Assembly (NCBI GenBank): GCA_964408775.1
Contig: CAYPAP010000002.1
Location: forward strand, 65,109-129,108
DNA from: an uncultured Gammaproteobacteria bacterium
GTDB lineage: Bacteria; Patescibacteriota; Patescibacteriia; Patescibacteriales; UBA12465
Reading direction: 5' to 3'
Length of the DNA: 64,000 nt
Shown here: one piece after another, positions 1 to 64,000 of the stretch
How positions within the stretch are numbered: position 1 is the first letter of the stretch
Layout of the letters: every line of letters starts with the position of its first letter
The notes under the pieces: generated by a model
What the model was told of the DNA's origin: nothing
Seen by the model: only the letters and a program-made list of their open reading frames with translations
The model's database searches: none
Made by a program: the position numbers and the translations under genes

Positions 1-2
1 AA

Positions 3-1448
3 GATGGAATTAATAATGGTTCTTACGCCTTGTCTTTTTGTTTGGGTGGAGTTTCCGAGAATTTAACAGCTGGGCCCAAAATAGCCACTCCTGAGGCTTG
101 GTTTTCAACAGCTTCTTCGGGCCCAAGCGAGGAATTACTATCTATTTCTAAAAGTGGAACAGGAAGTGGTACTGTTAGCAGTTCTCCTTCCGGTATAGAT
201 TGTGGCTCAACTTGTTTTTATTCTTATGAACAAGATACTTCAGTAACACTATCGGCCAGTTCTTCTGTCGGTAGTACTTTTTCTGGTTGGTCGGGCGCTT
301 GTTCGGGTACTGGTTCTTGTGAAGTTTCTATGACCGAACCTAAGTCAGCAACAGCAAGCTTTACTATTAATAATTATGCCCTATCAGTGTCTAAGAGTGG
401 GGCAGGAAGTGGTACTGTTAGTAGTTCTCCTTCGGGTATAGATTGTGGTGCCAGTTGTTCTGGTGATTTTGACTATGGGACTTCGGTTACTCTAAGTGCC
501 GTCGCTCCAGTCGGTAGCGTTTTTACCGGATGGTCGGGCGAGGGTTGTTCAGGAACCGGAACCTGCGTTATTTCTGTCACCGAAGCTAAAAGTGTTAGCG
601 CTAATTTTGATATAAGTTATTGTAGTTTAGATATAAGTAATGTTGTTTTTGAAGATTTTTTTACAGGTTCCACTCTGGATACTGATAAATGGACAGAAAT
701 TGGTGCTAGCTTTGGGTCGATTTCTGTTGCTGATGGTTATTTAAATATAGTTAACCAAACTGGCGGAAGTAGCAGTTTTATAGGCGCGGCTACTAAAGAT
801 TTTAGATTACAAGTTGGTCAAATTATAGAAACAAGAGTAAAAAATACCTCTGGTAGGCATTCAGCAGTAATTGCCTTTGGTCAGGCTAATTGGTATCCCT
901 ATCCTCATGGAGGTAGTATCGGGGCTTCTTTGTATTCTAGGGCTGACGCTAAAACAGCTACAATATCTTTAAGGAGAGCTAATAATACAACAAGCTCAGG
1001 CTCTCCAACTATCCAGGATTATACTGATTTTAGAGTTTTAAAAATGTTTAGGTTAACCCAAGATCTAATCGAGTTTTATGCTGACGGAACAAAGGTTGGT
1101 CAATTTACCGATGCTGGATTATCGGCCGGTTACGCTGTTTATTATTCATACGATGGTCATACTAAACCAAATACCGCCGTAATAGATTATTTATTAGTTT
1201 TCTCTGAGGGGGGAACAGTTAGCCCTGTTGTCAGTGAAGATCGAGTTTGTGGAACAGAGGTAACTCTAACCGCTGCTCCTAGCACTGGCTATGTCTTTGT
1301 TTCTTGGACGGATGAAGGTGATAATGTTTTAAGTACTAATAATCCATATTCCTTTAATCTTTCAACTAATCAAACAATAAAAGCAAATTTTTCTGACACG
1401 AGCCCTCCTCCTCCGGATGATGATCCTCCAGGGCCACAACCAATTTAA
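3..1448 (+). CDS. secreted/surface protein with its 5' end outside the window: tandem InlB-B-repeat-like Cys modules, a concanavalin/LamG-like central domain and a Pro-rich tail
   Basis: The frame is open from the window edge, with no stop before the TTG at 30. Two ~80-aa repeats match SKSG.GSGTVSSSPSGIDCG..C...TSVTLSA...GS.F.GWSG.CSGTG.C...E.KS..A.F, and a third degenerate copy lies near the C-terminus (GTEVTLTAAPSTGYVFVSWTD). TAA at 1446-1448 is followed by a hairpin terminator. Confidence 0.8.
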   Translation, partial: DGINNGSYALSFCLGGVSENLTAGPKIATPEAWFSTASSGPSEELLSISKSGTGSGTVSSSPSGIDCGSTCFYSYEQDTSVTLSASSSVGSTFSGWSGACSGTGSCEVSMTEPKSATASFTINNYALSVSKSGAGSGTVSSSPSGIDCGASCSGDFDYGTSVTLSAVAPVGSVFTGWSGEGCSGTGTCVISVTEAKSVSANFDISYCSLDISNVVFEDFFTGSTLDTDKWTEIGASFGSISVADGYLNIVNQTGGSSSFIGAATKDFRLQVGQIIETRVKNTSGRHSAVIAFGQANWYPYPHGGSIGASLYSRADAKTATISLRRANNTTSSGSPTIQDYTDFRVLKMFRLTQDLIEFYADGTKVGQFTDAGLSAGYAVYYSYDGHTKPNTAVIDYLLVFSEGGTVSPVVSEDRVCGTEVTLTAAPSTGYVFVSWTDEGDNVLSTNNPYSFNLSTNQTIKANFSDTSPPPPDDDPPGPQPI

Positions 1449-1475
1449 ACTTTATCCATTTTTTAAAAATAATTT

Positions 1476-1499
1476 AAAGAGCCGTTAAGGCTCTTTTGT
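1476..1499 (+). terminator. intrinsic terminator after the surface-protein gene
   Basis: AGAGCC / GGCTCT 6-bp stem, 5-nt loop, then a T-run. Confidence 0.6.
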
Positions 1500-1706
1500 T
1501 ATTATTAATTTGTTTTTAAAATCCTTTTAAAACACAAAATAAAAGTCATAAAATTCAAGGCCTTTTTATGGGATAAGGTTATTGAAGATGTGTTTCGGGG
1601 CGTCTTTATTAAATATTTTATTATTAAAATCCTCGACCAGGTTTTAACGATAGACTAATTTTATCAAGCGCCCCTAAAAGGATTATTATAATTAATAATA
1701 ATAATT

Positions 1707-2702
1707 ATGGATAAGGTTTTTTCTTTTTTAAAAAAATATCGCCGGAAAATTATTTTTATCTCTGTTTTTTTAATAATTTTTGTGTTTATCGTTTTCTTCT
1801 TTCTTAAAACTATTTACGGCTCTTGGTGGACTATTTATCCCCAGCGGGTCAAAAGTTTTATTTCCTTAAATCGTTTGGCTATTTCGGTCTACGAAGACCC
1901 TTGGTGTCGCCTGGATTGTTATTTAGAGCGCCAAATTTATCAGCAGGAGATTGTGAAGTTTATTAAAAATGATAAATTTGCTGAAAAAATAAAGAGGGTA
2001 ATTTTAAATGAAGAAGGAAATTTAGCTTGGCGTTTGGAATTATTAAAAGTTTTATCTTTAGTAGAAAACAGGGAGGGTCTAACTATTTTTAATGACCTGC
2101 GAGACTATCTAAGCAGGACAGATGGTAATTTAGCGGTTAAACAGGCCATTGCTTACTATTTTTTGGATGAAAATTCGGAGGAGTATTTAGATTTATTAAA
2201 AAATCAATTAGCCAATGATTCTTACCCCACAGAAGAAAGACTAACTGTTTTGAAAAATTTAACTTCTTTAAATATCTCTCAAGCTGATTTTTATTTAGCC
2301 TTATTAGAGTTAAGCTCCGAAGATGATTTTAATATTGAATTATTACGAGCCCTAGGTGCCGACGAAGGTCGTTTTTCATTAAATCAAGAAAAATTATTTT
2401 CCAATTTAGAAAAAATTATTTTATCACCCAATTCCAGCTTCACCTCTCGTCGTCTAGCTATATTTATTCTCTCTGATTTTTTGGAAAACGAATTAGAAAA
2501 ATTTGAAGATAAAAATTTTGTTGAAAGCAGAGTTTCGGATGATTTAAATGCTTATGATTTATTTAAGTATTTAATTGCTAATGAAAACATAGACATTTTT
2601 AGCCGGTATTTATTAGTGGATATTTTAAACAATAAGACCGAAACAAAGCAACCCTTGCCAGAAATTTCCACTGAAGAATGGGGGGTTTATTACGCCAATT
2701 AA
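1707..2702 (+). CDS. hypothetical membrane-anchored helical-repeat protein
   Basis: 331-aa ORF with a single N-terminal TM (IIFISVFLIIFVFIVFFFL), followed by a Leu-rich helical-repeat-like sequence. No catalytic motif recognised. Confidence 0.6.
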   Translation: MDKVFSFLKKYRRKIIFISVFLIIFVFIVFFFLKTIYGSWWTIYPQRVKSFISLNRLAISVYEDPWCRLDCYLERQIYQQEIVKFIKNDKFAEKIKRVILNEEGNLAWRLELLKVLSLVENREGLTIFNDLRDYLSRTDGNLAVKQAIAYYFLDENSEEYLDLLKNQLANDSYPTEERLTVLKNLTSLNISQADFYLALLELSSEDDFNIELLRALGADEGRFSLNQEKLFSNLEKIILSPNSSFTSRRLAIFILSDFLENELEKFEDKNFVESRVSDDLNAYDLFKYLIANENIDIFSRYLLVDILNNKTETKQPLPEISTEEWGVYYAN

Positions 2703-2792
2703 AACAAGGACTGGCTTTTAGCCACGATTTACATAAGAGGTGGGGCCGGTGAAAACCGGCTCAATCTCGCTATAATTAATTTTTTTAGATCT

Positions 2793-5700
2793 ATGTTGTT
2801 GAGAAAAAAAACGGCGCTTATTATAAGCGCCTTCGTTTTAAGTTTCTTTCTTAGTTTTTTCTGCGGACATTTGGCTCGGGCCATGCCAGTTGGAACCTTG
2901 CTTTATAGGACTTCCAGTAATGGCAACCTTTACGGCCACAACACTACTGAATTGGTAGTAGTAAAAAACAAAATGGTAAAAAATATTTATACTGGTCATG
3001 TGGCAATGTATATTGGTCAGGAGGATGGAGTTGATTATATAGTAGAGGCTATGCCTGATGGTATTATTAAACTTCCAGCTAAGTATTTTTTAAATTCAAA
3101 AAATGGTGAAAAATTAATTGGAGCCAAGATTCCTAAAAATTTAAGTGAAGTTCAAAGACTTAAAGTGGTAGAGCTAGCCAAACAATTAGCTGATAGTAAT
3201 TTATCCTATGATTTTGATTTCAAAAAACAAAAAGGCCCCAATAGTGGGGAGTGGATTTGTGTTGGATTAACTGAAAAGATTTATGAAAGCGCCAATATTT
3301 CTAACCCCCTGGATTTAAGGGGATTGGAATATGATCCCCAGAAATATGCCGTTGATATTACCCCTGACGGTTTTGATGATTATAGTATTATTGATACTGA
3401 TAGTGGCGATTGCCTTTCACGTAATAGAGAATTTTCTAAAATATCAGCCGATCGTCGCACTATTTTGCCCTTGCCAGAGGTTTTTGGTTTTAATGCTGGA
3501 AGGGAATACAATGGCGAGCGCTATTTCTTCTTTCCCTTAACTCAATATTTTCAGGAAAGTTTAGAAAATGTGTCAGTAGATATTCAATTAGAAAGTGATT
3601 TTATTGATAATAATGTCAGAGGTAAGGTTCCTGAAATAGCCATGATATTTCGTTGGAGCTTGGTTAATAATCCTGTTTCAGCTTTAAAAGGTATGGCCAA
3701 TAAAATAGTTAGCATTTTTTCTGGTGATAAAAATTCTAGTAAGAATAAATTAACTGATTCTGATATCCATTCTTCAGTTGACAATAATATTGAAAAAGAG
3801 GAAGAAGATGTCGGGGAGGACGACTCTCTGTTAGTTAATAATTCAAGCGAAGACATTGTCGCAGTTGTTTCTAATGCTAATACTGAATCAGCCTCGCAAA
3901 TTACCTTAGGCAAAGTTCAAAGTACTATTTCTATAGAGGATGGCCCTGGTTTAAATATTTCAGCTGAAAACCTTAGCTCCTCTAATCAGCCCGATGATTT
4001 TGCCAGCATTGAATTAAATAATCTCACTAACACCTCAACTGAAATCATTGAGGAGGAGGCAGAAGACGTTAAGGAGGAGCCAGAGATTATAGAGAATGAG
4101 TTAGATATTATGTTGGGCTTAGCGCAAAATTTATTAATTAGCAAAATTTACGCTACCTTAAGCGATGACTATATTGAAATTTATAATCCCACCAACAAAA
4201 CTATCGATTTAGAAGAGGCTGGGGTCAGGTTGTATAAGGTTAAAACTAGTGCGACCCCATCCCTTATAATGCGTTTAGGAAATCTTAGCGATGGTTCTTA
4301 CCCCGGAGGAGTAAAAATCTCTCCCTCAGGTCGATATTTAATAGCTAGAGTAAATGCTAGCGAGGAAATAAAATCTCAGGCTCAGGCTATTGCCACCAAA
4401 AGCGATTTTACCTTTGCTGGAAATGGTTACACTATTTATTTGAGTACCGGAGTTGTTTCTAGTGATATTGATGAAGACATTGTTGATAAAGTTGGTTTTG
4501 GTAAGGCTAAATATTTTCGCCAAAAATCAGCTCCAGAAATTTTGGATAATCATATTTTAGTACGTAAGGCTAAAAATAATTCTACGGCAATTTCTATGAA
4601 GACTGGTGAGTCTGATTATTTATTAGGCCATTCTTATAATAGTAAAAATAATTTTTCTGATTTTGTCTTAGTTTCTTTAATAGAAAATAATAATAATGAA
4701 AGTAATTCTAATAATACCAATAACAATTCCAGTAGTTCTAGCACTTCCAATAATTCTAACAGCTCAAATAGCTCTAATACTTCTAATGATAGCTCTTCTA
4801 ACAGTAATTCTGATGATGATTCCTCTGATGACGAAAATAATACTAATGATCAAATAGCTAGCACCACCGAAGAAATAAAGCCCTTGTTAATAAGCAAAAT
4901 TTATACCACTGGCAGCGATTCTTATGTGGAAATTTATAATCCTAATAATCAAGAAATAAATTTAGAAGAAGCTGGAATTAGACTTTATCGAGCTAAAACC
5001 AGCGCTACACCCTCTATTATGATGAGAATAGGGAACTTAAGCGACGGTTCTTATCCGGGCGGGGTCAGTGTTTCTCCTTTTGGCAAATACTTAATAACTC
5101 GTAGCTTGGCCTCCGATGAAACCAAGTCAATGGCCCAGGCTATTTCTACTAGAAGTGAATTCAATTTTCCCTTAGGTGGATATACGGTTTATTTGGCTGA
5201 TGGGGCTGTTTCTTCGGACACCGATGAGGATATTATTGATAAAGTTGGTTTCGGTGACGCTGTTTATTATTGTGCTTTTCCAGCACCTGAAATTTTGGAA
5301 AATAATATTTTAGTTCGCAAGGCTACCAGTACTTCTACCGCTAGGGATATGTCAGTTTATGGTAATCATCATTCTTTGGGAAATAATTATGATACTAAAA
5401 ATAATTTTTCCGACTTTGTTTTAGTGGACTTAAACTTTGATTATTCCCAAGCAGAAGAGACTGAAGGCGGCGATGATGATGAGGAAAACGAAAATACTGA
5501 AGGCGATGAAGATGGTGATGATAATGAACAAGGTGAGGAAGATCATAATCCCGAGGGTGAAGATAATGATGGGGTTATTGATCCTGTTTACCCTGATAAT
5601 AATGAACCTGGTGATAACAACCCCGAAGAGCCCGACCCTGAAGACCCTGATCCCGAAGACCCCGACCCCAGCGATGATTCTGAAGAAAGCGATTCAAGTA

Positions 5701-6404
5701 ACGAAGACGACGATGAGTCTAATAATGAAAATGGGGGAGTTGCTGATTATTGCCTAGCGCCAGGTTTATACTTAGATAATATTATTCATCTTTGGCACGC
5801 TGATGAATGCCAGGGATCCAACACCTTGGATTATATTAGTGGAGAATTGTCGGAAATTAATTTTTCTTGGCAGGAGGGCAAATTTGCTTGTAGTTTTAGG
5901 CAGTATTATGCTAATGGCTATTTAACAAAAACCCTAGACGAATCTTTTAGTTCTAATAATTTCACTCTCTCTTTCTACTATAATAATTTAAACATTAATT
6001 CGCGCCCAGAAATGAAGTTCTCTAATTCTATTAGTGGAGATTTTTTTAGGATTAGACTTTACCCCACTAATACCGATTTTTATAATACCCCCGGAGCTTA
6101 TCTAAAAGATTATGCTTTAGTTTGGCCTAGCGACGGACAATGGCATTTTTTTACTTGGGTGGTTAATAAACCGGAAAATTATTGGGTACTATATCGTGAC
6201 GGGGTAGAGGTTTATCGGAAAAATATGGAAAGCTCGCTTTTTATTGAGGTAGATGAATTTAGAATAAAGGGTGATAATAATTATAATTTAATGGATGAAA
6301 TTGCTATTTTCAATCGAGCCCTATCACCAACTGAAATTGCTGATATTTATGACACCGACCTTCCTCTAAATCACATTAATTGCCAGGCAAGTCTGGTTGA
6401 CTAA
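2793..6404 (+). CDS. giant secreted multidomain protein: signal peptide, YiiX-like permuted papain (NlpC/P60-type) domain, 2x lamin-tail domain (LTD), acidic linker, C-terminal LamG domain
   Basis: The signal peptide ends at HLARA. The His-then-Cys order (GHVAMYIG...VEA, then GEWICVGLTEKIYE) is typical of permuted papain amidases (approx 2895-3393). Two LTD-like modules begin LLISKIY...Y(I/V)EIYNP (4131-4679 and 4884-5432). There are N/S-rich and D/E/P-rich linkers. The C-terminal LamG signature is LMDEIAIFNRALSPTEIADIY (approx 5745-6404). Confidence 0.85.
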   Translation: MLLRKKTALIISAFVLSFFLSFFCGHLARAMPVGTLLYRTSSNGNLYGHNTTELVVVKNKMVKNIYTGHVAMYIGQEDGVDYIVEAMPDGIIKLPAKYFLNSKNGEKLIGAKIPKNLSEVQRLKVVELAKQLADSNLSYDFDFKKQKGPNSGEWICVGLTEKIYESANISNPLDLRGLEYDPQKYAVDITPDGFDDYSIIDTDSGDCLSRNREFSKISADRRTILPLPEVFGFNAGREYNGERYFFFPLTQYFQESLENVSVDIQLESDFIDNNVRGKVPEIAMIFRWSLVNNPVSALKGMANKIVSIFSGDKNSSKNKLTDSDIHSSVDNNIEKEEEDVGEDDSLLVNNSSEDIVAVVSNANTESASQITLGKVQSTISIEDGPGLNISAENLSSSNQPDDFASIELNNLTNTSTEIIEEEAEDVKEEPEIIENELDIMLGLAQNLLISKIYATLSDDYIEIYNPTNKTIDLEEAGVRLYKVKTSATPSLIMRLGNLSDGSYPGGVKISPSGRYLIARVNASEEIKSQAQAIATKSDFTFAGNGYTIYLSTGVVSSDIDEDIVDKVGFGKAKYFRQKSAPEILDNHILVRKAKNNSTAISMKTGESDYLLGHSYNSKNNFSDFVLVSLIENNNNESNSNNTNNNSSSSSTSNNSNSSNSSNTSNDSSSNSNSDDDSSDDENNTNDQIASTTEEIKPLLISKIYTTGSDSYVEIYNPNNQEINLEEAGIRLYRAKTSATPSIMMRIGNLSDGSYPGGVSVSPFGKYLITRSLASDETKSMAQAISTRSEFNFPLGGYTVYLADGAVSSDTDEDIIDKVGFGDAVYYCAFPAPEILENNILVRKATSTSTARDMSVYGNHHSLGNNYDTKNNFSDFVLVDLNFDYSQAEETEGGDDDEENENTEGDEDGDDNEQGEEDHNPEGEDNDGVIDPVYPDNNEPGDNNPEEPDPEDPDPEDPDPSDDSEESDSSNEDDDESNNENGGVADYCLAPGLYLDNIIHLWHADECQGSNTLDYISGELSEINFSWQEGKFACSFRQYYANGYLTKTLDESFSSNNFTLSFYYNNLNINSRPEMKFSNSISGDFFRIRLYPTNTDFYNTPGAYLKDYALVWPSDGQWHFFTWVVNKPENYWVLYRDGVEVYRKNMESSLFIEVDEFRIKGDNNYNLMDEIAIFNRALSPTEIADIYDTDLPLNHINCQASLVD
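4131..5432 (+). repeat. intragenic tandem duplication of a ~180-aa LTD module separated by an N/S-rich low-complexity linker
   Basis: Modules 4131-4679 and 4884-5432 are collinear and roughly 60% identical at protein level by eye (LGNLSDGSYPGGV, DEDI(V/I)DKVGFG, NNFSDFVLV). Confidence 0.8.
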
Positions 6405-6475
6405 AAGATTTGTTTTTGGTATTATTTCTAATAGAATTGCTTTTAAAATTAATAGTTTTAATAGCAATTCTATTA

Positions 6476-6860
6476 GATCAAATAGATGGTTACTGTCATT
6501 ATTATTTATTAATAAAGGCAGAGGAAAGTCCGGACTCTCAACAGTTGATAGTGGATAACGTCCACCGCTTTGTATCACTTCGGTGCTATAAAGTAGGGAA
6601 AGTGCCACAGAGACAATACTATCTCTAGCTTTCGGGTTAGAGAGAAAGGTGAAAAGTTGATTGAGGTTAATTTATTAGCCACAATCTTTGCCCTTTGGTA
6701 ACAAAGGTGTCAGGGTAAACCCTATCAGAGAGCAAGAGTAAACCATGCCTTCGGGTATGACGAAAAGTAACTCGCACGAGCTAATTAGTAATAATTAGCC
6801 TAGATAAATGACCATCACGGAGCTTCGGCTCTGGACAGAATCCGGCTTATTTTTTGATCT
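6476..6860 (+). ncRNA. rnpB: RNase P RNA, bacterial type A
   Basis: Universal motifs are present in the correct order: GAGGAAAGTCCGG (P4 5' strand), GGATAACGTCCACC, AGGGAAAGTGCCACAGA, GGGTAAACCC..AGAGAGCAAG and ACAGAATCCGGCTTA (P4 3' strand). A putative P1 pairs GATCAAA (6476-6482) with TTTGATC (6853-6859). This is a GC-rich structured island in an AT-rich intergenic gap. End points are approximate. Confidence 0.92.
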
Positions 6861-6881
6861 TTTTTATTATTTACTTATTTT

Positions 6882-8321
6882 ATGAAAAAAATCGATTTAT
6901 TTTTTTCTTTTATTTTAGTCCCGCTGGACTTTATTTTGTTAGTTTTAGCTGGAGTTTCAGCTTATTTTATTAGGTTTTCTCGCTTCACTACCGAAATTAG
7001 GCCCATAATATTTGAATTAGACTTCGCTGTTTATTTCAAAATAGTTTTATTTGTGGCTTTTTTGTGGGTAATTATTTTTGCCCTTTCTTCGCTTTATTCC
7101 ATGACTAGCCGAAGGTTGAGTCAGGAAATTCATCGAATTTTTTTAGCTTGTTCGGCTGGGTTTGTTTTGGTGATAATTCTGATATTTTTCCAAAGAGAAT
7201 TGTTTGATTCTCGTTTTATAGTATTAATGGCCTGGTTTTTGGCTATAATCTATGTTTCCCTGGGGAGAATAATTGCTTATTGGATAAAAAAATCTTTGTA
7301 TGCTCAGGGTTTTGGTAATAAAAATGTGATCTTAGTTGGTTCTAGCAAAACAGGGGATAACCTTATTAAAGAATTTTTTAATAAAAAATATTCTGGTTAC
7401 AAGGTCGTAAAGCGAGTGAGAGATTTTTCTATTGAAACAGCTAGAGATTTAAGTGTTTTTATAGAAGAATTCAATAAAGAAGGGAAGTTAAGGAATGAAA
7501 GAGTTGATGAAATAATTCAAAGTGACCCAAATCTAAGTAAGGTAGAGACTTTACGCTTATATGATTTTGCTAATGAATATCATATTACTTTCAAATATGT
7601 AGCTGACTTATTAGAGGTCAAGGTTCTAAAAACTGAGGTTTCTGAGGTTGCTGGAATCCCCATGGTGGAGGTGAAAAGAACCACCCTGGATGGTTGGGGT
7701 AGAATAGTAAAAAGAATCTTTGATATTATTTTTTCTGGGTTGATTATTTTGATTTTGTCTCCAATCATTATTATAACTATTATTTTAATAAAAATTGATT
7801 CTCATGGTCCGGTCTTTTTCTATCGTCGAGATGATGGTTCGCCCGTTTTTCGTGTTGGTCAGGGGGGTAAAACTTTCAGATATTTTAAGTTTCGCTCCAT
7901 GATTCCCGGAACAGATAGTATGCGCTATAACGAGCTATCGGATAAAAATGTTCGTAAAGATGGTCCTATGGTTAAAATTGCCGATGATCCTAGAATTACT
8001 CGGATAGGGAGGTTTATTAGGCGCTGGAGTATTGATGAGTTACCTGAATTATTTTTGGTTTTTGTTGGTAAGATGAGCTTGGTCGGACCTCGTCCTCATT
8101 TACCTGAGGAGGTTGCTAAATATGAGCAGCACCATAAAAAGACCTTAACCGTTAAGCCGGGGATAACTGGTTTAGCTCAGGTTTCTGGACGCAGTGATTT
8201 ATTGTTTGAAGAAGAAGTCAAGTTAGATGTTTATTATATCGAAAATTGGTCCCTCTTATTAGATTTGTCAATACTATTTAGAACGCCTTTGGCTATATTC
8301 AGAAATAGAAAGGCTGAATAA
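6882..8321 (+). CDS. polyprenyl-phosphate glycosyl-1-phosphate transferase (WbaP/EpsB-type bacterial sugar transferase)
   Basis: Multiple N-terminal TMs and a central nucleotide-binding-like domain. The C-terminal sugar-transferase core reads KRIFDIIFSGLIILILSP...FRSM...DELPQL-like (IDELPELFLV)...GPRP...PGITGLAQV. Confidence 0.9.
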   Translation: MKKIDLFFSFILVPLDFILLVLAGVSAYFIRFSRFTTEIRPIIFELDFAVYFKIVLFVAFLWVIIFALSSLYSMTSRRLSQEIHRIFLACSAGFVLVIILIFFQRELFDSRFIVLMAWFLAIIYVSLGRIIAYWIKKSLYAQGFGNKNVILVGSSKTGDNLIKEFFNKKYSGYKVVKRVRDFSIETARDLSVFIEEFNKEGKLRNERVDEIIQSDPNLSKVETLRLYDFANEYHITFKYVADLLEVKVLKTEVSEVAGIPMVEVKRTTLDGWGRIVKRIFDIIFSGLIILILSPIIIITIILIKIDSHGPVFFYRRDDGSPVFRVGQGGKTFRYFKFRSMIPGTDSMRYNELSDKNVRKDGPMVKIADDPRITRIGRFIRRWSIDELPELFLVFVGKMSLVGPRPHLPEEVAKYEQHHKKTLTVKPGITGLAQVSGRSDLLFEEEVKLDVYYIENWSLLLDLSILFRTPLAIFRNRKAE

Positions 8322-8329
8322 TAAAAAAT

Positions 8330-9457
8330 ATGAAAGTTGCTCTAATCCACGATCATTTAGCTCAAGACGGTGGAGCCGAAAAGGTTTTGGAAGTTTTTTG
8401 TCAGATGTTTCCCAAAGCTCCGATCTACACCTTGCTTTATGATAAGAAAAAAGTCGCTCATCGCTATCCAGACAGGCGCATAGATACTTCTATTATCCAG
8501 AAAATGCCTGGCGGTGTTCGGTTTTATCAATGGTACTTACCTTTTATGCCCATGGCAGTAGAGTTTTTTGATTTACGTGAGTATAATTTGGTTATTTCCG
8601 ATACCAGCTCTTTCGCTAAGGGTGTTATAACTCAACCATCCACGGTGCATGTTTGTTATTGCCATACCCCTACTAGATATTTATGGAGCGACACTCATCA
8701 ATATATTAATGAGTTAAAGTATAATAAATTTCTTAAAAAAATAGCTTCTTTAATTTTAAGTCGTATTAGATCCTGGGATAGATTGGCAGCTGATAGAGTC
8801 GATCATTTTATTGCCAACTCTAAGGCTGTTCAGGAGAGAATTACAAAGTATTACAAAAGAGATTCGGTAGTTATTTACCCACCGGTAGAGGTTGATAAAT
8901 TCTTTATCGCCAGGGAATTAGAGGATTTTTTTCTAATAGGTTGTCGATTGGCCCCCTATAAAAGAGTTGATTTAGTAGTAGAAGTGTTTAAAAAGTTGGG
9001 CCTAAATTATAAGTTAAAAGTTTTTGGCGATGGAGTTGATTTGAAGCGTCTTAAGAAAATAGCTAAAAATTGTCCTAATATTGAATTTCTAGGTCGCATC
9101 AGTGATAAGGAGAAGGCTAGATTAATGAGCAAGTGCTTGGCCTTTTTAAACCCCCAAGAAGAAGATTTCGGAATATCCAAGGTGGAAGCTATGGCCTCGG
9201 GTCGTCCAGTTATTGCCTATAAAAAAGGGGGAGCCCTAGAGACTATAATAGAAGGGAAAACCGGAGTGTTTTTTGCTGAGCAAACCGTTGACTCTTTATC
9301 GACTGTTGTACAAAAATTTTATACAGATATAAAAGAGGGGCAGAAAAAATGGGATAGCCAGGAAATTAGGGAACATGCTAAGAAATTTTCTCGAGATAAT
9401 TTTGAGGAAAATATTAAGAATTTTATTGATAAGGTCTATAATAAAGATAAGTTTTAG
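8330..9457 (+). CDS. glycosyltransferase family 4 (GT-B)
   Basis: 375 aa. The C-terminal donor-binding region is EEDFGISKVEAMASGRPVIAYKKGGALETI. It lies 8 nt after the sugar transferase and ends in TAG. Confidence 0.85.
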   Translation: MKVALIHDHLAQDGGAEKVLEVFCQMFPKAPIYTLLYDKKKVAHRYPDRRIDTSIIQKMPGGVRFYQWYLPFMPMAVEFFDLREYNLVISDTSSFAKGVITQPSTVHVCYCHTPTRYLWSDTHQYINELKYNKFLKKIASLILSRIRSWDRLAADRVDHFIANSKAVQERITKYYKRDSVVIYPPVEVDKFFIARELEDFFLIGCRLAPYKRVDLVVEVFKKLGLNYKLKVFGDGVDLKRLKKIAKNCPNIEFLGRISDKEKARLMSKCLAFLNPQEEDFGISKVEAMASGRPVIAYKKGGALETIIEGKTGVFFAEQTVDSLSTVVQKFYTDIKEGQKKWDSQEIREHAKKFSRDNFEENIKNFIDKVYNKDKF

Positions 9458-9461
9458 ATTT

Positions 9462-10607
9462 ATGAAGATCGGCATTGATGTTCGGGTTTTGCTGGATAAA
9501 AATTATAGTGGTGTTGCCAGCTTTACCTATAATTTATTAAAAAATATTATCAAAAAAGATGAGCGTGATGCTTATTATTTTTTTTATAATTCTTTTAAAA
9601 AGGCAAAATTACCCAGCTTTATTCCTGAGAGTAAAATTATTAGCACCAGGTATCCTAATAAAATTTTTAATTATTTTTTACAGAAAAGATTATCTTATCC
9701 TCGTTTGGACAAGATTGTTGGTGATGTTGATGTCTTTTATTTACCTCATATTAATTTTTCTTCTTTTTCTAGTAAAAGTAGAAATATTATAACCATTCAT
9801 GACCTATCCTTTTTGCGTTATCCGGATTTTTTTAGTTCTCGAAAAAACTTTTGGCACCAAGCTATTAATATTAAGAAAAATATTAAAAAATTCAATAAAA
9901 TAATCGCCGTTTCTCATAATACCAAAAATGACATTATCGAATTACTAGGTGTCTCTCCGGATAAAATAGAAGTTATTTATCCTGGACTACCAGAATTTCA
10001 ATTTTCTAAGGTTTTTTCTTCTAATTATCTAGAGGAAAAATATAATATTAATCGTGATTATATTTTATATTTAGGAACTATTGAGCCTAGAAAAAATATC
10101 AGCGGATTAATATCAGCTTATAATTTGTTGCGTGATAATGGTCATAATTTTTTATTAGTTTTGGCTGGAGCTTGGGGTTGGAAAACAGCTGAAATACGAA
10201 AAGAATGGCAAAAATCTCCTTACAAAGATGATATTCGCTTTATTTCTTACGTAGATGACGAGGTGAAACCTCTTTTATATGAAAAGGCCCGGGCTTTTGT
10301 TTATCCTTCTTTTTATGAGGGTTTTGGTTTTCCGCCACTTGAAGCTATGAGTTTTTCCTTGCCAGTTGTAGCTAGTAATACTTCTAGTTTACCTGAGGTC
10401 TTAGGCGATGGAGCTTTATTAGTAAATCCAGACAAGCCTCAGGAGATTTATTCAGCTATGAAAAATGTTTTAATAGATGAAGATTTGCGACATAGTTTAA
10501 TAAAAAGAGGACAAGCTAGAGTAGCTGAATTTTCTTGGGAAAAAACCTCCCAAGAATATCTAAATGTTTTTAGGTCGGTTTTAAAATCTGAAAAATATTC
10601 CAACTAA
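9462..10607 (+). CDS. glycosyltransferase family 4/1 (GT-B)
   Basis: The start is moved to the ATG at 9462 (MKIGIDVRVL); the track's 9375 start overlaps the previous gene. Motif YPSFYEGFGFPPLEAMSFSLPVVASNTSSLPEV. Confidence 0.85.
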   Translation: MKIGIDVRVLLDKNYSGVASFTYNLLKNIIKKDERDAYYFFYNSFKKAKLPSFIPESKIISTRYPNKIFNYFLQKRLSYPRLDKIVGDVDVFYLPHINFSSFSSKSRNIITIHDLSFLRYPDFFSSRKNFWHQAINIKKNIKKFNKIIAVSHNTKNDIIELLGVSPDKIEVIYPGLPEFQFSKVFSSNYLEEKYNINRDYILYLGTIEPRKNISGLISAYNLLRDNGHNFLLVLAGAWGWKTAEIRKEWQKSPYKDDIRFISYVDDEVKPLLYEKARAFVYPSFYEGFGFPPLEAMSFSLPVVASNTSSLPEVLGDGALLVNPDKPQEIYSAMKNVLIDEDLRHSLIKRGQARVAEFSWEKTSQEYLNVFRSVLKSEKYSN

Positions 10608-10621
10608 GTATTTAATAAAAT

Positions 10622-11713
10622 ATGTTAGACAAAAGATTAAAAAATAAAAAAGTTTTAGTAGCTATTTCTGGAGGAGTTGACTCAGCGGTGTCAGCTCATC
10701 TTTTGATTCAGGCTGGTTATTCTGTTAGTGGAATTTTTTTAAATTTCTGGAAGGATAATAGTGAACCTAGTTCAGAAAATAAGTGTTGCTCAATTCAGGC
10801 TCAAATGGATGCTAAAAAAGTTTGTTTAAATTTAGGTATCCCATTTTACACCTTTGATTTTTCTAAGGCTTTCAAAAAGGAGGTAGTCGATAATTTTTTA
10901 AATGAATATGCTATTGGTCGCACACCAAATCCTTGCGTTGTCTGTAATAAGAAAATAAAAATTGGGGGACTTTTGGAATATGCTAAATCCTTGGGCTTTG
11001 ATTATTTGGCCACTGGTCACTATGGTTATATAGAAAAAGATGGGAAAGACTATAAAATGTTTAGAGGGGTCGACAAAAATAAAGATCAGACTTACTTTTT
11101 ATATACCTTAAACCAAAAACAATTATCTAAATTATTACTACCCTTGGGTAAATTAAAAAAACCAGCTGTTAGACAAATTGCCAAGAAAGCCGGATTATTA
11201 GTAGCCTCTAAAAGCGATAGCCAGGAAATATGCTTTATTTCTGGTAAGCGTCATAATGATTTTTTAAAAAAATATTTGAAATTAAAGCCCGGCGAGATTC
11301 GATTGTTGGGTGATAATAAAAAGGTTGGTGAACATCAGGGGCTGTCGCTTTATACTATCGGACAAAGGAGGGGAATAGAAATTGGTGGAGATGGTCCTTA
11401 TTATGTAGCGCAATTTGATTATGATAAAGATATATTATATGTAGTTCGCAATTTTAATGACACTATTTTATATAGCTCCAGCATGACATTAACTGATGTT
11501 AATTGGATGAACTTAAAAGAATTAAAATTTCCTCTAAGGGCTGACGTTGTAATTCGCTACCAACATAAACCAGTTAAGTGCTTAATTGATTATAATAAAA
11601 AAAATAATACCGCTCAGGTAAAATTTTTTAAGATACAACGTGCCATCACTCCCGGCCAAAGTGCCGTCTTCTATCGCGATAGCGAAGTTCTAGGTGGAGG
11701 AATAATTAATTGA
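10622..11713 (+). CDS. mnmA: tRNA 2-thiouridine(34) synthase
   Basis: PP-loop SGGVDSAV, TPNPCVVCNKKIK, and LATGHY followed by KDQTYFLY; 363 aa. Confidence 0.93.
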   Translation: MLDKRLKNKKVLVAISGGVDSAVSAHLLIQAGYSVSGIFLNFWKDNSEPSSENKCCSIQAQMDAKKVCLNLGIPFYTFDFSKAFKKEVVDNFLNEYAIGRTPNPCVVCNKKIKIGGLLEYAKSLGFDYLATGHYGYIEKDGKDYKMFRGVDKNKDQTYFLYTLNQKQLSKLLLPLGKLKKPAVRQIAKKAGLLVASKSDSQEICFISGKRHNDFLKKYLKLKPGEIRLLGDNKKVGEHQGLSLYTIGQRRGIEIGGDGPYYVAQFDYDKDILYVVRNFNDTILYSSSMTLTDVNWMNLKELKFPLRADVVIRYQHKPVKCLIDYNKKNNTAQVKFFKIQRAITPGQSAVFYRDSEVLGGGIIN

Positions 11714-11720
11714 GATCTTG

Positions 11721-11770
11721 CCTTCCGTGTCACCCCCGGCGAGCGTAGCGAGGGAAGGGGGTCCAGGGTT
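11721..11770. repeat. left inverted-repeat arm of the GIY-YIG cassette
   Basis: CCTTCCGTGTCACCCCCGGCGAGCGTAGCGAGGGAAGGGGGTCCAGGGTT. It pairs with 12122-12212. Confidence 0.85.
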
Positions 11771-11798
11771 GGTCCATATAAATAATAATACTTATAAA

Positions 11799-12050
11799 AT
11801 GACCAAAGAGTACAATTATTATATTTATATATTATCAAATAAAAGAAACGGAACATTATATATCGGAGTAACTAATAATTTACTCTCAAGGACATTCCAA
11901 CATAAATTAAAAGAAAATAAAAATAGCTTTAGCGCTAAATATAAAACAGACAAATTGGTTTATTATGAAAATTATCAATATATTGAAGACGCTTTAAATA
12001 GAGAGAAGGAGTTAAAAAAATGGAATAGATCTTGGAAAATAAAAAATTAA
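11799..12050 (+). CDS. small GIY-YIG nuclease (COG2827-like), apparently frameshifted; the conserved C-terminus continues in the -1 frame to 12100
   Basis: YIYILSNKRNGTLYIGVTNNLLSRTFQHK...KLVYYE...REKELKKWNRSWKI. The ATG at 11799 is preferred over the track start at 11718, which lies in the repeat arm. After the A6 run (12041-12046) the -1 frame reads KLIEEENPTWRDMFRDMD*, matching the family C-terminus as I recall it. Confidence 0.8.
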   Translation: MTKEYNYYIYILSNKRNGTLYIGVTNNLLSRTFQHKLKENKNSFSAKYKTDKLVYYENYQYIEDALNREKELKKWNRSWKIKN

Positions 12051-12121
12051 TAGAAGAAGAAAATCCTACTTGGAGGGATATGTTTAGGGATATGGATTAA
12101 TAACAAAAGATTTATCGAGTT

Positions 12122-12212
12122 AACCCTGGACCCCATTCCCTTCCCACGTAAAAACTCTCAGTTGCACTTCGTGCACCTTCGAGTTAACGTGGGTCGCCGG
12201 GGGTGACAAGGG
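12122..12212. repeat. right inverted-repeat arm of the GIY-YIG cassette with a nested hairpin
   Basis: AACCCTGGACCCC..CCCTTCCC, then the nested hairpin CCCACGT(12143-12149)...ACGTGGG(12187-12193) with an inner TGCAC-TTC-GTGCA, then TCGCCGGGGGTGAC. Confidence 0.85.
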
Positions 12213-12224
12213 AAAAATAAATTG

Positions 12225-12306
12225 TGCCGATGGTGGGAATCGAACCCACAAGCCTTGCGGCACACGAGTTTGAGTCGTGCGTGTTTGCCAGTTTCACCAC
12301 ATCGGC
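12225..12306 (-). tRNA. tRNA-Leu(CAA), class II with a long variable arm
   Basis: The reverse complement folds as a cloverleaf: acceptor GCCGATG/CATCGGC, anticodon stem CACGA/TCGTG with loop CTCAAAC (anticodon CAA), 13-nt variable arm, T arm GTGGG-TTCGATT-CCCAC, discriminator A. CCA is not encoded. Confidence 0.93.
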
Positions 12307-12413
12307 CGATGCAGGAATATATTAGATTATTTTTCCGTAATTGTCAAAATTTTATTTGCCATTTTTTATTAGATGAATTATAATATTAGAGTAATTAATT
12401 CTTATTTTATTTT

Positions 12414-13175
12414 ATGGGAAAAATAATTTCCATTGTTAACCAAAAGGGAGGTGTCGGAAAAACAACCACTTCAGTCAACCTCGGAGCTTATCTAGCTCAT
12501 TTTGGTAAAAAAGTTTTATTGGTGGACGTGGATCCTCAGGCCAATGCTACTTCAGGCCTAGGCGTTGATCATCGTCAGGTTGAAAAAGGTATTTACGATG
12601 TTCTAATGGGTGATTGTCCAATATCTGAAGTTATACTTAAAACTAAACAAGACAATTTTTTTCTTATTCCAGCTACGGTCAACTTATCCGGAGCTTTGAT
12701 TGAATTGGTTGAAGTAGAGAATAGAGAATTTAGTTTACTTTCGGCCCTGGAGGAAATCAAGGAAAAATTTGATTATATTATTATTGATGGACCGCCTTCT
12801 TTGGGGCTATTAACAGTAAATATTTTAGTCGCTTCTGATAGAGTTTTAATTCCTATCCAAAGTGAATATTATGCTCTAGAGGGATTAAGTCAGCTCATGG
12901 AAACTATTTCTTTAATACAAAATAACTTACGACCGCAATTAGGAATATTAGGAGTAGTTATAACCATGTTTGATAAGAGAAATCGTTTATCAGCCCTGGT
13001 TAGAGACGAGTTGTACAAATATTTTCCTAATAAGGTTTTTAAATCAATAATCCCTCGTACCGTTCGCTTGGCCGAGGCTCCTAGCTATGGTCTTAGTATT
13101 TTGCAATATGATCCCAAGTCATCAGGTGCTAAAGCTTATGAGGAATTAGCCAAAGAAATTATTAATTTAAGTTAA
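12414..13175 (+). CDS. parA: chromosome partitioning ATPase ParA/Soj
   Basis: Deviant Walker A NQKGGVGKTTT, DVDPQANAT, IIDGPPSLG; 253 aa. Confidence 0.93.
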   Translation: MGKIISIVNQKGGVGKTTTSVNLGAYLAHFGKKVLLVDVDPQANATSGLGVDHRQVEKGIYDVLMGDCPISEVILKTKQDNFFLIPATVNLSGALIELVEVENREFSLLSALEEIKEKFDYIIIDGPPSLGLLTVNILVASDRVLIPIQSEYYALEGLSQLMETISLIQNNLRPQLGILGVVITMFDKRNRLSALVRDELYKYFPNKVFKSIIPRTVRLAEAPSYGLSILQYDPKSSGAKAYEELAKEIINLS

Positions 13176-13184
13176 AATAAAATT

Positions 13185-14066
13185 ATGGCAAATAAAGGAT
13201 TGGGAAGAGGATTAGGTTCTCTTATTCCTAAAAAAATAAATATTAATGATTATTCAGATTTTTCGTTAGATGAAAAAAGCAAAGAATTGGTTGATAGTAG
13301 GGGGGGAGTAGTTGAAGTTGACCCTAAAAAAATAGTTCCCAACCCTTATCAACCTCGTAAAGAATTTGATCCTATTTCTTTGAATAATTTAGTTGAGTCA
13401 ATTAAGGAGCATGGCATAATCCAGCCCCTAATAGTTAGCCCCGAAAAAGATGGTTCTTATGAGTTAATTGCTGGAGAAAGGCGTTTACGTAGTGCCATAG
13501 AGCTAAATATGTTCAGTGTTCCGGTAATTGTTCGTGATATTAGTAATCAGAAAAAATTAGAGTTAGCTTTAATTGAAAACCTACAACGAGAAGACTTAAA
13601 TCCAATAGACTCAGCTGTGGCTTATAATCAATTAATAAATGAATTCAATTTAACTCAAGATGATTTGGCTAAAAAGTTGGGGAAACCAAGGTCTACTATT
13701 ACTAACACTCTTAGATTTTTAGCTCTACCTGAAGAGATTAAAAAAGCTTTAACCGAAAAAAGAATTTCCGAGGCTCATGCTAAGTATTTATTAGGATTAG
13801 ACAACGAGGTTAAGCAGTTGACAATTTTCCGTAAAATATTGTACAATAATCTTTCAGTTAGGGAGACAAATAAATTAATTAGAGAATCCGGCGGAACCAG
13901 AAAGGCCAAGGTGATTATTGGGGAAAATGACAAGAAAATTATTGATTCTTTACAAACATATTTAGGGACCAAGGTTGATATTAAAAGAGCTCAAAAGGGT
14001 GGTAAGGTGGAAATTAATTTTTATTCCGACGATGATTTAAATAGTATTATTAAAAAAATAATGTAA
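13185..14066 (+). CDS. parB: chromosome partitioning protein ParB/Spo0J
   Basis: ParB box GIIQPLIV...IAGERRLRS and LIENLQREDLNPID, with an HTH in LTQDDLAKKLGKPRSTITN. It lies 9 nt after parA. Confidence 0.93.
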   Translation: MANKGLGRGLGSLIPKKININDYSDFSLDEKSKELVDSRGGVVEVDPKKIVPNPYQPRKEFDPISLNNLVESIKEHGIIQPLIVSPEKDGSYELIAGERRLRSAIELNMFSVPVIVRDISNQKKLELALIENLQREDLNPIDSAVAYNQLINEFNLTQDDLAKKLGKPRSTITNTLRFLALPEEIKKALTEKRISEAHAKYLLGLDNEVKQLTIFRKILYNNLSVRETNKLIRESGGTRKAKVIIGENDKKIIDSLQTYLGTKVDIKRAQKGGKVEINFYSDDDLNSIIKKIM

Positions 14067-14087
14067 AACCACAAAACAGGGAAAACC

Positions 14088-14243
14088 ATGAAATACAACT
14101 TTATTATGGAAGCTGTCCAAGTAATTGGAATTATTCTTTCCTTTTTGAGCCTGTTTATTATGATTTTTTGGGGCGGAATCTCCTTGCTCGGTTTCTATCT
14201 TAAACAAGTAGAGGATATTGAGCGGGAGACACTTGAAAAATAA
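14088..14243 (+). CDS. possible 51-aa small membrane protein (not in the ORF track)
   Basis: ATG at 14088. Sequence MKYNFIMEAVQVIGIILSFLSLFIMIFWGGISLLGFYLKQVEDIERETLEK has one or two TM segments. TAA at 14241-14243 is followed by a strong terminator. Confidence 0.35.
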   Translation: MKYNFIMEAVQVIGIILSFLSLFIMIFWGGISLLGFYLKQVEDIERETLEK

Positions 14244-14267
14244 AGAGGGGAGACAGAGGAGTGGTGA

Positions 14268-14291
14268 GGCCGGACAAATCCGGCCTTTTTT
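14268..14291 (+). terminator. intrinsic terminator closing the parAB unit
   Basis: GGCCGGA-CAAA-TCCGGCC 7-bp GC stem followed by TTTTTT. Confidence 0.8.
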
Positions 14292-14389
14292 ATTTAATAT
14301 TTGTCTTATACTCAAAAATAAATTATAATAGAGTAAGGTTTGAAAAACAATAGTTTTTTATTGTTATTTTTTATTTTTTATCTTTTTTT

Positions 14390-17300
14390 ATGTCATTTGT
14401 CCACCTACATAATCATACTCATTATTCTCTTTTAGACGGTTTAGCTAAGATAGACGATCTTATTGCTTTGGCTAAGCAGCAGGGGTCTCCAGCTATTGCC
14501 ATTACTGATCACGGGGTTATGTATGGTGTAATAGAGTTTTATAAAAAATGTAAAAAAGCTGGAATAAAACCAATAATCGGGGTAGAAATTTATTTAGCCC
14601 CAAAATCTCGTTTTGATAAAAACACAAGAGAGGATGCTAAAAATTTTCACTTATTATTATTAGCCAAAAATAATATTGGTTATCAAAATTTAATTAAATT
14701 AACCTCCTTGGCTCACTTGGAGGGTTTTTATTATAAACCTCGAGTTGATTGGGAGCTCTTAGAAAAATATCATGAAGGTCTTATTGCTTCTACAGCTTGT
14801 TTGGGGGGCGAAATTCCATATTTAATTAGAGGTGGAAAGATGGATTATGTTAAAAAAAGAATTTTGGAATACAATAATCTTTTTGGTCAGGATAATTTTT
14901 ATCTAGAAATTCAAGATCATCCCGAGTTAGAGGGTCAAGCAGAAAATAATAACCAATTAATAAAACTTTCGCGTGAATTAAATATTCCTTTAGTGGCCAC
15001 TAATGACGTTCATTATATAGAGAAGGATGATGATGAAGCTCAGGATATTTTACTGTGTTTACAAAATAAAAAGAAAAGAGAGGACGTTGATAGAATGAAA
15101 ATGATAGGCTACGGGGATTATTCTTGTCGTGACCCTAAGGAGATTATAGAGGCTTTTAAAGATGTCCCTGATGCCGTTGAAAACACTTTAAAGATTGCGG
15201 AGAGATGTAACGTTGAGATTAATTTAGATGAAGTTCATCTACCTCACTTTGAAGTTCCTGAGGGCTATGATCAAGCTTCTTTTTTACGTAAATGGTGTGA
15301 GGACGGCATAAAAATTCGTTTTCCTGATGTTGAGGAAGAGGAGTTAAAAGAGATTAGAACAAGAATGGATTACGAGTTAGAGGTTATTAATAAAATGGGT
15401 TGGCCTTCATATTTCTTAATTGTAGCTGATTTAGTTAATTGGGCTAAAAATCAAAAAATTGTTGTTGGACCAGGACGTGGTAGCGCTGCTGGATCTTTGG
15501 TTTGCTATTTAACTGGAATTACTAATTTGGATCCTATTAGATATGAATTGCTCTTTGAGAGATTTTTAAATCCTGACAGAATATCTATGCCTGATATTGA
15601 TTTGGACTTTGCTGACACTCGACGAGATGAGGTTATTTCTTATGTAGCTGAAAAATATGGGCATGATAATGTCGCCCAGATTATCACTTTTGGAACTATG
15701 GCTGCTCGAGCTGCTGTTCGAGATGTAGGTCGAGTTTTAGATGAGCCTTATGATTTTTGTGATAAATTAGCCAAGATGATTCCAATGAATTACAAGGTTA
15801 AGGAGGCGGTAGAAAATTTACCCGAAGTTAAAGATATTTATAAAAAAGATCCAGCTGCTAAAAGAATTTTAGATTTTGCTCAAAAATTAGAAGGTGTTGC
15901 TAGGCACGCCTCTACTCATGCCTGTGGTGTTTTAATAACCAAGGAGCCTCTGACCAATTATGTTCCTTTACAGTATGCATCTTCTTCTGACAAAAGTATT
16001 GTTTCACAATATTCACTTCACCCGGTTGATGATTTGGGCTTATTGAAAGTTGATTTTTTAGGATTAAAGAATCTTACTATTATTGAAGCTGCTATTAAAA
16101 TTATTAAAAACACTCGAGAGGTAGAGATTGATATTGATAAAATTCCCCTAGATGATAAAAAAACATTAGAATTATTTAAAAAAGGAGCAACTACTGGAGT
16201 TTTTCAGTTTGAGTCAGGTGGTATGAAGCGGTACTTGAAGGAATTAAAGCCAGGAAAGTTTGAGCATATAATTGCCATGGTGGCTCTCTATCGTCCCGGA
16301 CCAATGGAATGGATTCCAGAATTTATTGCTGGTCGACATGGACGTGAAATGACCTATTTACACCCCAAGCTAAAACCAATTTTAGAAAAAACTTATGGAG
16401 TGGCTGTTTATCAGGAGCAGGTTATGCAAATTTCTCGAGAGTTAGCTGGTTTTACTCGGGGAGAGGCTGATACCCTGAGAAAAGCTATGGGTAAAAAAAT
16501 ACCTGAACTCTTGGCTGAGCAAAAAGAGATGTTTGTTGATGGTTGTATAAAGAATGGTTTGGGTAAAAAATTAGCTGAAAAAATATTTTCTTTTATTGAA
16601 CCTTTTGCTGGTTACGGCTTTAATCGTTCTCACGCTGCTTGCTATGCTATGATTGGCTATCAGACTGCCTATCTCAAGGCGCATTATCCATCCGAGTTTA
16701 TGGCTGCTTTACTTACTGCAGACCAAAATGACACTGATAGAATCGCTATAGAAATCGATGAATGCAGAAGTATGGGGATGGAAATCATGCCTCCGGACAT
16801 TAACGAATCTTTTGCTTCTTTTACGGTTGTTACTAGTGGAACTGTTCAAAACAAAGCTGTTGCCGAGGTGGAAAAAACAAAAACAATTCGGTTTGGTTTG
16901 AATGCTATCAAAAATGTTGGTCATCATATTGTCGAGGAGATAATTAAAGAGCGCAAAGCTAATGGACCCTATAAAAATATTTTTGATTTGCTAGAACGAG
17001 TCTTGGATAAAGATTTAAATAAAAAATCTTTGGAAAGTTTAATAAAATGCGGGGCCTTTGATCAATTTGAAGACAGGGGAGTGCTACTCGGAAGCCTAGA
17101 GTCCCTGTTGGAATTCAATAAGGAGATATCTCGCGTCAAAAACAGCCCCCAAATTTCTTTATTTGCTGAATCGCCTGATGCTATGGTTTTTAACTATCCT
17201 CGCCTCGACAAAAAAATAGAAATTAATAATAACGAAAAGCTGCAATGGGAAAAAGAGTTACTCGGTCTTTATATTTCCGAGCATCCCTTCAATGATTTTA

Positions 17301-17974
17301 AAGGAAAATTAGGAGATGATATAATTTCCTTAGGTAATTTAAAAAACTACAAGAATCAAGATGTTTTATCAGCTGGAGTAGTTTCAGTTATTAAAAAAAT
17401 TATCACCAAGAAAAATGATAATATGCTTTTCGTCAAAATAGAGGATGGGATTTCTTTTGTAGAAATTTTGGTTTTTCCAAAAGTTTTAAAAGAAACTCCA
17501 GATATTTGGCAGGAAGGGAAGACGGTTTTATTAAATGCTAACGTCTCTGATAAGGACGGAGAAATAAAATTATTAGTTAATAAGGCGGTTGTTTTGGACG
17601 TGGATAATTTAAAAACTACTTTAAAAGATTTTAGAAATATAAAAATACCCAAGCGATTTAATGCCAATGGTGGTGGAAATGGTTTTTATGGAAATGGCAA
17701 CGGTTATAATAATTACAATAATGGAAACGGATCTTATGTTCCACAAAGTACCAGCAAATCATTGGGAATAGCTATAAAAAATGGTATTACCCCAGAGATT
17801 TTCAATAAAATAAAAGGAATACTAGAATCATATCCGGGTTCCGATGCTGTTTATTTAAAAGTAAATTTGCCTGATGGTGAAAAATTAATTAAGTCTGACT
17901 TAAAGGTTGATAATTGCCCAGAATTAAAAGATGAGTTGAAAAATGAATTGTCTGACTTAGTAGATATTGTTTAA
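14390..17974 (+). CDS. dnaE: DNA polymerase III alpha subunit
   Basis: PHP domain HLHNHTHYSLLDG and polymerase core (GPGRGSAAGSLV, PDIDLDF, FESGGM, YRPGPM, GFNRSHAAAY-like GFNRSHAACYA). 1194 aa with an N/G-rich linker near the C-terminus. Confidence 0.96.
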   Translation: MSFVHLHNHTHYSLLDGLAKIDDLIALAKQQGSPAIAITDHGVMYGVIEFYKKCKKAGIKPIIGVEIYLAPKSRFDKNTREDAKNFHLLLLAKNNIGYQNLIKLTSLAHLEGFYYKPRVDWELLEKYHEGLIASTACLGGEIPYLIRGGKMDYVKKRILEYNNLFGQDNFYLEIQDHPELEGQAENNNQLIKLSRELNIPLVATNDVHYIEKDDDEAQDILLCLQNKKKREDVDRMKMIGYGDYSCRDPKEIIEAFKDVPDAVENTLKIAERCNVEINLDEVHLPHFEVPEGYDQASFLRKWCEDGIKIRFPDVEEEELKEIRTRMDYELEVINKMGWPSYFLIVADLVNWAKNQKIVVGPGRGSAAGSLVCYLTGITNLDPIRYELLFERFLNPDRISMPDIDLDFADTRRDEVISYVAEKYGHDNVAQIITFGTMAARAAVRDVGRVLDEPYDFCDKLAKMIPMNYKVKEAVENLPEVKDIYKKDPAAKRILDFAQKLEGVARHASTHACGVLITKEPLTNYVPLQYASSSDKSIVSQYSLHPVDDLGLLKVDFLGLKNLTIIEAAIKIIKNTREVEIDIDKIPLDDKKTLELFKKGATTGVFQFESGGMKRYLKELKPGKFEHIIAMVALYRPGPMEWIPEFIAGRHGREMTYLHPKLKPILEKTYGVAVYQEQVMQISRELAGFTRGEADTLRKAMGKKIPELLAEQKEMFVDGCIKNGLGKKLAEKIFSFIEPFAGYGFNRSHAACYAMIGYQTAYLKAHYPSEFMAALLTADQNDTDRIAIEIDECRSMGMEIMPPDINESFASFTVVTSGTVQNKAVAEVEKTKTIRFGLNAIKNVGHHIVEEIIKERKANGPYKNIFDLLERVLDKDLNKKSLESLIKCGAFDQFEDRGVLLGSLESLLEFNKEISRVKNSPQISLFAESPDAMVFNYPRLDKKIEINNNEKLQWEKELLGLYISEHPFNDFKGKLGDDIISLGNLKNYKNQDVLSAGVVSVIKKIITKKNDNMLFVKIEDGISFVEILVFPKVLKETPDIWQEGKTVLLNANVSDKDGEIKLLVNKAVVLDVDNLKTTLKDFRNIKIPKRFNANGGGNGFYGNGNGYNNYNNGNGSYVPQSTSKSLGIAIKNGITPEIFNKIKGILESYPGSDAVYLKVNLPDGEKLIKSDLKVDNCPELKDELKNELSDLVDIV

Positions 17975-18039
17975 TTCTATTAAAAATGTTATTATTTTAT
18001 TATAATGCTTTCTTAAATTAAAAATAAATTATCAATTCT

Positions 18040-19410
18040 ATGCCTTTAAAAAAACCAGCAATCAAGCCTACGAAAAAAACCAAAACTAGCAAGGCTTCAA
18101 CGAATAAAAAAGTTTCAAAAAAGACAGAGGATGTTGTTGAGGAAAAAAAAATTTCTCCTCCAGTTACTGTCTTAGACTCACAAAAAGAATTTTTTCGGTT
18201 AATGTCTGAAAGAATAAAAGAAGATATGCCTGAAGATGAGGCGATTGTTGATGATTTTTCCGAGACAAATGATAATAACTCAGACAAAATAATTCATATT
18301 GGGAAAGTTTCTCTTTATAGAAAAATGTTTTGGCGTTTTTCTTTTCTAGTAGCTATTTTATTAGTAGCTGTTTTTTATTTTTCTATTATTAGCTTAGAAG
18401 TTGTTATAAAAAGTGATGAAAAATCAATTGATGATAGCCTTAATTTTTATGCTTATTCCGACAGTGCTCAGGTAAACATAGATAGGGCTGTCCAGGCTAA
18501 TATTAATAGAGTAGAGTTGAGTGTTACAGATAGTTTTCCTAGTACTGGTCAAAAAAATCTAGGCGGTCAGGTCACTGGAAAAGTTACTATAATAAATAAT
18601 TATACCAGAAATCAGCCTTTAGTAGCTACAACTCGCTTACTTAGTCCGGATAATAAACTATTTCGTCTTAAAAATACAGTAAATGTTCCTGCCGGTGGAT
18701 CACTTGAGGTTGAGATTTATGCCGATGAAATTTCTGCTGATATGGCCATTGCTCCAACTAGATTTATTATTCCTGGCCTATGGGAGGGAATCCAAGACAA
18801 AATCTACGCCGAAAGTTATCAGAACTTCGTTTATAGTCAAGAATCTGTAAAATTTGTTGCTCAATCAGATATTGATAAGGCAATTAATATTCTAAATCAA
18901 TCTCTAATAGACGAGGCTAAGAGCAAGGATAAAGGATCTAGCGGCTCAATGAAAAATATTTTTACTTTAGATTCTTCTAGTATTGAGGTTATTATTAGCG
19001 AGGAAGTTGGAACCGAGGTTGATTCTTTTACAGTTACTATCGAAGGTGTCGTTAATATGATAACATTAAACGAAGAGGACGTAATTGGCGTTATAAAAAA
19101 GAGATTAGAGATTTTAGACTTTAATCAAGATAGATCCGAAGTAGATTCAGAATCTCTTAATTACAATCTTCTTAGTTTTAATTCTTCTAAATCTTTAGCT
19201 GAGATTAAGGTCAATTTTTCCGCTAAAGCCTCCTCTGTTAAGGATTCGGGATCTTTTAAAAAAGATTATTTAGTGAATTTAAATGAAGGTCAAATTAGGG
19301 CTTACTTAGATAATATTCCCGAAATAGATTCTTATGAGCTAGTTTTTAAGCCTAATTTTTTCAAAAGAGCTCCTATGTTTTCTGGTCGTATAACTGTTAG
19401 TTATAAATAA
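18040..19410 (+). CDS. hypothetical membrane-anchored protein (Lys-rich N-terminus, one TM, large extracytoplasmic beta-rich region)
   Basis: 456-aa ORF with TM FSFLVAILLVAVFYFSIISL. No motif recognised. Confidence 0.6.
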   Translation: MPLKKPAIKPTKKTKTSKASTNKKVSKKTEDVVEEKKISPPVTVLDSQKEFFRLMSERIKEDMPEDEAIVDDFSETNDNNSDKIIHIGKVSLYRKMFWRFSFLVAILLVAVFYFSIISLEVVIKSDEKSIDDSLNFYAYSDSAQVNIDRAVQANINRVELSVTDSFPSTGQKNLGGQVTGKVTIINNYTRNQPLVATTRLLSPDNKLFRLKNTVNVPAGGSLEVEIYADEISADMAIAPTRFIIPGLWEGIQDKIYAESYQNFVYSQESVKFVAQSDIDKAINILNQSLIDEAKSKDKGSSGSMKNIFTLDSSSIEVIISEEVGTEVDSFTVTIEGVVNMITLNEEDVIGVIKKRLEILDFNQDRSEVDSESLNYNLLSFNSSKSLAEIKVNFSAKASSVKDSGSFKKDYLVNLNEGQIRAYLDNIPEIDSYELVFKPNFFKRAPMFSGRITVSYK

Positions 19411-19415
19411 TATCC

Positions 19416-19517
19416 ATGAAGGCACTAAAGGACTTTTTACCAACTACAGTTGTTATGGCTATTGTTTTAGGTGTTTATCTCTTAGTTAAAAGCTTGCTCC
19501 ATTCTTTATATTTTTAA
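19416..19517 (+). CDS. possible 33-aa single-TM peptide (not in the ORF track)
   Basis: MKALKDFLPTTVVMAIVLGVYLLVKSLLHSLYF. It starts 6 nt after the previous stop. Confidence 0.25.
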   Translation: MKALKDFLPTTVVMAIVLGVYLLVKSLLHSLYF

Positions 19518-19527
19518 AAATTTTTAG

Positions 19528-20232
19528 ATGTTAAAAATTGAAAAAGTATTATTGAGTCAAAAAAACCCATCTAAATCAAAAATATTATCCCGCTACTTCA
19601 AGACTGGTCCAGGGGAATATGGAGAGGGGGATGTTTTTTTAGGTATCACTGTGGTTGATCAACGAGAAATTATTAAAAATTTTATTGACCTATCGCTACA
19701 AGATTTACAAAAACTATTAAACTCTAAATATCATGAATTCCGTTTTTCGGCTCTTTTGATTTTAATCAAAAAGTGTCAAAAAGCTGATTCCCGAGAAAAG
19801 AAAAAGATAGTAGATTTTTATTTGAAAAATATTAAAAATATTAATAATTGGGACTTGGTCGATGTTAGTTGTCATTACATTATTGGAGATTATCTTTTTG
19901 ATAAAGATAGAAAGATTCTTTATGAACTAGCTGTTTCTAAGAATCTTTGGGCCAGAAGAATTGCTGTAGTTACCACCTTTTATTTTATTAAAAGAAATGA
20001 TTTAAAAGATATTTTTAAATTATCCCAGCTTTTATTAGGGGATAATCACGATTTAATACATAAGGCTGTAGGTTGGATGCTGAGAGAAGCTGGAAAGAAG
20101 GATGTTAATAGATTGGAAAAGTTTTTAATAAAAAATAGAAATAGAATTCCTCGTACTACGCTTCGTTATGCTATTGAAAGGTTTCCCGAGAAGAAAAGAA
20201 AAATTTTCTTAAAAAGTAATTTAATTATATGA
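19528..20232 (+). CDS. DNA alkylation repair protein (AlkD/AlkC-like HEAT-repeat glycosylase family)
   Basis: YFKTGPGEYGEGDVFLGI, HEFRFSALLIL, INNWDLVDVS, LWARRIAVV. Confidence 0.8.
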   Translation: MLKIEKVLLSQKNPSKSKILSRYFKTGPGEYGEGDVFLGITVVDQREIIKNFIDLSLQDLQKLLNSKYHEFRFSALLILIKKCQKADSREKKKIVDFYLKNIKNINNWDLVDVSCHYIIGDYLFDKDRKILYELAVSKNLWARRIAVVTTFYFIKRNDLKDIFKLSQLLLGDNHDLIHKAVGWMLREAGKKDVNRLEKFLIKNRNRIPRTTLRYAIERFPEKKRKIFLKSNLII

Positions 20233-20831
20233 AAAAAATGAATCAAGCTATGATTCAGGAAAGAGTTGATAATCTTAATAGAAAGATAATCCATATTATC
20301 TCCGCTATTTTAATAGCTTTTTTCCCTTATTTTTTTACACTTAGAGAGATAATTTTTATTTCTTTATTTTTTGCTTTTTTGTTTTCTTTGGCCAGGGTTT
20401 TTAATGCAATTAAAATTTTTAATTTATTTAAAATAATAAACAAGGTAAATAGGATTTCCTGGGGGGAGGTTTTTTATCCTCTAGGAGTAATGTTGTCGGC
20501 TATTTTTTTTCTACCTGACAGAATATTAGCCTTTCAGTTTGGAATTTTAGTCTTAGGTTTATCTGACGCCTTGGCCAATATTTTTGGGGGACTATTTGGC
20601 ACCTACAAGGTTAAAATTTTCAATGGTATTAAAAGTCTAGAAGGATCTGCAGTTTTCTTTGTAGTTACTCTTTTATTATTAATTGTGTTTCAGGGCTGGG
20701 CTGGTGTTTATTTTTCCGTTCCTTTTTTATTTGTAGCTCTAATTTTAACTAGTATTGAATTTGCCTTATTCTTTGGTCTAGATAATTTGTTTTTACCAAT
20801 ATTAGCATCTTATCTCTTTACTCTAGTCTAA
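20229..20831 (+). CDS. polyprenol/dolichol-kinase-like (CTP-dependent kinase, cytidylyltransferase family) membrane protein
   Basis: Six-TM protein with GLSDALANIFGGLFG...KSLEGSAVFF. ATGA overlap with the upstream gene. Confidence 0.55.
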   Translation: MKKMNQAMIQERVDNLNRKIIHIISAILIAFFPYFFTLREIIFISLFFAFLFSLARVFNAIKIFNLFKIINKVNRISWGEVFYPLGVMLSAIFFLPDRILAFQFGILVLGLSDALANIFGGLFGTYKVKIFNGIKSLEGSAVFFVVTLLLLIVFQGWAGVYFSVPFLFVALILTSIEFALFFGLDNLFLPILASYLFTLV

Positions 20832-20838
20832 TTTTTAT

Positions 20839-21300
20839 ATGAAGAAAATAAAGGTATTAAGCATTGGTAGTGTTAAGGAAAATTTTTATAAATTAGCCAT
20901 CTTGGAATATGAGAAGAGGTTGTCCAAGGATGTAAAAATAGAGTTTGTAGAATTACCAGCTAAAAGTTTTTCTGATAAAAATACCCTTATAATTAAGAAG
21001 CAGGAAAGTGAAAGGGTTTTGGAGTTTTTAGAGAAAAATAAAGATTCCGAAATTTTTTTATTAGCTGAAAAGGGTGAAGAGTTAGACTCAGTAGAATTTT
21101 CCCAGAGAATATTTTCCATTAACAAACCAATAATTTTTGTGATTGGCGGAGCTCTGGGATTGGATTTTGAGATTTTGTCAGGTTATAAAAAAATGTCGTT
21201 ATCAAAAATGACCTTTCTACACGAAATGACTAAGATTATCTTATTAGAACAAATTTATCGTGCAGTTAGCATTGAAAAAGGTAAAAAATATCATTATTGA
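20839..21300 (+). CDS. rlmH: 23S rRNA (pseudouridine1915-N3)-methyltransferase (SPOUT)
   Basis: 153 aa. IGGALGL, SLSKMTFLHEMTKIILLEQIYRA, and a C-terminal GKKYHY. Confidence 0.9.
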   Translation: MKKIKVLSIGSVKENFYKLAILEYEKRLSKDVKIEFVELPAKSFSDKNTLIIKKQESERVLEFLEKNKDSEIFLLAEKGEELDSVEFSQRIFSINKPIIFVIGGALGLDFEILSGYKKMSLSKMTFLHEMTKIILLEQIYRAVSIEKGKKYHY

Positions 21301-21360
21301 TTTTGTCTAATTGTTTTTATTACTTTCAGTAGAAAGTCGGTCTAAGCCATAAATAAAAAA

Positions 21361-21392
21361 CCCGGCGTGTTAGAACCACCGGGTATCTTTTT
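21361..21392. terminator. possible bidirectional terminator between convergent rlmH and the EamA gene
   Basis: CCCGG...CCGGG stem flanked by an A-run upstream and a T-run downstream. The stem is only 5 bp with a 13-nt loop. Confidence 0.35.
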
Positions 21393-21405
21393 GAATTTCT
21401 TTTCA

Positions 21406-22326
21406 CTAAACAGCTATCAAAATTGCTCCGATAACTGCCAGTAAAATGGCTATTGTTTTTTGTTTTAGATTTTTTCTCTCTTTAAAGAATAGAAATGAAA
21501 TCAAGAAAACAAAAATAGCCGATGTTTCTTTTAATGCCATAGCATATGCTACTGGCCCAGACTCTAGGGCTAAGTAGCTGTTGATATTTGCTATAGCAGC
21601 GGCCAAACTTATGCTTATTAACCCAATATAAAAATACTTGGGCCAAGAAGCTCTACCTTTTTTTGAAATAATCAGATATTCCTTTCTGATTATAAAAGGT
21701 ATTACAAAAGTCAGGGCAATTAAAAAATGCAGAATAACCGCTGTTGTTGCCGCCGAAGAGAGGTTAATAGCCTCTTTTCTTAGGCTTGGCGTAAAAGTCC
21801 AGGCGATAAAAACAATTGCCAGCATCAACTTGGCTTGGTGTTTGTTTTTTTTATCACTACTGGACACCCTCCCTTTTTCATAGTCAATTAATATAGCTCC
21901 CGAAATAGCTAAAATTATTCCCAATATTCCAACCCAGGAAAGCTTTTCATCAAAAAACCACCAAGCCGGGATAATAGATCCGACGGAAGTTAGTGAAATA
22001 ATTGGGACAATATAGCTAAGCTCCGCTATTCTGAAAGCCTTGAAAAGGGCTAATAAGGCCACCACTTCCAGGAAGCAGTGTATAGCAATCATTAGCCAAA
22101 AATTTGACGAAAGGCTGCCGAGCGATAAACCTACTCCCTTGAGGGGGAAGTAGAAAATGTACAGAAATAGCCCCGAAAGGAAGAACATCAAGAATCCTAC
22201 CAGGCTATCAAGTCGCTTGTCGCGTACTAAGCGGCTCTTAATGGCAAACTGTATTGCCGCAAAAATTGCCGAAGTTATTCCCAAAAGAAACCAGTCCATA
22301 TTATTTTCTTTTTTTTTAATGAGCAT
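21406..22326 (-). CDS. EamA/DMT-family transporter
   Basis: 306 aa, ten predicted TMs in two EamA-like halves. Confidence 0.8.
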   Translation of the reverse strand: MLIKKKENNMDWFLLGITSAIFAAIQFAIKSRLVRDKRLDSLVGFLMFFLSGLFLYIFYFPLKGVGLSLGSLSSNFWLMIAIHCFLEVVALLALFKAFRIAELSYIVPIISLTSVGSIIPAWWFFDEKLSWVGILGIILAISGAILIDYEKGRVSSSDKKNKHQAKLMLAIVFIAWTFTPSLRKEAINLSSAATTAVILHFLIALTFVIPFIIRKEYLIISKKGRASWPKYFYIGLISISLAAAIANINSYLALESGPVAYAMALKETSAIFVFLISFLFFKERKNLKQKTIAILLAVIGAILIAV

Positions 22327-22430
22327 TGATTTTGTTGCTAGGGCTTTAAATCACCCTTCATTCTTCTCTAAACAGCCTTAATGGGCTGTTTGTTCATAAG
22401 AATACATTATTATATCATATTTGAATTTAT

Positions 22431-22483
22431 TTGTCAATACTAGGCTATTAAGTATTGACAAATATTTTATAATATTTTAAGAT
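22431..22483 (+). promoter_or_regulatory. perfect 11-bp palindrome overlapping a TTGACA-17-TAAGAT promoter-like element
   Basis: TTGTCAATACT (22431-22441) pairs with AGTATTGACAA (22451-22461). TTGACA is at 22455-22460 and TAAGAT at 22478-22483. It lies in the divergent gap between the EamA gene and the lipoprotein gene. Confidence 0.3.
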
Positions 22484-22621
22484 GTCAGGATATATTAAAA
22501 ATATTAATATATTAAGATATATTAAAATAGTTCTTTGAAAAAGTTCTTTTTATATTATGGTTAGTACTTATAAGCTTTTTATTCGAAATCTTATAAGTGC
22601 TAACCAAATAAAAAGAGAGCT

Positions 22622-23227
22622 ATGAAAACAAAAGTCGGAACAACCCTTTATGCATTATTTTTGTCAATCTTTTTTGTTTTTGTAGTGAGCTGTAGCTCCT
22701 ACAATAACAACGATGTTGATGCTACAGCAATCACAAAAGCTGAAGAAGCGACAGTCACCCCCGCCTCTTTAATTGATTTTACTGAGGATACCAACTTTTT
22801 TTCAGAGATTGACTTCTCGAGCATTGATTCTCCGGAAGATTATTTGAAGGTAAGAAATAATCTTTTTGAAGAGTATATGGATGCTAATATGAAATTTTAT
22901 GAAAGCTATTTAATGTTCAAAATGAAAGCTTTCAGTATTTACTCTGAAAAAGAGAAAGAGGCAGTCATGGTTTTTCGTAAAAGTAGCGAAGAAGATTATC
23001 TAAACTGGCTGGATGCTGAAAAGACGAGAGATTATGAGCGCTTAAGTCAGATAGAAAAAAACCCGTCCTATATAGAATATAAATCGGTTAAGGACAGGGA
23101 GTACGCTATCTTTAAAGAGACAGAAAAAAGCCTCCATGAGGTCTACTTAAAAAAACAAGAGGCCTTGTACAATGAGCGCGAAAGAAGGGGAGCCTTGGCT
23201 TATTCTGCGTATAAGAAGAATAAGTAG
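22622..23227 (+). CDS. hypothetical lipoprotein (helical, Glu/Lys-rich)
   Basis: Lipobox FVFVVSCSS after the signal peptide; 201 aa. Terminator follows. Confidence 0.65.
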   Translation: MKTKVGTTLYALFLSIFFVFVVSCSSYNNNDVDATAITKAEEATVTPASLIDFTEDTNFFSEIDFSSIDSPEDYLKVRNNLFEEYMDANMKFYESYLMFKMKAFSIYSEKEKEAVMVFRKSSEEDYLNWLDAEKTRDYERLSQIEKNPSYIEYKSVKDREYAIFKETEKSLHEVYLKKQEALYNERERRGALAYSAYKKNK

Positions 23228-23245
23228 AAGACAATAAAGAGTTGC

Positions 23246-23275
23246 CCCCGTTAAAATTTTTGACGGGGTTTTTTA
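23246..23275 (+). terminator. intrinsic terminator
   Basis: CCCCGT...ACGGGG stem followed by TTTTTT. Confidence 0.7.
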
Positions 23276-23374
23276 TTTGAATTTAAAATATCATAATGTT
23301 ATAATTACAATATTATAGTAGCCCTAAATTTAGAAATTAAGTTAAATCTTTATTAAATTTTAATTTAAAAATAT

Positions 23375-24544
23375 ATGATAGCAGATAGCACTTTGTTTAC
23401 CTTGCTCATTGTTTTAAGTCTTGGACTCATTATTCCTGAGCTTTTTAAAAAATCTAGGGTTCCTTTTTTAACCTTAATAATTTTAGCCGGAGCAATAACT
23501 GGTCCTTATGGCTTGAATTATGTCCAGGTAGATTCGACTATTAGCTTCTTTGGTTTTTTGGGTATGGCATTTCTAATGTTTATGGCTGGGCTGGAAACAG
23601 ATATAACCAAAATATATAAATCCAAGTACAAGCTATCGTTAATGGCGTCTTTCAACTCTATTATTCCTTTTATTTTTGGACTGGCTATTACTAGATTTTT
23701 TGGTTATTCTTGGGATGTAAGTATTTTAGTGGGGATAATATTTATATCGTCTTCCGTGGCTGTCATCACCTCTTTTTTAAAGGATTATAAATCCATATCC
23801 AAGGATGTTTCCCAATTAATATTATCAGCTGTGATGATAATTGATATAATAAGTCTCGTTGCCCTAGGTTTTATTTTGCAAACCGCCTCAAAGATAACTG
23901 TGTTGCCCCTACCTGTCTATTTGGTCGTTTTGCTTCTCTCTATATTTGTCTTGCTTCGTGTCGTTCCCCCCATGACTAAAAATATTATAAAAAAAAGGTT
24001 TTTATACGATTATGGTCATGAGGCAAGATTGCGTTTTATTATTATTATTTTAGTTGGGGTTGTTGCTTATTTTTCTTTTCTTGGAGCCCATCCAATATTA
24101 GCATCATTTTTAGCAGGACTCTCTTTGTCGGGAGTTGTCATTTATGAGAAGTCAGAAATATTAAAGTATAAGTTAAATGCTATTGGTTACGGTCTTTTTA
24201 TTCCTGTTTTCTTTTTTGTGGTAGGAATGGATATTAATATATCCCTGCTTAAAGAATTCGATGTTAGAAATGTTTTAATGATTTCGCTTGTACTAGGGCT
24301 AATATTATCTAAATTTTTTAGTGGGTATATTGCTGGCAAAATGGTTGGGCTTTCTAAAAAAGAAGCTTCTTTATTTGGTTCAATATCAATAACTCAGCTA
24401 ACAACAACCTTGGCTGTTACTTATGCTGCTTCATCTGTTGGGCTATTGGACTCTACCTTAACCACATCAATTATATTATTGGCGGTTATAACAACAATAA
24501 TTGGACCAGTTTTATCATCCTACATATCTAGCAAAAGCGTTTAA
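23375..24544 (+). CDS. cation:proton antiporter (CPA2 / Kef-type, membrane domain only)
   Basis: 389 aa, about 12 TMs. N-terminal LGLIIPELFKKSRVPFLTLIILAGAITGPYGL and GLETD are typical of Na+/H+ exchanger family proteins. Confidence 0.8.
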   Translation: MIADSTLFTLLIVLSLGLIIPELFKKSRVPFLTLIILAGAITGPYGLNYVQVDSTISFFGFLGMAFLMFMAGLETDITKIYKSKYKLSLMASFNSIIPFIFGLAITRFFGYSWDVSILVGIIFISSSVAVITSFLKDYKSISKDVSQLILSAVMIIDIISLVALGFILQTASKITVLPLPVYLVVLLLSIFVLLRVVPPMTKNIIKKRFLYDYGHEARLRFIIIILVGVVAYFSFLGAHPILASFLAGLSLSGVVIYEKSEILKYKLNAIGYGLFIPVFFFVVGMDINISLLKEFDVRNVLMISLVLGLILSKFFSGYIAGKMVGLSKKEASLFGSISITQLTTTLAVTYAASSVGLLDSTLTTSIILLAVITTIIGPVLSSYISSKSV

Positions 24545-24584
24545 TTTTTGTAAATATGAATTTAATATAAGAGAAACTAAAACA

Positions 24585-26465
24585 ATGTCTAAACCATTAT
24601 TCAACTTAAAATCAACTTTTCAGCCTGCTGGTGATCAACCAGGGGCTATTTCTAAGCTTCAAAAAGGCCTGGAGAGGGGTTTTTCTTATCAAACCCTCCT
24701 TGGAGTCACTGGATCAGGGAAAACTTTTACTGTTGCCAATATTATTAAAAATATAAATAAACCTGTTTTAGTAATGGCGCCAAACAAATCACTGGCTGCT
24801 CAACTATATCGTGAGTATAAAAATTTTTTTCCTGAAAATGCTGTTCATTATTTTGTTTCTTATTATGACTATTATCAGCCCGAAGCCTACTTGCCTAACT
24901 CTGACACCTATATTGAAAAAGAAGCTATGATCAACGAGGAGATTGATCGCTTGCGTCATGGAGCAACTTCGGCCCTGCTTTCTCGACGGGATGTTATTAT
25001 TGTGGCCTCGGTTTCTTGTATATATAATTTAGGTGTGCCGGTCAGCTATATGGAGGCTTCACTTCATTTAGAAAAGGACAAGTCTATGACCAGGGCTGAC
25101 TTAATTTCGCAATTAATAAAAATGCAGTTTGAACGAGTTAATGGTGATGTTAAGCGTGGACAATTTAGAGTTCGGGGTGATGTTTTTGAAATTCGACCGA
25201 TGTCAGAAAATATTATTTACCGCTTAGAGTTAGAAAATCAAGCTATTTCCGATTTAACTATAATTGATAATTTGACTAAAAATATTTTAGAGCATCTTCC
25301 GGAAATAGTTATTTTCCCACCTAAACACTTTGTTTCCACTAAACCACAAATTGAGCAAGCTATAAAAAGTATTCAAGAGGAATTGAAAGACCGCTTAAAG
25401 TATTTTAAGAAAAACAAGTTATATTTAGAGGCCGAAAGACTGGAGCGTCGAGTTCGTTATGACATGGAAATGCTTCGTAGTCTAGGTTATTGTCACGGGA
25501 TTGAAAATTATTCTCGACATCTAACTGGAAAGTTAGCGGGGGAAGCTCCGGATTCTTTATTGGAGTATTTTCCTAAAGATGAAAAAGGGAAGGCTGATTT
25601 TTTGTTAATTATAGACGAGAGCCATATTGCTGTGCCCCAAATTGGAGGAATGTATGCCGGCGATCGTAGTCGTAAGGATACTTTAGTGAAATATGGTTGG
25701 CGCTTACCATCAGCCTTGGATAATAGACCGCTGAAGTTTGCTGAATTTGAAAAAAAAATTGGTCAAGTAATTTTTACCACGGCTACTCCAGGAAAGTTTG
25801 AATTGGAACACTCCCGACAAATAGCTGAACAAGTTATTCGCCCGACCGGTTTAATAGAGCCGGAAATAGAAATTCGTCCCGTTTTTGATAAGAAGAAAAA
25901 TTATAGTCAAATTGATGACATTATTTCTGAGGCTCAGAAAATAATTAAAAAAGAGGAGAGGGTTATTATAAATACCTTGACTAAAAAACAAGCTGAGGAC
26001 TTGGACTCTTATTTGAGACAAAAGAATATTAAGTCTAATTATGTTCACTCCGATACCAAAACCTTAGCTCGAACAGAAATCTTAAAAAACTTTCGATTAG
26101 GAGAATTCGATATTTTAATTGGAGTTAATTTATTACGTGAGGGATTGGACTTGCCCGAGGTTTCCTTAGTGGCAATTTTAGACGCTGATAGGGAGGGTTT
26201 CTTGCGCAGTCAAACATCACTTATTCAAACTATGGGTCGAGCGGCGCGTAATGTTTCTGGTAAAATCATTTTATATGCAGATAAGATTACGGGCTCAATA
26301 AAAAATGCTACTAATGAAGTAGAAAGAAGGCGCAAAAAACAATTAGCCTATAACAAAAAACATAATATTGATCCGAAAACAGTTATTAAAAAAATTGAAG
26401 ACTTCTTAGATTTAAATGCCGGCGATGATACTGATGATGATGAAAAAATACCCAAAATTTATTAA
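24585..26465 (+). CDS. uvrB: excinuclease ABC subunit B, lacking the C-terminal UVR domain
   Basis: The start is moved to the ATG at 24585 (MSKPLFNLKSTFQPAGDQPGAI). Walker A GVTGSGKT, DESH box, YADKITGS. The protein ends about 25 aa after HNIDPKTV with an acidic tail and no ..FE.AA..RD.. UVR motif. Confidence 0.95.
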   Translation: MSKPLFNLKSTFQPAGDQPGAISKLQKGLERGFSYQTLLGVTGSGKTFTVANIIKNINKPVLVMAPNKSLAAQLYREYKNFFPENAVHYFVSYYDYYQPEAYLPNSDTYIEKEAMINEEIDRLRHGATSALLSRRDVIIVASVSCIYNLGVPVSYMEASLHLEKDKSMTRADLISQLIKMQFERVNGDVKRGQFRVRGDVFEIRPMSENIIYRLELENQAISDLTIIDNLTKNILEHLPEIVIFPPKHFVSTKPQIEQAIKSIQEELKDRLKYFKKNKLYLEAERLERRVRYDMEMLRSLGYCHGIENYSRHLTGKLAGEAPDSLLEYFPKDEKGKADFLLIIDESHIAVPQIGGMYAGDRSRKDTLVKYGWRLPSALDNRPLKFAEFEKKIGQVIFTTATPGKFELEHSRQIAEQVIRPTGLIEPEIEIRPVFDKKKNYSQIDDIISEAQKIIKKEERVIINTLTKKQAEDLDSYLRQKNIKSNYVHSDTKTLARTEILKNFRLGEFDILIGVNLLREGLDLPEVSLVAILDADREGFLRSQTSLIQTMGRAARNVSGKIILYADKITGSIKNATNEVERRRKKQLAYNKKHNIDPKTVIKKIEDFLDLNAGDDTDDDEKIPKIY

Positions 26466-26490
26466 TTATTTTTAGATTATAAAGTTTATT

Positions 26491-26518
26491 AAAAAAATGA
26501 GCCTGAGACTCATTTTTT
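26491..26518. terminator. bidirectional terminator between convergent uvrB and the redox operon
   Basis: AAAAAAATGAG-CCTGAGA-CTCATTTTTT: a hairpin flanked by A- and T-runs. Confidence 0.65.
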
Positions 26519-26546
26519 ATTTTAAGTAATTTTTGAGTAGGTCTAT

Positions 26547-27683
26547 TTAAAAGACTCTTAATAAATAGAACGATCCTAGAAATAAAAATATTAATGCTGC
26601 TACTAAATTAAAGATATTTATAAATTTAGGAGAAACAATTTTTATTCTCATGGTGAAAAAAGCAATCAAGAAGATAATTAGTTCGTCCAACATGTAAAAA
26701 AGTAAGAATAAAACAATATAAGAGATACTGGCCCCAGTAGATATCCCTGATTCTACTAATATACCAGTAAAGAGAACTGGTAAAAAAGCTGAGCAGGGGA
26801 ATTCTATTATAGTAACGGCCGCAGCAAATAGAGCTACGACTCCTATTAATACGGCTATATTTTTCTTTTTAGCAAATATTTTTTCAACCTTAGGTGAAAG
26901 CTTGGCAATAATCCCGCCAGAACTACAGGTCGCTCCTTGTTTAAATGATTTAATGAATTCTCTGAGCAAATAAAACCCTCCAACTAAAGAAATGATTCCA
27001 ATTAGTAATTCCATGCTTTTTATGTAGGGGGAGATAACAGAAAAAAATTGGTGCCACATAAAAATTAATAGTCCGTAAGTTAGGGTGGTAGTAAATAAGA
27101 ATATTCCTCCGATTAAAAATATCCTTTTTCTAGACCCTAAAACCATTACCAAGCCTAGTATAATTATCAATGCGCCCAGTGAGCAAACATTAAAACCATC
27201 CACGGTTCCCAGTACTATTGCCAAAACTGGCAGAGAGACGTCATAAACATTAACTTCCCCAATAAGAGGTATTTTTATGGTGTTGGAAGAATCACTTTTT
27301 TCTAGTCCAGCAACTATTTTTTCAATATTATTGGCGATATCATCATTAAATCCGATAAAGAAATTATCATCTATGAAAGTAGCTGGTACCAAGCCTTGTT
27401 TACTCTTGGGAACTTGATATTCTTGATATAGTAAATTTATTTTTTCAATATTTTGTGAAAAATTATATTCATTAACAATTACTTCTGGATAATCTTTTTT
27501 TAACTCCTTTAAAAACTCTTTCTCAGCTAAACAGTGAGGGCAGGTAGGGCTGCCAAAGAAATTTATTTCCATAGAACTTTTCCCTGGTATTTCCTCGGCT
27601 TTAACTCCATTGATTAATGATGATGAAAATAAAAATAATAAAGTTGATATTATTAATATTTTTTTTATAAACTTAGTTTTCAT
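26547..27683 (-). CDS. thioredoxin-fold domain fused to a DsbD/CcdA-like multi-TM domain
   Basis: Signal peptide, then FGSPTCPHCLAEKEFL (CPHC). The membrane domain carries Cys motifs DGFNVCSLG and EFPCSAF. Confidence 0.7.
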   Translation of the reverse strand: MKTKFIKKILIISTLLFLFSSSLINGVKAEEIPGKSSMEINFFGSPTCPHCLAEKEFLKELKKDYPEVIVNEYNFSQNIEKINLLYQEYQVPKSKQGLVPATFIDDNFFIGFNDDIANNIEKIVAGLEKSDSSNTIKIPLIGEVNVYDVSLPVLAIVLGTVDGFNVCSLGALIIILGLVMVLGSRKRIFLIGGIFLFTTTLTYGLLIFMWHQFFSVISPYIKSMELLIGIISLVGGFYLLREFIKSFKQGATCSSGGIIAKLSPKVEKIFAKKKNIAVLIGVVALFAAAVTIIEFPCSAFLPVLFTGILVESGISTGASISYIVLFLLFYMLDELIIFLIAFFTMRIKIVSPKFINIFNLVAALIFLFLGSFYLLRVF

Positions 27684-27708
27684 AATTTTATATTTTTAAT
27701 ATTTATGT

Positions 27709-28440
27709 TTAGTTTTTTATTAAATTATTTAAAAAGATAAATAGAAAATATGTATAGTAAATCCCAACCCCTAAAAAGACAAAAGATACTAAATAACGAA
27801 TTATTTTTTCTGCTTTTTGCACTTTTTTAAAAGCTTTATTTAAACTTTTAAAACTAAAAGCAATAATAAAGGCAAAAAGTATAACTGGTAAGGCACTACC
27901 AATAGAAAAGGCTGGAGCTAAAAGTAATCCTCCCGGAGTGCTTAGGACCATGGGAATTAAGACAGCAAAAAATAATATTCCTCCATATGGACAAAAGGCT
28001 AGGGCGAATAAAACTCCCAATAAGAAGGCTCCCCAGGACCCCTTTTTAGCCATTTTGCCTTTTATTTTTTCAAAAAAATCACCATTACCTATTCTGAGAT
28101 TAATTCTAATAAGACCGAGCATGGCCAGGGCAATAATTATTAATATTGGCCCCAATATTTTATCACCCCAAAATTGTAAAAATCTTCCAATTTGAAATCC
28201 AGATAAACCAAAATATATTAAAGTGGCTAATAAGGTGTAAGAGACTAAACGTCCCAAGCTATAAAATAATCCATCTAAAATAACGGTTTTTATTTTTTCG
28301 GTTCTTTTAGAGATATAGGCTATCGCAGCGATGTTGGTTGTTAAAGCACAGGGGCTAAGAGCCATTAATATTCCTAGAAAAAAGGCAACCAAGAGTGGAA
28401 AGCTAGAATTATCAATTAGTAGATTTATAAAATTAATCAT
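27709..28440 (-). CDS. CcdA/DsbD-family thiol-disulfide transporter-like membrane protein
   Basis: 243 aa, six TMs. LSPCAL motif in TM1 and a second Cys (FCPYG) in a later TM. Confidence 0.7.
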   Translation of the reverse strand: MINFINLLIDNSSFPLLVAFFLGILMALSPCALTTNIAAIAYISKRTEKIKTVILDGLFYSLGRLVSYTLLATLIYFGLSGFQIGRFLQFWGDKILGPILIIIALAMLGLIRINLRIGNGDFFEKIKGKMAKKGSWGAFLLGVLFALAFCPYGGILFFAVLIPMVLSTPGGLLLAPAFSIGSALPVILFAFIIAFSFKSLNKAFKKVQKAEKIIRYLVSFVFLGVGIYYTYFLFIFLNNLIKN

Positions 28441-28441
28441 A

Positions 28442-28882
28442 TTATTTTAGGTTGTCATTAATTTTTTTAATAATATAATTTTCAAAAGCCTGGTCATTAC
28501 CGACTAAGCGCCAGACATTAGCGTCCTCGGATATGTTTTCTTGTCCATCAATTATAAAATTAAAAAATAAAGAAGAACCCCGAGCTTGGTATTTATTAGC
28601 AATATCTTTATTTTTAGGATTATCAACATTTATATCTTTTAAAATTATTTTCCCGGTTTGGTATTCTTCTCGGAATTTTTTATCAACAATTTCAAAAACT
28701 TTATTTCCAACGTAAACACAGGAGTAGCATTGGTTGGTAGAATAGAATTTTACTATTTCAATTTTTTCAGCTTTAGCCTTTTCTGGTGAGCTTTTAACAT
28801 CCTTATCGCTAGTCTCTAGGCTGCAGGCCGATAAAATTATTAGAAGAACAAAAAGTGATAATAATTTTAATATTTTTTTCAT
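28442..28882 (-). CDS. lipoprotein with a CxxC motif (thioredoxin-like, putative)
   Basis: Lipobox LSACS. TNQCYSCVYVG CxxC; 146 aa. It lies 1 nt from the next gene. Confidence 0.6.
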   Translation of the reverse strand: MKKILKLLSLFVLLIILSACSLETSDKDVKSSPEKAKAEKIEIVKFYSTNQCYSCVYVGNKVFEIVDKKFREEYQTGKIILKDINVDNPKNKDIANKYQARGSSLFFNFIIDGQENISEDANVWRLVGNDQAFENYIIKKINDNLK

Positions 28883-28914
28883 ATTCTTTTATTTCTTGTT
28901 TTTAATTTTATTTA

Positions 28915-30030
28915 TTAAATTATAGATCCAAAAATTAGACCGGCTAAGGTGGAATAAAATATTACCAAAAGTATATAGACTAGAGTTTTTTTATTACCCA
29001 AAACTTTTCTAATAACTAGCATATTCGGTAAGCTTAGTGATGGTCCGGCTAAAAGCAGGGCCAAGGCTGGGCCAGAGGACATTCCCTTGGCTATAAATTC
29101 TTTTAATATTGGAACTTCGGTTAAAGTAGAGAAATACATAAAAGCACCAAAGACAGAAGCAATTAAATTAGCCGAAACAGTGTTAGCTCCAACAACTTTA
29201 GTAATAAATTCCTGCGGTAATAGGGGAGAGATAAATCCAGCGATAAAGACCCCTATAAAAAGCAAGGGCAGTATCATCTTAGAAAAACCCCAGGTTTCTC
29301 TTAGCCAGTTTTTATTAGTTTCCTTGCTGAAGTCAAACAATGAAATATAGGTTATAGCGATTATAAGTAAAGCGGTTAGCCAATATTTTAATCCCTGATC
29401 AATAGCTAGGCCATTTACTACTAATATTGCCAACAGTGAAAAGAAAAATAAAAATATTTTCTTGGGACTTATTTTCTTGCTCTCACTTTTTTCTATAAAT
29501 AAATTACTTTCTTCGACTTTCTCTTTGAAAATAAAATTCATAGTCAGTCCGACTATGATGGCTAGAATTATGGAAGAAATTATTCTAGCTAAGCCAATAT
29601 TTAGTCCTAGAACAGAAATTGTTAAAAAGATAGCAGCAATGTTTATGGCTGGACCAGAAAACAAAAAGGTGATAGCGGGTCCTAGTCCAGCACCTCTTTT
29701 TCTTATCCCAGCGAACAACGGCAGAATAGTGCAAGAACAAATTGCTAAAACGGCCCCCGAAACTGAAGCAATGGAATATGATATTAGGGGTTTAACATTT
29801 TTGCCCAAGTATTTTAAAACCGCTTCTTTTTTTACTAAAACCACGATAGCTCCAGCAATAAAAAAAGCAGGTATTAGGCAGGTTAGAATATGTTCGCGGG
29901 CGTATTCTCTTAATAATTCTAAACCAGAAATTAGAGCTGGATAGAACCAAACAGTTTTACTAGGAAGGAAATAAAAAAAGAGAAAAATTATTATAATATA
30001 AGATAATTTATACCATTCTTTCTTGTTCAT
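28915..30030 (-). CDS. DUF318/ArsP-like permease
   Basis: 371 aa polytopic protein. AICSCTILPLFAGIRKRGAGLGPAITFLFSGPAINI is typical of the predicted-permease family that co-occurs with ArsR and redox-active disulfide protein 2. Confidence 0.75.
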   Translation of the reverse strand: MNKKEWYKLSYIIIIFLFFYFLPSKTVWFYPALISGLELLREYAREHILTCLIPAFFIAGAIVVLVKKEAVLKYLGKNVKPLISYSIASVSGAVLAICSCTILPLFAGIRKRGAGLGPAITFLFSGPAINIAAIFLTISVLGLNIGLARIISSIILAIIVGLTMNFIFKEKVEESNLFIEKSESKKISPKKIFLFFFSLLAILVVNGLAIDQGLKYWLTALLIIAITYISLFDFSKETNKNWLRETWGFSKMILPLLFIGVFIAGFISPLLPQEFITKVVGANTVSANLIASVFGAFMYFSTLTEVPILKEFIAKGMSSGPALALLLAGPSLSLPNMLVIRKVLGNKKTLVYILLVIFYSTLAGLIFGSII

Positions 30031-30036
30031 ATTGTT

Positions 30037-30270
30037 TTATTTAAGCCAAGTCTTAATTTCTTCGACCTCGACGATTCGACCAGCGCTTTTTACTTCTTCG
30101 TTTATAACTAGAGCTGGAGTGGACATTACCCCAAAGCCAATTATTTTATCAATATCTTCCACCTTCTCAATTTTAACATCCTTTAGTTCCATTTCCTCAA
30201 CAGCAAGTTCAACGTTGCTTTTTAATTTTTGGCAATTAGGGCAACCAGTACCCAGAATTTTGATATTCAT
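30037..30270 (-). CDS. thioredoxin-family small protein (redox-active disulfide protein 2 type)
   Basis: 77 aa. MNIKILGTGCPNCQKL with a GCPNC active site. Confidence 0.85.
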   Translation of the reverse strand: MNIKILGTGCPNCQKLKSNVELAVEEMELKDVKIEKVEDIDKIIGFGVMSTPALVINEEVKSAGRIVEVEEIKTWLK

Positions 30271-30280
30271 AATAATTAAA

Positions 30281-30607
30281 TTAATTTTTCTTTAAAAATA
30301 TTTTTAAGGAATATAAATATTTGTCTATATTTTTTTCGTTAATGGAATAAAAGGTTTTCAATCCTTGTTTTCGGGCTTTTAATAATCCCAGGTCTTTTAA
30401 GGTTTTAAGGTGATGTGAAACTAGATTTTGACTTAATTCTAGATTCTCCCAAATATCACAAACGCATTTGGGCCCAGTTTTTAAAATGCATAAAATCCGT
30501 AAACGATTTTCGTCAGAAATGATTTTCAAAAAATCGGTTAGGTCTAATAATTTTTTATCAACTTCTTTTCGTTGGCAACATTTTAATTTAGAAATTTTTT
30601 TGTTCAT
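30281..30607 (-). CDS. ArsR/SmtB-family metalloregulator
   Basis: 108 aa. LRILCIL..GPKCVCDI...LSQNLVSHHLKTLKDLGLL wHTH with a CVC metal site. First gene of the six-gene minus-strand operon. Confidence 0.9.
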   Translation of the reverse strand: MNKKISKLKCCQRKEVDKKLLDLTDFLKIISDENRLRILCILKTGPKCVCDIWENLELSQNLVSHHLKTLKDLGLLKARKQGLKTFYSINEKNIDKYLYSLKIFLKKN

Positions 30608-30791
30608 ATATTTTGATATTTAATATTTCCAGATGTTTCGAATGTTGTTTTTTAATCAATGGCAATTGATATAGTTTATTATAATTTAAATTAAAAATAG
30701 TGTCAAACATTTTCTTTATCTTTTTTTCATCTTGTTTTTATTATTCATTAATGATATAGTTATCTCAAATTAATAATTTATTTACACCCCA

Positions 30792-30810
30792 CCCAAGAAC
30801 CATTCTTGGG
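30792..30810. promoter_or_regulatory. perfect 8-bp palindrome upstream of uvrA (operator or RNA hairpin candidate)
   Basis: CCCAAGAA-CCA-TTCTTGGG, about 20-30 nt upstream of TATAAT boxes at 30833-30838 and 30843-30848. Confidence 0.3.
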
Positions 30811-30856
30811 CCTGTTTTCGTGTCTATTTAAATATAATTAAATATAATATAAAAAT

Positions 30857-33475
30857 ATGATAAATAATAATGATAAAATAATCATCCGAGGAGCTCGGAT
30901 GCACAACTTAAAAAATATTAGTCTAGAAATTCCTCATAATAAATTAACGGTTATTACCGGTGTTTCTGGTTCCGGAAAATCATCCCTAGCCTTTGATACT
31001 ATTTTTGCTGAGGGGCAAAGGCGCTACGTAGAATCCCTCTCTCCCTATATGCGTCAATTTTTGGGTCAAAAAAAGCCAGCTGAGGTAGATGAAATAATTG
31101 GTTTAGCTCCAGCTATTTCTATTGATCAAAAAGCCTTGTCACATAACCCTCGCTCTACTGTGGGAACCTTAACCGATATTTATGATTATTTAAGAGTTTT
31201 ATATGCCCGTTTAGGCGAAGTTTATTGTCCGAAATGTGATCACAAAATTGAAAAATTAACCTTAGAAGAAATGGTCGATATTTCCATTTCTCGTGCCAAA
31301 GAGTCTAAAGCTAAATATTTAACTATAATTTCACCCGTAGTTAGGGGCCGGAAAGGAGAATATTATCAATTATTATATGATTATTTATCTTTAGGTTATT
31401 CTTCGGCTAGAATTGATGGTAAAATTTATTCTTTACGTGATCAAATTAAGCTTAGTCCTAACAAAAAACACAATATTGATATAATTATTGACAAGGTTAT
31501 GCCTAGCGACGATTCGCGCTTGTTTGAGGCCATTGAAAACGCTATTGCCTATAGTAAGGGCTTGGTTTTTGTGTCCTTAGATGATAAAGATGAGTTTTTA
31601 TTATCCTCCAATTGGACTTGTCCCAATGATAGCTTTGCCTTTCCCGAGGTTGAACCACGTTTATTCTCCTTTAACTCTCCACATGGAGCTTGCCCGGCCT
31701 GTTCGGGTCTAGGTAAAATTGGTTTTTATGCTAATGAGGTTTGCCCGAAGTGTAATGGGCTTAGATTAAGAGAGGAGGCCTTGGCGGTTAAGATTAATAA
31801 AAAAAATATTGCCGAGGTTACATCTTTGTCGCTAGAAAAGGCGGGTGATTTTTTTGCTGAGGTTTTAGAGAAACTCAGCAAAAGAGAAATGAATATCGTT
31901 TCGGCAGTGATGCAGCAGATAATTGATCGTTTGGAATTTTTAAACAAGGTTGGATTGGGTTATTTAACTTTAAGTCGGGAGGCTGAAAGTTTGTCTGGTG
32001 GAGAGGCCCAGAGAATTCGTCTGTCTTCACAAATCGGTTCACAATTATCTCGGACTTTATATGTTTTAGATGAGCCAACTATTGGCTTGCACGAGCGCGA
32101 TACTTTTAAGTTAATAGAAACCCTAAAGTCTTTACGTGATAAGGGTAACACCGTTATTCTAGTGGAGCACGATGAGCAAACTATTATTAATTCTGATTTT
32201 TTGGTTGATTTAGGGCCAGAAGCCGGGATTTATGGCGGGGAAATAGTAGCTATTGGTGACACCAAGGAGTTAATAGAGGGGCTTGATATCGGGAATCAAA
32301 AGGATAAAATTAAGACCAAAAACAAGGGAGATAAAAAGGGTGGGAATAACGTTGAATCTCTTAAGACTGCCAAGGATAAAATTAGCTCGGGGTTTATTAA
32401 AAATTCCCTAACTATTGACTATCTAGGGGGCACCAAAAAAATAGCTATTCCCGTCAAAAGACGCCAGCAAAACAAGGGATTTTTGAAGATAAAGGGGGCT
32501 AGAGCTAATAATTTGAAGAATATTAATATTGAAATTCCTTTGGGGAGACTGGTCGGTTTGTGCGGAGTTTCTGGTTCGGGCAAGTCTTCACTTTTGTATG
32601 ATGTCTTGTATAAAAATGTTGTACAGATAAAAAACAATCCCGGTAAAGTTGGAAAATTGGTGGACGTTAAAGAAGTTAAGGGGGCTGAATATCTTAATAA
32701 GGTTTCTATAATTGATCAATCTCCTATTGGTCGAACGCCTCGTTCTAATCCCGCTACTTATACCGGAATATTTACTCCCATTAGGGACTTTTTTGCTGAA
32801 TTGCCAGCATCTAAGGAGCGAGCTTATACCTTGTCTCGTTTTTCTTTTAATCGGGCTGGCGGGCGTTGCGAGGCTTGCCAAGGGGCTGGTTTCAATTTAA
32901 TAGAAATGCATTTCTTGCCAGCTGTTTTAGTGGAATGTGAGGTTTGTCGAGGCAAGCGCTTTAATCGCGAAACTTTACAGGTTGAGTATAAGGGGCATAA
33001 TATTTCTGATGTTTTAAATTTAAGCGTGGAAGAGGCGATAAAATTATTTGATGGTAATTATTATATCACTGATAAATTAAATGTTTTAAAGTCGGTTGGT
33101 TTAGGGTATTTGAAGTTGGGTCAAAGTGCTACGACTTTGTCAGGCGGTGAAGCTCAGAGGGTAAAAATTTCTAAGGAGTTAACTTATACCTTGGGTCAGA
33201 AAACTTTGTATTTATTAGATGAGCCAACGACTGGCTTACATTATCGGGATATTGAATTATTGCTTCAGATTTTGAATAAACTGGTGGAAAAAGGGCATAC
33301 GGTGGTAGTTATTGAACATAATATGCATATGTTGAAATCAATGGATTATTTAATTGACTTGGGACCGGACGGGGGAGAGAAAGGTGGTTATTTATTGGCT
33401 AGTGGTGAGCCAGAGGATATTATTAGAAATGATAAAAGTATTACTGGAAAATATTTAAAGCCTTATTTAAAATAA
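30857..33475 (+). CDS. uvrA: excinuclease ABC subunit A
   Basis: Two ABC modules (GVSGSGKSSL twice, LSGGEAQR twice, LDEPT twice) and zinc modules (CPKC..., CEACQGAG...CEVCRGKR); 872 aa. Confidence 0.96.
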   Translation: MINNNDKIIIRGARMHNLKNISLEIPHNKLTVITGVSGSGKSSLAFDTIFAEGQRRYVESLSPYMRQFLGQKKPAEVDEIIGLAPAISIDQKALSHNPRSTVGTLTDIYDYLRVLYARLGEVYCPKCDHKIEKLTLEEMVDISISRAKESKAKYLTIISPVVRGRKGEYYQLLYDYLSLGYSSARIDGKIYSLRDQIKLSPNKKHNIDIIIDKVMPSDDSRLFEAIENAIAYSKGLVFVSLDDKDEFLLSSNWTCPNDSFAFPEVEPRLFSFNSPHGACPACSGLGKIGFYANEVCPKCNGLRLREEALAVKINKKNIAEVTSLSLEKAGDFFAEVLEKLSKREMNIVSAVMQQIIDRLEFLNKVGLGYLTLSREAESLSGGEAQRIRLSSQIGSQLSRTLYVLDEPTIGLHERDTFKLIETLKSLRDKGNTVILVEHDEQTIINSDFLVDLGPEAGIYGGEIVAIGDTKELIEGLDIGNQKDKIKTKNKGDKKGGNNVESLKTAKDKISSGFIKNSLTIDYLGGTKKIAIPVKRRQQNKGFLKIKGARANNLKNINIEIPLGRLVGLCGVSGSGKSSLLYDVLYKNVVQIKNNPGKVGKLVDVKEVKGAEYLNKVSIIDQSPIGRTPRSNPATYTGIFTPIRDFFAELPASKERAYTLSRFSFNRAGGRCEACQGAGFNLIEMHFLPAVLVECEVCRGKRFNRETLQVEYKGHNISDVLNLSVEEAIKLFDGNYYITDKLNVLKSVGLGYLKLGQSATTLSGGEAQRVKISKELTYTLGQKTLYLLDEPTTGLHYRDIELLLQILNKLVEKGHTVVVIEHNMHMLKSMDYLIDLGPDGGEKGGYLLASGEPEDIIRNDKSITGKYLKPYLK

Positions 33476-33636
33476 TTTTAAAAAATATTTTAATATTTAT
33501 ATATTCTCCTTGTTTTATAGGTATTGATTTTTTCTAAAATATTTGCTATCATTAAATCAATACAAGACGAAGAGGGTCCCGAAGCTTGGTTGGCAATAAA
33601 ACCGAGAAGTAGGTCCCCTTTTTATTTTGTAAAAGC

Positions 33637-34143
33637 TTAGAATTTCTTTTTAATAAGATGTCTAACTTGAAATAAATAATCAAAATGGCGTCCCCTTATT
33701 TGTTTATACAAAGAGGAATAAAACTTTCTATTTGGAAATAATATTTTTTCAAATTTATTTTTTTCTATTAAATATTTTACTAGTTTTATATAATCGCCGT
33801 CTCCTGATACTAGTAATACTTTTCCGAAATCTTCTTTTTCACAAATTTTTTTCATTATATCAAAAATAATATCCGAATCGACATTGCCTTTTTTATTACT
33901 GAGCATTGAATTAATATGCTCTTTATTTATTATAATGAATCCTGCTTCTTTTATTTTATTATAAATACCTGAGTTTTTTGTAATAATTTGTCCAATATAA
34001 TAGTAAGCCTTTTTTACTTGATATTTTTTATATAAGTATTTTCTAAATTTAAACAAATCAATAACCCAGGGAGGATCTTCTGAGTTTGTACCCATATATA
34101 GGTTTTGCCCGTCAATAAAGGCGTAATTTTTGTAATTATTCAT
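33637..34143 (-). CDS. NYN-domain (LabA/PIN-like) protein
   Basis: 168 aa. AFIDGQNLY, NVDSDIIFDIM, LVSGDGDY. Confidence 0.75.
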   Translation of the reverse strand: MNNYKNYAFIDGQNLYMGTNSEDPPWVIDLFKFRKYLYKKYQVKKAYYYIGQIITKNSGIYNKIKEAGFIIINKEHINSMLSNKKGNVDSDIIFDIMKKICEKEDFGKVLLVSGDGDYIKLVKYLIEKNKFEKILFPNRKFYSSLYKQIRGRHFDYLFQVRHLIKKKF

Positions 34144-34270
34144 ATATTTTCTTAATTTTATATTAATCTTAATGATAACAAAAACCCTATAATTTTATCT
34201 TAAATTATTTATAATAAATATTTAAATTTTCCCTATTATTTCAAAGGGATTTTTATGCTATAATATCTTT

Positions 34271-35428
34271 ATGATTAATTTAAAACCACAATTAAAAAAT
34301 ATTCCCCGGTCTCCTGGTATCTATTTTTGGCTCAATTCATCCAATAAGGTTTTGTACGTCGGTCGGGCTACAAACCTGAAAAACCGTCTGTCGCAGTATT
34401 TTTTAAGTAACGTTGATCCTCGAATAAAGGAAATGGTATCTCAAGCTAGAAAAATAAAAACCATTCAGACTGAAACAGTATTAGAAGCTATAATTCTAGA
34501 GGCTAAATATATTAAAAAATATTGGCCCAAGTATAATATTAAAAATAGAGATGACAGATCTTTTATTTACGTCATTATTCCTAAAAAAGATTTTTCTTAT
34601 CCTTTAACTATTCGAGGAAAAGATTTGGCTAAATACTCTCCTGACAAAAATGAAATTTTTGGCCCTTATCAATCTCTAACTTTAATAAAAAATGCGCTAA
34701 GAATAATTAGAAGAATTTTCCCTTACGGCACTTGTTCGCCCAATTCGGGTCGAGCTTGTTTTGATTATCAGATCGGGCTTTGTCCAGGATCTTGCTTGGG
34801 GGATGTTAATAAAAAAGATTATCGTAAAAATATTAAAAAAATATCGCTTTTACTTCAAGGAAAGAAAGAGTTTTTATTAAAAAAAATAAGCAAAGAAAAT
34901 CCAAATCAGGCTCGAGCTTTACAGCATCTCCAAGATGTTTCCTTATTGGAAAGGGAAGCGGGGCTTGCTAAAATTGGCTTTAATAGAATAGAAGCTTATG
35001 ATATTTCTCATTTTTCTGGAAAGGAAGCCTATGGATCTATGGTGGTTTTGGATTCTTATGGTCAACCCGATAAAAAAGAATACCGTTTGTTTAAGATAAA
35101 AAATGATTTTTTGAGCGATGATTTAAGAGCCTTAAAAGAAGTTCTGTCTCGTCGATTAGAGCATCAGGAATGGCCTCAACCTGATCTGATACTAATAGAC
35201 GGTGGTCGTCCTCAATTAGAGTTCTTGTCTAAATTGTTTAAAAAATATAAAATAGAAAATGTTGTTGGTTTGTCTAAGTTTTCCGGAGATAAATTGGTTT
35301 TTTTGAGTAGCTCGGACACTTTTCAGAAAAAAGTTAATAATATTAAAAATAATTTGCTTTTAGCTCGAGACGAGGCTCATCGTTTTGCTAATTCAGCTCG
35401 CAAAAGAAATCTTAAAAATAAATTTTAA
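34271..35428 (+). CDS. uvrC: minimal excinuclease ABC subunit C (GIY-YIG + Cys region + RNase-H-like endonuclease domain; no UVR motif, no (HhH)2)
   Basis: GIYFWLNSSNKVLYVGRATNLKNRL, CFDYQIGLCPGSC, RIEAYDISHFSG, LILIDGGRPQL, and ARDEAHRFANSARKR near the C-terminus. It is 385 aa, versus the ~600 aa that is typical. Confidence 0.88.
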   Translation: MINLKPQLKNIPRSPGIYFWLNSSNKVLYVGRATNLKNRLSQYFLSNVDPRIKEMVSQARKIKTIQTETVLEAIILEAKYIKKYWPKYNIKNRDDRSFIYVIIPKKDFSYPLTIRGKDLAKYSPDKNEIFGPYQSLTLIKNALRIIRRIFPYGTCSPNSGRACFDYQIGLCPGSCLGDVNKKDYRKNIKKISLLLQGKKEFLLKKISKENPNQARALQHLQDVSLLEREAGLAKIGFNRIEAYDISHFSGKEAYGSMVVLDSYGQPDKKEYRLFKIKNDFLSDDLRALKEVLSRRLEHQEWPQPDLILIDGGRPQLEFLSKLFKKYKIENVVGLSKFSGDKLVFLSSSDTFQKKVNNIKNNLLLARDEAHRFANSARKRNLKNKF

Positions 35429-35432
35429 AAAT

Positions 35433-36194
35433 ATGAGTAGAAACAAAAAAATAAAAATTGCTTCATTGATGTTGTATGTTCTTTTGGCCTGTTCGTTTGT
35501 TTTTTATTTTAAACCCGTTTATATCCTCTCAATAGCAGTAGTTTTAGTTCCGCCGAGTATAGTTAACTTTCTTTGGTTAAAAAACTCTCGCTCCAAGGTT
35601 TTAATTTTTTCTCTGGCAGCAACACTTCTTTTTGCTCCGCCTATAGAGTTAATGGCTAGAATTAAAGATGTTTGGGACGTGGTTTCAATTTTTCCTCGAC
35701 CTTTTGGATTAATACCTCTGGAAAATATGCTTTTTGCCTTTTTAAATTTTTTCTGGGCTCTATCTTTCTATGAATATTTTACCGACAAGGATTTACCGAC
35801 AAAGATTAATAAAAAGTTTAAGTATTTATTGGGATTATTCGTTGTTTTCTCAATACTTGTTTTTTCTTTATATTTCTATAATAATGAATTGGTCGGTTTA
35901 AATTATTTTACGATAGCTCTCATTTATCTGATTATTCCGTCAGTAATAATTTTTTCAAAAAACTCCCGACTTATTAAGAAAACAATTTTGACTACAATAT
36001 TTTTTGCTATAGTATTTTTTGTTTATGAGTTAGTATCGCTTAAGGTTGGTAGTTGGTTTTGGCCAGGGGAATATCTTTTTCCTATTGTTATTTGGGGAGA
36101 AATTTTTCCTTTAGATGATGTTATTATTTGGTACTTTTTATCAACTCCGGCTCTAATAGCTGGTTATGAGTTTTTTGCTGATGATTTTAAATAA
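35433..36194 (+). CDS. polytopic membrane protein, possibly a lycopene-cyclase-domain family member
   Basis: The start is moved to the ATG at 35433. Two halves each carry a P.E/D-type motif (IPLENMLFAF, FPLDDVIIWYF). The assignment is tentative. Confidence 0.55.
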   Translation: MSRNKKIKIASLMLYVLLACSFVFYFKPVYILSIAVVLVPPSIVNFLWLKNSRSKVLIFSLAATLLFAPPIELMARIKDVWDVVSIFPRPFGLIPLENMLFAFLNFFWALSFYEYFTDKDLPTKINKKFKYLLGLFVVFSILVFSLYFYNNELVGLNYFTIALIYLIIPSVIIFSKNSRLIKKTILTTIFFAIVFFVYELVSLKVGSWFWPGEYLFPIVIWGEIFPLDDVIIWYFLSTPALIAGYEFFADDFK

Positions 36195-36219
36195 ATAAAA
36201 ATTATAAGAATAAGCAAAA

Positions 36220-36248
36220 ATGACAATTGTTTTTGTTTATGTTATAAT
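36220..36248 (+). promoter_or_regulatory. sigma70-like promoter ATGACA-17-TATAAT
   Basis: ATGACA at 36220-36225, a 17-nt spacer, TATAAT at 36243-36248. It lies 30 nt upstream of the ATG at 36279. Confidence 0.4.
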
Positions 36249-36278
36249 AAAAAACTAAAATTATTAAAATATAAAATT

Positions 36279-36845
36279 ATGAAAAAGGTATTATTAATAC
36301 TGGCTCACCCCAATAAAGACTCTCTTAGCGCCAAATTATTAGATTTCTATTATCATGGCGCCACTGAAAAGGGGTATGAGATTCGTCAATTTTTTTTAGG
36401 AGATATTAATTTTGATTTGAATTTAGCTAAGGGCTATAAAGAGATACAAGAATTAGAACCGGATCTAAAAAAGGCTCAAGAAAATATTGTTTGGGCCGAT
36501 CACTTGGTGTTTGCTTTTCCTATTTGGTGGTATTCTTTCCCAGCGTTACTAAAAGGCTTTATTGATAGAGTGTTTTTGCCAGGATTTGCCTTTAAGTATA
36601 AAGAAGGCTCACCTGTGCCAGAAAAATTACTACAAGGAAAGACGGCTGATATTATTTGCACCTCAGGCGCACCTAAAATTAATTATTTCTTAAAGAATGG
36701 AAATATTGGCCCAAAATTATTGAAAAATATTTTAAAATTTTGTGGAATCAAAACTAGAAAAAGTGTTCTTATAGGGTCAGTTGTTGCTGAGCTATCAGAT
36801 GATAAGTTGGAGTATTATAAAAAGTTAGTCTCAAAAATAATTTAA
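36279..36845 (+). CDS. flavodoxin-like-fold NAD(P)H dehydrogenase (quinone) family protein
   Basis: KVLLILAHPNKDSLSAKL, WADHLVFAFPIWWYSFPALLKGFIDRVF. Confidence 0.8.
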   Translation: MKKVLLILAHPNKDSLSAKLLDFYYHGATEKGYEIRQFFLGDINFDLNLAKGYKEIQELEPDLKKAQENIVWADHLVFAFPIWWYSFPALLKGFIDRVFLPGFAFKYKEGSPVPEKLLQGKTADIICTSGAPKINYFLKNGNIGPKLLKNILKFCGIKTRKSVLIGSVVAELSDDKLEYYKKLVSKII

Positions 36846-36862
36846 AGTTAAAATAAAAAACT

Positions 36863-37906
36863 ATGGCCAGAATTATTGGACAGGGGTATTCTTTTGACGA
36901 TGTTTTATTAGTCCCTAAATATAATAGAGTAAACTCTCGCAAAGAAGTTTCTTTTAGAACTATGGTTACTAAGAATCATTTTTTAGATATACCTTTCTTA
37001 GTCGCTAATATGGATACCGTTTGCGAAAGCAAAATGGCCATCACTATTGGTCGTATGGGTGGACTGGGAGTTATACATCGCTTCTTAACTATAGAGGATC
37101 AGGTTGAGGAGGTGAAAAAAGTTAAACAAGAAAAATTATTATCTGCTGTTGCTATTGGGGTCAAGGATTATGAAGATCGCGTCAAGGCCCTGAGCTCCGT
37201 TGGAGTTGATATTTTAGTTTTAGATGTAGCTCATGGACACTCTAAGAGAGTTGGAAAAACCTTGGACTATATTAAAGAAAATTATCCTAAAATCGATGTA
37301 ATAGTTGGTAATATTGCTACCAAGGACGCAGCAGAATATTTTATTAGTAAAAAAGCTGATGCGATAAAAGTTGGTATTGGTCCGGGCTCGATGTGTACGA
37401 CTAGGGTTATGGCTGGGGCAGGTGTTCCGCAAATCACTGCCATAATGGATGTTTATGAGGCTAGTCAGGGGAGAGTCCCTGTTTGCGCTGACGGTGGTAT
37501 TAGAGTTTCCGGTGATATTGTCAAGGCTATTGGGGCTGGGGCTGACACTGTCATGCTTGGGTCCTTGTTTTCTGGAACCGACGAAACTCCTGGAGGAATT
37601 ATTAAAAAAGATGGTAAAAAGTATAAAGAATATCGAGGAATGGCTAGTTATTTAGCTACTGTTAAAAAAATGGAATTAGATGGTAGAAAAGTGGAAGAGG
37701 TTGTTCATGTAGAAGGGGAGATCACCAAGGTTAAATATAAAGGATCCGTTATTCCAATTGTTAATAAACTACTAGGAGGCTTGGCTTCAGGCATGACTTA
37801 CGCTGGCGCTGACAATATTGAAAAAATAAAAGGTAAAGCTGATTTCATTTCTATTACTGGAGCTGGAATTAAAGAAAGCATTGCTCACGGCTTACTAAGT
37901 GATTAA
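36863..37906 (+). CDS. IMP dehydrogenase/GMP reductase family enzyme without a CBS subdomain (GMP-reductase-like)
   Basis: TIM-barrel motifs [15 protein letters not shown], the catalytic loop [11 protein letters not shown], and ADGGIR; 347 aa. Confidence 0.85.
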
Positions 37907-37929
37907 AAATAATAATTAATTTTTATTTT

Positions 37930-38595
37930 ATGTTAATTTTGAGTGAAATAAAAAAGCATTCTGGTATTCAGGAGTGTATAAAAAAATCAGAGGATTATTT
38001 AAATTATTTGGGTTATACCGATCATGGTTTTCGTCATGTAAATATGGTGGCTGATAGGGCTAGAAGCTTGGCTAAAAATATGGGACTAAGTGTTAGAGAG
38101 CAAGAGCTTTGTGCTATTTCTGGTTATTGTCATGATATGGGAAATTTTTTACAACGTACAGATCATTGTTATACCGGAGCTATGCTTTTTTCTCAATTTT
38201 TCTTGGAAAAAACTGAAGATCGAGCTGGAGTTTTAGAGATAATGCAGGCTATTGCTAATCATGATGAACATAAATTTGAAATTATTAATAAGGTTGGGGC
38301 TATTTTAATTTTGGCTGATAAGTCTGACGTTCATCGTAGTCGGGTCAAGGACAAGAGTCCTAAAAACATTAAGGAGGATATCCATGATAGAGTAAATTAT
38401 TCGGTTATTGATTCTAGTTTTAAATTAAATAAGCCCAAAAAAGAAATAATTTTAAAATTAAAAGTTGATACTAAAGTTACGACCGTCATGGAATATTTTG
38501 AAATTTTTAATGAGCGCATGATTTTATGTCGCAAGGCAGCTGATTTTTTAGGTTACAATTTTGTTTTAATAATAAATAATTTTAAATTATCTTAA
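37930..38595 (+). CDS. HD-domain phosphohydrolase
   Basis: GFRHV...CHDMGN...NHD motifs; 221 aa. Confidence 0.75.
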   Translation: MLILSEIKKHSGIQECIKKSEDYLNYLGYTDHGFRHVNMVADRARSLAKNMGLSVREQELCAISGYCHDMGNFLQRTDHCYTGAMLFSQFFLEKTEDRAGVLEIMQAIANHDEHKFEIINKVGAILILADKSDVHRSRVKDKSPKNIKEDIHDRVNYSVIDSSFKLNKPKKEIILKLKVDTKVTTVMEYFEIFNERMILCRKAADFLGYNFVLIINNFKLS

Positions 38596-38618
38596 AATTA
38601 TTCTAATATTTTTTTATT

Positions 38619-39425
38619 ATGATAGGAGTTTTTGATTCAGGTGTTGGCGGTTTAACTGTTTTAAACCATTTATTAGTAGACCATCCTCAATACAATTATA
38701 TTTACTTAGGTGACAGTGCTAATGTTCCTTATGGTAATAAATCATCGGAAGTGATTTACGGCTACAGCAAGAAAGCCGTAGATTTTTTGTATTCCAAGGG
38801 TTGTAAATTAATAATAGTAGCCTGCAACAGTGCCTCAGCCCAGGCCTTGCGCCGTCTACAGCAGGAATATTTGCCCGAAAAATACCCCGAATTAAAAGTT
38901 TTAGGCGTTATTCGTCCGATAGTTGAGAAAATTACCTCTATTAAAAATATTAAAAAGGTTGGTATTATTGGCACCAAGGCCACCACAAACTCTAATATTT
39001 ATATTGATGAGATTAGCCCAATTAGGCCCGACATTAAAATATATCAAAAAGCAACCCCACTTTTAGTGCCGTTAATAGAGGAGGGTTGGGCTAAAAAACC
39101 AGAAACCAAAATGATTTTAAAAAAATATTTGAGAGAATTAAAAATGAAACAGGTTGAATCTCTAGTTTTAGCTTGTACTCATTATCCCTTTTTGTTAGCA
39201 GATATAAAAAGAATAATGGGAAAAAATTGTTTAATTTTTGATCCAGGAGAGGTCATCAGTGAAAAGCTAGGGGATTATATTAGCAGGCATCCAGAAATTA
39301 AATTAAAAACTAGTAAAAAAGGAAAATGTTTTTTTTACGCCACTGATAACTTGGAGGGTTTTGCAAATTCAGGTTTATTTTTTTTAGGAAAAAAATTAGA
39401 TAATTTGGAAAAAATTGATCTGTAA
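38619..39425 (+). CDS. murI: glutamate racemase
   Basis: GVFDSGVGGLTV, VACNSASA and LACTHYP catalytic Cys motifs. Confidence 0.93.
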   Translation: MIGVFDSGVGGLTVLNHLLVDHPQYNYIYLGDSANVPYGNKSSEVIYGYSKKAVDFLYSKGCKLIIVACNSASAQALRRLQQEYLPEKYPELKVLGVIRPIVEKITSIKNIKKVGIIGTKATTNSNIYIDEISPIRPDIKIYQKATPLLVPLIEEGWAKKPETKMILKKYLRELKMKQVESLVLACTHYPFLLADIKRIMGKNCLIFDPGEVISEKLGDYISRHPEIKLKTSKKGKCFFYATDNLEGFANSGLFFLGKKLDNLEKIDL

Positions 39426-40106
39426 TCACCACTTTTTAGTATCTAGCTTGTATCCTCGTCCTTTAATTGTGTGGATTAATTCTTTTTTATTTTTTGTTGG
39501 ATTTAATTTTCTTCTTAGTTTTAAGATGTGAGTTTCCACAGTATTAGAAAAAGGATCGGCATTAAAATCCCAAATATTCTCTAATAAGACTGCTCGAGGG
39601 ATAACCTTTCCTCTATTTTTTAGAAAAAACTCTAGCATCATCATCTCCTTGAAGGTTAAATAAATACTTTCCTTATCCCTAGCTGCCAGGTGACGATCTA
39701 TATCCACTGTTAGGTCGTCTATTCTATAAATAGAATTTTGAGCTTTGTTTGGTCTTCGCATCACGGCTTTAATGCGAGAGAGGAGTTCGCTGAAAATAAA
39801 AGGTTTGGTTATAAAGTCGTCGATTCCTAATTCAAAAAACTTTTCCCTAGTTTCGGGTTTTACATCTACGGTAATGACAATTATTTTTATATCCTTGTTT
39901 TCTTTCCGAACCTCTTTGATGATTTCCTGACCATTTTTATTTGGCAGGTTATAGTCAATAATTAATAGATCATAATGATTGGTTTGAAAAAGAAATAATC
40001 CTTTTTTACCATCGGAAGAGTAATCGGTCATGAAAATTTCTTTTTTTAAAGATGTCTTTAAAAGTCGGACGATTTCTTGGTCGTCTTCAATGATTAAAAG
40101 CTTCAT
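39426..40106 (-). CDS. OmpR/PhoB-family response regulator (no cognate kinase in the window)
   Basis: Receiver domain (LLIIEDD, DLLIIDYNLP, KP) plus a winged-helix C-terminus (TVETHILKLRRKL...IHTIKGRGYKL). Confidence 0.9.
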   Translation of the reverse strand: MKLLIIEDDQEIVRLLKTSLKKEIFMTDYSSDGKKGLFLFQTNHYDLLIIDYNLPNKNGQEIIKEVRKENKDIKIIVITVDVKPETREKFFELGIDDFITKPFIFSELLSRIKAVMRRPNKAQNSIYRIDDLTVDIDRHLAARDKESIYLTFKEMMMLEFFLKNRGKVIPRAVLLENIWDFNADPFSNTVETHILKLRRKLNPTKNKKELIHTIKGRGYKLDTKKW

Positions 40107-40275
40107 AGGCTTTTGCGGTTATTTTTATTAATTTTAAAAATTAACCGGATTAATTATAAGTTCTTATTTATTTTACAATATTAGGCTTAAAATTATTATA
40201 AACTTAACATAAATTTTAATTAAACTTATTTGATGGTTAAATCCTTGGTTCTGTATTCTTTTTTTATTTTTTTAT

Positions 40276-40304
40276 TTGTTATCCTATTTTTATTATGCTA
40301 TAAT
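40276..40304 (+). promoter_or_regulatory. promoter-like TTGTTA-17-TATAAT placed only 7 nt before the ATG (near-leaderless mRNA)
   Basis: TTGTTA at 40276-40281, TATAAT at 40299-40304, ATG at 40312. Confidence 0.35.
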
Positions 40305-40311
40305 TTACTAT

Positions 40312-41772
40312 ATGGACGAGGCCAAAAAGATAAATAATATCGCCAAAAACACATCATACTTAACGATAGCTCTAATTATTCAAAAAGTTCTATCTTTTTT
40401 TTATTTTGTTTTATTAGCCAGAAATCTAGGGCCAGAGTTTTTGGGTAAATATTATTTTGCTATTTCTTTTACCACTATTTTTGCTATTTTTATTGATCTG
40501 GGATTAGTTAACTATTTAACTCGAGAAACTGCCAAGCAAAAAGAAAGGGCTCCTAAACTACTATCAAATGTTCTGGGCTTTAAGGTTGTTTCCAGTGTTA
40601 TCTCGGTACTTGCGGTTATTTTGTTTATTAATATTTTAGGGGATTATGATGTCATGAGTCGCCAATTGGTTTATATCTCTGTTATTTGTATGGTTTTAGA
40701 TTCTTTTACTCTTACTTTTTTTGGCGCAATTAGAGGTTTCCATAATTTGAAATTTGAAAGCATTTCTTCAATTATATTCCAGCTCATAGTTCTTTCCTTG
40801 GGTTGGATTTTTTTAATTTTAAAAATGGATCTCAGAGTAATAATGCTATCACTGGTTACTGCTAGTTTATTTAATTTTGTTTACTCTTGGGCAATTCTCA
40901 AATACAAAATAAAGATGCCAATATTTTTGGCCTGGGATTTGGCTTTTATTAAAAAAATATTTGTAGTTAGCTTACCCTTTGCTTTATTTGGAATTTTTCA
41001 GAGATTGTATACCTACCTAGATTCAGTTTTGTTATCATTTTTTTCAGGTGATTACTATGTTGGAATTTATCAGATTTCTTTTAAGATAATTTTTGCCCTT
41101 CAGTTTTTACCCATGGCTTTTATTGCCTCGCTTTACCCAGCCATGAGTTATTATTGGTTGGAGAATAGGGAACAATTAGTTATTGCTTTCAGGCGCTCCA
41201 TTGATTATCTTTTATTAATATCAGTCCCAATTTCCTTGGCTGTCTTTATTTTATCCGACAAAATATTATTACTCTTTAATGATGGTTACGAAGACGCTAA
41301 TTGGCCTTTAAAAATTTCTATTTTAGCTCTAGTTTTTATCTTCCTTAATTTTCCAATAGGCTCGCTTCTAAATGCCTGCGACCGTCAATCTAGAAATACA
41401 CGCAATATGCTGACAACCTTGATTTCAGCTATTATTTTAAATATAATATTAATACCTAAATTTCAGGCTGTTGGAGCTTCAGTGGTTGTTTTGTTTAGCA
41501 ATTTCTTAATGTTTGTTCTGGGAATAATTGAGAGCCGAAAAATTATTAAGTATAGTTTTAAGAGTAATATCGTTAGTTTTTTAAAAATATTTTTAGCCTC
41601 TATTTTAATGGGTATTTTTATCTTTGCCCTTAAAGATATTGTAAATATATTTTTACTTTGCTTTTTAGCAATGATTGTTTATTTTTTATTAATTTTTGTT
41701 TTAGGTGGTATAAAAAAGGCTGATATTTTTTATGTTTTAAATTCTTTTAACAAGGGGCCTAAAAAAGTTTAG
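40312..41772 (+). CDS. oligosaccharide flippase (Wzx / MOP superfamily)
   Basis: About 14 TMs. N-terminal KNTSYLTIALIIQKVLSFFYFVLLARNLGPEFLGKY is typical of polysaccharide-biosynthesis flippases. The ATG at 40312 is preferred over the TTG at 40276. Confidence 0.85.
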   Translation: MDEAKKINNIAKNTSYLTIALIIQKVLSFFYFVLLARNLGPEFLGKYYFAISFTTIFAIFIDLGLVNYLTRETAKQKERAPKLLSNVLGFKVVSSVISVLAVILFINILGDYDVMSRQLVYISVICMVLDSFTLTFFGAIRGFHNLKFESISSIIFQLIVLSLGWIFLILKMDLRVIMLSLVTASLFNFVYSWAILKYKIKMPIFLAWDLAFIKKIFVVSLPFALFGIFQRLYTYLDSVLLSFFSGDYYVGIYQISFKIIFALQFLPMAFIASLYPAMSYYWLENREQLVIAFRRSIDYLLLISVPISLAVFILSDKILLLFNDGYEDANWPLKISILALVFIFLNFPIGSLLNACDRQSRNTRNMLTTLISAIILNIILIPKFQAVGASVVVLFSNFLMFVLGIIESRKIIKYSFKSNIVSFLKIFLASILMGIFIFALKDIVNIFLLCFLAMIVYFLLIFVLGGIKKADIFYVLNSFNKGPKKV

Positions 41773-41792
41773 AGAAAAAATCTAAGTAAAAT

Positions 41793-42887
41793 ATGAAATT
41801 TTTATTAACTACATTAGAATATTTTCCCTTCAAAGGTGGTGTCGCCAATTATTATACTAACTTAACTTATTATTGGCCCAAGAGTAGCGAATTATTTATT
41901 TTGAATAATAATAACAATGAGCTTTTATTTCGACGAGGAATTTTTCGTTGGCGTCGTGCTATATTTAAATTGTATCATTATATCAAAAAAAATAAAATTG
42001 ATCATGTTATTGTTGGCCATATTTTACCTTTAGGAATTGCTGTTTTTATTGTTAGTAAAATTATAAAAATTAAATATTCAGTGGTCTTGCATGGGATGGA
42101 CCTGTCTTATGCTACTAAAAATTGTCGCAAGAGATTTATTAGTCGTTTAATATTAAAAAGGGCTGATAAAATTATTGCAGCGAATTCTTACACTGCTATT
42201 ATGTGTTCTAATTTTTTAAAATCAGGACAAAAAATAATAGCGGTTAATCCGGGTGTTAAAGATTTTTCTGACTTTAGCGAGGAGCGAAATAGAGAAATAA
42301 GAGAAAAAAATAACTTAAATGGCCATAAGATATTATTTAGTTTAGGGCGATTGGTTAAACGCAAAGGTTTTGATAAAACAATTTTGGCTGTAAAAAAAAT
42401 ACTAGAAGATCAACCTGATTATGACTTAATTTATTTAATAGCCGGCAAGGGTCCGGATGAGGAATATTTAAAAGATTTAGCTGAGAAAGAATTAGGGAAT
42501 AATTGGAAGAAGTATATTAGGTTTATCGGAGAAATAAATGAGGGTGAAAAATGGTCTCTGTTTTCCCTGTGTGATGCTTTTATAATGCCATCGCGCAATA
42601 TTTCTGGTGACTTTGAGGGTTTTGGTATTGTTTATTTAGAGGCTAATTTAGCTAAAAAAGCGGTTATTGCTGGAAATAGTGGGGGAGTGCCCGATGCTGT
42701 AGAAAATGGTGTTAATGGCCTATTGGTTGACCCTGAGAATGTTAATGAAATTTCTCAGGCTATTTTAAGTCTCTTAAATAATGAAAGTTTGAGAAATAAA
42801 TTAGGAGAAAGAGGGCGCCAAAGAGCTCTAGATAATTTTAATTGGAGAGACAAAATTAATGATATTTATAATTTTTTAAATTTATAG
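41793..42887 (+). CDS. glycosyltransferase family 4
   Basis: MPSRNISGDFEGFGIVYLEANLAKKAVIAGNSGGVPDAV. Confidence 0.85.
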   Translation: MKFLLTTLEYFPFKGGVANYYTNLTYYWPKSSELFILNNNNNELLFRRGIFRWRRAIFKLYHYIKKNKIDHVIVGHILPLGIAVFIVSKIIKIKYSVVLHGMDLSYATKNCRKRFISRLILKRADKIIAANSYTAIMCSNFLKSGQKIIAVNPGVKDFSDFSEERNREIREKNNLNGHKILFSLGRLVKRKGFDKTILAVKKILEDQPDYDLIYLIAGKGPDEEYLKDLAEKELGNNWKKYIRFIGEINEGEKWSLFSLCDAFIMPSRNISGDFEGFGIVYLEANLAKKAVIAGNSGGVPDAVENGVNGLLVDPENVNEISQAILSLLNNESLRNKLGERGRQRALDNFNWRDKINDIYNFLNL

Positions 42888-42899
42888 TTTATACATTTT

Positions 42900-43601
42900 A
42901 TGATTTCAATAATAATTCCCGTTTATAATGGGGCAAAAACATTAGAGACTACTTTAAAAAGTATTGAGAATCAAACTTGGCGATATTTTGAGGTTATTAT
43001 TGTTAATGATGGTTCTAGGGACAATACTTCTGCTGTTTTTGAAAACTTTACTCAAAATAATAATTTGGAAAATAATTATTATTTTATTAATCAAGAAAAC
43101 AAAGGAGCTCCATCAGCTAGAAATAAAGGTTGGCAAAAATCAAAAGGAGATTTTTTATTTTTTTGTGATGCTGACTCTATTCTAAAACCAGATATTTTAG
43201 AAAAAATGATTAAAACCTTAGAGAGTAATAAAGAGGCTTCCTACGCCTACTCTTCCTTTTATTGGGGGAGTAAATTATTTAAATTATGGCCCTTTGATGC
43301 TGAAAAATTAAAAAAAATGCCCTATATTCACACCATGTCGCTTATTCGCCGATCCGATTTTCCCACAACGGGCTGGGATGAAAATATTAAAAAATTGCAG
43401 GACTGGGATTTGTGGCTAACAATGTTAGAGCAGGGTAAAACGGGGATATTTATTGATGAGGTTTTATTTAAGGTTCAGCCAGTTGGTAGTATTAGTTCTT
43501 GGTTGCCATCCTTTTTTTATAAGGTTTTTCCGTTTCTGCCAAAAGTCAAGGAGTATAGAAAGGCCGTTGAAATAATCAAGAAGAAACATAATTTAATATG
43601 A
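42900..43601 (+). CDS. glycosyltransferase family 2
   Basis: ISIIIPVYNG, VIIVNDGSRDNT and FCDADS (DxD) motifs. Confidence 0.88.
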   Translation: MISIIIPVYNGAKTLETTLKSIENQTWRYFEVIIVNDGSRDNTSAVFENFTQNNNLENNYYFINQENKGAPSARNKGWQKSKGDFLFFCDADSILKPDILEKMIKTLESNKEASYAYSSFYWGSKLFKLWPFDAEKLKKMPYIHTMSLIRRSDFPTTGWDENIKKLQDWDLWLTMLEQGKTGIFIDEVLFKVQPVGSISSWLPSFFYKVFPFLPKVKEYRKAVEIIKKKHNLI

Positions 43602-45112
43602 TTAATTTTAATTCCATTTTTAAACAAAGAAAAATAATTTTACTAGTTTTAGCCTCACTTATTGTGGTGGAATTTTTTTCTTTTTTATCTTATTATTTTT
43701 CCATCTTAAACTTGATTATTTTTTCTATTATTGTTTTGTTGTTCTTGGTTTTAGCAGTTTATAAGATAGAGTGGTCCTTTTATATTCTCTTAGCTGAACT
43801 TTTTAGTAATTCCATGGGCTATGCTTTTTACTTGGAGAGTGGTGGATTTAAATTATCTCTGCGCATTGCTTTGTGGTTAGTAATAATTGCAGTCTGGTTG
43901 GCTAAGTTTTTATTAGAAATATTTAAAAATAAAAAAGAGGTTTGGTTTAAATATAAAAAAATTCCATATTTTAAAAATTGGATTTATTTATTTTTCTTTA
44001 TAGCTTTAGGTCTGGTTATAGGAATAATAAAAAATGGCTTTAGCGATGCCTTTTTTGATTTTAATGCTTGGCTTTATTTTGCGCTGATTTTTCCTTTATG
44101 GCATATTGTCTCGGGTAATGATAAAGATATTTTTATAAAAAATGTTGTAAGTATTTTTTTAGGGGCTATCTTGTTTTTAATTTTTAAGTCATTTTTATTT
44201 TTATTTTTATTTTCTCATAACTTAGAGCCATTGATAGCTGATTTGTATTATTGGACCAGAAGATATTATCTGGGAGAAATAACAGCCATGGGCGGTGGTT
44301 TTTATCGAGTTTTTCTGCAATCTCAGATTTATATATTAATAGCTTTTTTAATATCAATTTCAGCTTGGATTTTTACAAAAAATAAAAAGGCCAAAATTTA
44401 TTTATTAGCCTTTCTTTCTTTATTAAATTTAATTTTAATATTAAGTTTTTCTCGTAGCTTTTGGTTAGCTGGATTTTTAACCCTAATCCTAATGTTTGTT
44501 GTTCTTTGGAGCAAGTTTGGTTTTAGAAAGATGTTAAATTCTTTTTTAATAACCTTATTAAGCTTTGTGATTGGATTTTCTTTAGTTTTGGGAATAGTAA
44601 AGTTTCCTTGGCCCAATTCTGAAGTTAAATTTAATTTAGACTCTTTATCTGAAAGGGCCAATGTTCGAGCCGAAGAGTCAGCCATATCATCTCGCTGGAC
44701 GTTATTGGAAATTTTACGCGACGATATATCGGATAATTTTTTGTTAGGCAGGGGATTTGGAGCTAGAGTGGAATATAAATCTAGCGATCCTCGAGTTTTA
44801 GAGCAAACAGCCGATGGTGTTTATTCGACTTACGCTTTTGAGTGGGGTTGGCTAGACATTTGGTTGAAGCTGGGGATATTAGGGATTTTGTCTTATGGTT
44901 TGTTAGTTTATTTGTTTATAAAAGATTTTTGGCAAAAGTTTAAAAGCAAAAATAATTTTATTTATCTAGGTTTGGGTTTAAGTATTTTGTCCTTGGTGGT
45001 AGTAAATTTTTTTACACCCTATTTAAATCATCCTCTGGGGATAGGATTTTTGATTTTGGCAGTTATTTTTTGGTTAAAAGAAAATTCTAAACCTTTCGAA
45101 AGCGAACATTAA
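43598..45112 (+). CDS. O-antigen ligase/polymerase-like (Wzy_C) membrane protein
   Basis: 504 aa polytopic protein. SFSRSFWLAGFL, then a periplasmic-loop segment with R/E residues. ATGA overlap with the GT2 gene. Confidence 0.75.
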   Translation: MINFNSIFKQRKIILLVLASLIVVEFFSFLSYYFSILNLIIFSIIVLLFLVLAVYKIEWSFYILLAELFSNSMGYAFYLESGGFKLSLRIALWLVIIAVWLAKFLLEIFKNKKEVWFKYKKIPYFKNWIYLFFFIALGLVIGIIKNGFSDAFFDFNAWLYFALIFPLWHIVSGNDKDIFIKNVVSIFLGAILFLIFKSFLFLFLFSHNLEPLIADLYYWTRRYYLGEITAMGGGFYRVFLQSQIYILIAFLISISAWIFTKNKKAKIYLLAFLSLLNLILILSFSRSFWLAGFLTLILMFVVLWSKFGFRKMLNSFLITLLSFVIGFSLVLGIVKFPWPNSEVKFNLDSLSERANVRAEESAISSRWTLLEILRDDISDNFLLGRGFGARVEYKSSDPRVLEQTADGVYSTYAFEWGWLDIWLKLGILGILSYGLLVYLFIKDFWQKFKSKNNFIYLGLGLSILSLVVVNFFTPYLNHPLGIGFLILAVIFWLKENSKPFESEH

Positions 45113-45437
45113 AGATGGGTTCGTATTTGTTTTGGTATTCGTCAATTATTTCCACCATTTCTCCTTTTAAAATTTTACTGAGAGTGGCCTGATTTAATAT
45201 TTCCTTATCAGATTCAATATCTACTTTAATAGCATGGAGCTTGTCCATTTCTTCTCGCAACTCACTTTTTAATGTTTCTTCAATTTTTTTCTTTTTATTT
45301 TTAATAGAGTCTAGTTCTTCTAAGATATTTTGATATTCCTGAGAGTTCGCAATAACATCACGGTATATTTGTCTAATGACTTTTTGTTCTTTTTGTTTTT
45401 CTTTGATCTTGTCAAAAATTTCTTGAGCGTTAACCAT
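45087..45437 (-). CDS. hypothetical coiled-coil protein
   Basis: 116 aa, Lys/Glu heptad-rich. Its 3' end overlaps the convergent ligase gene by 26 nt. Confidence 0.5.
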   Translation of the reverse strand: MVNAQEIFDKIKEKQKEQKVIRQIYRDVIANSQEYQNILEELDSIKNKKKKIEETLKSELREEMDKLHAIKVDIESDKEILNQATLSKILKGEMVEIIDEYQNKYEPIFNVRFRKV

Positions 45438-45521
45438 AATTTTAAAATATTAATTTTAGTAATAGAGATAATATACACTAAAAAAATATTTAAGTAAAAT
45501 AATTAATTCATTTTATTTTTT

Positions 45522-46145
45522 ATGCTTCGCATTATTGCCTTTACAACCATGGCCATTGATCACATTGGTCTAATATTTTTTCCACAATTTATAATTTTTA
45601 GAATTATAGGCAGGATTGCTATGCCTTTATTTGCCTTCAGTATCGCCGAGGGTTATGTCAGAACTAGAAATGTTGATAAATATGGGCAAAGAATTTTATT
45701 ATTGGCTTTAATTTCTCAGCCAATTTTTTTTCTTCTTTTTGATAACAATACTTTAAATATATGTTTTACTCTTTTTGTTGGTTTAGCTAGTATTTATATT
45801 TATGATAAAGCTAAAAACTGGACTCTTAAAATTCTTGGAATTTTGTTTTTATTAATATTTTCTACTTTTTTCAATTTAGAATACGGAGCTTACGGCGTAT
45901 TAATGATTTTACTTTTTTATATTTTTAGGAATAATATTTACCTTTTAATAGCTCAGTCGTTGTTAATATTTACCTTTGTTCTAACTGATTTTACTCAAGT
46001 TATTAATATTTTTGCTATTTTAGCTATATTTTTAGCTCATTATTTCAAAAAACACGATTTTAGATTAAATAGATACCTTCAATATTGGTTTTATCCGGCT
46101 CATTTATTGGTAATTTACATAGTTTATCTGTTAATAGGCTCATAA
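45522..46145 (+). CDS. TraX-family membrane protein
   Basis: LRIIAFTTMAIDHIGLIFF...IGRIAMPLFAFSIAEG. Confidence 0.75.
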   Translation: MLRIIAFTTMAIDHIGLIFFPQFIIFRIIGRIAMPLFAFSIAEGYVRTRNVDKYGQRILLLALISQPIFFLLFDNNTLNICFTLFVGLASIYIYDKAKNWTLKILGILFLLIFSTFFNLEYGAYGVLMILLFYIFRNNIYLLIAQSLLIFTFVLTDFTQVINIFAILAIFLAHYFKKHDFRLNRYLQYWFYPAHLLVIYIVYLLIGS

Positions 46146-46241
46146 AAGTAGTAAAACAACTGAAAGCCTTGTTTTTCTTGCCATTTTCTAAATATTAGTG
46201 TATTATTATAAGAATTAAAATAAATAATTAAGCAAAAAATT

Positions 46242-46706
46242 ATGAACGATCAAATCATGACCCAAGAGGGATATGACAAATTAAAAAATGAGTTAGATTA
46301 TTTAACTAAGGTTAAGCGCAAGGAGATTGCCGAGAGAATTGAGAGAGCTAAAGAGCTAGGAGATTTGAGCGAAAATGCTGAATATAGCGAGGCTAAGGAC
46401 GCACAAGCGCTAAATGAGGGCAGGGTTTTAGAATTAGCTGGCATCTTAAAAAATGTTACTGTGGTTAATAGTGTTAATGATAGCAGAAAAGGTGAGGTTG
46501 ATATGGGGTCTACAGTAAAAGTATTGGTTAATGGCAAGGAAAAGGAGTATATGTTGGTAAGTTTTAATGAAGCTGATCCGTTAAATGGTAAAATTTCCAA
46601 TGAATCACCCCTAGGTATGGCATTTTTGGGGAAGAAAAAAGGTGAGGAGGTATTAGTAGAAACTCCTAGAGGTGAGTTTAAATACAAGATTCTAGATGTA
46701 AAATAA
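46242..46706 (+). CDS. greA: transcription elongation factor GreA
   Basis: LTKVKRKEIAERIERAKELGDLSENAEYSEAKD and a C-terminal SNESPLGMAFLGKKKGEEV. Confidence 0.93.
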   Translation: MNDQIMTQEGYDKLKNELDYLTKVKRKEIAERIERAKELGDLSENAEYSEAKDAQALNEGRVLELAGILKNVTVVNSVNDSRKGEVDMGSTVKVLVNGKEKEYMLVSFNEADPLNGKISNESPLGMAFLGKKKGEEVLVETPRGEFKYKILDVK

Positions 46707-46745
46707 TTTTTATTAATAAAACTAAAAAATATTAAGAAAATTAAT

Positions 46746-47150
46746 ATGGATAATTGTATTTTTTGTAAAATTATTAATAAGGAAGTTGAATCTAATATTG
46801 TTTATGAAGATGCTAATGTCCTGGCCTTTTTGGATAATAATCCAATAAGTTTGGGGCATGTTTTAATTGTACCTAAAAAGCATTTTGTTAATGTTTATGA
46901 TATTGAAGAGGGTAGTTTGAAGGAAATAATAGTGGCAGCTAAAAAAATTGCTTTAACTTATAAAGAGGTTTTTGGGATTACTGACCTTAATCTATTACAT
47001 AATGCCGGCAGTAATGGTCAACAAGCTGTTTTTCATTTTCACCTTCATTTAATTCCGAGGAAAGAGGGTGATGATGTGGATTTTGATAATAAGAAATTTC
47101 CGGAATTGAAGGAGAGATATTCGGAGTTTATTGAGAAGTTGAAAGTTTAG
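46746..47150 (+). CDS. HIT-family nucleotide hydrolase
   Basis: CIFCKII and the histidine triad HFHLHLIP. Confidence 0.9.
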   Translation: MDNCIFCKIINKEVESNIVYEDANVLAFLDNNPISLGHVLIVPKKHFVNVYDIEEGSLKEIIVAAKKIALTYKEVFGITDLNLLHNAGSNGQQAVFHFHLHLIPRKEGDDVDFDNKKFPELKERYSEFIEKLKV

Positions 47151-47225
47151 AAATATACCGCCTTCCTCAAGGCTTCGGCGTATTACAAGTCGCCTGCGCT
47201 ACTTTGTAGCTACGGCGTGTTATAA

Positions 47226-47296
47226 TCGGGGATCGTCTAATGGTAGGACTGCAGGTTCTGGTCCTGTATATCTGGGTTCGAATCCTAGTCCCCGAG
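47226..47296 (+). tRNA. tRNA-Gln(CUG)
   Basis: Acceptor TCGGGGA/TCCCCGA (U1-A72), D arm GTCT-AATGGTA-GGAC, anticodon stem GCAGG/CCTGT with loop TTCTGGT (CTG), T arm CTGGG-TTCGAAT-CCTAG, discriminator G. No encoded CCA. Confidence 0.93.
47279..47296 (+). repeat. direct repeat copy 1 (the 3' end of tRNA-Gln)
   Basis: CGAATCCTAGTCCCCGAG, identical to 47482-47499. Confidence 0.95.
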
Positions 47297-47302
47297 CGAG
47301 TG

Positions 47303-47328
47303 AAAAAACACCCTTTGGGGTGTTTTTT
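47303..47328 (+). terminator. terminator after tRNA-Gln
   Basis: ACACCC-TTTG-GGGTGT followed by TTTTT. Confidence 0.75.
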
Positions 47329-47330
47329 GC

Positions 47331-47481
47331 GAGTGAGGGGAAGCGAAGTGCCTGCGCACTTCGCGCCTAGGATGAGAAAGCCGGAGCGATGTGTGAGCGT
47401 AGCGAGCACCGCGAGGCCAGGCCAGAGCGCTTAGTGAGCGTAGACTGCGTAGCAGTCAAGCGAGACTTAGCGACGTGTGGC
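47331..47481. other. GC-rich non-coding insert between the two tRNA-Gln 3'-end copies
   Basis: Hairpin GCGAAGTGC-CTGC-GCACTTCGC (47343-47364). 10-nt direct repeat GTGAGCGTAG (47393-47402 and 47434-47443). Recurrent GCGAG/GCGTAG words. The ORFs predicted here have no coding features. Confidence 0.7.
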
Positions 47482-47499
47482 CGAATCCTAGTCCCCGAG
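47482..47499 (+). repeat. direct repeat copy 2 (orphan tRNA-Gln 3' end)
   Basis: CGAATCCTAGTCCCCGAG. No matching T-stem or acceptor 5' strand lies upstream, so this is not a second tRNA. Confidence 0.95.
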
Positions 47500-47510
47500 C
47501 TACGATCAAG

Positions 47511-47535
47511 AACACCTGTAAACACAGGTGTTTTT
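47511..47535 (+). terminator. second terminator, after the orphan 3'-end copy
   Basis: CACCTGT-AAAC-ACAGGTG followed by TTTTT. Confidence 0.75.
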
Positions 47536-47597
47536 GTTTATATTTTAGCTCGAATCCTTGTTGAGGTATAGATTTAATTATGATATAATATAATTAT

Positions 47598-48068
47598 ATG
47601 ATTTATAAAGAAGACGCGAAATACTTGAAGGAAGCAATTCGAAAATCTAGGGAAGCGACAAAAAAGGGAGGTTTCCCCGTAGGGGCTTTGATTGTTAAAA
47701 ATAACAAGGTTATTTCTTTTGGTTTTAGTAACGGCAAGACAAAGAAAGATGCAACTCTTCATGCAGAAATAGATGCTATTAGAAAAGCTTCAAAGAAATT
47801 GAATTCAAGAAATCTGCCAAATACTACACTATATTCTTCTTTGGAGCCATGTTTAATGTGTTTTTCGGCCACCTATTGGGCATATATCCCAAGAATAGTT
47901 TACGCATGTAGTAAGAAAAAGGTTTCAAGAATGCATTATGAAGGTACTCAAAATTTAGATATAATTAATAAAAATAATAATAGAAAAATTGAACTTGTAC
48001 ATATCTCGGAATTAGAGAAAGAGGCTTTTGATGTAATTAAAGATTGGGAAGAATCTTTAAAGAGATGA
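47598..48068 (+). CDS. CDA-fold nucleoside/nucleotide deaminase (TadA / guanine-deaminase-like)
   Basis: HAEIDAI and PCLMC zinc motifs; 156 aa. Confidence 0.85.
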   Translation: MIYKEDAKYLKEAIRKSREATKKGGFPVGALIVKNNKVISFGFSNGKTKKDATLHAEIDAIRKASKKLNSRNLPNTTLYSSLEPCLMCFSATYWAYIPRIVYACSKKKVSRMHYEGTQNLDIINKNNNRKIELVHISELEKEAFDVIKDWEESLKR

Positions 48069-48178
48069 TAAATATATAATTTTAGTTCAAAAATTGTCCG
48101 CAACCCAGATTTAGCTATTGACAAATAATTATATTATGTTATTGTTTGAATAATATTGCTCTTTTACATTGCGTTTGA

Positions 48179-49042
48179 TTGGTTTTCATAGGGGCTTTTG
48201 GCTTCTGTGATAACCAATTAAACGCTCCAAACATGAAAACAAGAGAACAGGTCTCAGAAGAGATTATTGCCATTACTTACGGACTTGAATTTATAGATTC
48301 AAGAAACATTTTTGCGTTTATAGAAGAAATTATTAAATACGATTTTTTAAGTACCTTTAAATTTAAGGAAAGCAAAGAAAAACTCAAAAGTAGTATTATT
48401 TTTGCTCTTAGTTCTATCTCTATGAATATAATAAATGAATTAAGAGAGAATAAAAACACAATATCTCATACAACTGAGTTTAAAAATGGCCAGATAGTGC
48501 ATACTTATTTTGATCGTAAAAAGAACAGAGTTCTATCTTCTCGGCTGGATATTTATTCTACAGACGACATTCTCTCTTATCATAATAAAATTTTACAAGA
48601 AACAGGGGATTTTGTTGGGAAAAAAGAAGTCCTAGATCTTTTTCACAAAGAATATTTAAGGGATTTGTCGCACGAAGCAAGGTTGGAGGCTTCTTATTAT
48701 AGAAACATAGATGATCTGTTGGATCTTTTTAACAATCCAAGATATGAAGCGGTCAGAGATGATTCTATATGGTCTGCTATAAGTGATAAGGCTGCAGAGC
48801 AATTACCTTTAGATAATTTAAAGTTTAAAGATATAAAGGAGGCTACGCGAGCCTATCAAGAAGATGGGAAGCCGGAAACTTTGATACAACTAAAAAAACT
48901 CCATATAATTCAGGCAATTAAAAACACAGAAAATTGCTATGACCGTGACGAGCTACATAAAATGCTTGATGAAAGTGAGTTTAAATGTGCTCGAAGGGTT
49001 ATTATGAGGAGATTAGTATGTCTGGATATTACATCGGAATAA
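48179..49042 (+). CDS. hypothetical protein
   Basis: 287-aa ORF from a TTG. An alternative ATG at 48233 gives MKTREQV. No motif recognised. A terminator-like hairpin follows at about 49051-49080. Confidence 0.5.
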   Translation: MVFIGAFGFCDNQLNAPNMKTREQVSEEIIAITYGLEFIDSRNIFAFIEEIIKYDFLSTFKFKESKEKLKSSIIFALSSISMNIINELRENKNTISHTTEFKNGQIVHTYFDRKKNRVLSSRLDIYSTDDILSYHNKILQETGDFVGKKEVLDLFHKEYLRDLSHEARLEASYYRNIDDLLDLFNNPRYEAVRDDSIWSAISDKAAEQLPLDNLKFKDIKEATRAYQEDGKPETLIQLKKLHIIQAIKNTENCYDRDELHKMLDESEFKCARRVIMRRLVCLDITSE

Positions 49043-49228
49043 TGATTTCATAAGCTGCGAATTAAAATCGTGGCTTTTTTATTTTAATCTTTTAAATTAT
49101 ATTAAATTATTCCTTCGCGAATAAAAGCTCCCGTGATTGGGTAAAAGATCAGCTCGCCTTATTTCAGGCGAGTTTTTTATTTACTTTTCCCTAAAATATG
49201 CTAATATTTATATATAAAATATACAAAT

Positions 49229-50074
49229 ATGATGAACATAATAATATCAAACCCAGAAAAATTTGATAATTTAAAACAAATATTAAAAACTGAAGGATTG
49301 GATAAGGTTCATATTTTATCTGATTTTGACAGAACTCTCACCTATGGCTCAGTTGATGGCGTAAAAACATCTTCAATAATGTCACTACTAAGAGACGGAA
49401 AACACTTAAGTTCTGATTATGTTCAAAAGGCCCATGAATTATTTGATACTTATCACCCGATTGAAGTTGATTCAAATATTCCGCTAGAAGAAAGAAAGGA
49501 CGAGATGCGAGAATGGTGGCAAAAACACAATGACTTATTGATAAGCTCCGGCTTGTCTTTAAGTGATTTAGAAGACATCGCTAAAAATGGTCATTTAAAA
49601 TTCAGAGAAGGGGTTCTGGATTTCTTAGATTTCTTGAAGTCAAAAAATATTCCCTTAATCATATTTTCGGCCAGCGGTTGTGGTGATGCTATTGAATTAT
49701 TTTTTAAAAAATATAATAAAGATTATTCCAATATTTATTATTTAACTAATAAATTTAATTGGGATGAAAACGGGAGGGCTATTTCTACTAAGGGCCCGAT
49801 AATTCACTCCTTGAATAAAGACGAAACAGTTCTTTCGGATATTCCGGAAATTTTTAATATTATCAAAGATAGAAAAAATGTTATTCTCTTGGGTGATAGC
49901 TTGGGCGACGTTGACATGATTAATGGTTTTGATTATGATAATTTAATCAAGATTGGGTTTTTAAATTTTGAGTATAATAAAAATAGGGAAGAGTACCAAA
50001 GTAATTTTGATGTAGTTTTGGAGGGTGATGGAGATTTTAGCTTTATTAATAATATTATTCTTAATTTTAATTAA
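49229..50074 (+). CDS. HAD-superfamily pyrimidine 5'-nucleotidase of the eukaryotic UMPH-1/NT5C3 type
   Basis: Motif I ILSDFDRTLT, motif II IFSASGCGD, motif IV VILLGDSLGDVDM. The spacing and ~280-aa length fit the UMPH-1 family as I recall it. Confidence 0.7.
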   Translation: MMNIIISNPEKFDNLKQILKTEGLDKVHILSDFDRTLTYGSVDGVKTSSIMSLLRDGKHLSSDYVQKAHELFDTYHPIEVDSNIPLEERKDEMREWWQKHNDLLISSGLSLSDLEDIAKNGHLKFREGVLDFLDFLKSKNIPLIIFSASGCGDAIELFFKKYNKDYSNIYYLTNKFNWDENGRAISTKGPIIHSLNKDETVLSDIPEIFNIIKDRKNVILLGDSLGDVDMINGFDYDNLIKIGFLNFEYNKNREEYQSNFDVVLEGDGDFSFINNIILNFN

Positions 50075-50143
50075 TTAAATTATAAAACTATAAGAAATTT
50101 TAAAGTTCCAGATAAATTTCCCAAACCAATCATTAACGAATCC

Positions 50144-50692
50144 TTGGGTCGCCCCAGTCTAGAGGGAAGGGGAGATTTATTGAAAGATGAGGATGAGGAA
50201 ATTGTTAATAAAAATGATCCTCGCAATAAACATGTTAAGCCTGAGGATATCGCTGACAATTCATATTTGTCTTACGGAGAAAGTAATGACGACGGTGATC
50301 AAGATTTAGACGAGGACAATTATATGCTGACAGATGAAGAGATTGAAAAAGAAGCGCAGGAGAAAGAAAGAGCCTTATCTTTTAAAAAACAATCAGAATT
50401 AGAATGGTCCGAAGATTATTCTGAAATTAAGTCGGTAACAAACGGGGAAGTGGTGCATTCAAATAGCAAGGAGTTTATTGAAAATTTGAATGGTGACAGT
50501 AAGGACGAAAGTTTAAATAAGGAAACGTTAGAAATAAAACCTATTTCCGGAAGAATGCGAGCTGAAGCTTGGCGTGTTTACAATAAAGGATATATAGCAC
50601 CAGATAAAAATAGGGGTAATTTAAAAACAGAGCTTCCATCAAAAAGAAAAAGAAGAAATAGGGGGCTTTTACGAGGTTTATTTAAGAATTAA
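50144..50692 (+). CDS. hypothetical acidic protein with a basic C-terminal tail; start uncertain
   Basis: The frame is open from 50075. There is no in-frame ATG until codon 61. Candidate TTG starts are at 50144 and at 50180; the latter is preceded by GGAG at 50171-50174. The C-terminus is KRKRRNRGLLRGLFKN. Confidence 0.45.
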   Translation: MGRPSLEGRGDLLKDEDEEIVNKNDPRNKHVKPEDIADNSYLSYGESNDDGDQDLDEDNYMLTDEEIEKEAQEKERALSFKKQSELEWSEDYSEIKSVTNGEVVHSNSKEFIENLNGDSKDESLNKETLEIKPISGRMRAEAWRVYNKGYIAPDKNRGNLKTELPSKRKRRNRGLLRGLFKN

Positions 50693-50740
50693 TAACCTGA
50701 TATTAAAATATTTTCAATTTACAAAATAACAAAAATGAGC

Positions 50741-50767
50741 CCGAAGCTCATTTTTTATTTCATTTCA
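50741..50767. terminator. bidirectional terminator
   Basis: AAAAATGAGC-CCGAA-GCTCATTTTTT. Confidence 0.7.
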
Positions 50768-50777
50768 TAACTTTTTA

Positions 50778-51461
50778 TTATAATTCTTTTTCTTCTTTGG
50801 CCACCTCTTTAATAATTTTTTTCTTAACCTGATAAAGATTCATAAAAGAAAAAACTAATAGTCCACCTAGAAAAATTCCCCAAACGTTCATTAAGAAAAA
50901 TTTTAGAATATATATGAATAATTCAAATTCCATGTTAGCCAAAATTAATCCCAGAGAAGTAAGTGGGGGAATAATAGTAACAGCGATAGCTATTCCCGAT
51001 AAGTAATCCTTGGAATTTGGCCGAGTCCAAGCATAACTGGCAGTTATACCAGCGATAATTGAGATAGTGAAAGTCAACCAAGATATCTCCATTTTTTTAA
51101 TTAACAAAATATCTAAACAGTTAATATTAAAAATAATTCCAGTTAAAGTAGAAAAAACTATGGATAATAGGGTTGCTAAAATAAAAATTCTGATGGATCT
51201 ACCAAAGACCTTAAAATTAGCAATAATACTTCCAAGCGACATCGCTAGAATAGGTGATAGAAGAGGAGCAACTATCATTCCAGCAATAACAAGGGCAATA
51301 TTATCACTAATTAATCCCAGGGCTGTTATCAGGGTGGACAGAGATACCATTAGATAAAAATCAGTTTTAGGAGCGCTGGAATTTATAATACTAGAAACAA
51401 AAATTTTCTTATTTTCTTGCTCGCCATTTTTTAATCCGATTATTTCTTTAAAGCTTAGCAT
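50778..51461 (-). CDS. DUF389-like integral membrane protein
   Basis: 227 aa, six TMs. GMIVAPLLSPILAMSLG resembles the DUF389 core. Confidence 0.55.
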   Translation of the reverse strand: MLSFKEIIGLKNGEQENKKIFVSSIINSSAPKTDFYLMVSLSTLITALGLISDNIALVIAGMIVAPLLSPILAMSLGSIIANFKVFGRSIRIFILATLLSIVFSTLTGIIFNINCLDILLIKKMEISWLTFTISIIAGITASYAWTRPNSKDYLSGIAIAVTIIPPLTSLGLILANMEFELFIYILKFFLMNVWGIFLGGLLVFSFMNLYQVKKKIIKEVAKEEKEL

Positions 51462-51602
51462 AATTTCAAAATAATTTATTTCTTAATTTTATTTTATTAT
51501 AGCTTATTTGAAAAAATGTTTCAACCATTTTTTATGGCCAGCCTATTGCTTTTTATATATTAAAGATATAATATATAGATATTATTAAATAAATTTAAAA
51601 AA

Positions 51603-52235
51603 ATGAAAAAATTTAATCAGGGTCGTGATCGTGATTTTAGCGATAGGGGCCCTAAGAGAGGTTCAGGTGGTTTTGACCGAGGTTCTAGCCGACGACCAGA
51701 GAGAGGCGGCTTTGGGGGAGGGAACCGCAGTGGTTCTTCTGCCATGCATAAAGCAGTCTGTTTTGAATGTGGTAAAGATTGCGAGGTTCCTTTTAGACCG
51801 ACTGGAGGAAAGCCAGTTTTTTGCAGTATTTGCTTTGATAAAAAAGGCGGGTCAGAAAGCAGATCTAGAGGGGGATTTGACGGAAGACCAGAAAGAAGTT
51901 TTGAAAGAGATAACTCTTTCAAACCCAGATTTGATGATAAAAAATTTGGTGATAACAAAAAACCATTTAATGATGGTAAATTAGATGAGGTTATTTCTAA
52001 ATTAGATAAAATTATTAGATTACTTACTCCAGTAATTGACTTAAGAAAAGAAGATCCAGCAATAACAGAATCTAAGGTTGTTAACAAGAAATCTGAAGTA
52101 AGGGATATTAAGAAGGATAAGGTGGTAAAAAAGAGTTCAGCTAAAACCAAGGTTACCCCAAAGAAGAAAAGCAAAAAAGATAGTTTAACTAAAGCAACCC
52201 CTAAAACCAAGGCTAAAGCCAAGACAAAAAAGTAG
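51603..52235 (+). CDS. CxxC-x17-CxxC zinc-ribbon protein with an R/G-rich N-terminus and a Lys-rich C-terminus
   Basis: CFECGKDCEVPFRPTGGKPVFCSICF flanked by RGG-like and KKxK low-complexity regions. Confidence 0.7.
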   Translation: MKKFNQGRDRDFSDRGPKRGSGGFDRGSSRRPERGGFGGGNRSGSSAMHKAVCFECGKDCEVPFRPTGGKPVFCSICFDKKGGSESRSRGGFDGRPERSFERDNSFKPRFDDKKFGDNKKPFNDGKLDEVISKLDKIIRLLTPVIDLRKEDPAITESKVVNKKSEVRDIKKDKVVKKSSAKTKVTPKKKSKKDSLTKATPKTKAKAKTKK

Positions 52236-52266
52236 AGCAAAATTTAATTAAATACTTCCTTTAACA

Positions 52267-52295
52267 AAAGAAGCACCTTTGCGGTGCTTCTTTTA
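52267..52295 (+). terminator. intrinsic terminator
   Basis: GAAGCACC-TTTGC-GGTGCTTC followed by TTTT. Confidence 0.75.
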
Positions 52296-52368
52296 GTTGA
52301 CTTATTTTAAAAATTATATTAAAGTCCTTGATTACATTAACAACATTAAATAAGAAAAGGAGGTGGTT

Positions 52369-53049
52369 ATGAATAAAGTGAGCACTATATTAATTGCTTC
52401 TGGTGGCGGCACGGATGCTAATGCCATAATGGAAGCTTACAAAAAGGGATTTATTCCCGAGATTTTATTGAAAAAGTTAATAAGTACCAAGGAGGGTGCC
52501 GGTTGCCTGGAAAAAGCCAAAAATTTTGGTATTGAAACCACGGTGATTGATAGAAAAGAGCTGGGCTCCCAGGGTTTTAACCGGGAATTATTGCGTCAGA
52601 TACCGTTTTGCGGCTGTGAGTTGGTGTTTCTGGTTGGATGTATAGTAAAAATTGCTCCTATGTTGGGGGTATCGACTTACAATATTCATCCAGCTGATAT
52701 CGAAAAATTTGGAGGAAAGGGAATGTATGGCCTTGCTGTTCATGAAAAAGTTTTGTCTGAAGTCTTGGACTTAATTTCTCGTGGCAAAAAAAGTCCGGAC
52801 GATCGCTTTTTTACTTATCCAACCGTCCATGAAGTAATATCTGAATATGATTCAGGTGCCCCATTGCTTGTGGGAAGTGTAGAAATTCCGAAAGTAATAG
52901 TTACCGGTCTTTTTTATAAGCAGATCAGACTGCAACAAGCGGCCCAGCTTTTACAAAAAGTAGTTCTACCTTATGAGTGGATGATGCTACCGACGGCCGT
53001 CAAAATGGCTGCTAAGAAAATACGAGACAGCACTCCTTTTGGAGGATGA
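52369..53049 (+). CDS. purN: phosphoribosylglycinamide formyltransferase-like (divergent PurN)
   Basis: The ATG at 52369 lies 5 nt after AAGGAGG. ILIASGGGTDANAIM, NIHPA, and HEVISEYDSGAP (compare PurN HFV.DELDGGP). Confidence 0.75.
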   Translation: MNKVSTILIASGGGTDANAIMEAYKKGFIPEILLKKLISTKEGAGCLEKAKNFGIETTVIDRKELGSQGFNRELLRQIPFCGCELVFLVGCIVKIAPMLGVSTYNIHPADIEKFGGKGMYGLAVHEKVLSEVLDLISRGKKSPDDRFFTYPTVHEVISEYDSGAPLLVGSVEIPKVIVTGLFYKQIRLQQAAQLLQKVVLPYEWMMLPTAVKMAAKKIRDSTPFGG

Positions 53050-53080
53050 GCTATGAAGCTCGTAAATTTAGAAAAAAATA

Positions 53081-53105
53081 ATCTCGTCAAACGGCGAGAT
53101 TTTTT
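53081..53105 (+). terminator. terminator after purN
   Basis: ATCTCG-TCAAACGG-CGAGAT followed by TTTTT. Confidence 0.65.
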
Positions 53106-53110
53106 AATTA

Positions 53111-53135
53111 AAAAAGCCACCGAATTTTCGATGGC
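53111..53135 (-). terminator. terminator after the PAICS-like gene
   Basis: On the minus strand, a GCCATCGAA/TTCGGTGGC stem followed by TTTTT. Confidence 0.6.
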
Positions 53136-53170
53136 TGTATTTTTATACCTTTTGAAAAACTTAGACCTTT

Positions 53171-54253
53171 TCAGTCATCTAGTTCTTCAATTTCGTCTTG
53201 TATTTGGGTATACATCGCCGGGTTTTTTTGGCTCAGAATATTAAAAGCAGCTAAGATAGCATTTTCATCTGGCCAGGCAGTCAAAAGAGGCACCTGAAAT
53301 GGCATTCGTAGGCTGGACCAAACATCTTCCGGGAAGTCTTTTAAACTTGCCGGACAGGCTATTACTGGCCATGAAGTCCTGGCTGCCAAAATTGGCCCCA
53401 GACCATTGCTTCTTCCAACCTTGACGATAATCACGCCTCCATCCGGGTAGGCCTGAAGTATTTCTTCGAGCTTTGCCAGAGCCTTGGCGGGAGATTTGTG
53501 AACTGATAATGCCACATCAATCATGTCTATCCCTATTTCTTTTATTTTTTCGGGATAAACGTAATTAACGTACGGAAGAGAGTCTCCAACAGAATACCCC
53601 CAAAAAACCAGAGCTTGATTTGGTATACGGAAGTTGTTAACCATTTGGCTAACTGTTCCGTATTTTTTTTCCACCTCACTCAGGTTTTCTCCTTGTCGGA
53701 AGCTTTCTTTGGAGAGCTCGGTCCAGTTTTTGGTACGCAGTCGCCAGCTGTCATTGTCAATGACATCGGCTACCAGGAGCTCTCCATCGGCCGTGAAACC
53801 GAACTCGATTTTGAAGTCTATTAAGCGCATGTTTTGTTGCGCCCAGGCTGATTCCAAGGTCAGGAAAGTCATCCTCGTTAACTTCTCAATTCTATCAAGA
53901 ATTTGGACGCTAAGGGTGTTTCTTGCCTCTTGCTCATCCGAGACATGTTTATTTAGCTTCAAAACCTCCATAATACTTGGTGCTGTTAAAACCTTCCGAG
54001 AATCAATCGGCGGGTAAAGGACAGCATTCTTTTCCCAGGAAGGAATTTTGGGGTGATAAAGTTCCCACCAATGAGCGTCTTTAGGAATAATCAGAGGATC
54101 CTCTTCTCCTTTTTTCGGATCTAGACCCTTTACCAGTTTTTCCCCAAAAATTTCCAGCTCTCCTCCTGTAGTCTTAAGGAAAAGCTCTATTTTCAGGGAA
54201 TGAAAACGGTCAGGATTATTGCTGTCAGTGCTCATGTTAGGGAAGCGCTTCAA
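53171..54253 (-). CDS. purC-purE: PAICS-like bifunctional gene, downstream part: C-terminal two-thirds of SAICAR synthetase fused to a class-II-like PurE (AIR carboxylase)
   Basis: LIDFKIEFG...[13 protein letters not shown] (SAICAR synthetase), then a PurE fold from about 53620 downward: [29 protein letters not shown]. The ORF begins at a TTG immediately after an in-frame TAG, in the same frame as the upstream fragment. Confidence 0.8.
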   Translation of the reverse strand: [360 protein letters not shown]

Positions 54254-54559
54254 CTAGCTTCCCACGGCATAGCGCCGAGCGATAACCTCCAGTGGTATCA
54301 TCGTACATCGTGGAGCCAGAAATTCTGTTTCACCCAGTTGTTTTTCAAAAGCAACGGGAATTCCGGCTTTTTTCAGCAGTTCAAAAACGCGACAAGTTGT
54401 ATTTGTGGCGTACTTTGCTTTAGCCTCGAACTCCTGAGTTTTGCTGGGGTCATCAAAAGCAGTGATTTTGCTTTTGCTCTCGATGACAACCATTTTCGGA
54501 TTGTCTTCATGGGACCAAATTCTTTTGGTCTTACCTTCTGCGATGAGTCGTTGTCTCAT
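54254..54559 (-). CDS. purC: PAICS-like gene, upstream part: N-terminal SAICAR synthetase fragment ending in an in-frame TAG
   Basis: MRQRLIAEGKTKRIW...KITAFDD...IPVAFEKQLGETEFLAPRCTMIPLEVIARRYAVGS*. The ATG at 54559 is preferred over the track start at 54622, which overlaps purM. TAG is at 54254-54256. Confidence 0.75.
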   Translation of the reverse strand: MRQRLIAEGKTKRIWSHEDNPKMVVIESKSKITAFDDPSKTQEFEAKAKYATNTTCRVFELLKKAGIPVAFEKQLGETEFLAPRCTMIPLEVIARRYAVGS

Positions 54560-54596
54560 TGTCTGTCCTTTCTTTTTAGTTAAGGGATATGAAAAA

Positions 54597-55778
54597 TTAA
54601 GCAATAAACGATCCATGTTCACTATGGATTATCACGCTATTTTTATCAGAGGTGTTTTCCAAACAACATCCGAAAAAATAGTTTTCAATTTTGCATTTTC
54701 GCGAGGTTTCGTTTATGGCCTCGCTGAAAAACAAGTGATCCTCTCCAATGACATCTATGCCGATTCCGCAATTGAAGGTTTCGTACATATTTCTCCAGCT
54801 TTCTCCGCTTTTCTTCTGAATAAGCTGAAAGATTTCCGGGGGAGTGGGCATGTTTTTGTTATAAATTATGCCTCGGCCGACGTTTCTGATCTTGGTTGCT
54901 CCGCCACCAGTATTCATGGTTATACCATGAAGCATGTGGTAGGCGTTTCTTTTTTTTAATTCCAGGGCCAATGTTCTAATAATAATAGCCCATTGTCTAG
55001 TGGGAGACAAAATATTTTTGCTTACTTCCACCCCTAAGGATGGGTTTAAGCTTATATCAATATCTCCTTTGTAAAAATCAGAATCATCACGACGAAGATC
55101 CGGATATTTTTCATTGTAAGAGGAGCTCATCAGAGCACTTCTAGCTAAGGTTAGCCCATTGGACATCAGACCGGAGTTATCTTCTTCTTCCCAAGCAGCT
55201 TTTCCAGCGCTAGAGAATCCAAAAATTAAATCTCCTGGCTGAACATTACCTGCAATAATGTTTTCCTTCTTTTCTCGGGCGGTAACCGTTATATCAAAAA
55301 CGGCTGATTTTACTTGATCTTTCAGATCGGCAGTTTCTCCCCCCAAAAAATGAAGATGGAAGCCATGTTCCTGGTAGAGCTTTTTTAGCTCGGAAAAACG
55401 CAGGGCAATTCTTTCCATTATCAATTTTTTCAATTTTGTTGGTAGGTTAACATTCAGAACATCGGTTATTAACCAATGCCCGAAGACAAATCCACTGGCA
55501 GCAATATCGCCGGTGTTCATGGAAAGGGCATCATCCACCATTCCGTCAAAGATGCTGGCATCTCCGGTTTCCCGGTAATGCAATAATCTTTGGATAAATT
55601 TACTCCCGTCACCATCTTGGTGTTGGGTCATAGCCAGATTAGGGTTATAGGGGTCTGTTATGATATTAACAAAGGCATTGGGATACTCATTGTCAATAAT
55701 CTCTTTAAACACCCTTTTAACTCCTTCTTTTTGGGCATCAACACCCAGTTGTTGGTACAAACTGCTTTCTTTGCTCAT
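54597..55778 (-). CDS. purM: phosphoribosylformylglycinamidine cyclo-ligase (AIR synthetase), divergent
   Basis: LGVDAQKEGV, DGDGSK (compare DGVGTK), FLGGETA, NTGGGATK, MYETFNCGIGI. Confidence 0.8.
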   Translation of the reverse strand: MSKESSLYQQLGVDAQKEGVKRVFKEIIDNEYPNAFVNIITDPYNPNLAMTQHQDGDGSKFIQRLLHYRETGDASIFDGMVDDALSMNTGDIAASGFVFGHWLITDVLNVNLPTKLKKLIMERIALRFSELKKLYQEHGFHLHFLGGETADLKDQVKSAVFDITVTAREKKENIIAGNVQPGDLIFGFSSAGKAAWEEEDNSGLMSNGLTLARSALMSSSYNEKYPDLRRDDSDFYKGDIDISLNPSLGVEVSKNILSPTRQWAIIIRTLALELKKRNAYHMLHGITMNTGGGATKIRNVGRGIIYNKNMPTPPEIFQLIQKKSGESWRNMYETFNCGIGIDVIGEDHLFFSEAINETSRKCKIENYFFGCCLENTSDKNSVIIHSEHGSFIA

Positions 55779-55910
55779 GGTTTTTGGTTTTTTGGTGATT
55801 ATATCATGGAATTAGTGATTTTCATTCATTATCATTAAGTTTTTAAAGACCTAAAGAACAATAAAAGATAGTATTGTATTACAGCTAATTTGTCAATTAA
55901 ATTTTGTGAT

Positions 55911-55938
55911 TTGATTTTTCCAAAAAATAAGCTATAAT
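55911..55938 (+). promoter_or_regulatory. promoter-like TTGATT-16-TATAAT upstream of leuS
   Basis: TTGATT at 55911-55916, TATAAT at 55933-55938, ATG at 55967. Confidence 0.35.
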
Positions 55939-55966
55939 AGGTAGGTAAATATTAACTAAATCAAAT

Positions 55967-58318
55967 ATGGCTAATAAAAATAAATATTATTGTCTAGATA
56001 TGTTCCCATATCCATCTGGATCTGGTCTGCATGTTGGGCACGTTGAGGGCTACACCGCCTCCGATATTTTTAGTCGCTATAAAAGGATGAGGGGATTTGA
56101 TGTTATTCATCCTATGGGTTGGGATTCTTTTGGTTTACCAGCCGAAAATTACGCCATAAAAACTGGTGTTCATCCCTCCAAAACTGTCGACACAGCTATT
56201 GCTGCCTTTATCTCTCAGATGAAAAATTTAGGCCTAGAATACGACTGGGATAGGGAACTTAAGACCTCCGATCCAGAATACTACAAATGGACTCAATGGT
56301 TATTTTTGCTTTTATATAAAAATGGCCTAGCCTACAAGAAAAAAGCCAAGGTTAATTGGTGCGAAAAATGCTCCACCGTTTTAGCTAACGAACAAGCCGA
56401 GACTGGTTTTTGTGAGCGTTGCGGAGATCAAGTGGTGCAAAAAGATTTAGAACAATGGTTTTTTAAAATTGTTGATTTTATAGAAGATCAGGAATTCGAA
56501 GGACGAAAGATAAAAGGTCTTTTGTCGGGTTTAGATGATGTTGATTGGCCCCAGACCACCAAGACTGCTCAAATAAATTGGATAGGCAAAAGCGTTGGTG
56601 CTGAAGTAAATTTCACTGTTAGCGATGGTAAAGATAATTATAATTTAAATGTTTTTACTACCAGACCAGACACCCTATACGGCTGCACCTATATGGCCAT
56701 TAACCCCGAACATGAATTAATTCAAAAATTTTCTGACAGTATAAGAAATTTATCAGAAGTTTCCAAATATATCGACGCGTCTAAGAAAAAAACTGAAATG
56801 GAAAAAATGATAGCTACCAAAGAAAAAACTGGCGTCGAGCTAGAGGGAGTAACCGCTATTAACCCCTTAAACAAAAAAGAAATAAAAATTTTTGTAGCTG
56901 ATTATGTTTTATCTGGTTATGGTTCCGGAGCTATTATGGCTGTTCCGGCTCACGATGAAAGAGATCATGCTTTTGCTAAAAAATATAATTTAGAAATTAC
57001 GGAAGTTATCAGTGGCGGTAATATTTCACAAGAAGCTTACACCGGAGAAGGCACCTTAATAAATTCCGATATTATTAATGGCCTATCAGTAAAAGAAGCT
57101 AAGAAAAAAATTATTAAATATTTAGAAGATAATAAGATTGGTCAAGCTTCAATTAATTATCGTTTGCGTGATTGGTTAATATCTCGTCAAAGATATTGGG
57201 GAGCGCCAATTCCTATTATCTATTGTGATAAATGTGGGGAAGTGCCAGTACCGGAAAAGGATTTACCAGTAATTTTACCAGAAGATGTTGACTTCTTGCC
57301 GACTGGAGAGTCACCTTTAAAATATTCTAAAACTTTTCATGAGGTTAATTGCCCGCTTTGTGGAGCCAAGGCTCGTCGCGAAAACGACACTATGGACACC
57401 TTTGTTTGCTCTTCTTGGTATTATTTTAGGTATTTAGACCCCAAAAATGACCAAGTTTTTGCCGAAAAAGATCAAATTTCACAATTTATGCCCGTAGATT
57501 TATACATCGGCGGAGCTGATCATAGTGTTATGCATCTGCTTTATGCTCGTTTTATTACTAAAGTTTTGCAAAAACATGGTTACTGTGAAGTTAATGAGCC
57601 TTTCAAAAAACTACGTCATCAGGGCATGATTTTAGCTGAAGATGGTAGTAAAATGAGTAAATCTAAGGGAAGCGTAGTTAACCCTAATGATATTATAGCC
57701 GAATATGGAGCTGACACCCTAAAATTATATGAAATGTTTATGGGACCCCTGGAAGATCCTAAGCCTTGGAATACTAAAAATATTTCAGGAATTAAAAGAT
57801 TTTTAGAGAAAACGATTTCGCTATCTAATAAAATTGGGGAAGATACTTCTATTGATTACAAAGAATTAATTTTAGAATTGAATAAAACTATTAAAAAAGT
57901 AGAGGAGGATATTGAAGAATTAAAATTTAATACCGCCATTTCTCAATTAATGATATTGGTAAATACTTTTTCTCAATATGAAAAAATATCTCTAAATCAT
58001 TTTTCTACGCTATTAATAATTATGTCACCCTTTGCCCCTTTTACAGCTCAAGAGTTATGGGAAAAAATAGGGAAGAGCGGAAATGTCTCTCAAGAAACAT
58101 GGCCCGCTTATGATAAAAATATTGTAGAAGCAGAAAAAGTTTCTTTAGCTGTTCAAATTAATGGTAAGACCAGGGGGGCCATAGAAGTTGATCCCAACAG
58201 CGAAGAATCCGAGGTTGTTTCTTTAATAGAAAAAGATGAAAATCTTAAAAAATATTTAATGGGGGATTACAAAAAAATTATTTATGTAAAAAATAGGATT
58301 ATTAATTTCATTATTTAA
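55967..58318 (+). CDS. leuS: leucyl-tRNA synthetase
   Basis: HVGH (HIGH motif), KMSKS, and CP1 editing-domain motifs; 783 aa. Confidence 0.96.
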   Translation: MANKNKYYCLDMFPYPSGSGLHVGHVEGYTASDIFSRYKRMRGFDVIHPMGWDSFGLPAENYAIKTGVHPSKTVDTAIAAFISQMKNLGLEYDWDRELKTSDPEYYKWTQWLFLLLYKNGLAYKKKAKVNWCEKCSTVLANEQAETGFCERCGDQVVQKDLEQWFFKIVDFIEDQEFEGRKIKGLLSGLDDVDWPQTTKTAQINWIGKSVGAEVNFTVSDGKDNYNLNVFTTRPDTLYGCTYMAINPEHELIQKFSDSIRNLSEVSKYIDASKKKTEMEKMIATKEKTGVELEGVTAINPLNKKEIKIFVADYVLSGYGSGAIMAVPAHDERDHAFAKKYNLEITEVISGGNISQEAYTGEGTLINSDIINGLSVKEAKKKIIKYLEDNKIGQASINYRLRDWLISRQRYWGAPIPIIYCDKCGEVPVPEKDLPVILPEDVDFLPTGESPLKYSKTFHEVNCPLCGAKARRENDTMDTFVCSSWYYFRYLDPKNDQVFAEKDQISQFMPVDLYIGGADHSVMHLLYARFITKVLQKHGYCEVNEPFKKLRHQGMILAEDGSKMSKSKGSVVNPNDIIAEYGADTLKLYEMFMGPLEDPKPWNTKNISGIKRFLEKTISLSNKIGEDTSIDYKELILELNKTIKKVEEDIEELKFNTAISQLMILVNTFSQYEKISLNHFSTLLIIMSPFAPFTAQELWEKIGKSGNVSQETWPAYDKNIVEAEKVSLAVQINGKTRGAIEVDPNSEESEVVSLIEKDENLKKYLMGDYKKIIYVKNRIINFII

Positions 58319-58453
58319 TTTTTTTCATAGACTTGACCAACTAAAAAAATAGCGCTAAGATGCCTGAGGGCGTTATTTTTTTTGTAGAATATAATTAATA
58401 ATGTTCAATTTTCTTTGAAAACCGAATAAAACAAAACCATAAAAGAGAGCACT

Positions 58454-59986
58454 ATGAAAGAAAAAATTAACACTTTTTTACAGGGAGTTAACACTCTATC
58501 AATAGTTTGCTATCAGTGGGGAGACACTGGCAAGGGCAAGTTTGTCGATAGATTCGCTGAATGGGCTGATATCATTGCTCGAGGAACTGGCGGTGATAAT
58601 GCCGGTCACACTATCTATTATGATAGCAGGGCCCATGTTTTTCATCTAATTCCTTCGGGAATTTTGTATGATAAATATGGGAAGATTAATGTTATTGGTT
58701 CTGGTACTGTCATCAATCCTCGGACCCTTATTCTGGAAATAAAGCGACTTTTGAAAGATGGTATGACCGTCAACAACCTGAAAATCGCTTTAAATGCTAA
58801 GCTGATTTTACCGGTTCATATCCTCTTGGATCGCCTAAAAGAGGCCGAAAAGACGGACAAAATTGGAACCACTGGGAAGGGAATTACCGACGCTTATCTT
58901 GATCACTATGGTAGAATTGGTCTCTGCATCAATGATCTTTTGAATCCGGATTTGTTTGCCAAAAAGCTTAAGAAAAATCTGGAAGAAAAAAGAAGATTGC
59001 TCAAGACCTACGACATTGAGTTGATTAAGGAAATTTTGCACAGCGATGATTTGGAAAATGGAATTTACTTTCACCCTGAAAAAATCATCAACGAGGATGC
59101 TATTGTGCAAAAATATTTTGGGTATGGGCAAGTTATGCAAAGATTCATCACTGACACGGACGCCTTGTTGAGAAAGAGTGTGGGTAAGAAAAAGATTCTA
59201 TTAGAAGGAGCTCAGGGGATGTTATTATCCATTGATTATGGTAGCTACCCCTATGTTACTTCTTCTGACTCTTCTGGTGTTGGCTTAGCCAAGGGTGTTG
59301 GCCTCAAAGAATCCGATATTGATCTTCAATTGGGGATCATTAAAGGATTCTACATGACCAGAGTCGGATGTGGTCCTTTTCCAACAGAATTAGGTGGAGA
59401 ACTCTCTGCTAAATTCTGTAATGGAAAACATGAACCAGGAATAAGGGTGTTGGAAGTAGAAGAGGTCGCCCTCGGTTTAGAGAGCGGTCGACATGATGAT
59501 CTTTTTCTGGGAAAATTTATTCGCGCCCAGGGATCTGAATATGGGGCCACTACTGGCAGACCTCGCCGAACCGGTTGGCTAGATTTACCGCTCCTTCGCT
59601 ATGCCATGCAAGCGTCAGGTCAAGTAAATCTGATATTAACGAAGCTTGATATTTTGAACAGCCTAAATCAGATTGATCCATATTTAGGTATCAAGGTTTG
59701 TTACGCTCATGTATACAAAGGAGAAAAACCATATCACTACGGTGATAAGGTTATTAAAAAAGATGACGTCTTAACGGTGGCGATTCCCAATGCTGAATTT
59801 CTAAATCAATGCGAACCGATCTACGACTCCTTTAGTCTTTGGAAGGAGGATATCTCACAAATCAAAGATTTGCGAAAAATGCCTCCGAATCTCCGGCTAA
59901 TTCTCCATTATCTAGAGAGGGAGACCAAAGCAAAGATCAGAATTTTGTCCGTAGGGCCTGAAGCTGAGCGAACATTGTTTCTGTAG
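58454..59986 (+). CDS. purA: adenylosuccinate synthetase (expanded, 510 aa)
   Basis: QWGDTGKGKFVD, GGDNAGHT, GTTGKGI, GATTGRPRR, TKLD. Confidence 0.9.
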   Translation: MKEKINTFLQGVNTLSIVCYQWGDTGKGKFVDRFAEWADIIARGTGGDNAGHTIYYDSRAHVFHLIPSGILYDKYGKINVIGSGTVINPRTLILEIKRLLKDGMTVNNLKIALNAKLILPVHILLDRLKEAEKTDKIGTTGKGITDAYLDHYGRIGLCINDLLNPDLFAKKLKKNLEEKRRLLKTYDIELIKEILHSDDLENGIYFHPEKIINEDAIVQKYFGYGQVMQRFITDTDALLRKSVGKKKILLEGAQGMLLSIDYGSYPYVTSSDSSGVGLAKGVGLKESDIDLQLGIIKGFYMTRVGCGPFPTELGGELSAKFCNGKHEPGIRVLEVEEVALGLESGRHDDLFLGKFIRAQGSEYGATTGRPRRTGWLDLPLLRYAMQASGQVNLILTKLDILNSLNQIDPYLGIKVCYAHVYKGEKPYHYGDKVIKKDDVLTVAIPNAEFLNQCEPIYDSFSLWKEDISQIKDLRKMPPNLRLILHYLERETKAKIRILSVGPEAERTLFL

Positions 59987-60148
59987 TTGCTTAATTTTCC
60001 CCTAAAACTAAACACAAAACCGTCAAATCTGGCGGTTTTTTTAATTGTTTCTCTCATTTTACTTTTTTAAAAATAGATGCTAAAATGTATTTAGTTGGGC
60101 TATAAAAATACCTAATTATTTTTGTTAAAGACATTTTTAAAACAAATT

Positions 60149-61693
60149 ATGGCTGTTTTATATCAAAAGTATCGTCCTCAGAAATTCTCTGAAATTTTTG
60201 GGCAAAACAATATCAAAACTACCTTGCAAAATGAAATTGTGACCAATAAAGTGTCTCATGCTTATTTATTTTGCGGACCTCGGGCTGTAGGAAAAACCAC
60301 CTTGGCCCGAATTTTAGCTAAGGCCGTAAACTGCCAAGATCGAAAAGAAAAAGACTTTGAACCTTGTAATAAATGCGATAGTTGTTTAAGCATATCTAAT
60401 TTTAGCAACCTAGATATTATCGAAATAGATGCCGCTAGTAACACTGGAGTGGATAATGTTAGAGAAAATATTATTTCTCTTAGTCGAGTAAAATCTTCTA
60501 ACAATAAATACAAGGTTTTTATCATCGATGAAATTCACATGCTATCCCTGTCAGCCTTTAACGCTTTATTAAAAACTTTAGAGGAACCGCCAGCTAATGT
60601 CATCTTTATTTTATGCACTACCGAAATCTACAAAGTTCCTCTTACCATAATTTCTCGTTGTGAGCGTTTTGATTTTAAGAGGATCAGTGTTAACGACATG
60701 ATGGCCAAGTTAGAAGTTATTGCCAAGAATGAAAAATTAGATATAGATAGAGATGTTTTAGAATTAATATCTCTTAAGGCTGATGGTCACTTGCGTGATG
60801 CCGAAAGTTTGCTCAGTCAGATTATTGCTATTAGTGGTAAAAAAATAGACTTAGCCAGTGCTAATTTAGTTATTCCGTACAACAATCTAGAAGAGAATAT
60901 TAAATTATTAGAATCTCTAGGCCGAAAAGATACTGCCACTGCTATTAAAAGCATTAACGAATTATTGGACTCGGGAATAAATTTAAAAAACTTTTTAAAT
61001 GATTTAGTTGAGTTACTTAGGAAAATGATTTTAAATAAGGTTAATGACTCTCTGTCTAGTAGTTTGGGCCTAGATTTAAGTGAGAAACTAGAAATTAAGA
61101 TTAATGATTTAAATAAAAATTTTTCCCTAAATGATCTTATTAAAATAACCGAGGAATTTTTATCAGCTAGTAAAGAAATCAATCTTGCCCTAATACCATC
61201 ACTGCCCTTGGAGTTGGCAGTAATAAATGTTTGTCACTCTGGAGGAAATTTTGAGGAAGTCGTAAGCAAAAAGATAAACGAAAGTGTTTTTAAAAAAGAG
61301 ACTAAGGAAGAAATTCCTCAAAGTAAAAAAATTATTCAGAAGTCAGTGAGCGCTGTGGTTAGTCAAGAAGAAATAGAAAAAAATTGGTTAGAATTTGTCA
61401 CCAAATTAAAACCACACAACCATTCTCTTTCCTTTATAATGCAATCGTGTAAAATAAATGAGGTTAATGGAAATAAAGTTTGTTTGGCTTTTAAATACAA
61501 ATTTCACAAAGATCGTCTTGATAGCCCTGAGATAAAAAAAATAATAGAAGAAGTTTTGCAGGATGTTTATAAGACAAATTTGGGAGTAGAGGCTATAGTC
61601 GATGAAAAATTAGAAATAAATAATAATAAAAATAATAATAATGAATTAATTGATGGCCTACTAAAAACCTTTGGAGGTAAGGTTATCAACTAA
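60149..61693 (+). CDS. dnaX: DNA polymerase III gamma/tau subunit
   Basis: The start is moved to the ATG at 60149 (MAVLYQKYRPQKFSEI). Walker A GPRAVGKTT, a C.C..C zinc module, IIDEIHML, SRC motif (ISRCERF). Confidence 0.93.
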   Translation: MAVLYQKYRPQKFSEIFGQNNIKTTLQNEIVTNKVSHAYLFCGPRAVGKTTLARILAKAVNCQDRKEKDFEPCNKCDSCLSISNFSNLDIIEIDAASNTGVDNVRENIISLSRVKSSNNKYKVFIIDEIHMLSLSAFNALLKTLEEPPANVIFILCTTEIYKVPLTIISRCERFDFKRISVNDMMAKLEVIAKNEKLDIDRDVLELISLKADGHLRDAESLLSQIIAISGKKIDLASANLVIPYNNLEENIKLLESLGRKDTATAIKSINELLDSGINLKNFLNDLVELLRKMILNKVNDSLSSSLGLDLSEKLEIKINDLNKNFSLNDLIKITEEFLSASKEINLALIPSLPLELAVINVCHSGGNFEEVVSKKINESVFKKETKEEIPQSKKIIQKSVSAVVSQEEIEKNWLEFVTKLKPHNHSLSFIMQSCKINEVNGNKVCLAFKYKFHKDRLDSPEIKKIIEEVLQDVYKTNLGVEAIVDEKLEINNNKNNNNELIDGLLKTFGGKVIN

Positions 61694-61697
61694 AAAT

Positions 61698-62954
61698 ATG
61701 CTAGATATAAAAAAAATACGAGAAGAAAAAAAATGGGTAGAGGAGTCTTTGCGTAAAAAATTAGGAAGCGAGGCGGAGTTAAATCTAGATAGAATAATTA
61801 GCTTAGATGACAGTCGTAAAAAAATTATTCCTAAACTAGAATCATTAAAAGCTGATAAGAACAAATTATCAAAAGTAAAGCCCGACGAAGAAACTATAAA
61901 AAAAATAAAGGATAATAATTTAGAAATAAAGAAACTAGAAGATGAGCTCAATAAAGTGGAGGAAAATTTAAAGGAATATCTATCAGCTCTTCCTAATATT
62001 GTCCTAGAAGATGTTTTGGCTGGTGGAAAAGAAAATAATAAAGTTTCTTATACCTTTAAAGATAAACCTAAATTTAACTTTGAACCCAAAAATCATGTTG
62101 ACTTAGCCGAAAGCCTAGATATTATTGATTATAAAAGAGCCGCTAAAATGTCTGGCTCTGGTTTTTGGATTTATAAAGGAGACGGAGCTTTGCTAGAGTG
62201 GGCCTTATTAAATTATTTTATAACTTTTCATATTAAAAATAATTATACTTTTTTAATCCCGCCATTTTTATTAAACGAAGCCTCAGCCTATGCCTCTGGT
62301 CACTTACCAAAATTTGGTGAAGATCTTTTTTGGTTACAAGACAATAAACTATGTCTAAATGCTACAGCTGAAATGATGCTGGGTAATTACCACCGCGATG
62401 AAGTTTTATCCGAGAGTGATTTACCTTTAAAATATATTGCTTATTCAGCCTGTTTCAGAAGGGAAGCCGGTTCTTATCGTCAAGAAGAGCGCGGAATGAT
62501 ACGTGGTCATCAATTTAATAAAATAGAAATGTTTCAATACACAAAACCAGAAGATTCAGCTAATGTTTTTTTAGAAATGAAAAAACAGGCTCAGGAATTA
62601 TTAGAAGGATTGGGGTTGCATTTTCAAATTAGTGATTTAGCAGCAGGGGATTGCTCGGCTGCTATGGCCAAAACTGTAGATATAGAAGTCTATATTCCTA
62701 GTATGGAGGTCTACAAAGAAGTTAGCTCTATTTCCAACGCCTTGGACTATCAAGCTCGTCGAGGAAATATTAGGTACAAAGACGCGGACGGAAAAAACTA
62801 TTTCCCTCACACTTTAAATGCCTCTGGCATGGCCACATCTCGTTTGATCCCGGCTATTTTAGAACAAAACCAACAAGCCGATGGTAGCGTTGTTTTACCA
62901 GAAGTCTTAAAACCATTTTTACCAGCAAATCTAACTATTATTAAAAAGAAATAA
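61698..62954 (+). CDS. serS: seryl-tRNA synthetase
   Basis: The start is moved to the ATG at 61698 (MLDIKKIRE). Coiled-coil N-arm. Class II motifs FRREAGS, GHQFNKIEMF and TLNASGMATSR. Confidence 0.93.
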   Translation: MLDIKKIREEKKWVEESLRKKLGSEAELNLDRIISLDDSRKKIIPKLESLKADKNKLSKVKPDEETIKKIKDNNLEIKKLEDELNKVEENLKEYLSALPNIVLEDVLAGGKENNKVSYTFKDKPKFNFEPKNHVDLAESLDIIDYKRAAKMSGSGFWIYKGDGALLEWALLNYFITFHIKNNYTFLIPPFLLNEASAYASGHLPKFGEDLFWLQDNKLCLNATAEMMLGNYHRDEVLSESDLPLKYIAYSACFRREAGSYRQEERGMIRGHQFNKIEMFQYTKPEDSANVFLEMKKQAQELLEGLGLHFQISDLAAGDCSAAMAKTVDIEVYIPSMEVYKEVSSISNALDYQARRGNIRYKDADGKNYFPHTLNASGMATSRLIPAILEQNQQADGSVVLPEVLKPFLPANLTIIKKK

Positions 62955-62958
62955 AATC

Positions 62959-63888
62959 ATGAAGATATTATTGGTTTTTGTTTATTATAGTTTTTATTTA
63001 CTTTTTCCCTTGCTAGCGGTTCTTATTTGGCAACTAGGGAGAAATAGTAAAAAATCAATAGAACTAATTATAATTTTAATAGCGGTTCTTTTTTTGATTT
63101 GGATGAGATTTATTGAGCCAGAATTAATAGTTGTTAAAAATTATAACTTTAAAAAATCCGATGAAATTGGTAGGGAATTAAAAGTTGCGGTTTTTTCTGA
63201 CATCCACTTGGGTGTTTACAGTAATAAAGCTTTACTAGAAAAAGTTGTTAACAGAATAGAAAAAATAAATCCTGATATCGTTTTAATTCCAGGAGATTTT
63301 ATTTATTTTTCTAGCAAAGAAAAAATATCCAAAGATTTTAATATTTTAAAAGATATATCCGCTCCAACTTTTGCAGTCTTAGGTAATCATGATTATGGTA
63401 AAAATAAAAGAAATGTTTCACGTGATTTAAATTCTAAATTAGAATCATTGGGAATATTAATGATTGATAACAAAAGCAAAAAAATAATTATAAACAATGG
63501 GCATAAGAATGTCTTGGAGTTTATTGGAGTAGGTGATTTTTGGGTCGGTGATCCTGATTATAGTGTCTTAGAAAAAGATGATTTATATGAAGAAGCTGAT
63601 TTTACATTTTTACTAACACACAACCCTGACACCGCTTATACTGTTAAAGATTTAACGGGCGATAATTACAAAAATATAGACTTACTAATCGCCGGGCATA
63701 CTCATGCTGGCCAAATTAGAATTCCGCTTTTATATAATTATATTATTCCCACTAAGTATAATTTTGACAAAGGATTTTACAATATTTCAGATCTAGATGT
63801 TTTTGTCACTCCAGGAATAGGGACAGTAGCCCTGCCTTTAAGGTTCTTAAACTTCCCAGAAATAAGTGTTATAAACATCAAATATTGA
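62959..63888 (+). CDS. membrane-anchored metallophosphoesterase (YkuE-like calcineurin-fold)
   Basis: Two N-terminal TMs. DIHLG, GDF, GNHDY, GHTHAGQ. Confidence 0.88.
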   Translation: MKILLVFVYYSFYLLFPLLAVLIWQLGRNSKKSIELIIILIAVLFLIWMRFIEPELIVVKNYNFKKSDEIGRELKVAVFSDIHLGVYSNKALLEKVVNRIEKINPDIVLIPGDFIYFSSKEKISKDFNILKDISAPTFAVLGNHDYGKNKRNVSRDLNSKLESLGILMIDNKSKKIIINNGHKNVLEFIGVGDFWVGDPDYSVLEKDDLYEEADFTFLLTHNPDTAYTVKDLTGDNYKNIDLLIAGHTHAGQIRIPLLYNYIIPTKYNFDKGFYNISDLDVFVTPGIGTVALPLRFLNFPEISVINIKY

Positions 63889-63904
63889 CCTTTCTCTTTT
63901 TTTA

Positions 63905-63913
63905 TGGTATAAT
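63905..63913 (+). promoter_or_regulatory. extended -10 element TGGTATAAT
   Basis: TGnTATAAT, 24 nt upstream of the ATG at 63938. Confidence 0.35.
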
Positions 63914-63937
63914 ATACGGTCGTATTAACAAAAAATA

Positions 63938-64000
63938 ATGCCTAAAAAATATCTAAAAATATTAATATTACCCCTTATATTGGCTCTTTTTTTATTTTAC
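63938..64000 (+). CDS. start of an ORF running off the window (signal/TM-like N-terminus)
   Basis: MPKKYLKILILPLILALFLFY. Only 21 codons are visible. Confidence 0.3.
   Translation, partial: MPKKYLKILILPLILALFLFY

Follow-up and report, generated by a model that had tools for sequence, protein, structure and literature searches.

A frameshifted GIY-YIG nuclease gene, probably of the Ssn family, between two inverted hairpin motifs: a probable relic of a mobile cassette in a Patescibacterium

What is a small nuclease gene doing between two inverted, GC-rich arms, a few nucleotides away from a tRNA gene? This arrangement occurs in a 64-kb stretch of DNA from an AT-rich Patescibacterium (hereafter the window, meaning the whole stretch analyzed), where a single unit fills the gap between the mnmA stop codon (11711-11713) and a tRNA-Leu(CAA) gene (12224-12306, minus strand; tRNA search and Rfam), as the original prediction had described from the letters alone. 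That prediction took the unit for a mobile cassette bounded by terminal inverted repeats and lying next to a tRNA gene, offered a long-range RNA stem between the arms as the alternative, and regarded the architecture as undescribed. Our analysis indicates that positions 11725-12211 are very probably an SRM-ssn-SRM cassette, that is, a mobile insertion with a nuclease predicted to recognize the arms, and that the copy in the window is likely a relic.

The discrete unit spans 487 bp (11725-12211) and consists of the GIY-YIG gene between the two arms; the neighboring genes mnmA and parA were confirmed. A repeat search paired the arms in an outer block of 18 nt (11725-11742 with 12194-12211, 94% complementary) and an inner block of 27 nt (11744-11770 with 12122-12148, 85% complementary), and the three perfect reverse-complementary blocks predicted within the arms were all found at their expected positions. 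In the 64 kb, the 14-mer of the outer arm had exactly two occurrences where 0.03 were expected, and two matches were reached in 0 of 100 shuffles; the 13-mer of the inner arm was also present exactly twice. The arms stood out in base composition, with a G+C content of 72% in the left arm and 57% in the right arm versus 33.5% in the window and 24% in the ORF. Promoter and terminator scans detected no promoters on the gene strand and no terminators inside the unit, and Rfam searches of the locus and six related loci at permissive thresholds returned the tRNA as the sole match.

Each arm has the parts of a hairpin motif. The left arm (11725-11770, plus strand; repeat and motif search) is a minimal form of the Ssn-related motif (SRM), and its core at 11728-11767 reads TGTCA / CCCCC / GGCGAG-CGTAG-CGAGGGAA / GGGGG / TCCAGG, with the GTCA side pointing outward and the TCCAGG side toward the gene. 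The right arm (12122-12211, minus strand; repeat and motif search, folding) is a long-form SRM, with a core at 12125-12208 that reads, on the minus strand, TGTCA / CCCCC / GGCGA / apical hairpin / GGGAAGGGAAT / GGGG / TCCAGG, and its GTCA side likewise points outward. The apical hairpin (12143-12193, CCCACGT...ACGTGGG), the variable module of the SRM, is the nested hairpin of the original prediction and was recovered by the repeat search, with stem halves at 12143-12152 and 12184-12193. Folded as single-stranded DNA, the right arm reached -19.7 kcal/mol (z -2.7 against shuffles).

The Ssn family (CDD cd10448) comprises single-domain GIY-YIG nucleases of about 100 a.a. that act on single-stranded DNA (Chenal et al. 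2025, Nat Commun 16:2388, PMC11893778). These enzymes recognize a hairpin repeat when it is in single-stranded DNA, and in that form only, and they cleave the DNA a few nucleotides upstream of the hairpin; cleavage occurs on the motif strand only. Four of the enzymes were tested in vitro, and tested enzymes neither bound nor cut RNA (PMC11893778). In Neisseria this repeat goes by the name NTS (CGTCATTCCCGCGMAVGCGGGAATCYRG), while its general name is SRM; most ssn genes carry such repeats on both sides, and NTS-ssnA-NTS was likened to an insertion sequence by its describers (PMC11893778). The SRM-ssn-SRM layout was therefore already on record, and the architecture can no longer be called undescribed.

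By the criteria that a sequence can test, the unit in the window belongs to this system. The gene specifies a single-domain GIY-YIG protein, with about 100 residues in intact homologs, and is surrounded by hairpin repeats with oriented flanks, GTCA on the 5' side and TCYRG on the 3' side; the arms share with NTS both these oriented flanks and a C-rich/G-rich stem. Dispersed motif copies, a frequent but optional trait of the Ssn family, were not found: the 64-kb window contains no copy of the arms or the motif beyond the two arms. The published degenerate pattern, HGTCWYN(0-2)YYVSBRHN(0-5)WNVSBRGN(0-2)RNCYNB (PMC11893778), applied strictly, matched neither arm nor any other site in the window, because it allows loops of at most 5 nt and the "loop" of the left arm measures 19 nt, that of the right arm about 62 nt. 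Loop identity is dispensable for cleavage and loop extensions are tolerated (PMC11893778). We base the putative assignment of the arms to the SRM class on their shared flanks and outer stem and on intermediate forms, such as those at loci L212 and L011. In addition, the exact NTS consensus borders the genes of homologs with 50-61% identity, for example at L014 (CGTCATTCCCGCGAAGGCGGGAATCCAG). Searches of the literature, both on the motif sequence and on any later study of Ssn mobility, found nothing past PMC11893778.

We scanned one genome per species and obtained 80 loci encoding homologs at 49-74% identity, spanning Patescibacteria, Bacteroidota, Alpha-, Gamma- and Deltaproteobacteria, Planctomycetota, Chloroflexota and others. 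Of 82 loci, 55 had a match to the strict published pattern near the gene. A relaxed finder (GTCW, a perfectly paired stem of 6 bp or more, a loop of at most 60 nt, then TCY) located motifs within 250 nt of the gene in 77 of the 80, showing that inverted repeats recur beside GIY-YIG homologs, as expected for such a unit under the original prediction. Motif density was 4.73 per kb near the gene versus 0.18 per kb at distances above 1 kb; within the window, the same finder returned motif-like hairpins other than the arm at chance level (30 in the real sequence versus 29.5 in shuffled ones). The nearest upstream motif lay on the gene strand in 48 cases and on the opposite strand in 12, and the nearest downstream motif on the opposite strand in 49 and on the gene strand in 19, so that the majority orientation at the homolog loci is that of the window. 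Two of the loci, L011 and L046, carry a short form built on the window's own stem, TGTCACCCCCGCGTAGGCGGGGGTCCAG (TGTCACCCCCGCG(T/A)AGGCGGGGGTCCAG).

The long loop of the arms recurs well outside this genome. A metagenome scan with the pattern TGTCAYCCCCGGCGA...GGGRTCYWG returned the same motif subclass at at least 120 loci, mostly without the ORF. Nearly all of them share a common frame, TGTCA / YCCCC / GGCGAG / variable hairpin / CGAGGGAA / GGGGR / TCCAG(G), and conservation ends abruptly at TGTCA and at TCCAGG. Among the matches listed, the contigs mostly have 57-72% G+C, a GIY-YIG homolog is present in 12 of 120 loci (at 44-52% identity), and the other 108 are solo motifs with no gene; in this same set, L132 is boxed exactly as in the window, and at L099, L116, L184 and L192 the motif lies directly beside the gene, on one side. 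The long-loop motif matched neither the Rfam families nor any text found in the literature, and we regard it as a distinct SRM subclass lying outside the reach of the published search pattern.

The minimal form found in the left arm, GGCGAGCGAAGCGAGGGAA, recurs at L040, L083, L105, L126, L184, L206 and L212, and we accordingly view the short arm as a recurrent minimal form and not simply a deletion product. It folded no better than shuffles (z +0.66) with nearest-neighbor DNA parameters, a model that takes account neither of the GNA mini-hairpin nor of sheared G-A pairs in tandem, whereas long arms folded well as single-stranded DNA (z -2.7 to -3.1). GC-GNA-GC is a stable DNA mini-hairpin, and the center of the minimal arm, GC-GTA-GC, may form one, flanked by possible tandem sheared G-A pairs.

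The gene itself (11799-12050, plus strand) matched Pfam PF01541 (E 8e-16, residues 6-81). The single small GIY-YIG ORF predicted between the arms thus stands, but not as an intact gene, since its frame is broken. Alignment with homologs placed the true start at ATG 11799, and a 110-a.a. ORF beginning with TTG at 11718 is an artefact that reads through the left arm. A premature TAA stop (12048-12050) follows after 83 codons. In comparison with the intact allele at L001, the closest copy (96.6% identical to the window unit), the run at 12041-12046 has two extra A residues (A6 in the window versus A4 in L001), and these end translation after 83 codons. The truncated product retains the conserved residues Y10, Y21, G23, R31, H35 and E69, and the displaced C-terminal segment (LIEEENPTWRDMFRDMD plus a stop; 12047-12100, plus strand; homolog alignment) lies in the -1 frame and holds the family-invariant L84, I85, E86, N89 and W92. 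We retrieved 1730 homologs, typically single-domain proteins of 99 a.a. that cover 100% of the query when intact; the intact 99-a.a. homologs end in ...WKIKLIEEENPTWRD.F.DM. The frameshift site (12041-12047, plus strand), read in the zero frame as A_AAA_AAT, has what may be the form of a -1 slippery heptamer.

The same 83-a.a. product is on record from four data sources (NCBI, JGI, Logan and ENA assemblies), and the locus at L202 is identical to that in the window, suggesting that the +2 A frameshift is probably real, with the proviso that the assemblies sharing it may derive from one sample. Since the frameshift removes the conserved C-terminus and the 64 kb contain no further motif, the window copy is probably decaying, or an inactive relic. 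No other ORF of at least 30 a.a. with support was found inside the unit. A single-sequence search of the PDB with the window protein gave no match, and the closest solved structures, reached by profile, are the UPF0213 proteins BH0048 (PDB 1ZG2, E 8e-4) and EF2693 (PDB 1YWL, E 0.07). These are likewise small stand-alone GIY-YIG proteins, but their similarity to the window protein is remote, and we know of no association of the UPF0213 subfamily with flanking repeats.

We compared the insertion site among relatives, the best named of which, by MnmA, are Falkowbacteria. In the window (MnmA 100%), the mnmA/tRNA-Leu gap is the cassette, 511 nt in all. An empty junction, as sought by the original prediction, was found in L215 (MnmA 83%), where about 35 nt of (A/G)GATCTT repeats without any SRM motif occupy the site. 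Other relatives hold different contents: a PF05635 gene between inverted arrays of the (A/G)GATCTT repeat in L203 (MnmA 92%), another gene between mnmA and tRNA-Leu in L204 (MnmA 92%), and no called gene in the mnmA-parA gap of L216 (MnmA 84%). This gap measures 700 nt in the window, 437 nt in L216 and 223 nt in the empty L215. Alignment with L215 and L203 showed that the window keeps one GATCTT unit (11714-11719) in the left insertion flank GATCTTGCCTT (11714-11724), outside the cassette. No target-site duplication was seen in the window versus L215, nor in the flanks of L001, L205, L213 and L214.

Three cassettes from three different samples, L205, L213 and L214, are 98.2-98.9% identical over 600-700 nt and sit in unrelated contexts. 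The L205 cassette adjoins tRNA-Leu, that of L213 follows an xth (exonuclease III-like) gene and precedes unrelated sequence, and that of L214 precedes a porA-like (pyruvate:ferredoxin oxidoreductase-like) gene; the L001 cassette also sits after an xth-like gene, and the 64-kb window contains no xth or porA homolog. The left limit of the homology among the three is CC(G)TGTCA and its right limit ...GGGGGTGAC(A), and the homology between the window and L001 starts at CCGTGTCACC, position 11725. Such near-identity (98-99%) between unrelated flanks, with homology ending at the motif termini, points to recent movement as a unit. Together with the empty site in L215, it bears out the central claim of the original prediction, that the unit is a discrete mobile cassette. 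No excision junction was seen.

How might such a unit move? In the mechanism that we prefer, each arm would fold on itself when the DNA is single-stranded, presenting TGTCA as its 5' flank, an outer stem of 5 bp, a conserved purine-rich internal loop (GGCGAG / CGAGGGAA), an apical hairpin free in sequence and length, and TCCAGG as its 3' flank. By analogy with the tested Ssn enzymes, the nuclease would bind the hairpin in single-stranded DNA only and would cleave the motif strand alone, a few nucleotides 5' of the hairpin. The two motifs occupy opposite strands and their 5' sides point outward, which would place the cuts at both outer borders of the cassette. The observed cassette ends coincide with the 5' flanks of its two motifs, and the 5' side of the motif is where the tested enzymes cut (PMC11893778). 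The cassette's own nuclease would thus make the end cuts, and host replication or repair would finish the move. In its full form, which we put forward tentatively as a possible reading, SRM-ssn-SRM units would be autonomous mobile elements of a new mechanistic class, in which the cuts of a GIY-YIG nuclease define the moving unit, and the Patescibacterial cassettes would be currently active.

An unlikely alternative holds that the cassette represents a host nuclease, domesticated along with its binding sites in the manner of REP/RAYT, whose role is to control incoming or replicating single-stranded DNA. The cassette would then not be moved by its own enzyme, and its spread would depend solely on horizontal transfer and on homologous recombination by the host between dispersed motifs. 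Ssn affects natural transformation in Neisseria, and domestication has been proposed (PMC11893778); the dominance of solo motifs in the metagenomes (the gene is absent from 108 of the 120 loci listed) and the missing target-site duplication would both fit. However, the window has no further motif that could serve as a recombination target, and the empty site in L215 has none either. Nor does this alternative readily account for 98-99% identical cassettes with sharp ends at the motif termini in three unrelated flanks, and decay of the gene, as seen here, would be unexpected if it were useful to the host. In REP/REPIN-RAYT (TnpA-REP) systems, a comparison also drawn in PMC11893778, a gene likewise lies between inverted hairpin repeats that its product recognizes as single-stranded DNA, and solo repeats are scattered through the genome. 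RAYTs, in contrast, are HUH/Y1 tyrosine transposases and usually fixed single-copy genes, whereas the window protein is GIY-YIG and cassettes of its type change location. No HUH/Y1 tyrosine transposase was found in the unit, in which the sole supported ORF is the GIY-YIG one.

The preferred reading, in which the cassette's own nuclease makes the end cuts, also has to be set against more familiar mobile elements. A free-standing GIY-YIG homing endonuclease, or a classical double-strand TIR transposon targeting the 3' flank of tRNA-Leu, would share the GIY-YIG fold in the former case and the presence/absence polymorphism beside the tRNA, and the protein weakly resembles the endonucleases of group I introns (TIGR01453, E 0.0019). 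That match scores 18.3 bits, well under the cut-off of 56.05, and covers 43 of the 215 positions in the profile; the protein consists of a bare 99-a.a. catalytic domain with no DNA-binding domain, and Rfam searches with E up to 10 gave no intron RNA. A GIY-YIG endonuclease of a group I intron was rejected on these same grounds, and a classical TIR transposon on the lack of a DDE domain, or of an HUH transposase, and of a duplication at the filled versus the empty site. With the GIY-YIG homing endonucleases (I-TevI, Seg proteins), the window unit has in common the catalytic fold and the selfish presence/absence behavior. IS200/IS605 elements resemble it in their small size, in having ends defined by subterminal hairpins in single-stranded DNA, and in leaving no target-site duplication; they differ in their HUH transposase and in their left-end and right-end hairpins, which both sit on one strand instead of being inverted copies of each other, whereas the window motifs are on opposite strands.

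The tRNA, for its part, is incidental to the element. A tRNA lies within 1 kb of the gene at 0 of the 81 other loci, and near-identical cassettes sit beside unrelated genes, which argues against the tRNA adjacency that had been proposed as a property of the element and makes a homing or TIR mode very improbable. L205 alone shares the window's downstream tRNA-Leu. The tRNA-Leu gene is intact, is conserved in relatives with or without the cassette, and lies outside the element. We interpret its flank as a local hotspot for small cassettes and not as the element's target.

The alternative in the original prediction was that the arms are partners in one RNA, and here the copies at other loci are informative. 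Among the metagenome copies listed, the first outer pair covaries (T/A in 107, C/G in 7, mismatched in 3), and the central segment, from GGCGA to the 3' outer stem and mostly apical, differs in 116 of the 117 distinct motifs listed. A perfect terminal stem of 4 bp or more is present in this segment in 63% of copies versus 6% of shuffles. The apical hairpin of L001 occupies the same position, but in the left arm, and that hairpin and the one in the right arm of the window are unrelated in sequence but alike in shape. At the genome loci, the stems differ between the two arms in 15 of 35 convergent pairs, yet every stem is self-complementary. Unlike arms also occur at L206, which combines TTCCC/GGGAA upstream with CCCCC/GGGGG downstream, and at L212, with a long-loop motif upstream and a canonical 28-nt SRM downstream; L205, L213 and L214 carry one-sided tandem arrays of arms. 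The proposal that the arms pair within a transcript, in a long-range RNA stem enclosing the ORF for processing or translational control, would be permitted by their 18- and 27-nt complementarity in any RNA that spans them, but it is very improbable, given that arms of one cassette often differ in stem or form while each stays self-complementary, that one-sided tandem arrays and solo copies exist, that Rfam gave no match, and that the tested Ssn enzymes are inactive on RNA (PMC11893778). We take each arm to be its own hairpin and not a partner in a long RNA stem, and the evidence from the arms fits separate recognition of each hairpin.

Taken together, what first appeared to be a new TIR-boxed nuclease is now a named and partly characterized system. 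The window unit shares with Ssn/NTS the single-domain GIY-YIG protein of about 100 a.a., the inverted hairpin repeats with GTCA/TCCAG flanks and the existence of solo repeats elsewhere. It departs from the published system in several ways. The published loop has 3-5 nt, whereas here a GGCGAG/CGAGGGAA internal loop is combined with an apical hairpin of 5 to about 50 nt; the genomes in the paper are rich in SRMs, whereas the 64 kb hold two copies; the host is an AT-rich Patescibacterium, and the gene is frameshifted; and recent mobility, a hypothesis only in PMC11893778, is shown here by comparison.

Identification as Ssn/SRM makes a correct annotation of the locus possible, as an ssn pseudogene with two SRM repeats. 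To the published account (PMC11893778), our analysis adds a long-loop SRM subclass, with abundant copies in high-GC soil metagenomes and further ones in AT-rich Patescibacteria, as well as comparisons of filled, empty and multiple contexts in which the cassette moves as a unit with its ends at the motif termini. The intact homolog P0001 and the bipartite hairpin may offer a candidate enzyme/site pair for single-stranded-DNA tools. If the cassettes are indeed autonomous elements, their movement cycle might also generate the hypervariable apical hairpin as a by-product.

The slot separating mnmA from tRNA-Leu is an insertion hotspot (L203:1501-1975; L215:3593-3630; window 11713-11720). Among the relatives compared at this junction, L215 has an empty site, made up of (A/G)GATCTT(T/A) repeats, and L203 carries a PF05635 gene encoding a 119-aa protein (23S rRNA intervening-sequence protein / bAvd-like) within 1501-1975, enclosed by inverted arrays of the same empty-site repeat. 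The contents of the slot in two further relatives, L204 and L216, differ again from those in the window and L203. The PF05635 gene is a second small ORF with inverted flanks in this slot and is unrelated to the GIY-YIG ORF of the window.

We found tandem left arms in the close relatives of the cassette, with two or three per cassette and differing apical hairpins (L205:1-285, L213:374-561 and L214:83-312). These arrays, together with a truncated arm at the beginning of L214 and repeated half-sites in L002 and L206 (TGTCATTCCCGACAC..., TTTGTCACCCCCGATGAATAAAG...), indicate that the arm arrays gain and lose copies on a single side of the gene. The contigs bearing the homolog P0005 (L207-L211) stop repeatedly ~160 nt 3' of the gene, and in L211 a gene for an rve-type integrase comes after it. 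Most close homologs are on contigs of 1-3 kb, possibly because assemblies break at these repeats.

The long-loop Ssn-related motif (SRM) was present in at least 120 metagenome loci (L082-L201). Among the matches listed, its central segment, mostly the apical hairpin, is hypervariable within a nearly invariant frame (116 different sequences in 117 distinct copies); the majority are solo copies in soil contigs of 57-72% G+C, and one AT-rich contig, L182 (38% G+C), also carries the motif.

The left arm also affects gene calling. Automatic ORF calls run upstream through it, giving a 110-aa TTG ORF in the window (11718-12050) and 117-aa JGI products (P0002, P0242), and this extension adds a spurious N-terminus (...REGGPGLVHINNN...); proteins of the family begin with MTKE or MKKE. 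Further downstream, a +2 A frameshift generates A_AAA_AAT in the zero frame at 12041-12047, a heptamer that fits the pattern of a -1 slippery site. Judging from the sequence, a -1 shift there would put the conserved C-terminus back in frame, adding a single residue (WKIKN-LIEEENP...).

In the 80 genome loci, one genome per species, the Ssn-family protein retains 50-60% identity between Patescibacteria, Bacteroidota, Proteobacteria, Planctomycetota and Chloroflexota, a cross-phylum conservation that is unusual, and the sequence of the GC-rich motif is kept even where the genome has 33% G+C. Both features are consistent with the enzyme and its site spreading horizontally together.

What the first reader, a model, noticed from the sequence alone, without database searches (positions are those of the whole stretch)
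47226..47558. Perfect 18-bp duplication of the tRNA-Gln 3' end brackets a 0.2-kb GC-rich insert, and each copy has its own terminator
Seen directly: the last 18 nt of tRNA-Gln(CUG), including the discriminator (CGAATCCTAGTCCCCGAG, 47279-47296), recur perfectly and in the same orientation at 47482-47499. Each copy is followed within about 6-12 nt by a similarly built hairpin plus T-run (47303-47328 and 47511-47535). Between them lie about 150 bp of GC-rich non-coding DNA with a 9-bp hairpin (47343-47364) and a 10-nt direct repeat GTGAGCGTAG (47393-47402, 47434-47443). A weaker third echo, TCGAATCCT, is at 47550-47558. Established knowledge: elements that integrate into tRNA 3' ends leave exactly this attL/attR-type duplication and supply a replacement 3' end. 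Inference: this insert is far too small to encode an integrase. It is therefore either the scar of a deleted island or a miniature non-autonomous element that targets tRNA 3' ends. The genes just downstream (deaminase, unknown protein, eukaryote-like nucleotidase, acidic protein) could be leftover cargo.
Basis: partly seen in the sequence, partly recalled or inferred. Interest (0 to 1): 0.7.

Follow-up and report, generated by a model that had tools for sequence, protein, structure and literature searches.

The report
tRNA-end-capped small RNA beside tRNA-Gln
The 0.2-kb GC-rich insert after tRNA-Gln is probably not a dead integration scar but a conserved, folded small RNA whose closing stems use a second copy of the tRNA's last 19 bases, the same layout as the poorly understood RtT RNA next to tRNA-Tyr in E. 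coli.

Summary
A perfect 19-nt direct repeat of the tRNA-Gln(CUG) 3' end (47279-47297 and 47482-47500) brackets a 62-67% GC insert in a 33% GC Patescibacteria genome, and each copy is followed by a hairpin plus T-run.

Relatives are polymorphic. Five have an empty site. One relative (L086) and a 590-bp contig with no intact tRNA upstream (L118) carry the insert.

The three copies are not decaying scars:
- The P1-P4 core is 94% identical between window and L086, against 76-79% for neighbouring genes and 45-66% for flanks and the P5 hairpin.
- All copies fold the same way. The second tRNA-end copy forms the 3' strands of two closing helices (P1, P3), pairing with a segment at the insert's 5' end.
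- Substitutions keep pairing (three compensatory, eight through G·U). The + strand folds about 10 kcal/mol better than the - strand.

E. coli RtT units share this architecture: the last 19 nt of tRNA-Tyr, a complementary 5' strand, and GGAUGAGAA. I found a further example after a Bacillota tRNA-Leu. No Rfam model, including RtT, matches.

Best reading: an RtT-like, tRNA-operon-encoded structured RNA, gained or lost by recombination at the repeat. Its function is unknown. The evidence rests on three sequences and no expression data.

The parts
47226..47297 (+). tRNA-Gln(CUG) gene. No CCA is encoded beyond the first C. The acceptor, D and T arms are invariant across the clade.
   Evidence: ARAGORN; Rfam tRNA 55.3 bits; comparison with relatives.
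47279..47297 (+). Copy 1 of the 19-nt repeat CGAATCCTAGTCCCCGAGC. It covers the T-loop 3' part, the T-stem 3' strand, the acceptor 3' strand, the discriminator G and one C.
47303..47328 (+). Hairpin 1: A-run, CACCC/GGGTG stem, T-run, like a bidirectional intrinsic terminator. A hairpin sits at this position in all three copies of the element. Its sequence is nearly the same in L118 and different in L086, but the form is kept.
47329..47503 (+). The structured element as modelled (covariance model R1, 175 positions, 211 bits). It has five helices, P1-P5.
   Evidence: folds
47333..47341 (+). P1 5' strand, GUGAGGGGA. It pairs with UCCCCGAGC (47492-47500): five G-C/A-U pairs, a tandem G·A, a U·G and a G-C.
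47343..47364 (+). P2 hairpin, GCGAAGUGC-CUGC-GCACUUCGC (9 bp). The loop-closing C-G becomes U·G in L086.
   Evidence: (I14)
47367..47376 (+). P3 5' strand, CUAGGAU followed by GAG, complementary to AUCCUAG of copy 2. GGAUGAGAA is shared with the E. coli RtT consensus. In L118 the GA becomes UC, together with an A-to-G change in copy 2.
   Evidence: (I8)
47380..47417 (+). P4 hairpin. This is the most conserved core: 34 nt are identical to L086. It contains GUGU-GA-GC-GUA-GC-GA-GCAC with tandem G·A.
47420..47482 (+). P5 long hairpin. The base has compensatory changes (C-G to U-A, A-U to G-C). The tip differs completely among the three copies.
47482..47500 (+). Copy 2 of the 19-nt repeat. It forms the 3' strands of P3 and P1 and is the predicted 3' end of the RNA.
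47507..47536 (+). Hairpin 2 plus T-run. This is the predicted intrinsic terminator of the element and of the operon.
   Evidence: (I4)
47539..47561 (+). Third, degenerate echo of the T-arm region (18/23). It lies just upstream of a predicted promoter (47561-47589) for the deaminase gene. Its status is uncertain.
   Evidence: (D2)

Best explanation
The insert is a gene for a structured RNA of about 170 nt on the same strand as tRNA-Gln. I call it RtT-like.

**Architecture (predicted from folds and comparison).** The 5' end carries a segment complementary to the tRNA-Gln 3' end: GGGGA, then CUAGGAU, with hairpin P2 inserted between them. The 3' end is a second copy of the last 19 nt of the tRNA. 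These pair as helices P1 and P3 and close a junction that bears two GC-rich hairpins, P4 (the conserved core) and P5 (variable tip). The continuous 3' strand of P3 plus P1 imitates the coaxial T-stem/acceptor-stem half of a tRNA.

**How it is made (inferred).** The RNA is transcribed from the HIT/tRNA-Gln transcription unit by read-through of hairpin 1. Its 3' end is then defined at the discriminator by the same enzymes that mature tRNA-Gln (RNase Z or exonucleases, possibly with CCA addition). This parallels E. coli RtT, which ends at the CCA of its tRNA-Tyr-derived 19-mer. Hairpin 2 terminates transcription.

**Function.** Unknown. By analogy it is most plausibly a regulatory or decoy RNA linked to tRNA metabolism.

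**Patchy distribution (inferred).** The two 19-nt direct repeats, and homologous exchange anchored in the conserved tRNA, allow clean loss and allelic replacement.
For: 1. **Conservation pattern, window versus L086.** The P1-P4 core is 94% identical (82/87). The HIT and GreA genes are 79% and 76% identical at the nucleotide level. The hairpin-1 region is 66%, P5 is 57%, and the sequence after copy 2 is 45%. This indicates a long separation with selection on the core, not a recent transfer.
2. **Same fold in all copies.** The three independent copies (window, L086, L118) fold on their own into the same five-helix structure, with z = -4.8 and -3.8. The consensus has 49 pairs and 98.6% of cells paired, against 31-45% when partners are slid by 1-3 columns. 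There are 3 compensatory pairs, and all 8 one-sided changes keep pairing.
3. **Strand.** The + strand folds 10-12 kcal/mol better than the - strand in every copy, and the alignment consensus gives -60.6 against -50.5. G·U pairs number 2, 6 and 3 in the three copies, against 0, 0 and 1 A·C mismatches.
4. **Copy 2 follows the structure, not the tRNA.** In L118 copy 2 departs from the tRNA (CGAAUCC to CGGAUCC) and the opposite strand changes GA to UC, turning a tandem G·A into U·G plus C-G.
5. **Independence from the tRNA.** L118 keeps an intact element although no intact tRNA lies upstream.
6. **E. coli parallel.** RtT units end with the last 19 nt of tRNA-Tyr at 178-nt spacing. The Rfam RtT consensus is closed by GgGaaGG-U pairing with A-UCCuuCcC, followed by GAUGAGAA. 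A covariation-supported tandem GA motif in RtT is reported in PMC7657543.
7. **Third independent case.** A Bacillota MAG (L008) has the same layout after tRNA-Leu: an inverted copy of the tRNA 3' region, GC-rich hairpins, then a 20-nt copy of the tRNA 3' end including CCA.
8. **Not protein-coding.** Stop codons fall at different places in every frame between copies.
Against: - Only three distinct sequences are available.
- P1-P4 are almost invariant, so they give no covariation signal. The shuffle control is only marginal (19/500).
- There are no expression data.
- A terminator-like hairpin lies between the tRNA and the element, and no promoter for the element was found. Transcription therefore depends on read-through, which is untested.
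- Neither Rfam RtT (RF00391) nor any other family matches at E <= 10. My model R1 does not detect E. coli RtT or the L008 element. Homology to RtT is therefore unsupported and the resemblance may be convergent.
- The element is absent from five of the seven relatives in which the sequence after tRNA-Gln could be read, so it is dispensable.
- The MFE of the L008 element and of RtT itself is not better than shuffles (z about -1).
Confidence: 0.55

Rival explanations
1. Miniature non-autonomous integrative element, or the attL/attR scar of a deleted island. A site-specific recombinase encoded elsewhere recombines the 19-bp core in the tRNA-Gln 3' end. The GC-rich DNA is an attP-arm remnant.
For: - Direct repeats of the tRNA 3' end flank the insert.
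- Clean empty sites exist in relatives.
- The trailer after copy 2 (GAGC-UA...UGUUUUUGUUUAU) resembles the trailer of the outgroup's empty site, L093 (GAGC-UA...UGUUUUUAUUAU). This would fit copy 2 being the original tRNA end.
- The gene content downstream of the tRNA is variable.
- tRNA-Gln alleles are incongruent with the HIT tree.
- One copy lies at a site lacking an intact tRNA (L118).
Against: - No integrase lies in or next to the insert.
- The insert starts with an inverted copy of the core that pairs with copy 2. An att model does not predict this.
- Compensatory and G·U-preserving changes, and the strand asymmetry, point to selection on an RNA.
- The unconstrained parts of the window and L086 copies have diverged as much as neutral DNA, so there has been no recent mobility.
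- No second copy occurs in the 64-kb window or in phage, plasmid or viral collections.
Confidence: 0.17
2. Cis-acting switch on tRNA-Gln maturation or termination. The anti-tRNA segment (47337-47373) can pair either with the genuine tRNA 3' end (copy 1) or with the decoy (copy 2). The element would then control how much mature tRNA-Gln, or read-through, the operon yields, rather than acting as a free RNA.
For: - The MFE of the whole 315-nt transcript pairs the anti-segment with copy 1, and the tRNA 5' half with copy 2. The two conformations are therefore nearly isoenergetic.
- Rfam files RtT as 'Cis-reg'.
- A preprint describes RtT as involved in processing of the adjacent tyrT (10.1101/2024.07.17.603846).
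- Hairpin 1 is retained between the two partners in all three copies.
Against: - L118 keeps the element without an intact upstream tRNA.
- The tRNA would fold co-transcriptionally before the anti-segment is made.
- No ligand- or factor-binding feature has been identified.
Confidence: 0.15
3. Functionless relic. A tandem partial duplication of the tRNA-Gln 3' end plus terminator, with GC-rich filler in between, is drifting toward loss.
For: - The two terminators share AACACC...GGTGTTTTT, so the duplication may extend beyond the 19-mer (I13, 81).
- The element is dispensable in most relatives.
Against: - The core is more conserved than neighbouring coding genes, whereas the flanks are at 45-66%.
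- Copy 2 is intact in lineages whose intergenic DNA is otherwise unalignable.
- The fold is kept in three copies.
Confidence: 0.06
4. MITE-like transposable element. Its terminal inverted repeats happen to derive from a tRNA 3' end and are mobilised by a transposase in trans.
For: - The ends are inverted repeats (GGGGA...CUAGGAU and AUCCUAGUCCCC).
- The distribution is patchy and one copy sits in another context (L118).
- A GIY-YIG cassette with GC-rich inverted repeats lies beside tRNA-Leu in the same window and shares the 12-mer GAGCGTAGCGAG.
Against: - There is no target-site duplication apart from the tRNA end itself.
- It is single-copy in the 64 kb.
- The left 'TIR' is interrupted by a conserved hairpin.
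- Strand-specific G·U pairs are not expected for a double-stranded TIR.
Confidence: 0.05

Closest known systems
RtT RNA (rttR; Rfam RF00391) of the E. coli/Enterobacterales tyrT-tyrV operon
   Same: - It lies directly downstream of a tRNA gene on the same strand.
- Each unit ends with a copy of the last 19 nt of that tRNA (AAUCCUUCCCCCACCACCA, spacing 178 nt; here the 19 nt repeat at 203 nt spacing).
- A 5' segment complementary to the tRNA-derived 3' end forms the closing helix and is followed by GAUGAGAA.
- The interior has two GC-rich hairpins and tandem G·A motifs.
- The annotated E. coli RNA ends exactly at the tRNA-like 3' end.
- Copy number and presence vary among strains.

Sources; PMC3318445; PMC7657543.
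   Different: - There is no detectable sequence or covariance-model similarity in either direction.
- The tRNA differs (Gln, not Tyr) and the phylum differs (Patescibacteria).
- The closing helix here is split by an extra hairpin (P2) and extends over the discriminator.
- A terminator-like hairpin separates the tRNA from the element.
- CCA is not encoded.
- The window has a single unit, not a tandem array.
- There is no tpr-like ORF.
attL/attR duplications left by integrases that target tRNA 3' ends (genomic islands, prophages)
   Same: A direct repeat of the tRNA 3' end brackets foreign-looking DNA, the tRNA stays intact, and empty sites exist in relatives.
   Different: - The insert is 184 bp with no recombinase.
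- The insert contains an inverted copy of the repeat.
- It shows RNA-type conservation.
tRNA-like 3' modules that recruit tRNA-processing enzymes (mascRNA at the MALAT1 3' end, the tmRNA tRNA-like domain, viral TLS)
   Same: An acceptor/T-arm-like coaxial helix at the end of a larger RNA could define the 3' end through RNase P, RNase Z or CCA addition.
   Different: - There is no local T-arm or D-arm equivalent.
- ARAGORN and the Rfam tRNA and tmRNA models do not recognise it.
- The discriminator is predicted to be paired.
Unnamed element after tRNA-Leu in a Bacillota MAG (L008, WRCD01000005.1; found here)
   Same: It has the same layout in 121 nt: GGAGGACUUGAA (the reverse complement of the T-loop, T-stem and acceptor strand), two GC-rich hairpins, then a 20-nt copy of the tRNA 3' end with CCA. 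It sits inside a tRNA operon.
   Different: It shows no sequence similarity to the window element, is shorter, and has no intervening terminator. Its conservation was not examined.

Membership tests
RtT RNA (Rfam RF00391) | Lies immediately downstream of, and co-oriented with, a tRNA gene | tested here: met
   The tRNA-Gln gene ends at 47297 and the element occupies 47329-47503 (+). The E. coli reference locus is.
RtT RNA (Rfam RF00391) | The unit ends with a copy of about the last 19 nt of the upstream tRNA | tested here: met
   19/19 identity at 47482-47500. The E. coli units carry a 19-nt copy at 178-nt spacing.
RtT RNA (Rfam RF00391) | Closing helix between a 5' segment and the tRNA-derived 3' segment | tested here: met
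   P1 and P3 are predicted independently in three copies. This is prediction only.
RtT RNA (Rfam RF00391) | Scores at or above the family's covariance-model threshold (45 bits) | tested here: not met
   There is no RtT hit even at E <= 10 on 551-nt and 181-nt stretches. The reverse search with R1 is not significant.
RtT RNA (Rfam RF00391) | Tandem amplification of units | tested here: not met
   The window and L086 each have one unit. L118 has a degenerate 3'-end-like relic upstream plus one unit.
RtT RNA (Rfam RF00391) | A discrete RNA released from the tRNA operon transcript by processing | not testable with these tools
   No transcript data are available.
tRNA-targeting integrative element (attL/attR) | Direct repeat of the tRNA 3' end flanks the insert, and empty sites exist in relatives | tested here: met
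tRNA-targeting integrative element (attL/attR) | An integrase/recombinase is encoded in or beside the insert | tested here: not met
   The 184-bp insert has no conserved ORF. The neighbours are HIT, deaminase, an unknown protein, UMPH-1, a second protein with no Pfam family, and DUF389. The rest of the genome was not examined.
tRNA-targeting integrative element (attL/attR) | The same element is found integrated at other sites or genomes with near-identical sequence (recent mobility) | tested here: inconclusive
   L118 is in another context. However, the copies are anciently diverged in their unconstrained parts, and none is found in the viral, phage or plasmid sets. The metagenome scan was uninformative.
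MITE | Terminal inverted repeats plus a target-site duplication plus many copies per genome | tested here: not met
   The ends are complementary, but there is no TSD other than the tRNA end. There is one copy in 64 kb.
Group I intron in a Patescibacteria tRNA gene | Match to the group I intron model, interrupting the tRNA (35/36 or another anticodon-loop site) | tested here: not met
   The tRNA is uninterrupted. There is no Intron_gpI hit at E <= 10. The known sites are given in PMC13011429.
tRNA / tmRNA | Recognised by ARAGORN or by the Rfam tRNA or tmRNA models | tested here: not met
   Only 47226-47297 is called as a tRNA. Nothing is called in 47298-47560.

The most novel reading that the evidence does not exclude
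The element, E. coli RtT and the Bacillota tRNA-Leu-linked element would belong to one widespread, unrecognised class: tRNA-3'-end-capped RNAs that arise repeatedly beside tRNA genes in distant phyla. These RNAs would borrow the tRNA's own 3' strand to build a minihelix that tRNA-maturation enzymes trim, and perhaps CCA-tag. They would act as decoys or sensors for factors that read tRNA 3' ends, such as the stringent-response machinery, the CCA-adding enzyme, or acceptor-end toxins.
Probability: 0.2. Interest if true: 0.75.

Novelty: new variant of a known kind. Interest (0 to 1): 0.5.

Why it matters
RtT has been known since the 1978-1991 studies of the tyrT locus, yet it still has no established function and is catalogued only in Enterobacterales. 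An element with the same architecture, built on a different tRNA in a minimal-genome Patescibacterium, changes that picture. Together with a third case in Bacillota found in only about 1 Mb of unrelated DNA, it suggests the layout is a recurrent solution and not an E. coli oddity. The layout is a tRNA 3'-end copy, an internal complement and GC-rich hairpins.

This gives comparative leverage on what RtT-type RNAs do. It also has a practical consequence for annotation: short duplications of tRNA 3' ends should not automatically be read as integration scars. Even so, the finding remains a prediction from three sequences.

Tried and rejected
- **Rfam.** I ran gathering and E <= 10 scans of the window, L086, L008 and the isolated element. 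Only the tRNAs and RNase P scored. Weak hits to SpF41, RNAI and sR24 are terminator or GAUGA look-alikes.
- **Genome-collection scan with the HIT protein.** The species and its genus are not represented. The best match was 57% (Ca. Microsyncoccus), where tRNA-Gln lies elsewhere with no insert.
- **Metagenome scan with a 20-mer of the core.** All seven hits were chance or unrelated matches in 45-72% GC contigs. That collection does not even hold the JGI contig L003 that carries the element, so the negative result means little.
- **Viral-contig scans with four patterns.** These returned only chance 16-mers, two phage tRNA-Gln genes without an insert, and one viral contig (L109) sharing just the GUGCGAGCGUAGCGAGCAC hairpin.
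- **Phage and plasmid BLAST.** No match.
- **Composite six-frame 'spurious ORF' protein search.** This produced one new copy (P0121, L118). It suggests few further copies have been called as ORFs.
- **Group I intron, tmRNA, second tRNA and protein-coding readings.** All rejected.
- **Homology of the downstream 287-aa protein with L086's 285-aa protein.** Rejected.
- **Kink-turn or C/D-box reading of GGAUGAGA.** I considered it after the sR24 hit, but dropped it because there is no 3-nt bulge.
Full report
**1. The observation**

The window is a 33% GC genome fragment. It carries RNase P RNA, tRNA-Leu(CAA) and tRNA-Gln(CUG) at 47226-47297. The last 19 nt of the tRNA-Gln gene, CGAATCCTAGTCCCCGAGC, recur perfectly at 47482-47500, 203 nt downstream on the same strand. 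Within the 64 kb this is the only significant self-match of the region.

Hairpin 1 (47303-47328) and hairpin 2 (47507-47536) follow the two copies. The 9-bp hairpin at 47343-47364 and the GTGAGCGTAG repeat are also present. The insert reaches 65-67% GC. The third echo (47539-47561) matches the tRNA in 18 of 23 positions.

**2. Who carries it**

The organism is a Patescibacterium. The best species-representative match to the adjacent HIT protein is 57%, in Ca. Microsyncoccus. Near-identical strains from three other samples have an identical locus.

I fetched the loci of HIT homologues of 61-86% identity to obtain relatives. The TraX-GreA-(Asn/Asp-tRNA synthetase)-HIT-tRNA-Gln synteny is conserved.

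| State at the tRNA-Gln site | Loci (HIT % identity to window) |
|---|---|
| Empty: tRNA followed directly by a terminator or promoter | L092 (86), L088 (83), L116 (74), L093 and L094 (61) |
| Occupied by the same insert | L086 (77) |
| Uninformative: the contig ends inside the tRNA or within 3 nt of its end | L087, L095, L117 |

Empty is therefore the ancestral state, and the distribution does not follow the HIT or GreA identity matrix.

A composite protein query made from the open frames of the conserved core found one spurious ORF. This led to a third copy on a 590-bp contig, L118. There the element is preceded by a degenerate 3'-end-like sequence and a hairpin almost identical to the window's hairpin 1, not by an intact tRNA.

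**3. It is under selection as a folded single strand**

Identity between the window and L086:

| Segment | Identity |
|---|---|
| P1-P4 part of the insert | 94% (82/87, including a 34-nt identical stretch) |
| HIT gene (nucleotide) | 79% |
| GreA gene (nucleotide) | 76% |
| Hairpin-1 region | 66% |
| P5 | 57% |
| DNA after copy 2 | 45% |

A recent transfer would have kept the flanks and the P5 tip alike. Neutral decay would have eroded the core and copy 2.

Each copy on its own folds into the same structure (consensus):
- **P1:** GUGAGGGGA pairs with UCCCCGAGC.
- **P2:** a 9-bp hairpin.
- **P3:** CUAGGAU(GAG) pairs with (C GA)AUCCUAG.
- **P4:** a hairpin with tandem G·A.
- **P5:** a long hairpin whose tip is different in all three copies.

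The second copy of the tRNA end thus supplies the continuous 3' strand of P3 plus P1. The start of the insert is, in effect, an inverted copy of the tRNA 3' region with P2 inserted into it (I8).

On the three-sequence alignment, 98.6% of cells pair, against 31-45% for slid registers. Three pairs change on both sides, and all eight one-sided changes keep a pair through G·U. In L118, copy 2 departs from the tRNA (A to G) while the facing GA becomes UC, replacing a tandem G·A with U·G and C-G. So copy 2 tracks the helix, not the tRNA.

The + strand is favoured in every copy by 10-12 kcal/mol. G·U pairs outnumber A·C mismatches 11 to 1. No reading frame is conserved.

There are limits. The sample is three sequences, P1-P4 are nearly invariant, and the shuffle control reaches the observed value in 19 of 500 trials.

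**4. What it resembles**

No Rfam family matches. The layout, however, is that of E. coli RtT. I fetched the tyrT-tyrV locus. The units downstream of tRNA-Tyr each end with AATCCTTCCCCCACCACCA, the last 19 nt of the tRNA, at 178-nt spacing. The annotated 171-nt rttR ends at that CCA.

The Rfam RtT consensus is closed by GgGaaGG-U pairing with A-UCCuuCcC, followed by GAUGAGAA and two internal hairpins. The window element has GGGGA...CUAGGAUGAGAAAGCC. A tandem GA motif in RtT has covariation support (PMC7657543). rttR is described as one repeat unit of the tyrT operon and is absent from some strains (PMC3318445).

The similarity is architectural only. RF00391 does not score the window element, and my model R1 does not score RtT.

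Among the 30 tRNAs in about 1 Mb of loci fetched for other reasons, I looked for copies of the last 16 nt of each tRNA within 600 nt upstream or downstream (at most one mismatch). This found one more independent case. In a Bacillota MAG (L008), tRNA-Leu is followed by a 121-nt GC-rich segment. That segment starts with the reverse complement of the tRNA's T-loop, T-stem and acceptor strand. It ends with a 20-nt copy of the tRNA 3' end including CCA. It has no Rfam match.

**5. How it probably works**

Shown:
- the anatomy;
- its conservation;
- the strand;
- the presence/absence polymorphism.

Inferred:
- The RNA is made by read-through from the HIT/tRNA-Gln unit. No promoter was found between hairpin 1 and the element.
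- Its tRNA-like 3' end is trimmed like tRNA-Gln, and possibly given CCA.
- Hairpin 2 terminates transcription.

The function is unknown. The whole-transcript fold shows that the anti-tRNA segment can pair equally well with the genuine tRNA end, so a cis-acting switch on tRNA-Gln maturation is a live variant. However, L118 argues that the element can stand without an intact tRNA.

Loss can occur by recombination between the 19-mers. L116 looks like a junction between the 5' arm of hairpin 1 and the 3' arm plus downstream sequence of hairpin 2, possibly through the shared AACACC.

The anticodon-stem alleles of tRNA-Gln are distributed incongruently with the HIT tree. L092 and L117 have 92% identical HIT but different anticodon stems, whereas L088 and L093 have 59% identical HIT and the same stem. 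This points to homologous exchange anchored in the invariant parts of the tRNA. That exchange alone could spread or remove the element.

**6. Rivals**

- **Integrase scar or mini-element.** This keeps some weight: empty sites exist, the trailer after copy 2 resembles the outgroup's, the downstream genes vary, and L118 is in another context. It does not explain the internal inverted copy, the strand-specific conservation, or the ancient divergence of the copies. No recombinase is nearby.
- **Pure relic.** Contradicted.
- **MITE.** Contradicted by the single copy and the absence of a TSD.
- **Group I intron.** These are frequent in Patescibacteria tRNAs but sit at anticodon-loop positions (PMC13011429). 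This reading is excluded.

**7. Verdict**

The feature is real and non-random. The 'scar' and 'cargo' parts are not supported.

The best reading is a new, phylogenetically remote variant of the RtT type of tRNA-linked structured RNA. I hold this with moderate confidence, because it rests on three sequences and no transcript data.

Noticed in passing
window 11725-12211 (GIY-YIG ORF 11799-12050 +; tRNA-Leu 12224-12306 -): A small GIY-YIG nuclease gene (Pfam E = 5e-16) is enclosed by two nested GC-rich inverted repeats: 11725-11742 with 12194-12211, and 11744-11770 with 12122-12148. It abuts the 3' end of tRNA-Leu(CAA). It shares the 12-mer GAGCGTAGCGAG (11741-11752) with the P4 core of the tRNA-Gln element. 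It looks like a mobile or structured cassette at a second tRNA 3' end.
   Followed up: partly
L008 857-977 (-), beside tRNA-Leu 978-1060 (-) (Bacillota MAG WRCD01000005.1): A 121-nt GC-rich element sits inside a tRNA operon. It begins with the reverse complement of the tRNA-Leu T-loop, T-stem and acceptor strand. It ends with a 20-nt copy of the tRNA 3' end including CCA. The architecture is the same as the window element and RtT, and there is no Rfam match.
   Followed up: partly
window 47151-47225; L092 1836-1857; L088 3016-3705: The HIT-tRNA-Gln junction is also variable. The tRNA abuts or overlaps the HIT stop codon in L086, L093 and L116. The window has a 75-nt GC-rich hairpin-forming spacer, L092 and L117 have a different GC-rich hairpin, and L088 has a 229-aa LAGLIDADG endonuclease ORF that runs into the tRNA.
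   Followed up: partly
tRNA-Gln genes of window, L086, L087, L088, L092, L093, L095, L116, L117: Three anticodon-stem alleles of tRNA-Gln (all with compensated pairs) are distributed incongruently with HIT and GreA identity. L092 and L117 have 92% identical HIT but different alleles. L088 and L093 have 59% identical HIT and the same allele. This suggests recombination within or around the tRNA.
   Followed up: partly
window 46242-47150 versus L086, L087, L088, L093, L095: All relatives have a 486-aa class II (Asn/Asp-type) tRNA synthetase gene between GreA and HIT. In the window, GreA (46242-46706) is followed directly by HIT (46746-47150), so the synthetase is missing from this locus.
   Followed up: no
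ends of L087 (4549), L095 (3456), L117 (904), L002 (3514); start of L005: Several assemblies of relatives break inside the tRNA-Gln gene or within 3 nt of its 3' end. L005 starts exactly 31 nt before the end of copy 2. This fits graph branching from occupied/empty heterogeneity in the sampled populations, or poor coverage of the GC-rich insert.
   Followed up: no
L086 4728-4870: After the element's terminator, L086 has a further GC-rich stretch of about 140 nt. Its hairpins include CACGUGGCGUAGCCGCGUGG, with the same GCGUAGC loop motif seen in P4 and P5. It is absent from the window.
   Followed up: no
L109 130-345 (IMG/VR contig 3300012282_000267, 38% GC): An AT-rich viral contig has a GC-rich structured intergenic region that contains GUGCGAGCGUAGCGAGCAC. 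This is the same hairpin module as the P4 core (R1 local hit, 18.5 bits, E = 0.03). It may be a recurrent stable hairpin motif with a GNA-type triloop and tandem G·A.
   Followed up: no
window 51603-52235 (+): A GC-rich island (up to 61% GC) lies inside a 210-aa ORF. The ORF encodes Arg/Gly-rich repeats around a CxxC...CxxC zinc-ribbon-like motif (…AVCFECGKDCEVPFRPTGGKPVFCSICFDKKGG…). This is coding sequence, not an RNA element.
   Followed up: no
L096, L097, L099 (high-GC soil metagenome contigs): The 20-mer of the P4 core also occurs inside a repeated motif, GTCATGTTGAGCGTAGCGAGCACCGCGAGCG(C/A)AGTCGAA, on unrelated 59-66% GC contigs. This is probably a REP-like repeat family, and the match is probably coincidental.
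   Followed up: no

What the first reader, a model, noticed from the sequence alone, without database searches (positions are those of the whole stretch)
47343..47406. The two tRNA-3'-associated GC islands share sequence words, suggesting one element family
The 12-mer GAGCGTAGCGAG occurs in the left arm of the GIY-YIG cassette (11741-11752) and in the tRNA-Gln insert (47395-47406). In both places CCAGG follows exactly 10 nt later. The 8-mer GCACTTCG sits inside a hairpin in both the cassette's right arm (12164-12171) and the tRNA-Gln insert (47356-47363). My rough estimate is that a specific GC-rich 12-mer recurs by chance in 64 kb of this composition at the order of 1e-3. Both islands abut the 3' end of a tRNA gene. 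Inference: the ORF-less tRNA-Gln insert may be a decayed or miniature (MITE-like) relative of the GIY-YIG cassette. That would make a nuclease-plus-structured-DNA/RNA module that homes next to tRNA genes.
Basis: inference. Interest (0 to 1): 0.62.

Follow-up and report, generated by a model that had tools for sequence, protein, structure and literature searches.

The report
Shared hairpin cap, two unrelated inserts
The two GC-rich islands are different things: one is a known small nuclease gene (Ssn) with its flanking hairpin repeats. The other belongs to an apparently undescribed family of about 170-base folded elements inserted at the 3' ends of tRNA genes, and all the two share is a 12-base hairpin tip.

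Summary
GAGCGTAGCGAG occurs only at 11741-11752 and 47395-47406, with CCAGG 10 nt later in both. Inside this window alone it is weak evidence: pairwise 8/1000 shuffles reach it, and family-wise 27%.

The GIY-YIG cassette is a member of the published Ssn/SRM system (Chenal 2025). It is an 83-aa single-domain GIY-YIG gene between two inverted SRM hairpins of the GTCA-stem-loop-stem-TCCAG type. The 12-mer sits in the enlarged loop of the left hairpin. None of 80 Ssn loci from other genomes has a tRNA within 1.3 kb. A relative with 96% identical ParA lacks the whole cassette.

The tRNA-Gln insert, called X here (47331-47500), lies between perfect 19-nt direct repeats of the tRNA 3' end. I found related copies after tRNA-Gln(CUG), tRNA-Gln(UUG), tRNA-Leu and tRNA-Asn in other Patescibacteria-like contigs. 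Five relatives have empty sites. Its fold shows strong covariation, with compensatory changes in 36 of 51 pairs. No Rfam family matches it.

The 11-12-mer is the conserved tip of X's hairpins. It also appears in an SRM loop of an unrelated alphaproteobacterium. Reciprocal covariance models show no further similarity between the two islands.

Verdict: a shared hairpin-cap module, not one element family. X is the interesting object.

The parts
47226..47297 (+). tRNA-Gln(CUG) gene, the target of the insertion
   Evidence: ARAGORN; Rfam tRNA 55.3 bits
47279..47297 (+). Direct repeat copy 1 (DR1), CGAATCCTAGTCCCCGAGC. It runs from T-loop position C56 to the 3' end of the tRNA.
   Evidence: the repeat finder family D3: 19/19 identical, spacing 203
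47303..47328 (+). Hairpin T1 (AAAAAACACCC/GGGTGTTTTTT), a terminator-like stem-loop placed directly after the tRNA. It belongs to the inserted segment.
   Evidence: Inverted repeat I3, 11 bp, 100% complementary. The homologues L091 and L106 have a hairpin at the same place, with compensatory changes.
47331..47500 (+). Structured element X. Sub-parts: P1 47337-47341 / 47492-47496; H1 47343-47364; P2 47367-47373 / 47485-47491; junction GAGAAA 47374-47379; H2 47380-47417; H3 47420-47482.
   Evidence: Covariance-model hit at 182.5 bits and the only hit in the window with filters off. RNA fold z-score -6.3. Covariation in 36 of 51 pairs.
47395..47406 (+). The flagged 12-mer GAGCGTAGCGAG, which is the apical cap of hairpin H2 (GA-GC-GTA-GC-GA)
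   Evidence: The tip GAGCG(T/A)AGCGA is present in all seven family members, in H2 in six and in the single distal hairpin of L040, whose H2 is missing.
47482..47500 (+). Direct repeat copy 2 (DR2). It also forms the 3' strands of P2 and P1 of X.
   Evidence: The 5' strands of P1 and P2 covary with the type of tRNA 3' end in L106 and L040.
47507..47536 (+). Terminator T2, probably the original terminator of tRNA-Gln
   Evidence: Terminator scan. Empty-site relatives have a terminator directly after the tRNA.
47539..47561 (+). Third, degenerate copy of the tRNA-Gln T-arm and 3' part (18/23 identical)
   Evidence: the repeat finder family D2. I ran no separate test against chance.
11726..11768 (+). 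Left SRM hairpin of the Ssn cassette: GTCA-CCCCC-[19-nt loop holding the 12-mer at 11741-11752]-GGGGG-TCCAGG
   Evidence: SRM covariance model R3, 20.7 bits, E 0.003, the only significant hit in the window. Foreign SRMs such as GTCACCCCCGCGAAGGCGGGGGTCCAG have the same flanks and stem.
11799..12050 (+). ssnA-like gene: an 83-aa single-domain GIY-YIG nuclease
   Evidence: Pfam GIY-YIG, E 4.8e-16. The strict published pattern finds at least one within 500 bp in 50 of the 80.
12122..12211 (-). Right SRM hairpin in inverted orientation: GTCACCCCCGGCGA-[about 60-nt insert with its own hairpin, holding GCACTTCG]-GGGGTCCAGGGTT
   Evidence: Exact minus-strand copies of both halves of the left arm. Inverted repeats I1 and I2. 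The covariance model R3 does not detect it, because of the large loop insert.
12224..12306 (-). tRNA-Leu(CAA). Its 3' end lies 12 nt from the right SRM.
   Evidence: ARAGORN. The same tRNA is present without the cassette in L115, L116 and L117.

Best explanation
The two islands are two different insertions. They share only a small modular hairpin tip.

(1) 11717-12216 is an SRM-ssnA-SRM cassette of the published Ssn family. In that family a roughly 90-aa GIY-YIG enzyme binds its own flanking hairpin repeats as single-stranded DNA and cuts a few bases 5' of them. Here both hairpins have enlarged loops, and the left loop holds CGAGCGTAGCGAG. The position next to tRNA-Leu is incidental: the cassette sits in the spacer between two convergent genes and is absent from a very close relative.

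(2) 47298-47500 is a 203-bp unit made of terminator hairpin T1, the structured element X and a second copy of the last 19 nt of tRNA-Gln. X belongs to a family found just downstream of tRNA-Gln(CUG), tRNA-Gln(UUG), tRNA-Leu(CAA) and tRNA-Asn(GUU) genes in Patescibacteria-like genomes. In the three best-preserved lineages (window/L091, L106, L040) the 3' end of X repeats the 3' end of its own tRNA from T-loop position C56 onward. In L097 only 8 nt of that repeat remain. Two internal segments of X pair with that copy, giving a 12-bp helix that resembles the tRNA acceptor/T-arm. The helix carries a hairpin (H1) and a three-way junction (GAGAAA, H2, H3).

Most likely mechanism (inferred): X is a miniature, non-autonomous element that enters the T-loop-to-3'-end att site of tRNA genes by site-specific recombination, using an enzyme supplied in trans. 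It restores the tRNA and gives it a new terminator. Its conserved fold acts on the tRNA-sense strand, either as RNA made by read-through of T1 or as folded single-stranded DNA.

(3) The shared word is a compact hairpin cap: two GC pairs closing a G-N-A triloop, flanked by two G.A pairs. Both hairpin families use it at stem tips. It does not show common descent of the two elements.

Shown by tool results: the identities of both elements, the direct repeats, the empty sites, the covariation and the lack of wider similarity.
Inferred: mobility by an integrase, the RNA-versus-ssDNA question, and why the cap recurs.
For: Cassette:
- Pfam GIY-YIG.
- The Ssn/SRM system and its defining pattern are described in PMC11893778.
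- Of the 80 related loci, a sample of 20 read by eye mostly carry GTCA...TCCAG hairpins on both sides. With the strict published pattern, 50 of 80 have at least one within 500 bp.
- The SRM model hits 11726-11768. The right arm holds exact copies of both halves of the left arm.
- Empty site in L115, whose ParA is 96% identical.
- No tRNA within 1.3 kb in any of the 80 loci.

X:
- 19/19 direct repeat.
- Homologues L091 and L106/L099/L100.
- Distant members L097 (after tRNA-Asn), L040 (after tRNA-Leu, with an 18-nt direct repeat plus four decayed copies), L107 and L094.
- Empty sites in L087, L088, L111, L112 and L113.
- 96% of cells paired; 36 of 51 pairs have changes on both sides, against 3-6 when the partners are slid.
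- G.U pairs that only work on the + strand.
- P1-H2 is 95% identical between the window and L091, against 77% for the neighbouring genes and 60% for the flanking spacers.
- No Rfam match.

No wider similarity between the two islands.

Motif recurrence.
Against: - No integrase or other recombinase was found next to any X copy, and I did not screen the 64-kb window for one.
- A 203-bp unit leaves no room for a promoter. If X works as RNA it needs read-through of T1.
- A pure att-site element would not need a covarying fold.
- Only seven sequences, about five independent lineages, support the structure, and alignment A5 was fitted to the model.
- Patchy presence could also come from deletions between the direct repeats rather than from insertions.
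- The exact 12-14-mer identity between the SRM loop and X loops could reflect a shared binding protein or sequence exchange rather than a neutral structural module.
- The special stability of GNA-triloop/tandem-GA caps rests on my own knowledge of DNA mini-hairpin literature. The ViennaRNA DNA parameters do not show it.
Confidence: 0.6

Rival explanations
1. One system: X is a non-autonomous partner or miniature derivative of the Ssn cassette. The Ssn nuclease recognises the GAGCGTAGCGA-capped hairpins H2 and H3 in single-stranded DNA and drives their spread to tRNA 3' ends.
For: - The identical 12-mer (13-mer with the closing C) sits at hairpin tips in both elements of the same genome.
- The same 11-mer is in an SRM loop in L017.
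- X H2 is followed by a C, as SRMs are.
- L040 has an X-like element 2 kb from an ssnA gene.
- The Ssn paper notes that the cassette has the architecture of an insertion sequence.
Against: - The reciprocal covariance models fail.
- X has no GTC 5' flank, which the paper reports as needed for cleavage.
- CCAGG is not conserved, and the base after H2 is G in L097.
- The paper reports that loop identity does not matter for Ssn, so a shared loop is a poor sign of shared recognition.
- 79 of 80 ssnA loci have no X, and none is next to a tRNA.
- GIY-YIG enzymes cut but do not join DNA (established knowledge of the superfamily).
Confidence: 0.1
2. X is a resident tRNA-like non-coding RNA gene, or a cis-acting element of the tRNA transcript. 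It would have arisen from the neighbouring tRNA and would not be mobile. Its patchy distribution would reflect loss by recombination between the direct repeats.
For: - Strong covariation, with G.U pairs on the tRNA-sense strand.
- A 12-bp acceptor/T-arm-like helix.
- Its own downstream terminator T2.
- 95% conservation of P1-H2.
- Internal segments complementary to the tRNA 3' strand could also pair with the upstream tRNA.
Against: - The same core (GGAUGAGAAAG, H2, H3, GUGACCGA) sits behind four different tRNA genes in unrelated gene contexts, with ends matched to each tRNA. That requires transfer between loci.
- Five of seven relatives at the HIT-tRNA-Gln locus lack it, including the two closest relatives.
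- Decayed tandem copies in L040.
- No promoter, and a terminator-like hairpin (T1) directly upstream (the terminator scan did not list T1).
Confidence: 0.18
3. The shared 12-mer is a coincidence between two GC-rich, AGCG-rich hairpin regions and means nothing.
For: - Family-wise, 27% of island shuffles give some shared 12-mer.
- The alignment does not extend beyond the word.
- The 8-mer and the CCAGG are at chance level or not conserved.
Against: - The word is the one invariant loop of the X family.
- It lands exactly at the tip of the SRM hairpin in the window, and again in L017, out of 381 kb of foreign Ssn loci. My rough estimate for each coincidence is about 1e-3.
Confidence: 0.07
4. X is only the scar of a decayed larger prophage or island: attL and attR arms left after an internal deletion, with no function of its own.
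For: - Direct repeats of the classical T-loop-to-3'-end type.
- Further decayed tRNA 3' fragments at 47539-47561, in L113 and in L040.
- A LAGLIDADG gene at the same locus in relatives shows the site is a hotspot.
Against: - Similar size and the same architecture in about five lineages, with compensatory changes.
- 95% identity where the neighbouring genes show 77%.
- No hits in viral contigs or phage records.
Confidence: 0.05

Closest known systems
Ssn / SRM (NTS) system: SsnA site-specific ssDNA nuclease with flanking hairpin repeats (Chenal et al., Nat Commun 2025, PMC11893778)
   Same: Applies to the cassette at 11717-12216. It has a roughly 90-aa single-domain GIY-YIG protein. The gene lies between two inverted hairpin repeats with GTCA on the 5' side and TCCAG on the 3' side. 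The stem type GTCACCCCC...GGGGGTCCAG is seen in other genomes. It has many relatives across phyla.
   Different: Both hairpins here have enlarged loops (19 nt and about 60 nt), so the published strict pattern finds none in the window. No solo copies occur in the 64 kb. The whole cassette is present or absent between close relatives, which the paper only hypothesised. The tRNA-Gln insert is not a member.
Integrase att sites in tRNA genes, T-loop sublocation, and small non-autonomous integrative elements (CIME-like). This comparison rests on my own knowledge.
   Same: Applies to X. The direct repeat runs from the T-loop to the tRNA 3' end (18-19 bp). The tRNA is restored and given a new terminator. 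Relatives have empty sites. Decayed copies occur in tandem.
   Different: X is only about 200 bp and has no genes. It has a conserved, covarying fold that uses the repeat itself as one strand. No integrase was seen nearby.
REP/RAYT and IS200/IS605-derived hairpin elements; integron attC sites (structure conserved more than sequence, act as folded ssDNA)
   Same: Hairpin-rich, ORF-less, strand-specific structure. Possible action as single-stranded DNA. GNA- or GNRA-type stable hairpin tips.
   Different: Those elements do not duplicate 19 nt of a tRNA, and they are not tRNA-like. X gave no hit to any Rfam model, including the models associated with such elements.
tRNA-like RNAs (tmRNA tRNA-like domain, YrlA, viral TLS)
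   Same: X has an acceptor/T-arm-like 12-bp helix whose 3' strand is identical to that of a real tRNA.
   Different: X has no T-loop, no D or anticodon arm, no tag reading frame conserved between the window and L091, and no ARAGORN or Rfam match.

Membership tests
Ssn/SRM system (cassette 11717-12216) | Small (under 150 aa) single-domain GIY-YIG protein | tested here: met
   83 aa. Pfam GIY-YIG covers residues 6-81, E 4.8e-16.
Ssn/SRM system (cassette 11717-12216) | Membership of CDD family cd10448 / clade with N. meningitidis SsnA | not testable with these tools
   No CDD library or SsnA sequence was at hand. Indirect support: its 46-71% identical relatives are flanked by canonical SRMs.
Ssn/SRM system (cassette 11717-12216) | SRM hairpins on both sides of the gene, in inverted orientation | tested here: met
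   Left arm: SRM covariance model, 20.7 bits, E 0.003. Right arm: exact minus-strand copies of GTCACCCCCGGCGA and GGGGTCCAGGGTT.
Ssn/SRM system (cassette 11717-12216) | Match to the published degenerate pattern HGTCWYN(0-2)YYVSBRHN(0-5)WNVSBRGN(0-2)RNCYNB | tested here: not met
   0 hits in the window, because the loops are 19 and about 60 nt where the pattern allows 0-5 variable bases at the loop. The flanks and stems fit. The paper reports that loop identity and loop extensions do not prevent cleavage.
Ssn/SRM system (cassette 11717-12216) | ssDNA-specific cleavage 5' of the hairpin | not testable with these tools
   Biochemical property.
SRM hairpin (applied to the tRNA-Gln insert 47298-47500) | GTCW 5' flank, 6-8 bp stem of the YYVSB type, and RNCYNB 3' flank | tested here: not met
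   No SRM-pattern hit. No SRM covariance-model hit at E up to 10 with filters off. No GTC lies 5' of H2 or H3.
Integrase-type tRNA att element (X) | Direct repeats made of the tRNA 3' part flanking the insert; tRNA left intact | tested here: met
   19/19 in the window and in L091, 18/18 in L040, 17/19 in L106.
Integrase-type tRNA att element (X) | Empty sites in related genomes | tested here: met
   L087, L088, L111, L112 and L113 have tRNA-Gln followed directly by other sequence and no X-model hit.
Integrase-type tRNA att element (X) | A tyrosine or serine recombinase, in the element or in the genome, that acts on it | not tested
   No ORF fits inside X. The called genes within the few kb held around the copies in the window, L091 and L106 have no recombinase Pfam hit on record, and the L106 ORFs were only read by eye. 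The window and the rest of the genome were not screened.
Any Rfam RNA family (X) | Covariance-model match | tested here: not met
   Only the tRNA reaches its threshold. The best other matches have E of 0.2 or more and score far below the families' gathering scores.

The most novel reading that the evidence does not exclude
X is a new class of tRNA-mimicking, non-autonomous mobile element of Patescibacteria. It would select its tRNA target through its own internal antisense segments to the tRNA 3' end, in a guide-like way. Its GAGCGNAGCGA-capped hairpins would be handled as single-stranded DNA by the same small Ssn nuclease that owns the SRM repeats, giving Ssn a role in moving DNA.
Probability: 0.1. 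Interest if true: 0.85.

Novelty: new variant of a known kind. Interest (0 to 1): 0.55.

Why it matters
The cassette adds a Patescibacteria example to the recently described Ssn/SRM system. It also gives direct comparative evidence that the whole SRM-ssnA-SRM unit comes and goes as a block, which the original paper only hypothesised.

The tRNA-Gln insert is the more valuable result. It is a compact element with a covariation-supported fold, absent from Rfam, attached to the 3' ends of several different tRNA genes, and with ends tailored to each tRNA. If it is mobile, it is among the smallest tRNA-targeting elements. If it is an RNA, it is a new tRNA-like RNA in organisms with very small genomes. 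Either way it is directly testable.

The case also shows that a short shared GC-rich word can be a reusable hairpin tip rather than a mark of homology.

Tried and rejected
- Rfam at gathering and at E-value thresholds, on the window, on both islands and on eight related loci: only tRNAs and RNase P RNA.
- tmRNA reading of X: ARAGORN finds none, and the candidate tag frame has no stop in L091.
- Hammerhead, SRP and 6S readings of GGAUGAGAAAG and GGCCAGGCC: the cores do not fit on reading the sequence, and there is no Rfam support.
- Phage or island origin: junction patterns and the core pattern found nothing in viral contigs. BLAST against phages gave only a 33-nt chance hit.
- The published strict SRM pattern in the window: 0 hits. 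I replaced it with a covariance model.
- Of the 18 metagenome pattern hits, 6 are X-like: L099, L100 and L106 by alignment score, and L094, L097 and L107 only with the covariance model. The other 12 look like chance matches, with no hit at E up to 1 with model R2.
- Literature searches for the motif strings and for small tRNA-linked elements found nothing relevant.
- DNA folding energies of the isolated hairpins are no better than shuffles. The nearest-neighbour parameters do not capture GNA-triloop or tandem-GA stability.
- I considered that the cassette arm next to tRNA-Leu might hide an X-like element. There is no model hit there.

Full report
**1. The observation**

The 12-mer GAGCGTAGCGAG occurs exactly twice in the 64-kb window, at 11741-11752 and 47395-47406, both on the + strand. 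CCAGG follows 10 nt later in both places, at 11763-11767 and 47417-47421. GCACTTCG occurs at 12164-12171 and 47356-47363, plus its palindromic partner at 47344-47351. tRNA-Leu(CAA) lies at 12224-12306 (-) and tRNA-Gln(CUG) at 47226-47297 (+), so both islands abut a tRNA 3' end.

A formal local alignment of the cassette's left arm against the insert recovers only the 12-mer. Its score is reached by 8 of 1000 dinucleotide shuffles. The right arm is not significant, at 242 of 1000. When all 26 GC-rich islands of the window are shuffled, 27% of trials give some island pair that shares a 12-mer. On in-window evidence alone the match is therefore unremarkable. Its meaning comes from comparison with other genomes.

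**2. The GIY-YIG cassette**

The ORF at 11799-12050 encodes an 83-aa single-domain GIY-YIG protein. A scan of one genome per species found at least 549 relatives, and I kept the best 80 loci, which span many phyla. In a sample of 20 that I read, most are flanked upstream by GTCATTCCCGCGAAGGCGGGAATCCAG-like hairpins and downstream by the reverse complement, often with extra solo copies.

This is the system published as Ssn/SRM. SsnA is a roughly 94-aa GIY-YIG nuclease that binds its flanking NTS/SRM hairpins only as single-stranded DNA and cuts a few bases upstream. Loop identity is not essential and loops can be extended (PMC11893778).

The window's arms are SRM variants.
- Left arm: GTCA-CCCCC-[GGCGAGCGTAGCGAGGGAA]-GGGGG-TCCAGG.
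- Right arm (minus strand): the same two halves around an insert of about 60 nt.

The strict published pattern finds none in the window, because of the large loops. A covariance model built from 46 foreign SRMs hits 11726-11768 at 20.7 bits, E 0.003. That is the only significant hit in the window. The 12-mer is thus the tip of the enlarged loop of the left SRM.

tRNA adjacency is not a property of the family. Only 5 of the 80 loci have any tRNA within 2.5 kb, and the nearest is 1.37 kb away. A close relative with 96% identical ParA and the same gene order has only 42 nt between mnmA and tRNA-Leu and no cassette. Two further relatives also lack it. The cassette therefore behaves as a block that is gained or lost.

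**3. The tRNA-Gln insert**

The last 19 nt of tRNA-Gln (CGAATCCTAGTCCCCGAGC, from T-loop position C56 to the 3' end) recur perfectly 203 nt downstream, at 47482-47500. Between the two copies lie a terminator-like hairpin (T1, 47303-47328) and a GC-rich segment that I call X. After the second copy comes a second terminator (T2, 47507-47536).

X folds far better than shuffles, with z -6.3.
- A 5' GGGGA and CTAGGAT pair with the repeated tRNA 3' end, forming P1 and P2. Together they make a 12-bp helix like the tRNA acceptor/T-arm.
- Between P1 and P2 sits hairpin H1.
- P2 opens into a three-way junction made of GAGAAA, H2 and H3.
- The 12-mer is the tip of H2.

**4. Relatives of X**

Synteny look-ups through the neighbouring HIT gene gave seven related HIT-tRNA-Gln loci with sequence downstream of the tRNA, the window's own among them. 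(An eighth contig, L092, ends exactly at the tRNA 3' end, so it says nothing about the insert.) One relative, L091 (HIT protein 77% identical), has a homologous insert with the same direct repeat. Five relatives have the tRNA followed directly by other sequence: L087, L088, L111, L112 and L113. These include the two closest, at 86% and 83% HIT identity.

A metagenome pattern scan found X after tRNA-Gln(UUG) in a different gene context, ftsEX on one side and arsR on the other (L106; near-identical L099 and L100). A covariance model of these sequences then found distant members:
- about 50 nt downstream of tRNA-Asn(GUU) (L097);
- downstream of tRNA-Leu(CAA) in a Nomurabacteria genome (L040), with an 18-nt direct repeat and four further decayed copies;
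- two more, L107 and L094, behind a short minihelix-like sequence rather than a tRNA.

The shared core is (A/G)GGAUGAGAAAG, H2, H3, GUGACCGA(A/G)UCC.

Across the seven sequences, 96% of cells are paired. Of the 51 pairs, 36 show changes on both sides, against 3-6 when the partners are slid by one to three columns. This alignment was fitted to the model, which favours the structure. An independent RNAalifold run on five sequences gave 17 of 65 pairs with compensatory changes.

H1 is completely replaced in sequence yet stays a hairpin. The 5' strands of P1 and P2 change in step with the type of tRNA 3' end, and G.U pairs appear that work only on the tRNA-sense strand.

Between the window and L091, P1-H2 is 95% identical. 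The neighbouring genes are 77% identical and the flanking spacers about 60%.

No Rfam family matches, and there are no phage or viral hits. X is the only copy in the window.

**5. Are the two islands one family?**

No.
- The X model finds only the 13-nt loop in the cassette, at 6.1 bits and E 0.14 in 2 kb.
- The SRM model finds nothing in X.
- X has no GTC 5' flank.
- The CCAGG is CCGGG in L091 and L106.
- GCACTTCG is absent from the H1 of L106.

What the two do share is real but small. GAGCG(T/A)AGCGA is the conserved hairpin tip in every X member: it occurs twice in L106, and as GAGCGAAGCGAG in L040. L097 and L107 share the 14-mer CGAGCGTAGCGAGG with the window's SRM loop. The same 11-mer also sits in the loop of an SRM next to an ssnA gene in an alphaproteobacterial genome, and that is the only occurrence in 381 kb of foreign Ssn loci.

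In each case the word lies at the apex of a hairpin. It reads as GA-GC-GNA-GC-GA: two GC pairs closing a G-N-A triloop, flanked by two potential sheared G.A pairs. From my own knowledge of the DNA mini-hairpin literature (d(GCGNAGC)-type loops), such caps are unusually stable, and ordinary SRM loops (GCGAAAGC, GCGAAGGC, GCGTAGGC) are of the same kind. I therefore read the word as a reusable hairpin cap. A shared binding protein, or sequence exchange between the two hairpin families, is not excluded.

**6. Mechanism**

For the cassette, the published mechanism applies by homology: an ssDNA hairpin-specific nuclease with its own sites.

For X, several features fit integration at the classical T-loop-type tRNA att site by a recombinase supplied in trans:
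- direct repeats that start at the same T-loop base in the three best-preserved lineages;
- restoration of the tRNA with a new terminator;
- empty sites in close relatives;
- presence behind four different tRNA genes;
- tandem decayed copies.

The covarying, strand-specific fold shows that the element also has a function as folded nucleic acid. That could be RNA made by read-through of T1, since no promoter fits, or single-stranded DNA.

I put about 0.6 on [quoted passage not shown]. The remainder is split among four rivals: a resident tRNA-like RNA gene, an Ssn-linked system, pure coincidence, and a functionless scar.

**7. Novelty**

The cassette is a new member of a known family. It adds one useful observation, the presence/absence of the whole block between close relatives. 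I found no description of X in Rfam 15 or in the searchable literature. It is best called a new variant of tRNA-targeting integrative elements, and it could prove to be a new RNA class. The organism is a Patescibacteria (CPR) bacterium; some homologues of its ParA and HIT proteins are annotated as Candidatus Falkowbacteria.

Noticed in passing
window 11717-12216; L115 2278-2309: The whole SRM-ssnA-SRM cassette (about 500 bp) is missing from a relative with 96% identical ParA and the same mnmA / tRNA-Leu / parAB / dnaE order. That relative has only a 42-nt spacer there. This is direct evidence that the Ssn cassette is gained or lost as a unit.
   Followed up: partly
L088 2959-3648; L113 1966-2655; L114 466-1155: Relatives carry a free-standing 229-aa LAGLIDADG-type ORF between the HIT gene and tRNA-Gln. 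The window has only a 75-nt GC-rich spacer at that position (47151-47225).
   Followed up: no
window 46706-46746, compared with L088, L091, L092, L111-L113: In the relatives a 486-aa class II aminoacyl-tRNA synthetase gene (Pfam tRNA-synt_2) lies between greA and the HIT gene. In the window greA is followed directly by HIT, so the gene has moved or been lost here.
   Followed up: no
window 47539-47561; L113 about 2840-2860; L040 620-755: Extra degenerate copies of tRNA T-arm and 3' fragments lie downstream of the tRNA or X. L040 has four GTGRCCGAGTCCTCTC copies. This suggests repeated events at the same tRNA 3' ends.
   Followed up: partly
L094 4680-4760; L107 500-440 (minus strand): Two X-like elements follow a TAGAAT promoter-like box and a conserved sequence of about 50 nt ending in GGGGTACTNNACCCGARTACACCGCA, rather than an annotated tRNA. 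This may be a small minihelix-like RNA. It matches no Rfam family.
   Followed up: partly
window 12115-12124 and 12179-12188: A 10-nt direct repeat, TCGAGTTAAC, brackets a 64-nt stretch of the right SRM arm. It may be a trace of the event that enlarged that hairpin's loop.
   Followed up: no
L091 3230-3400: Directly after X and its terminator, L091 has a further GC-rich stretch rich in hairpins. It includes CACGTGGCGTAGCCGCGTGG, which carries another C-GTA-G triloop. I did not identify it.
   Followed up: no
L002 (Logan SRR10872584 contig end); L092 contig end: Two independent assemblies break inside tRNA-Gln or exactly at its end. Population variation or a repeat at this site would explain this.
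   Followed up: no
window 6474-6865: A bacterial class A RNase P RNA gene, 197 bits, with a full-length model match.
   Followed up: no
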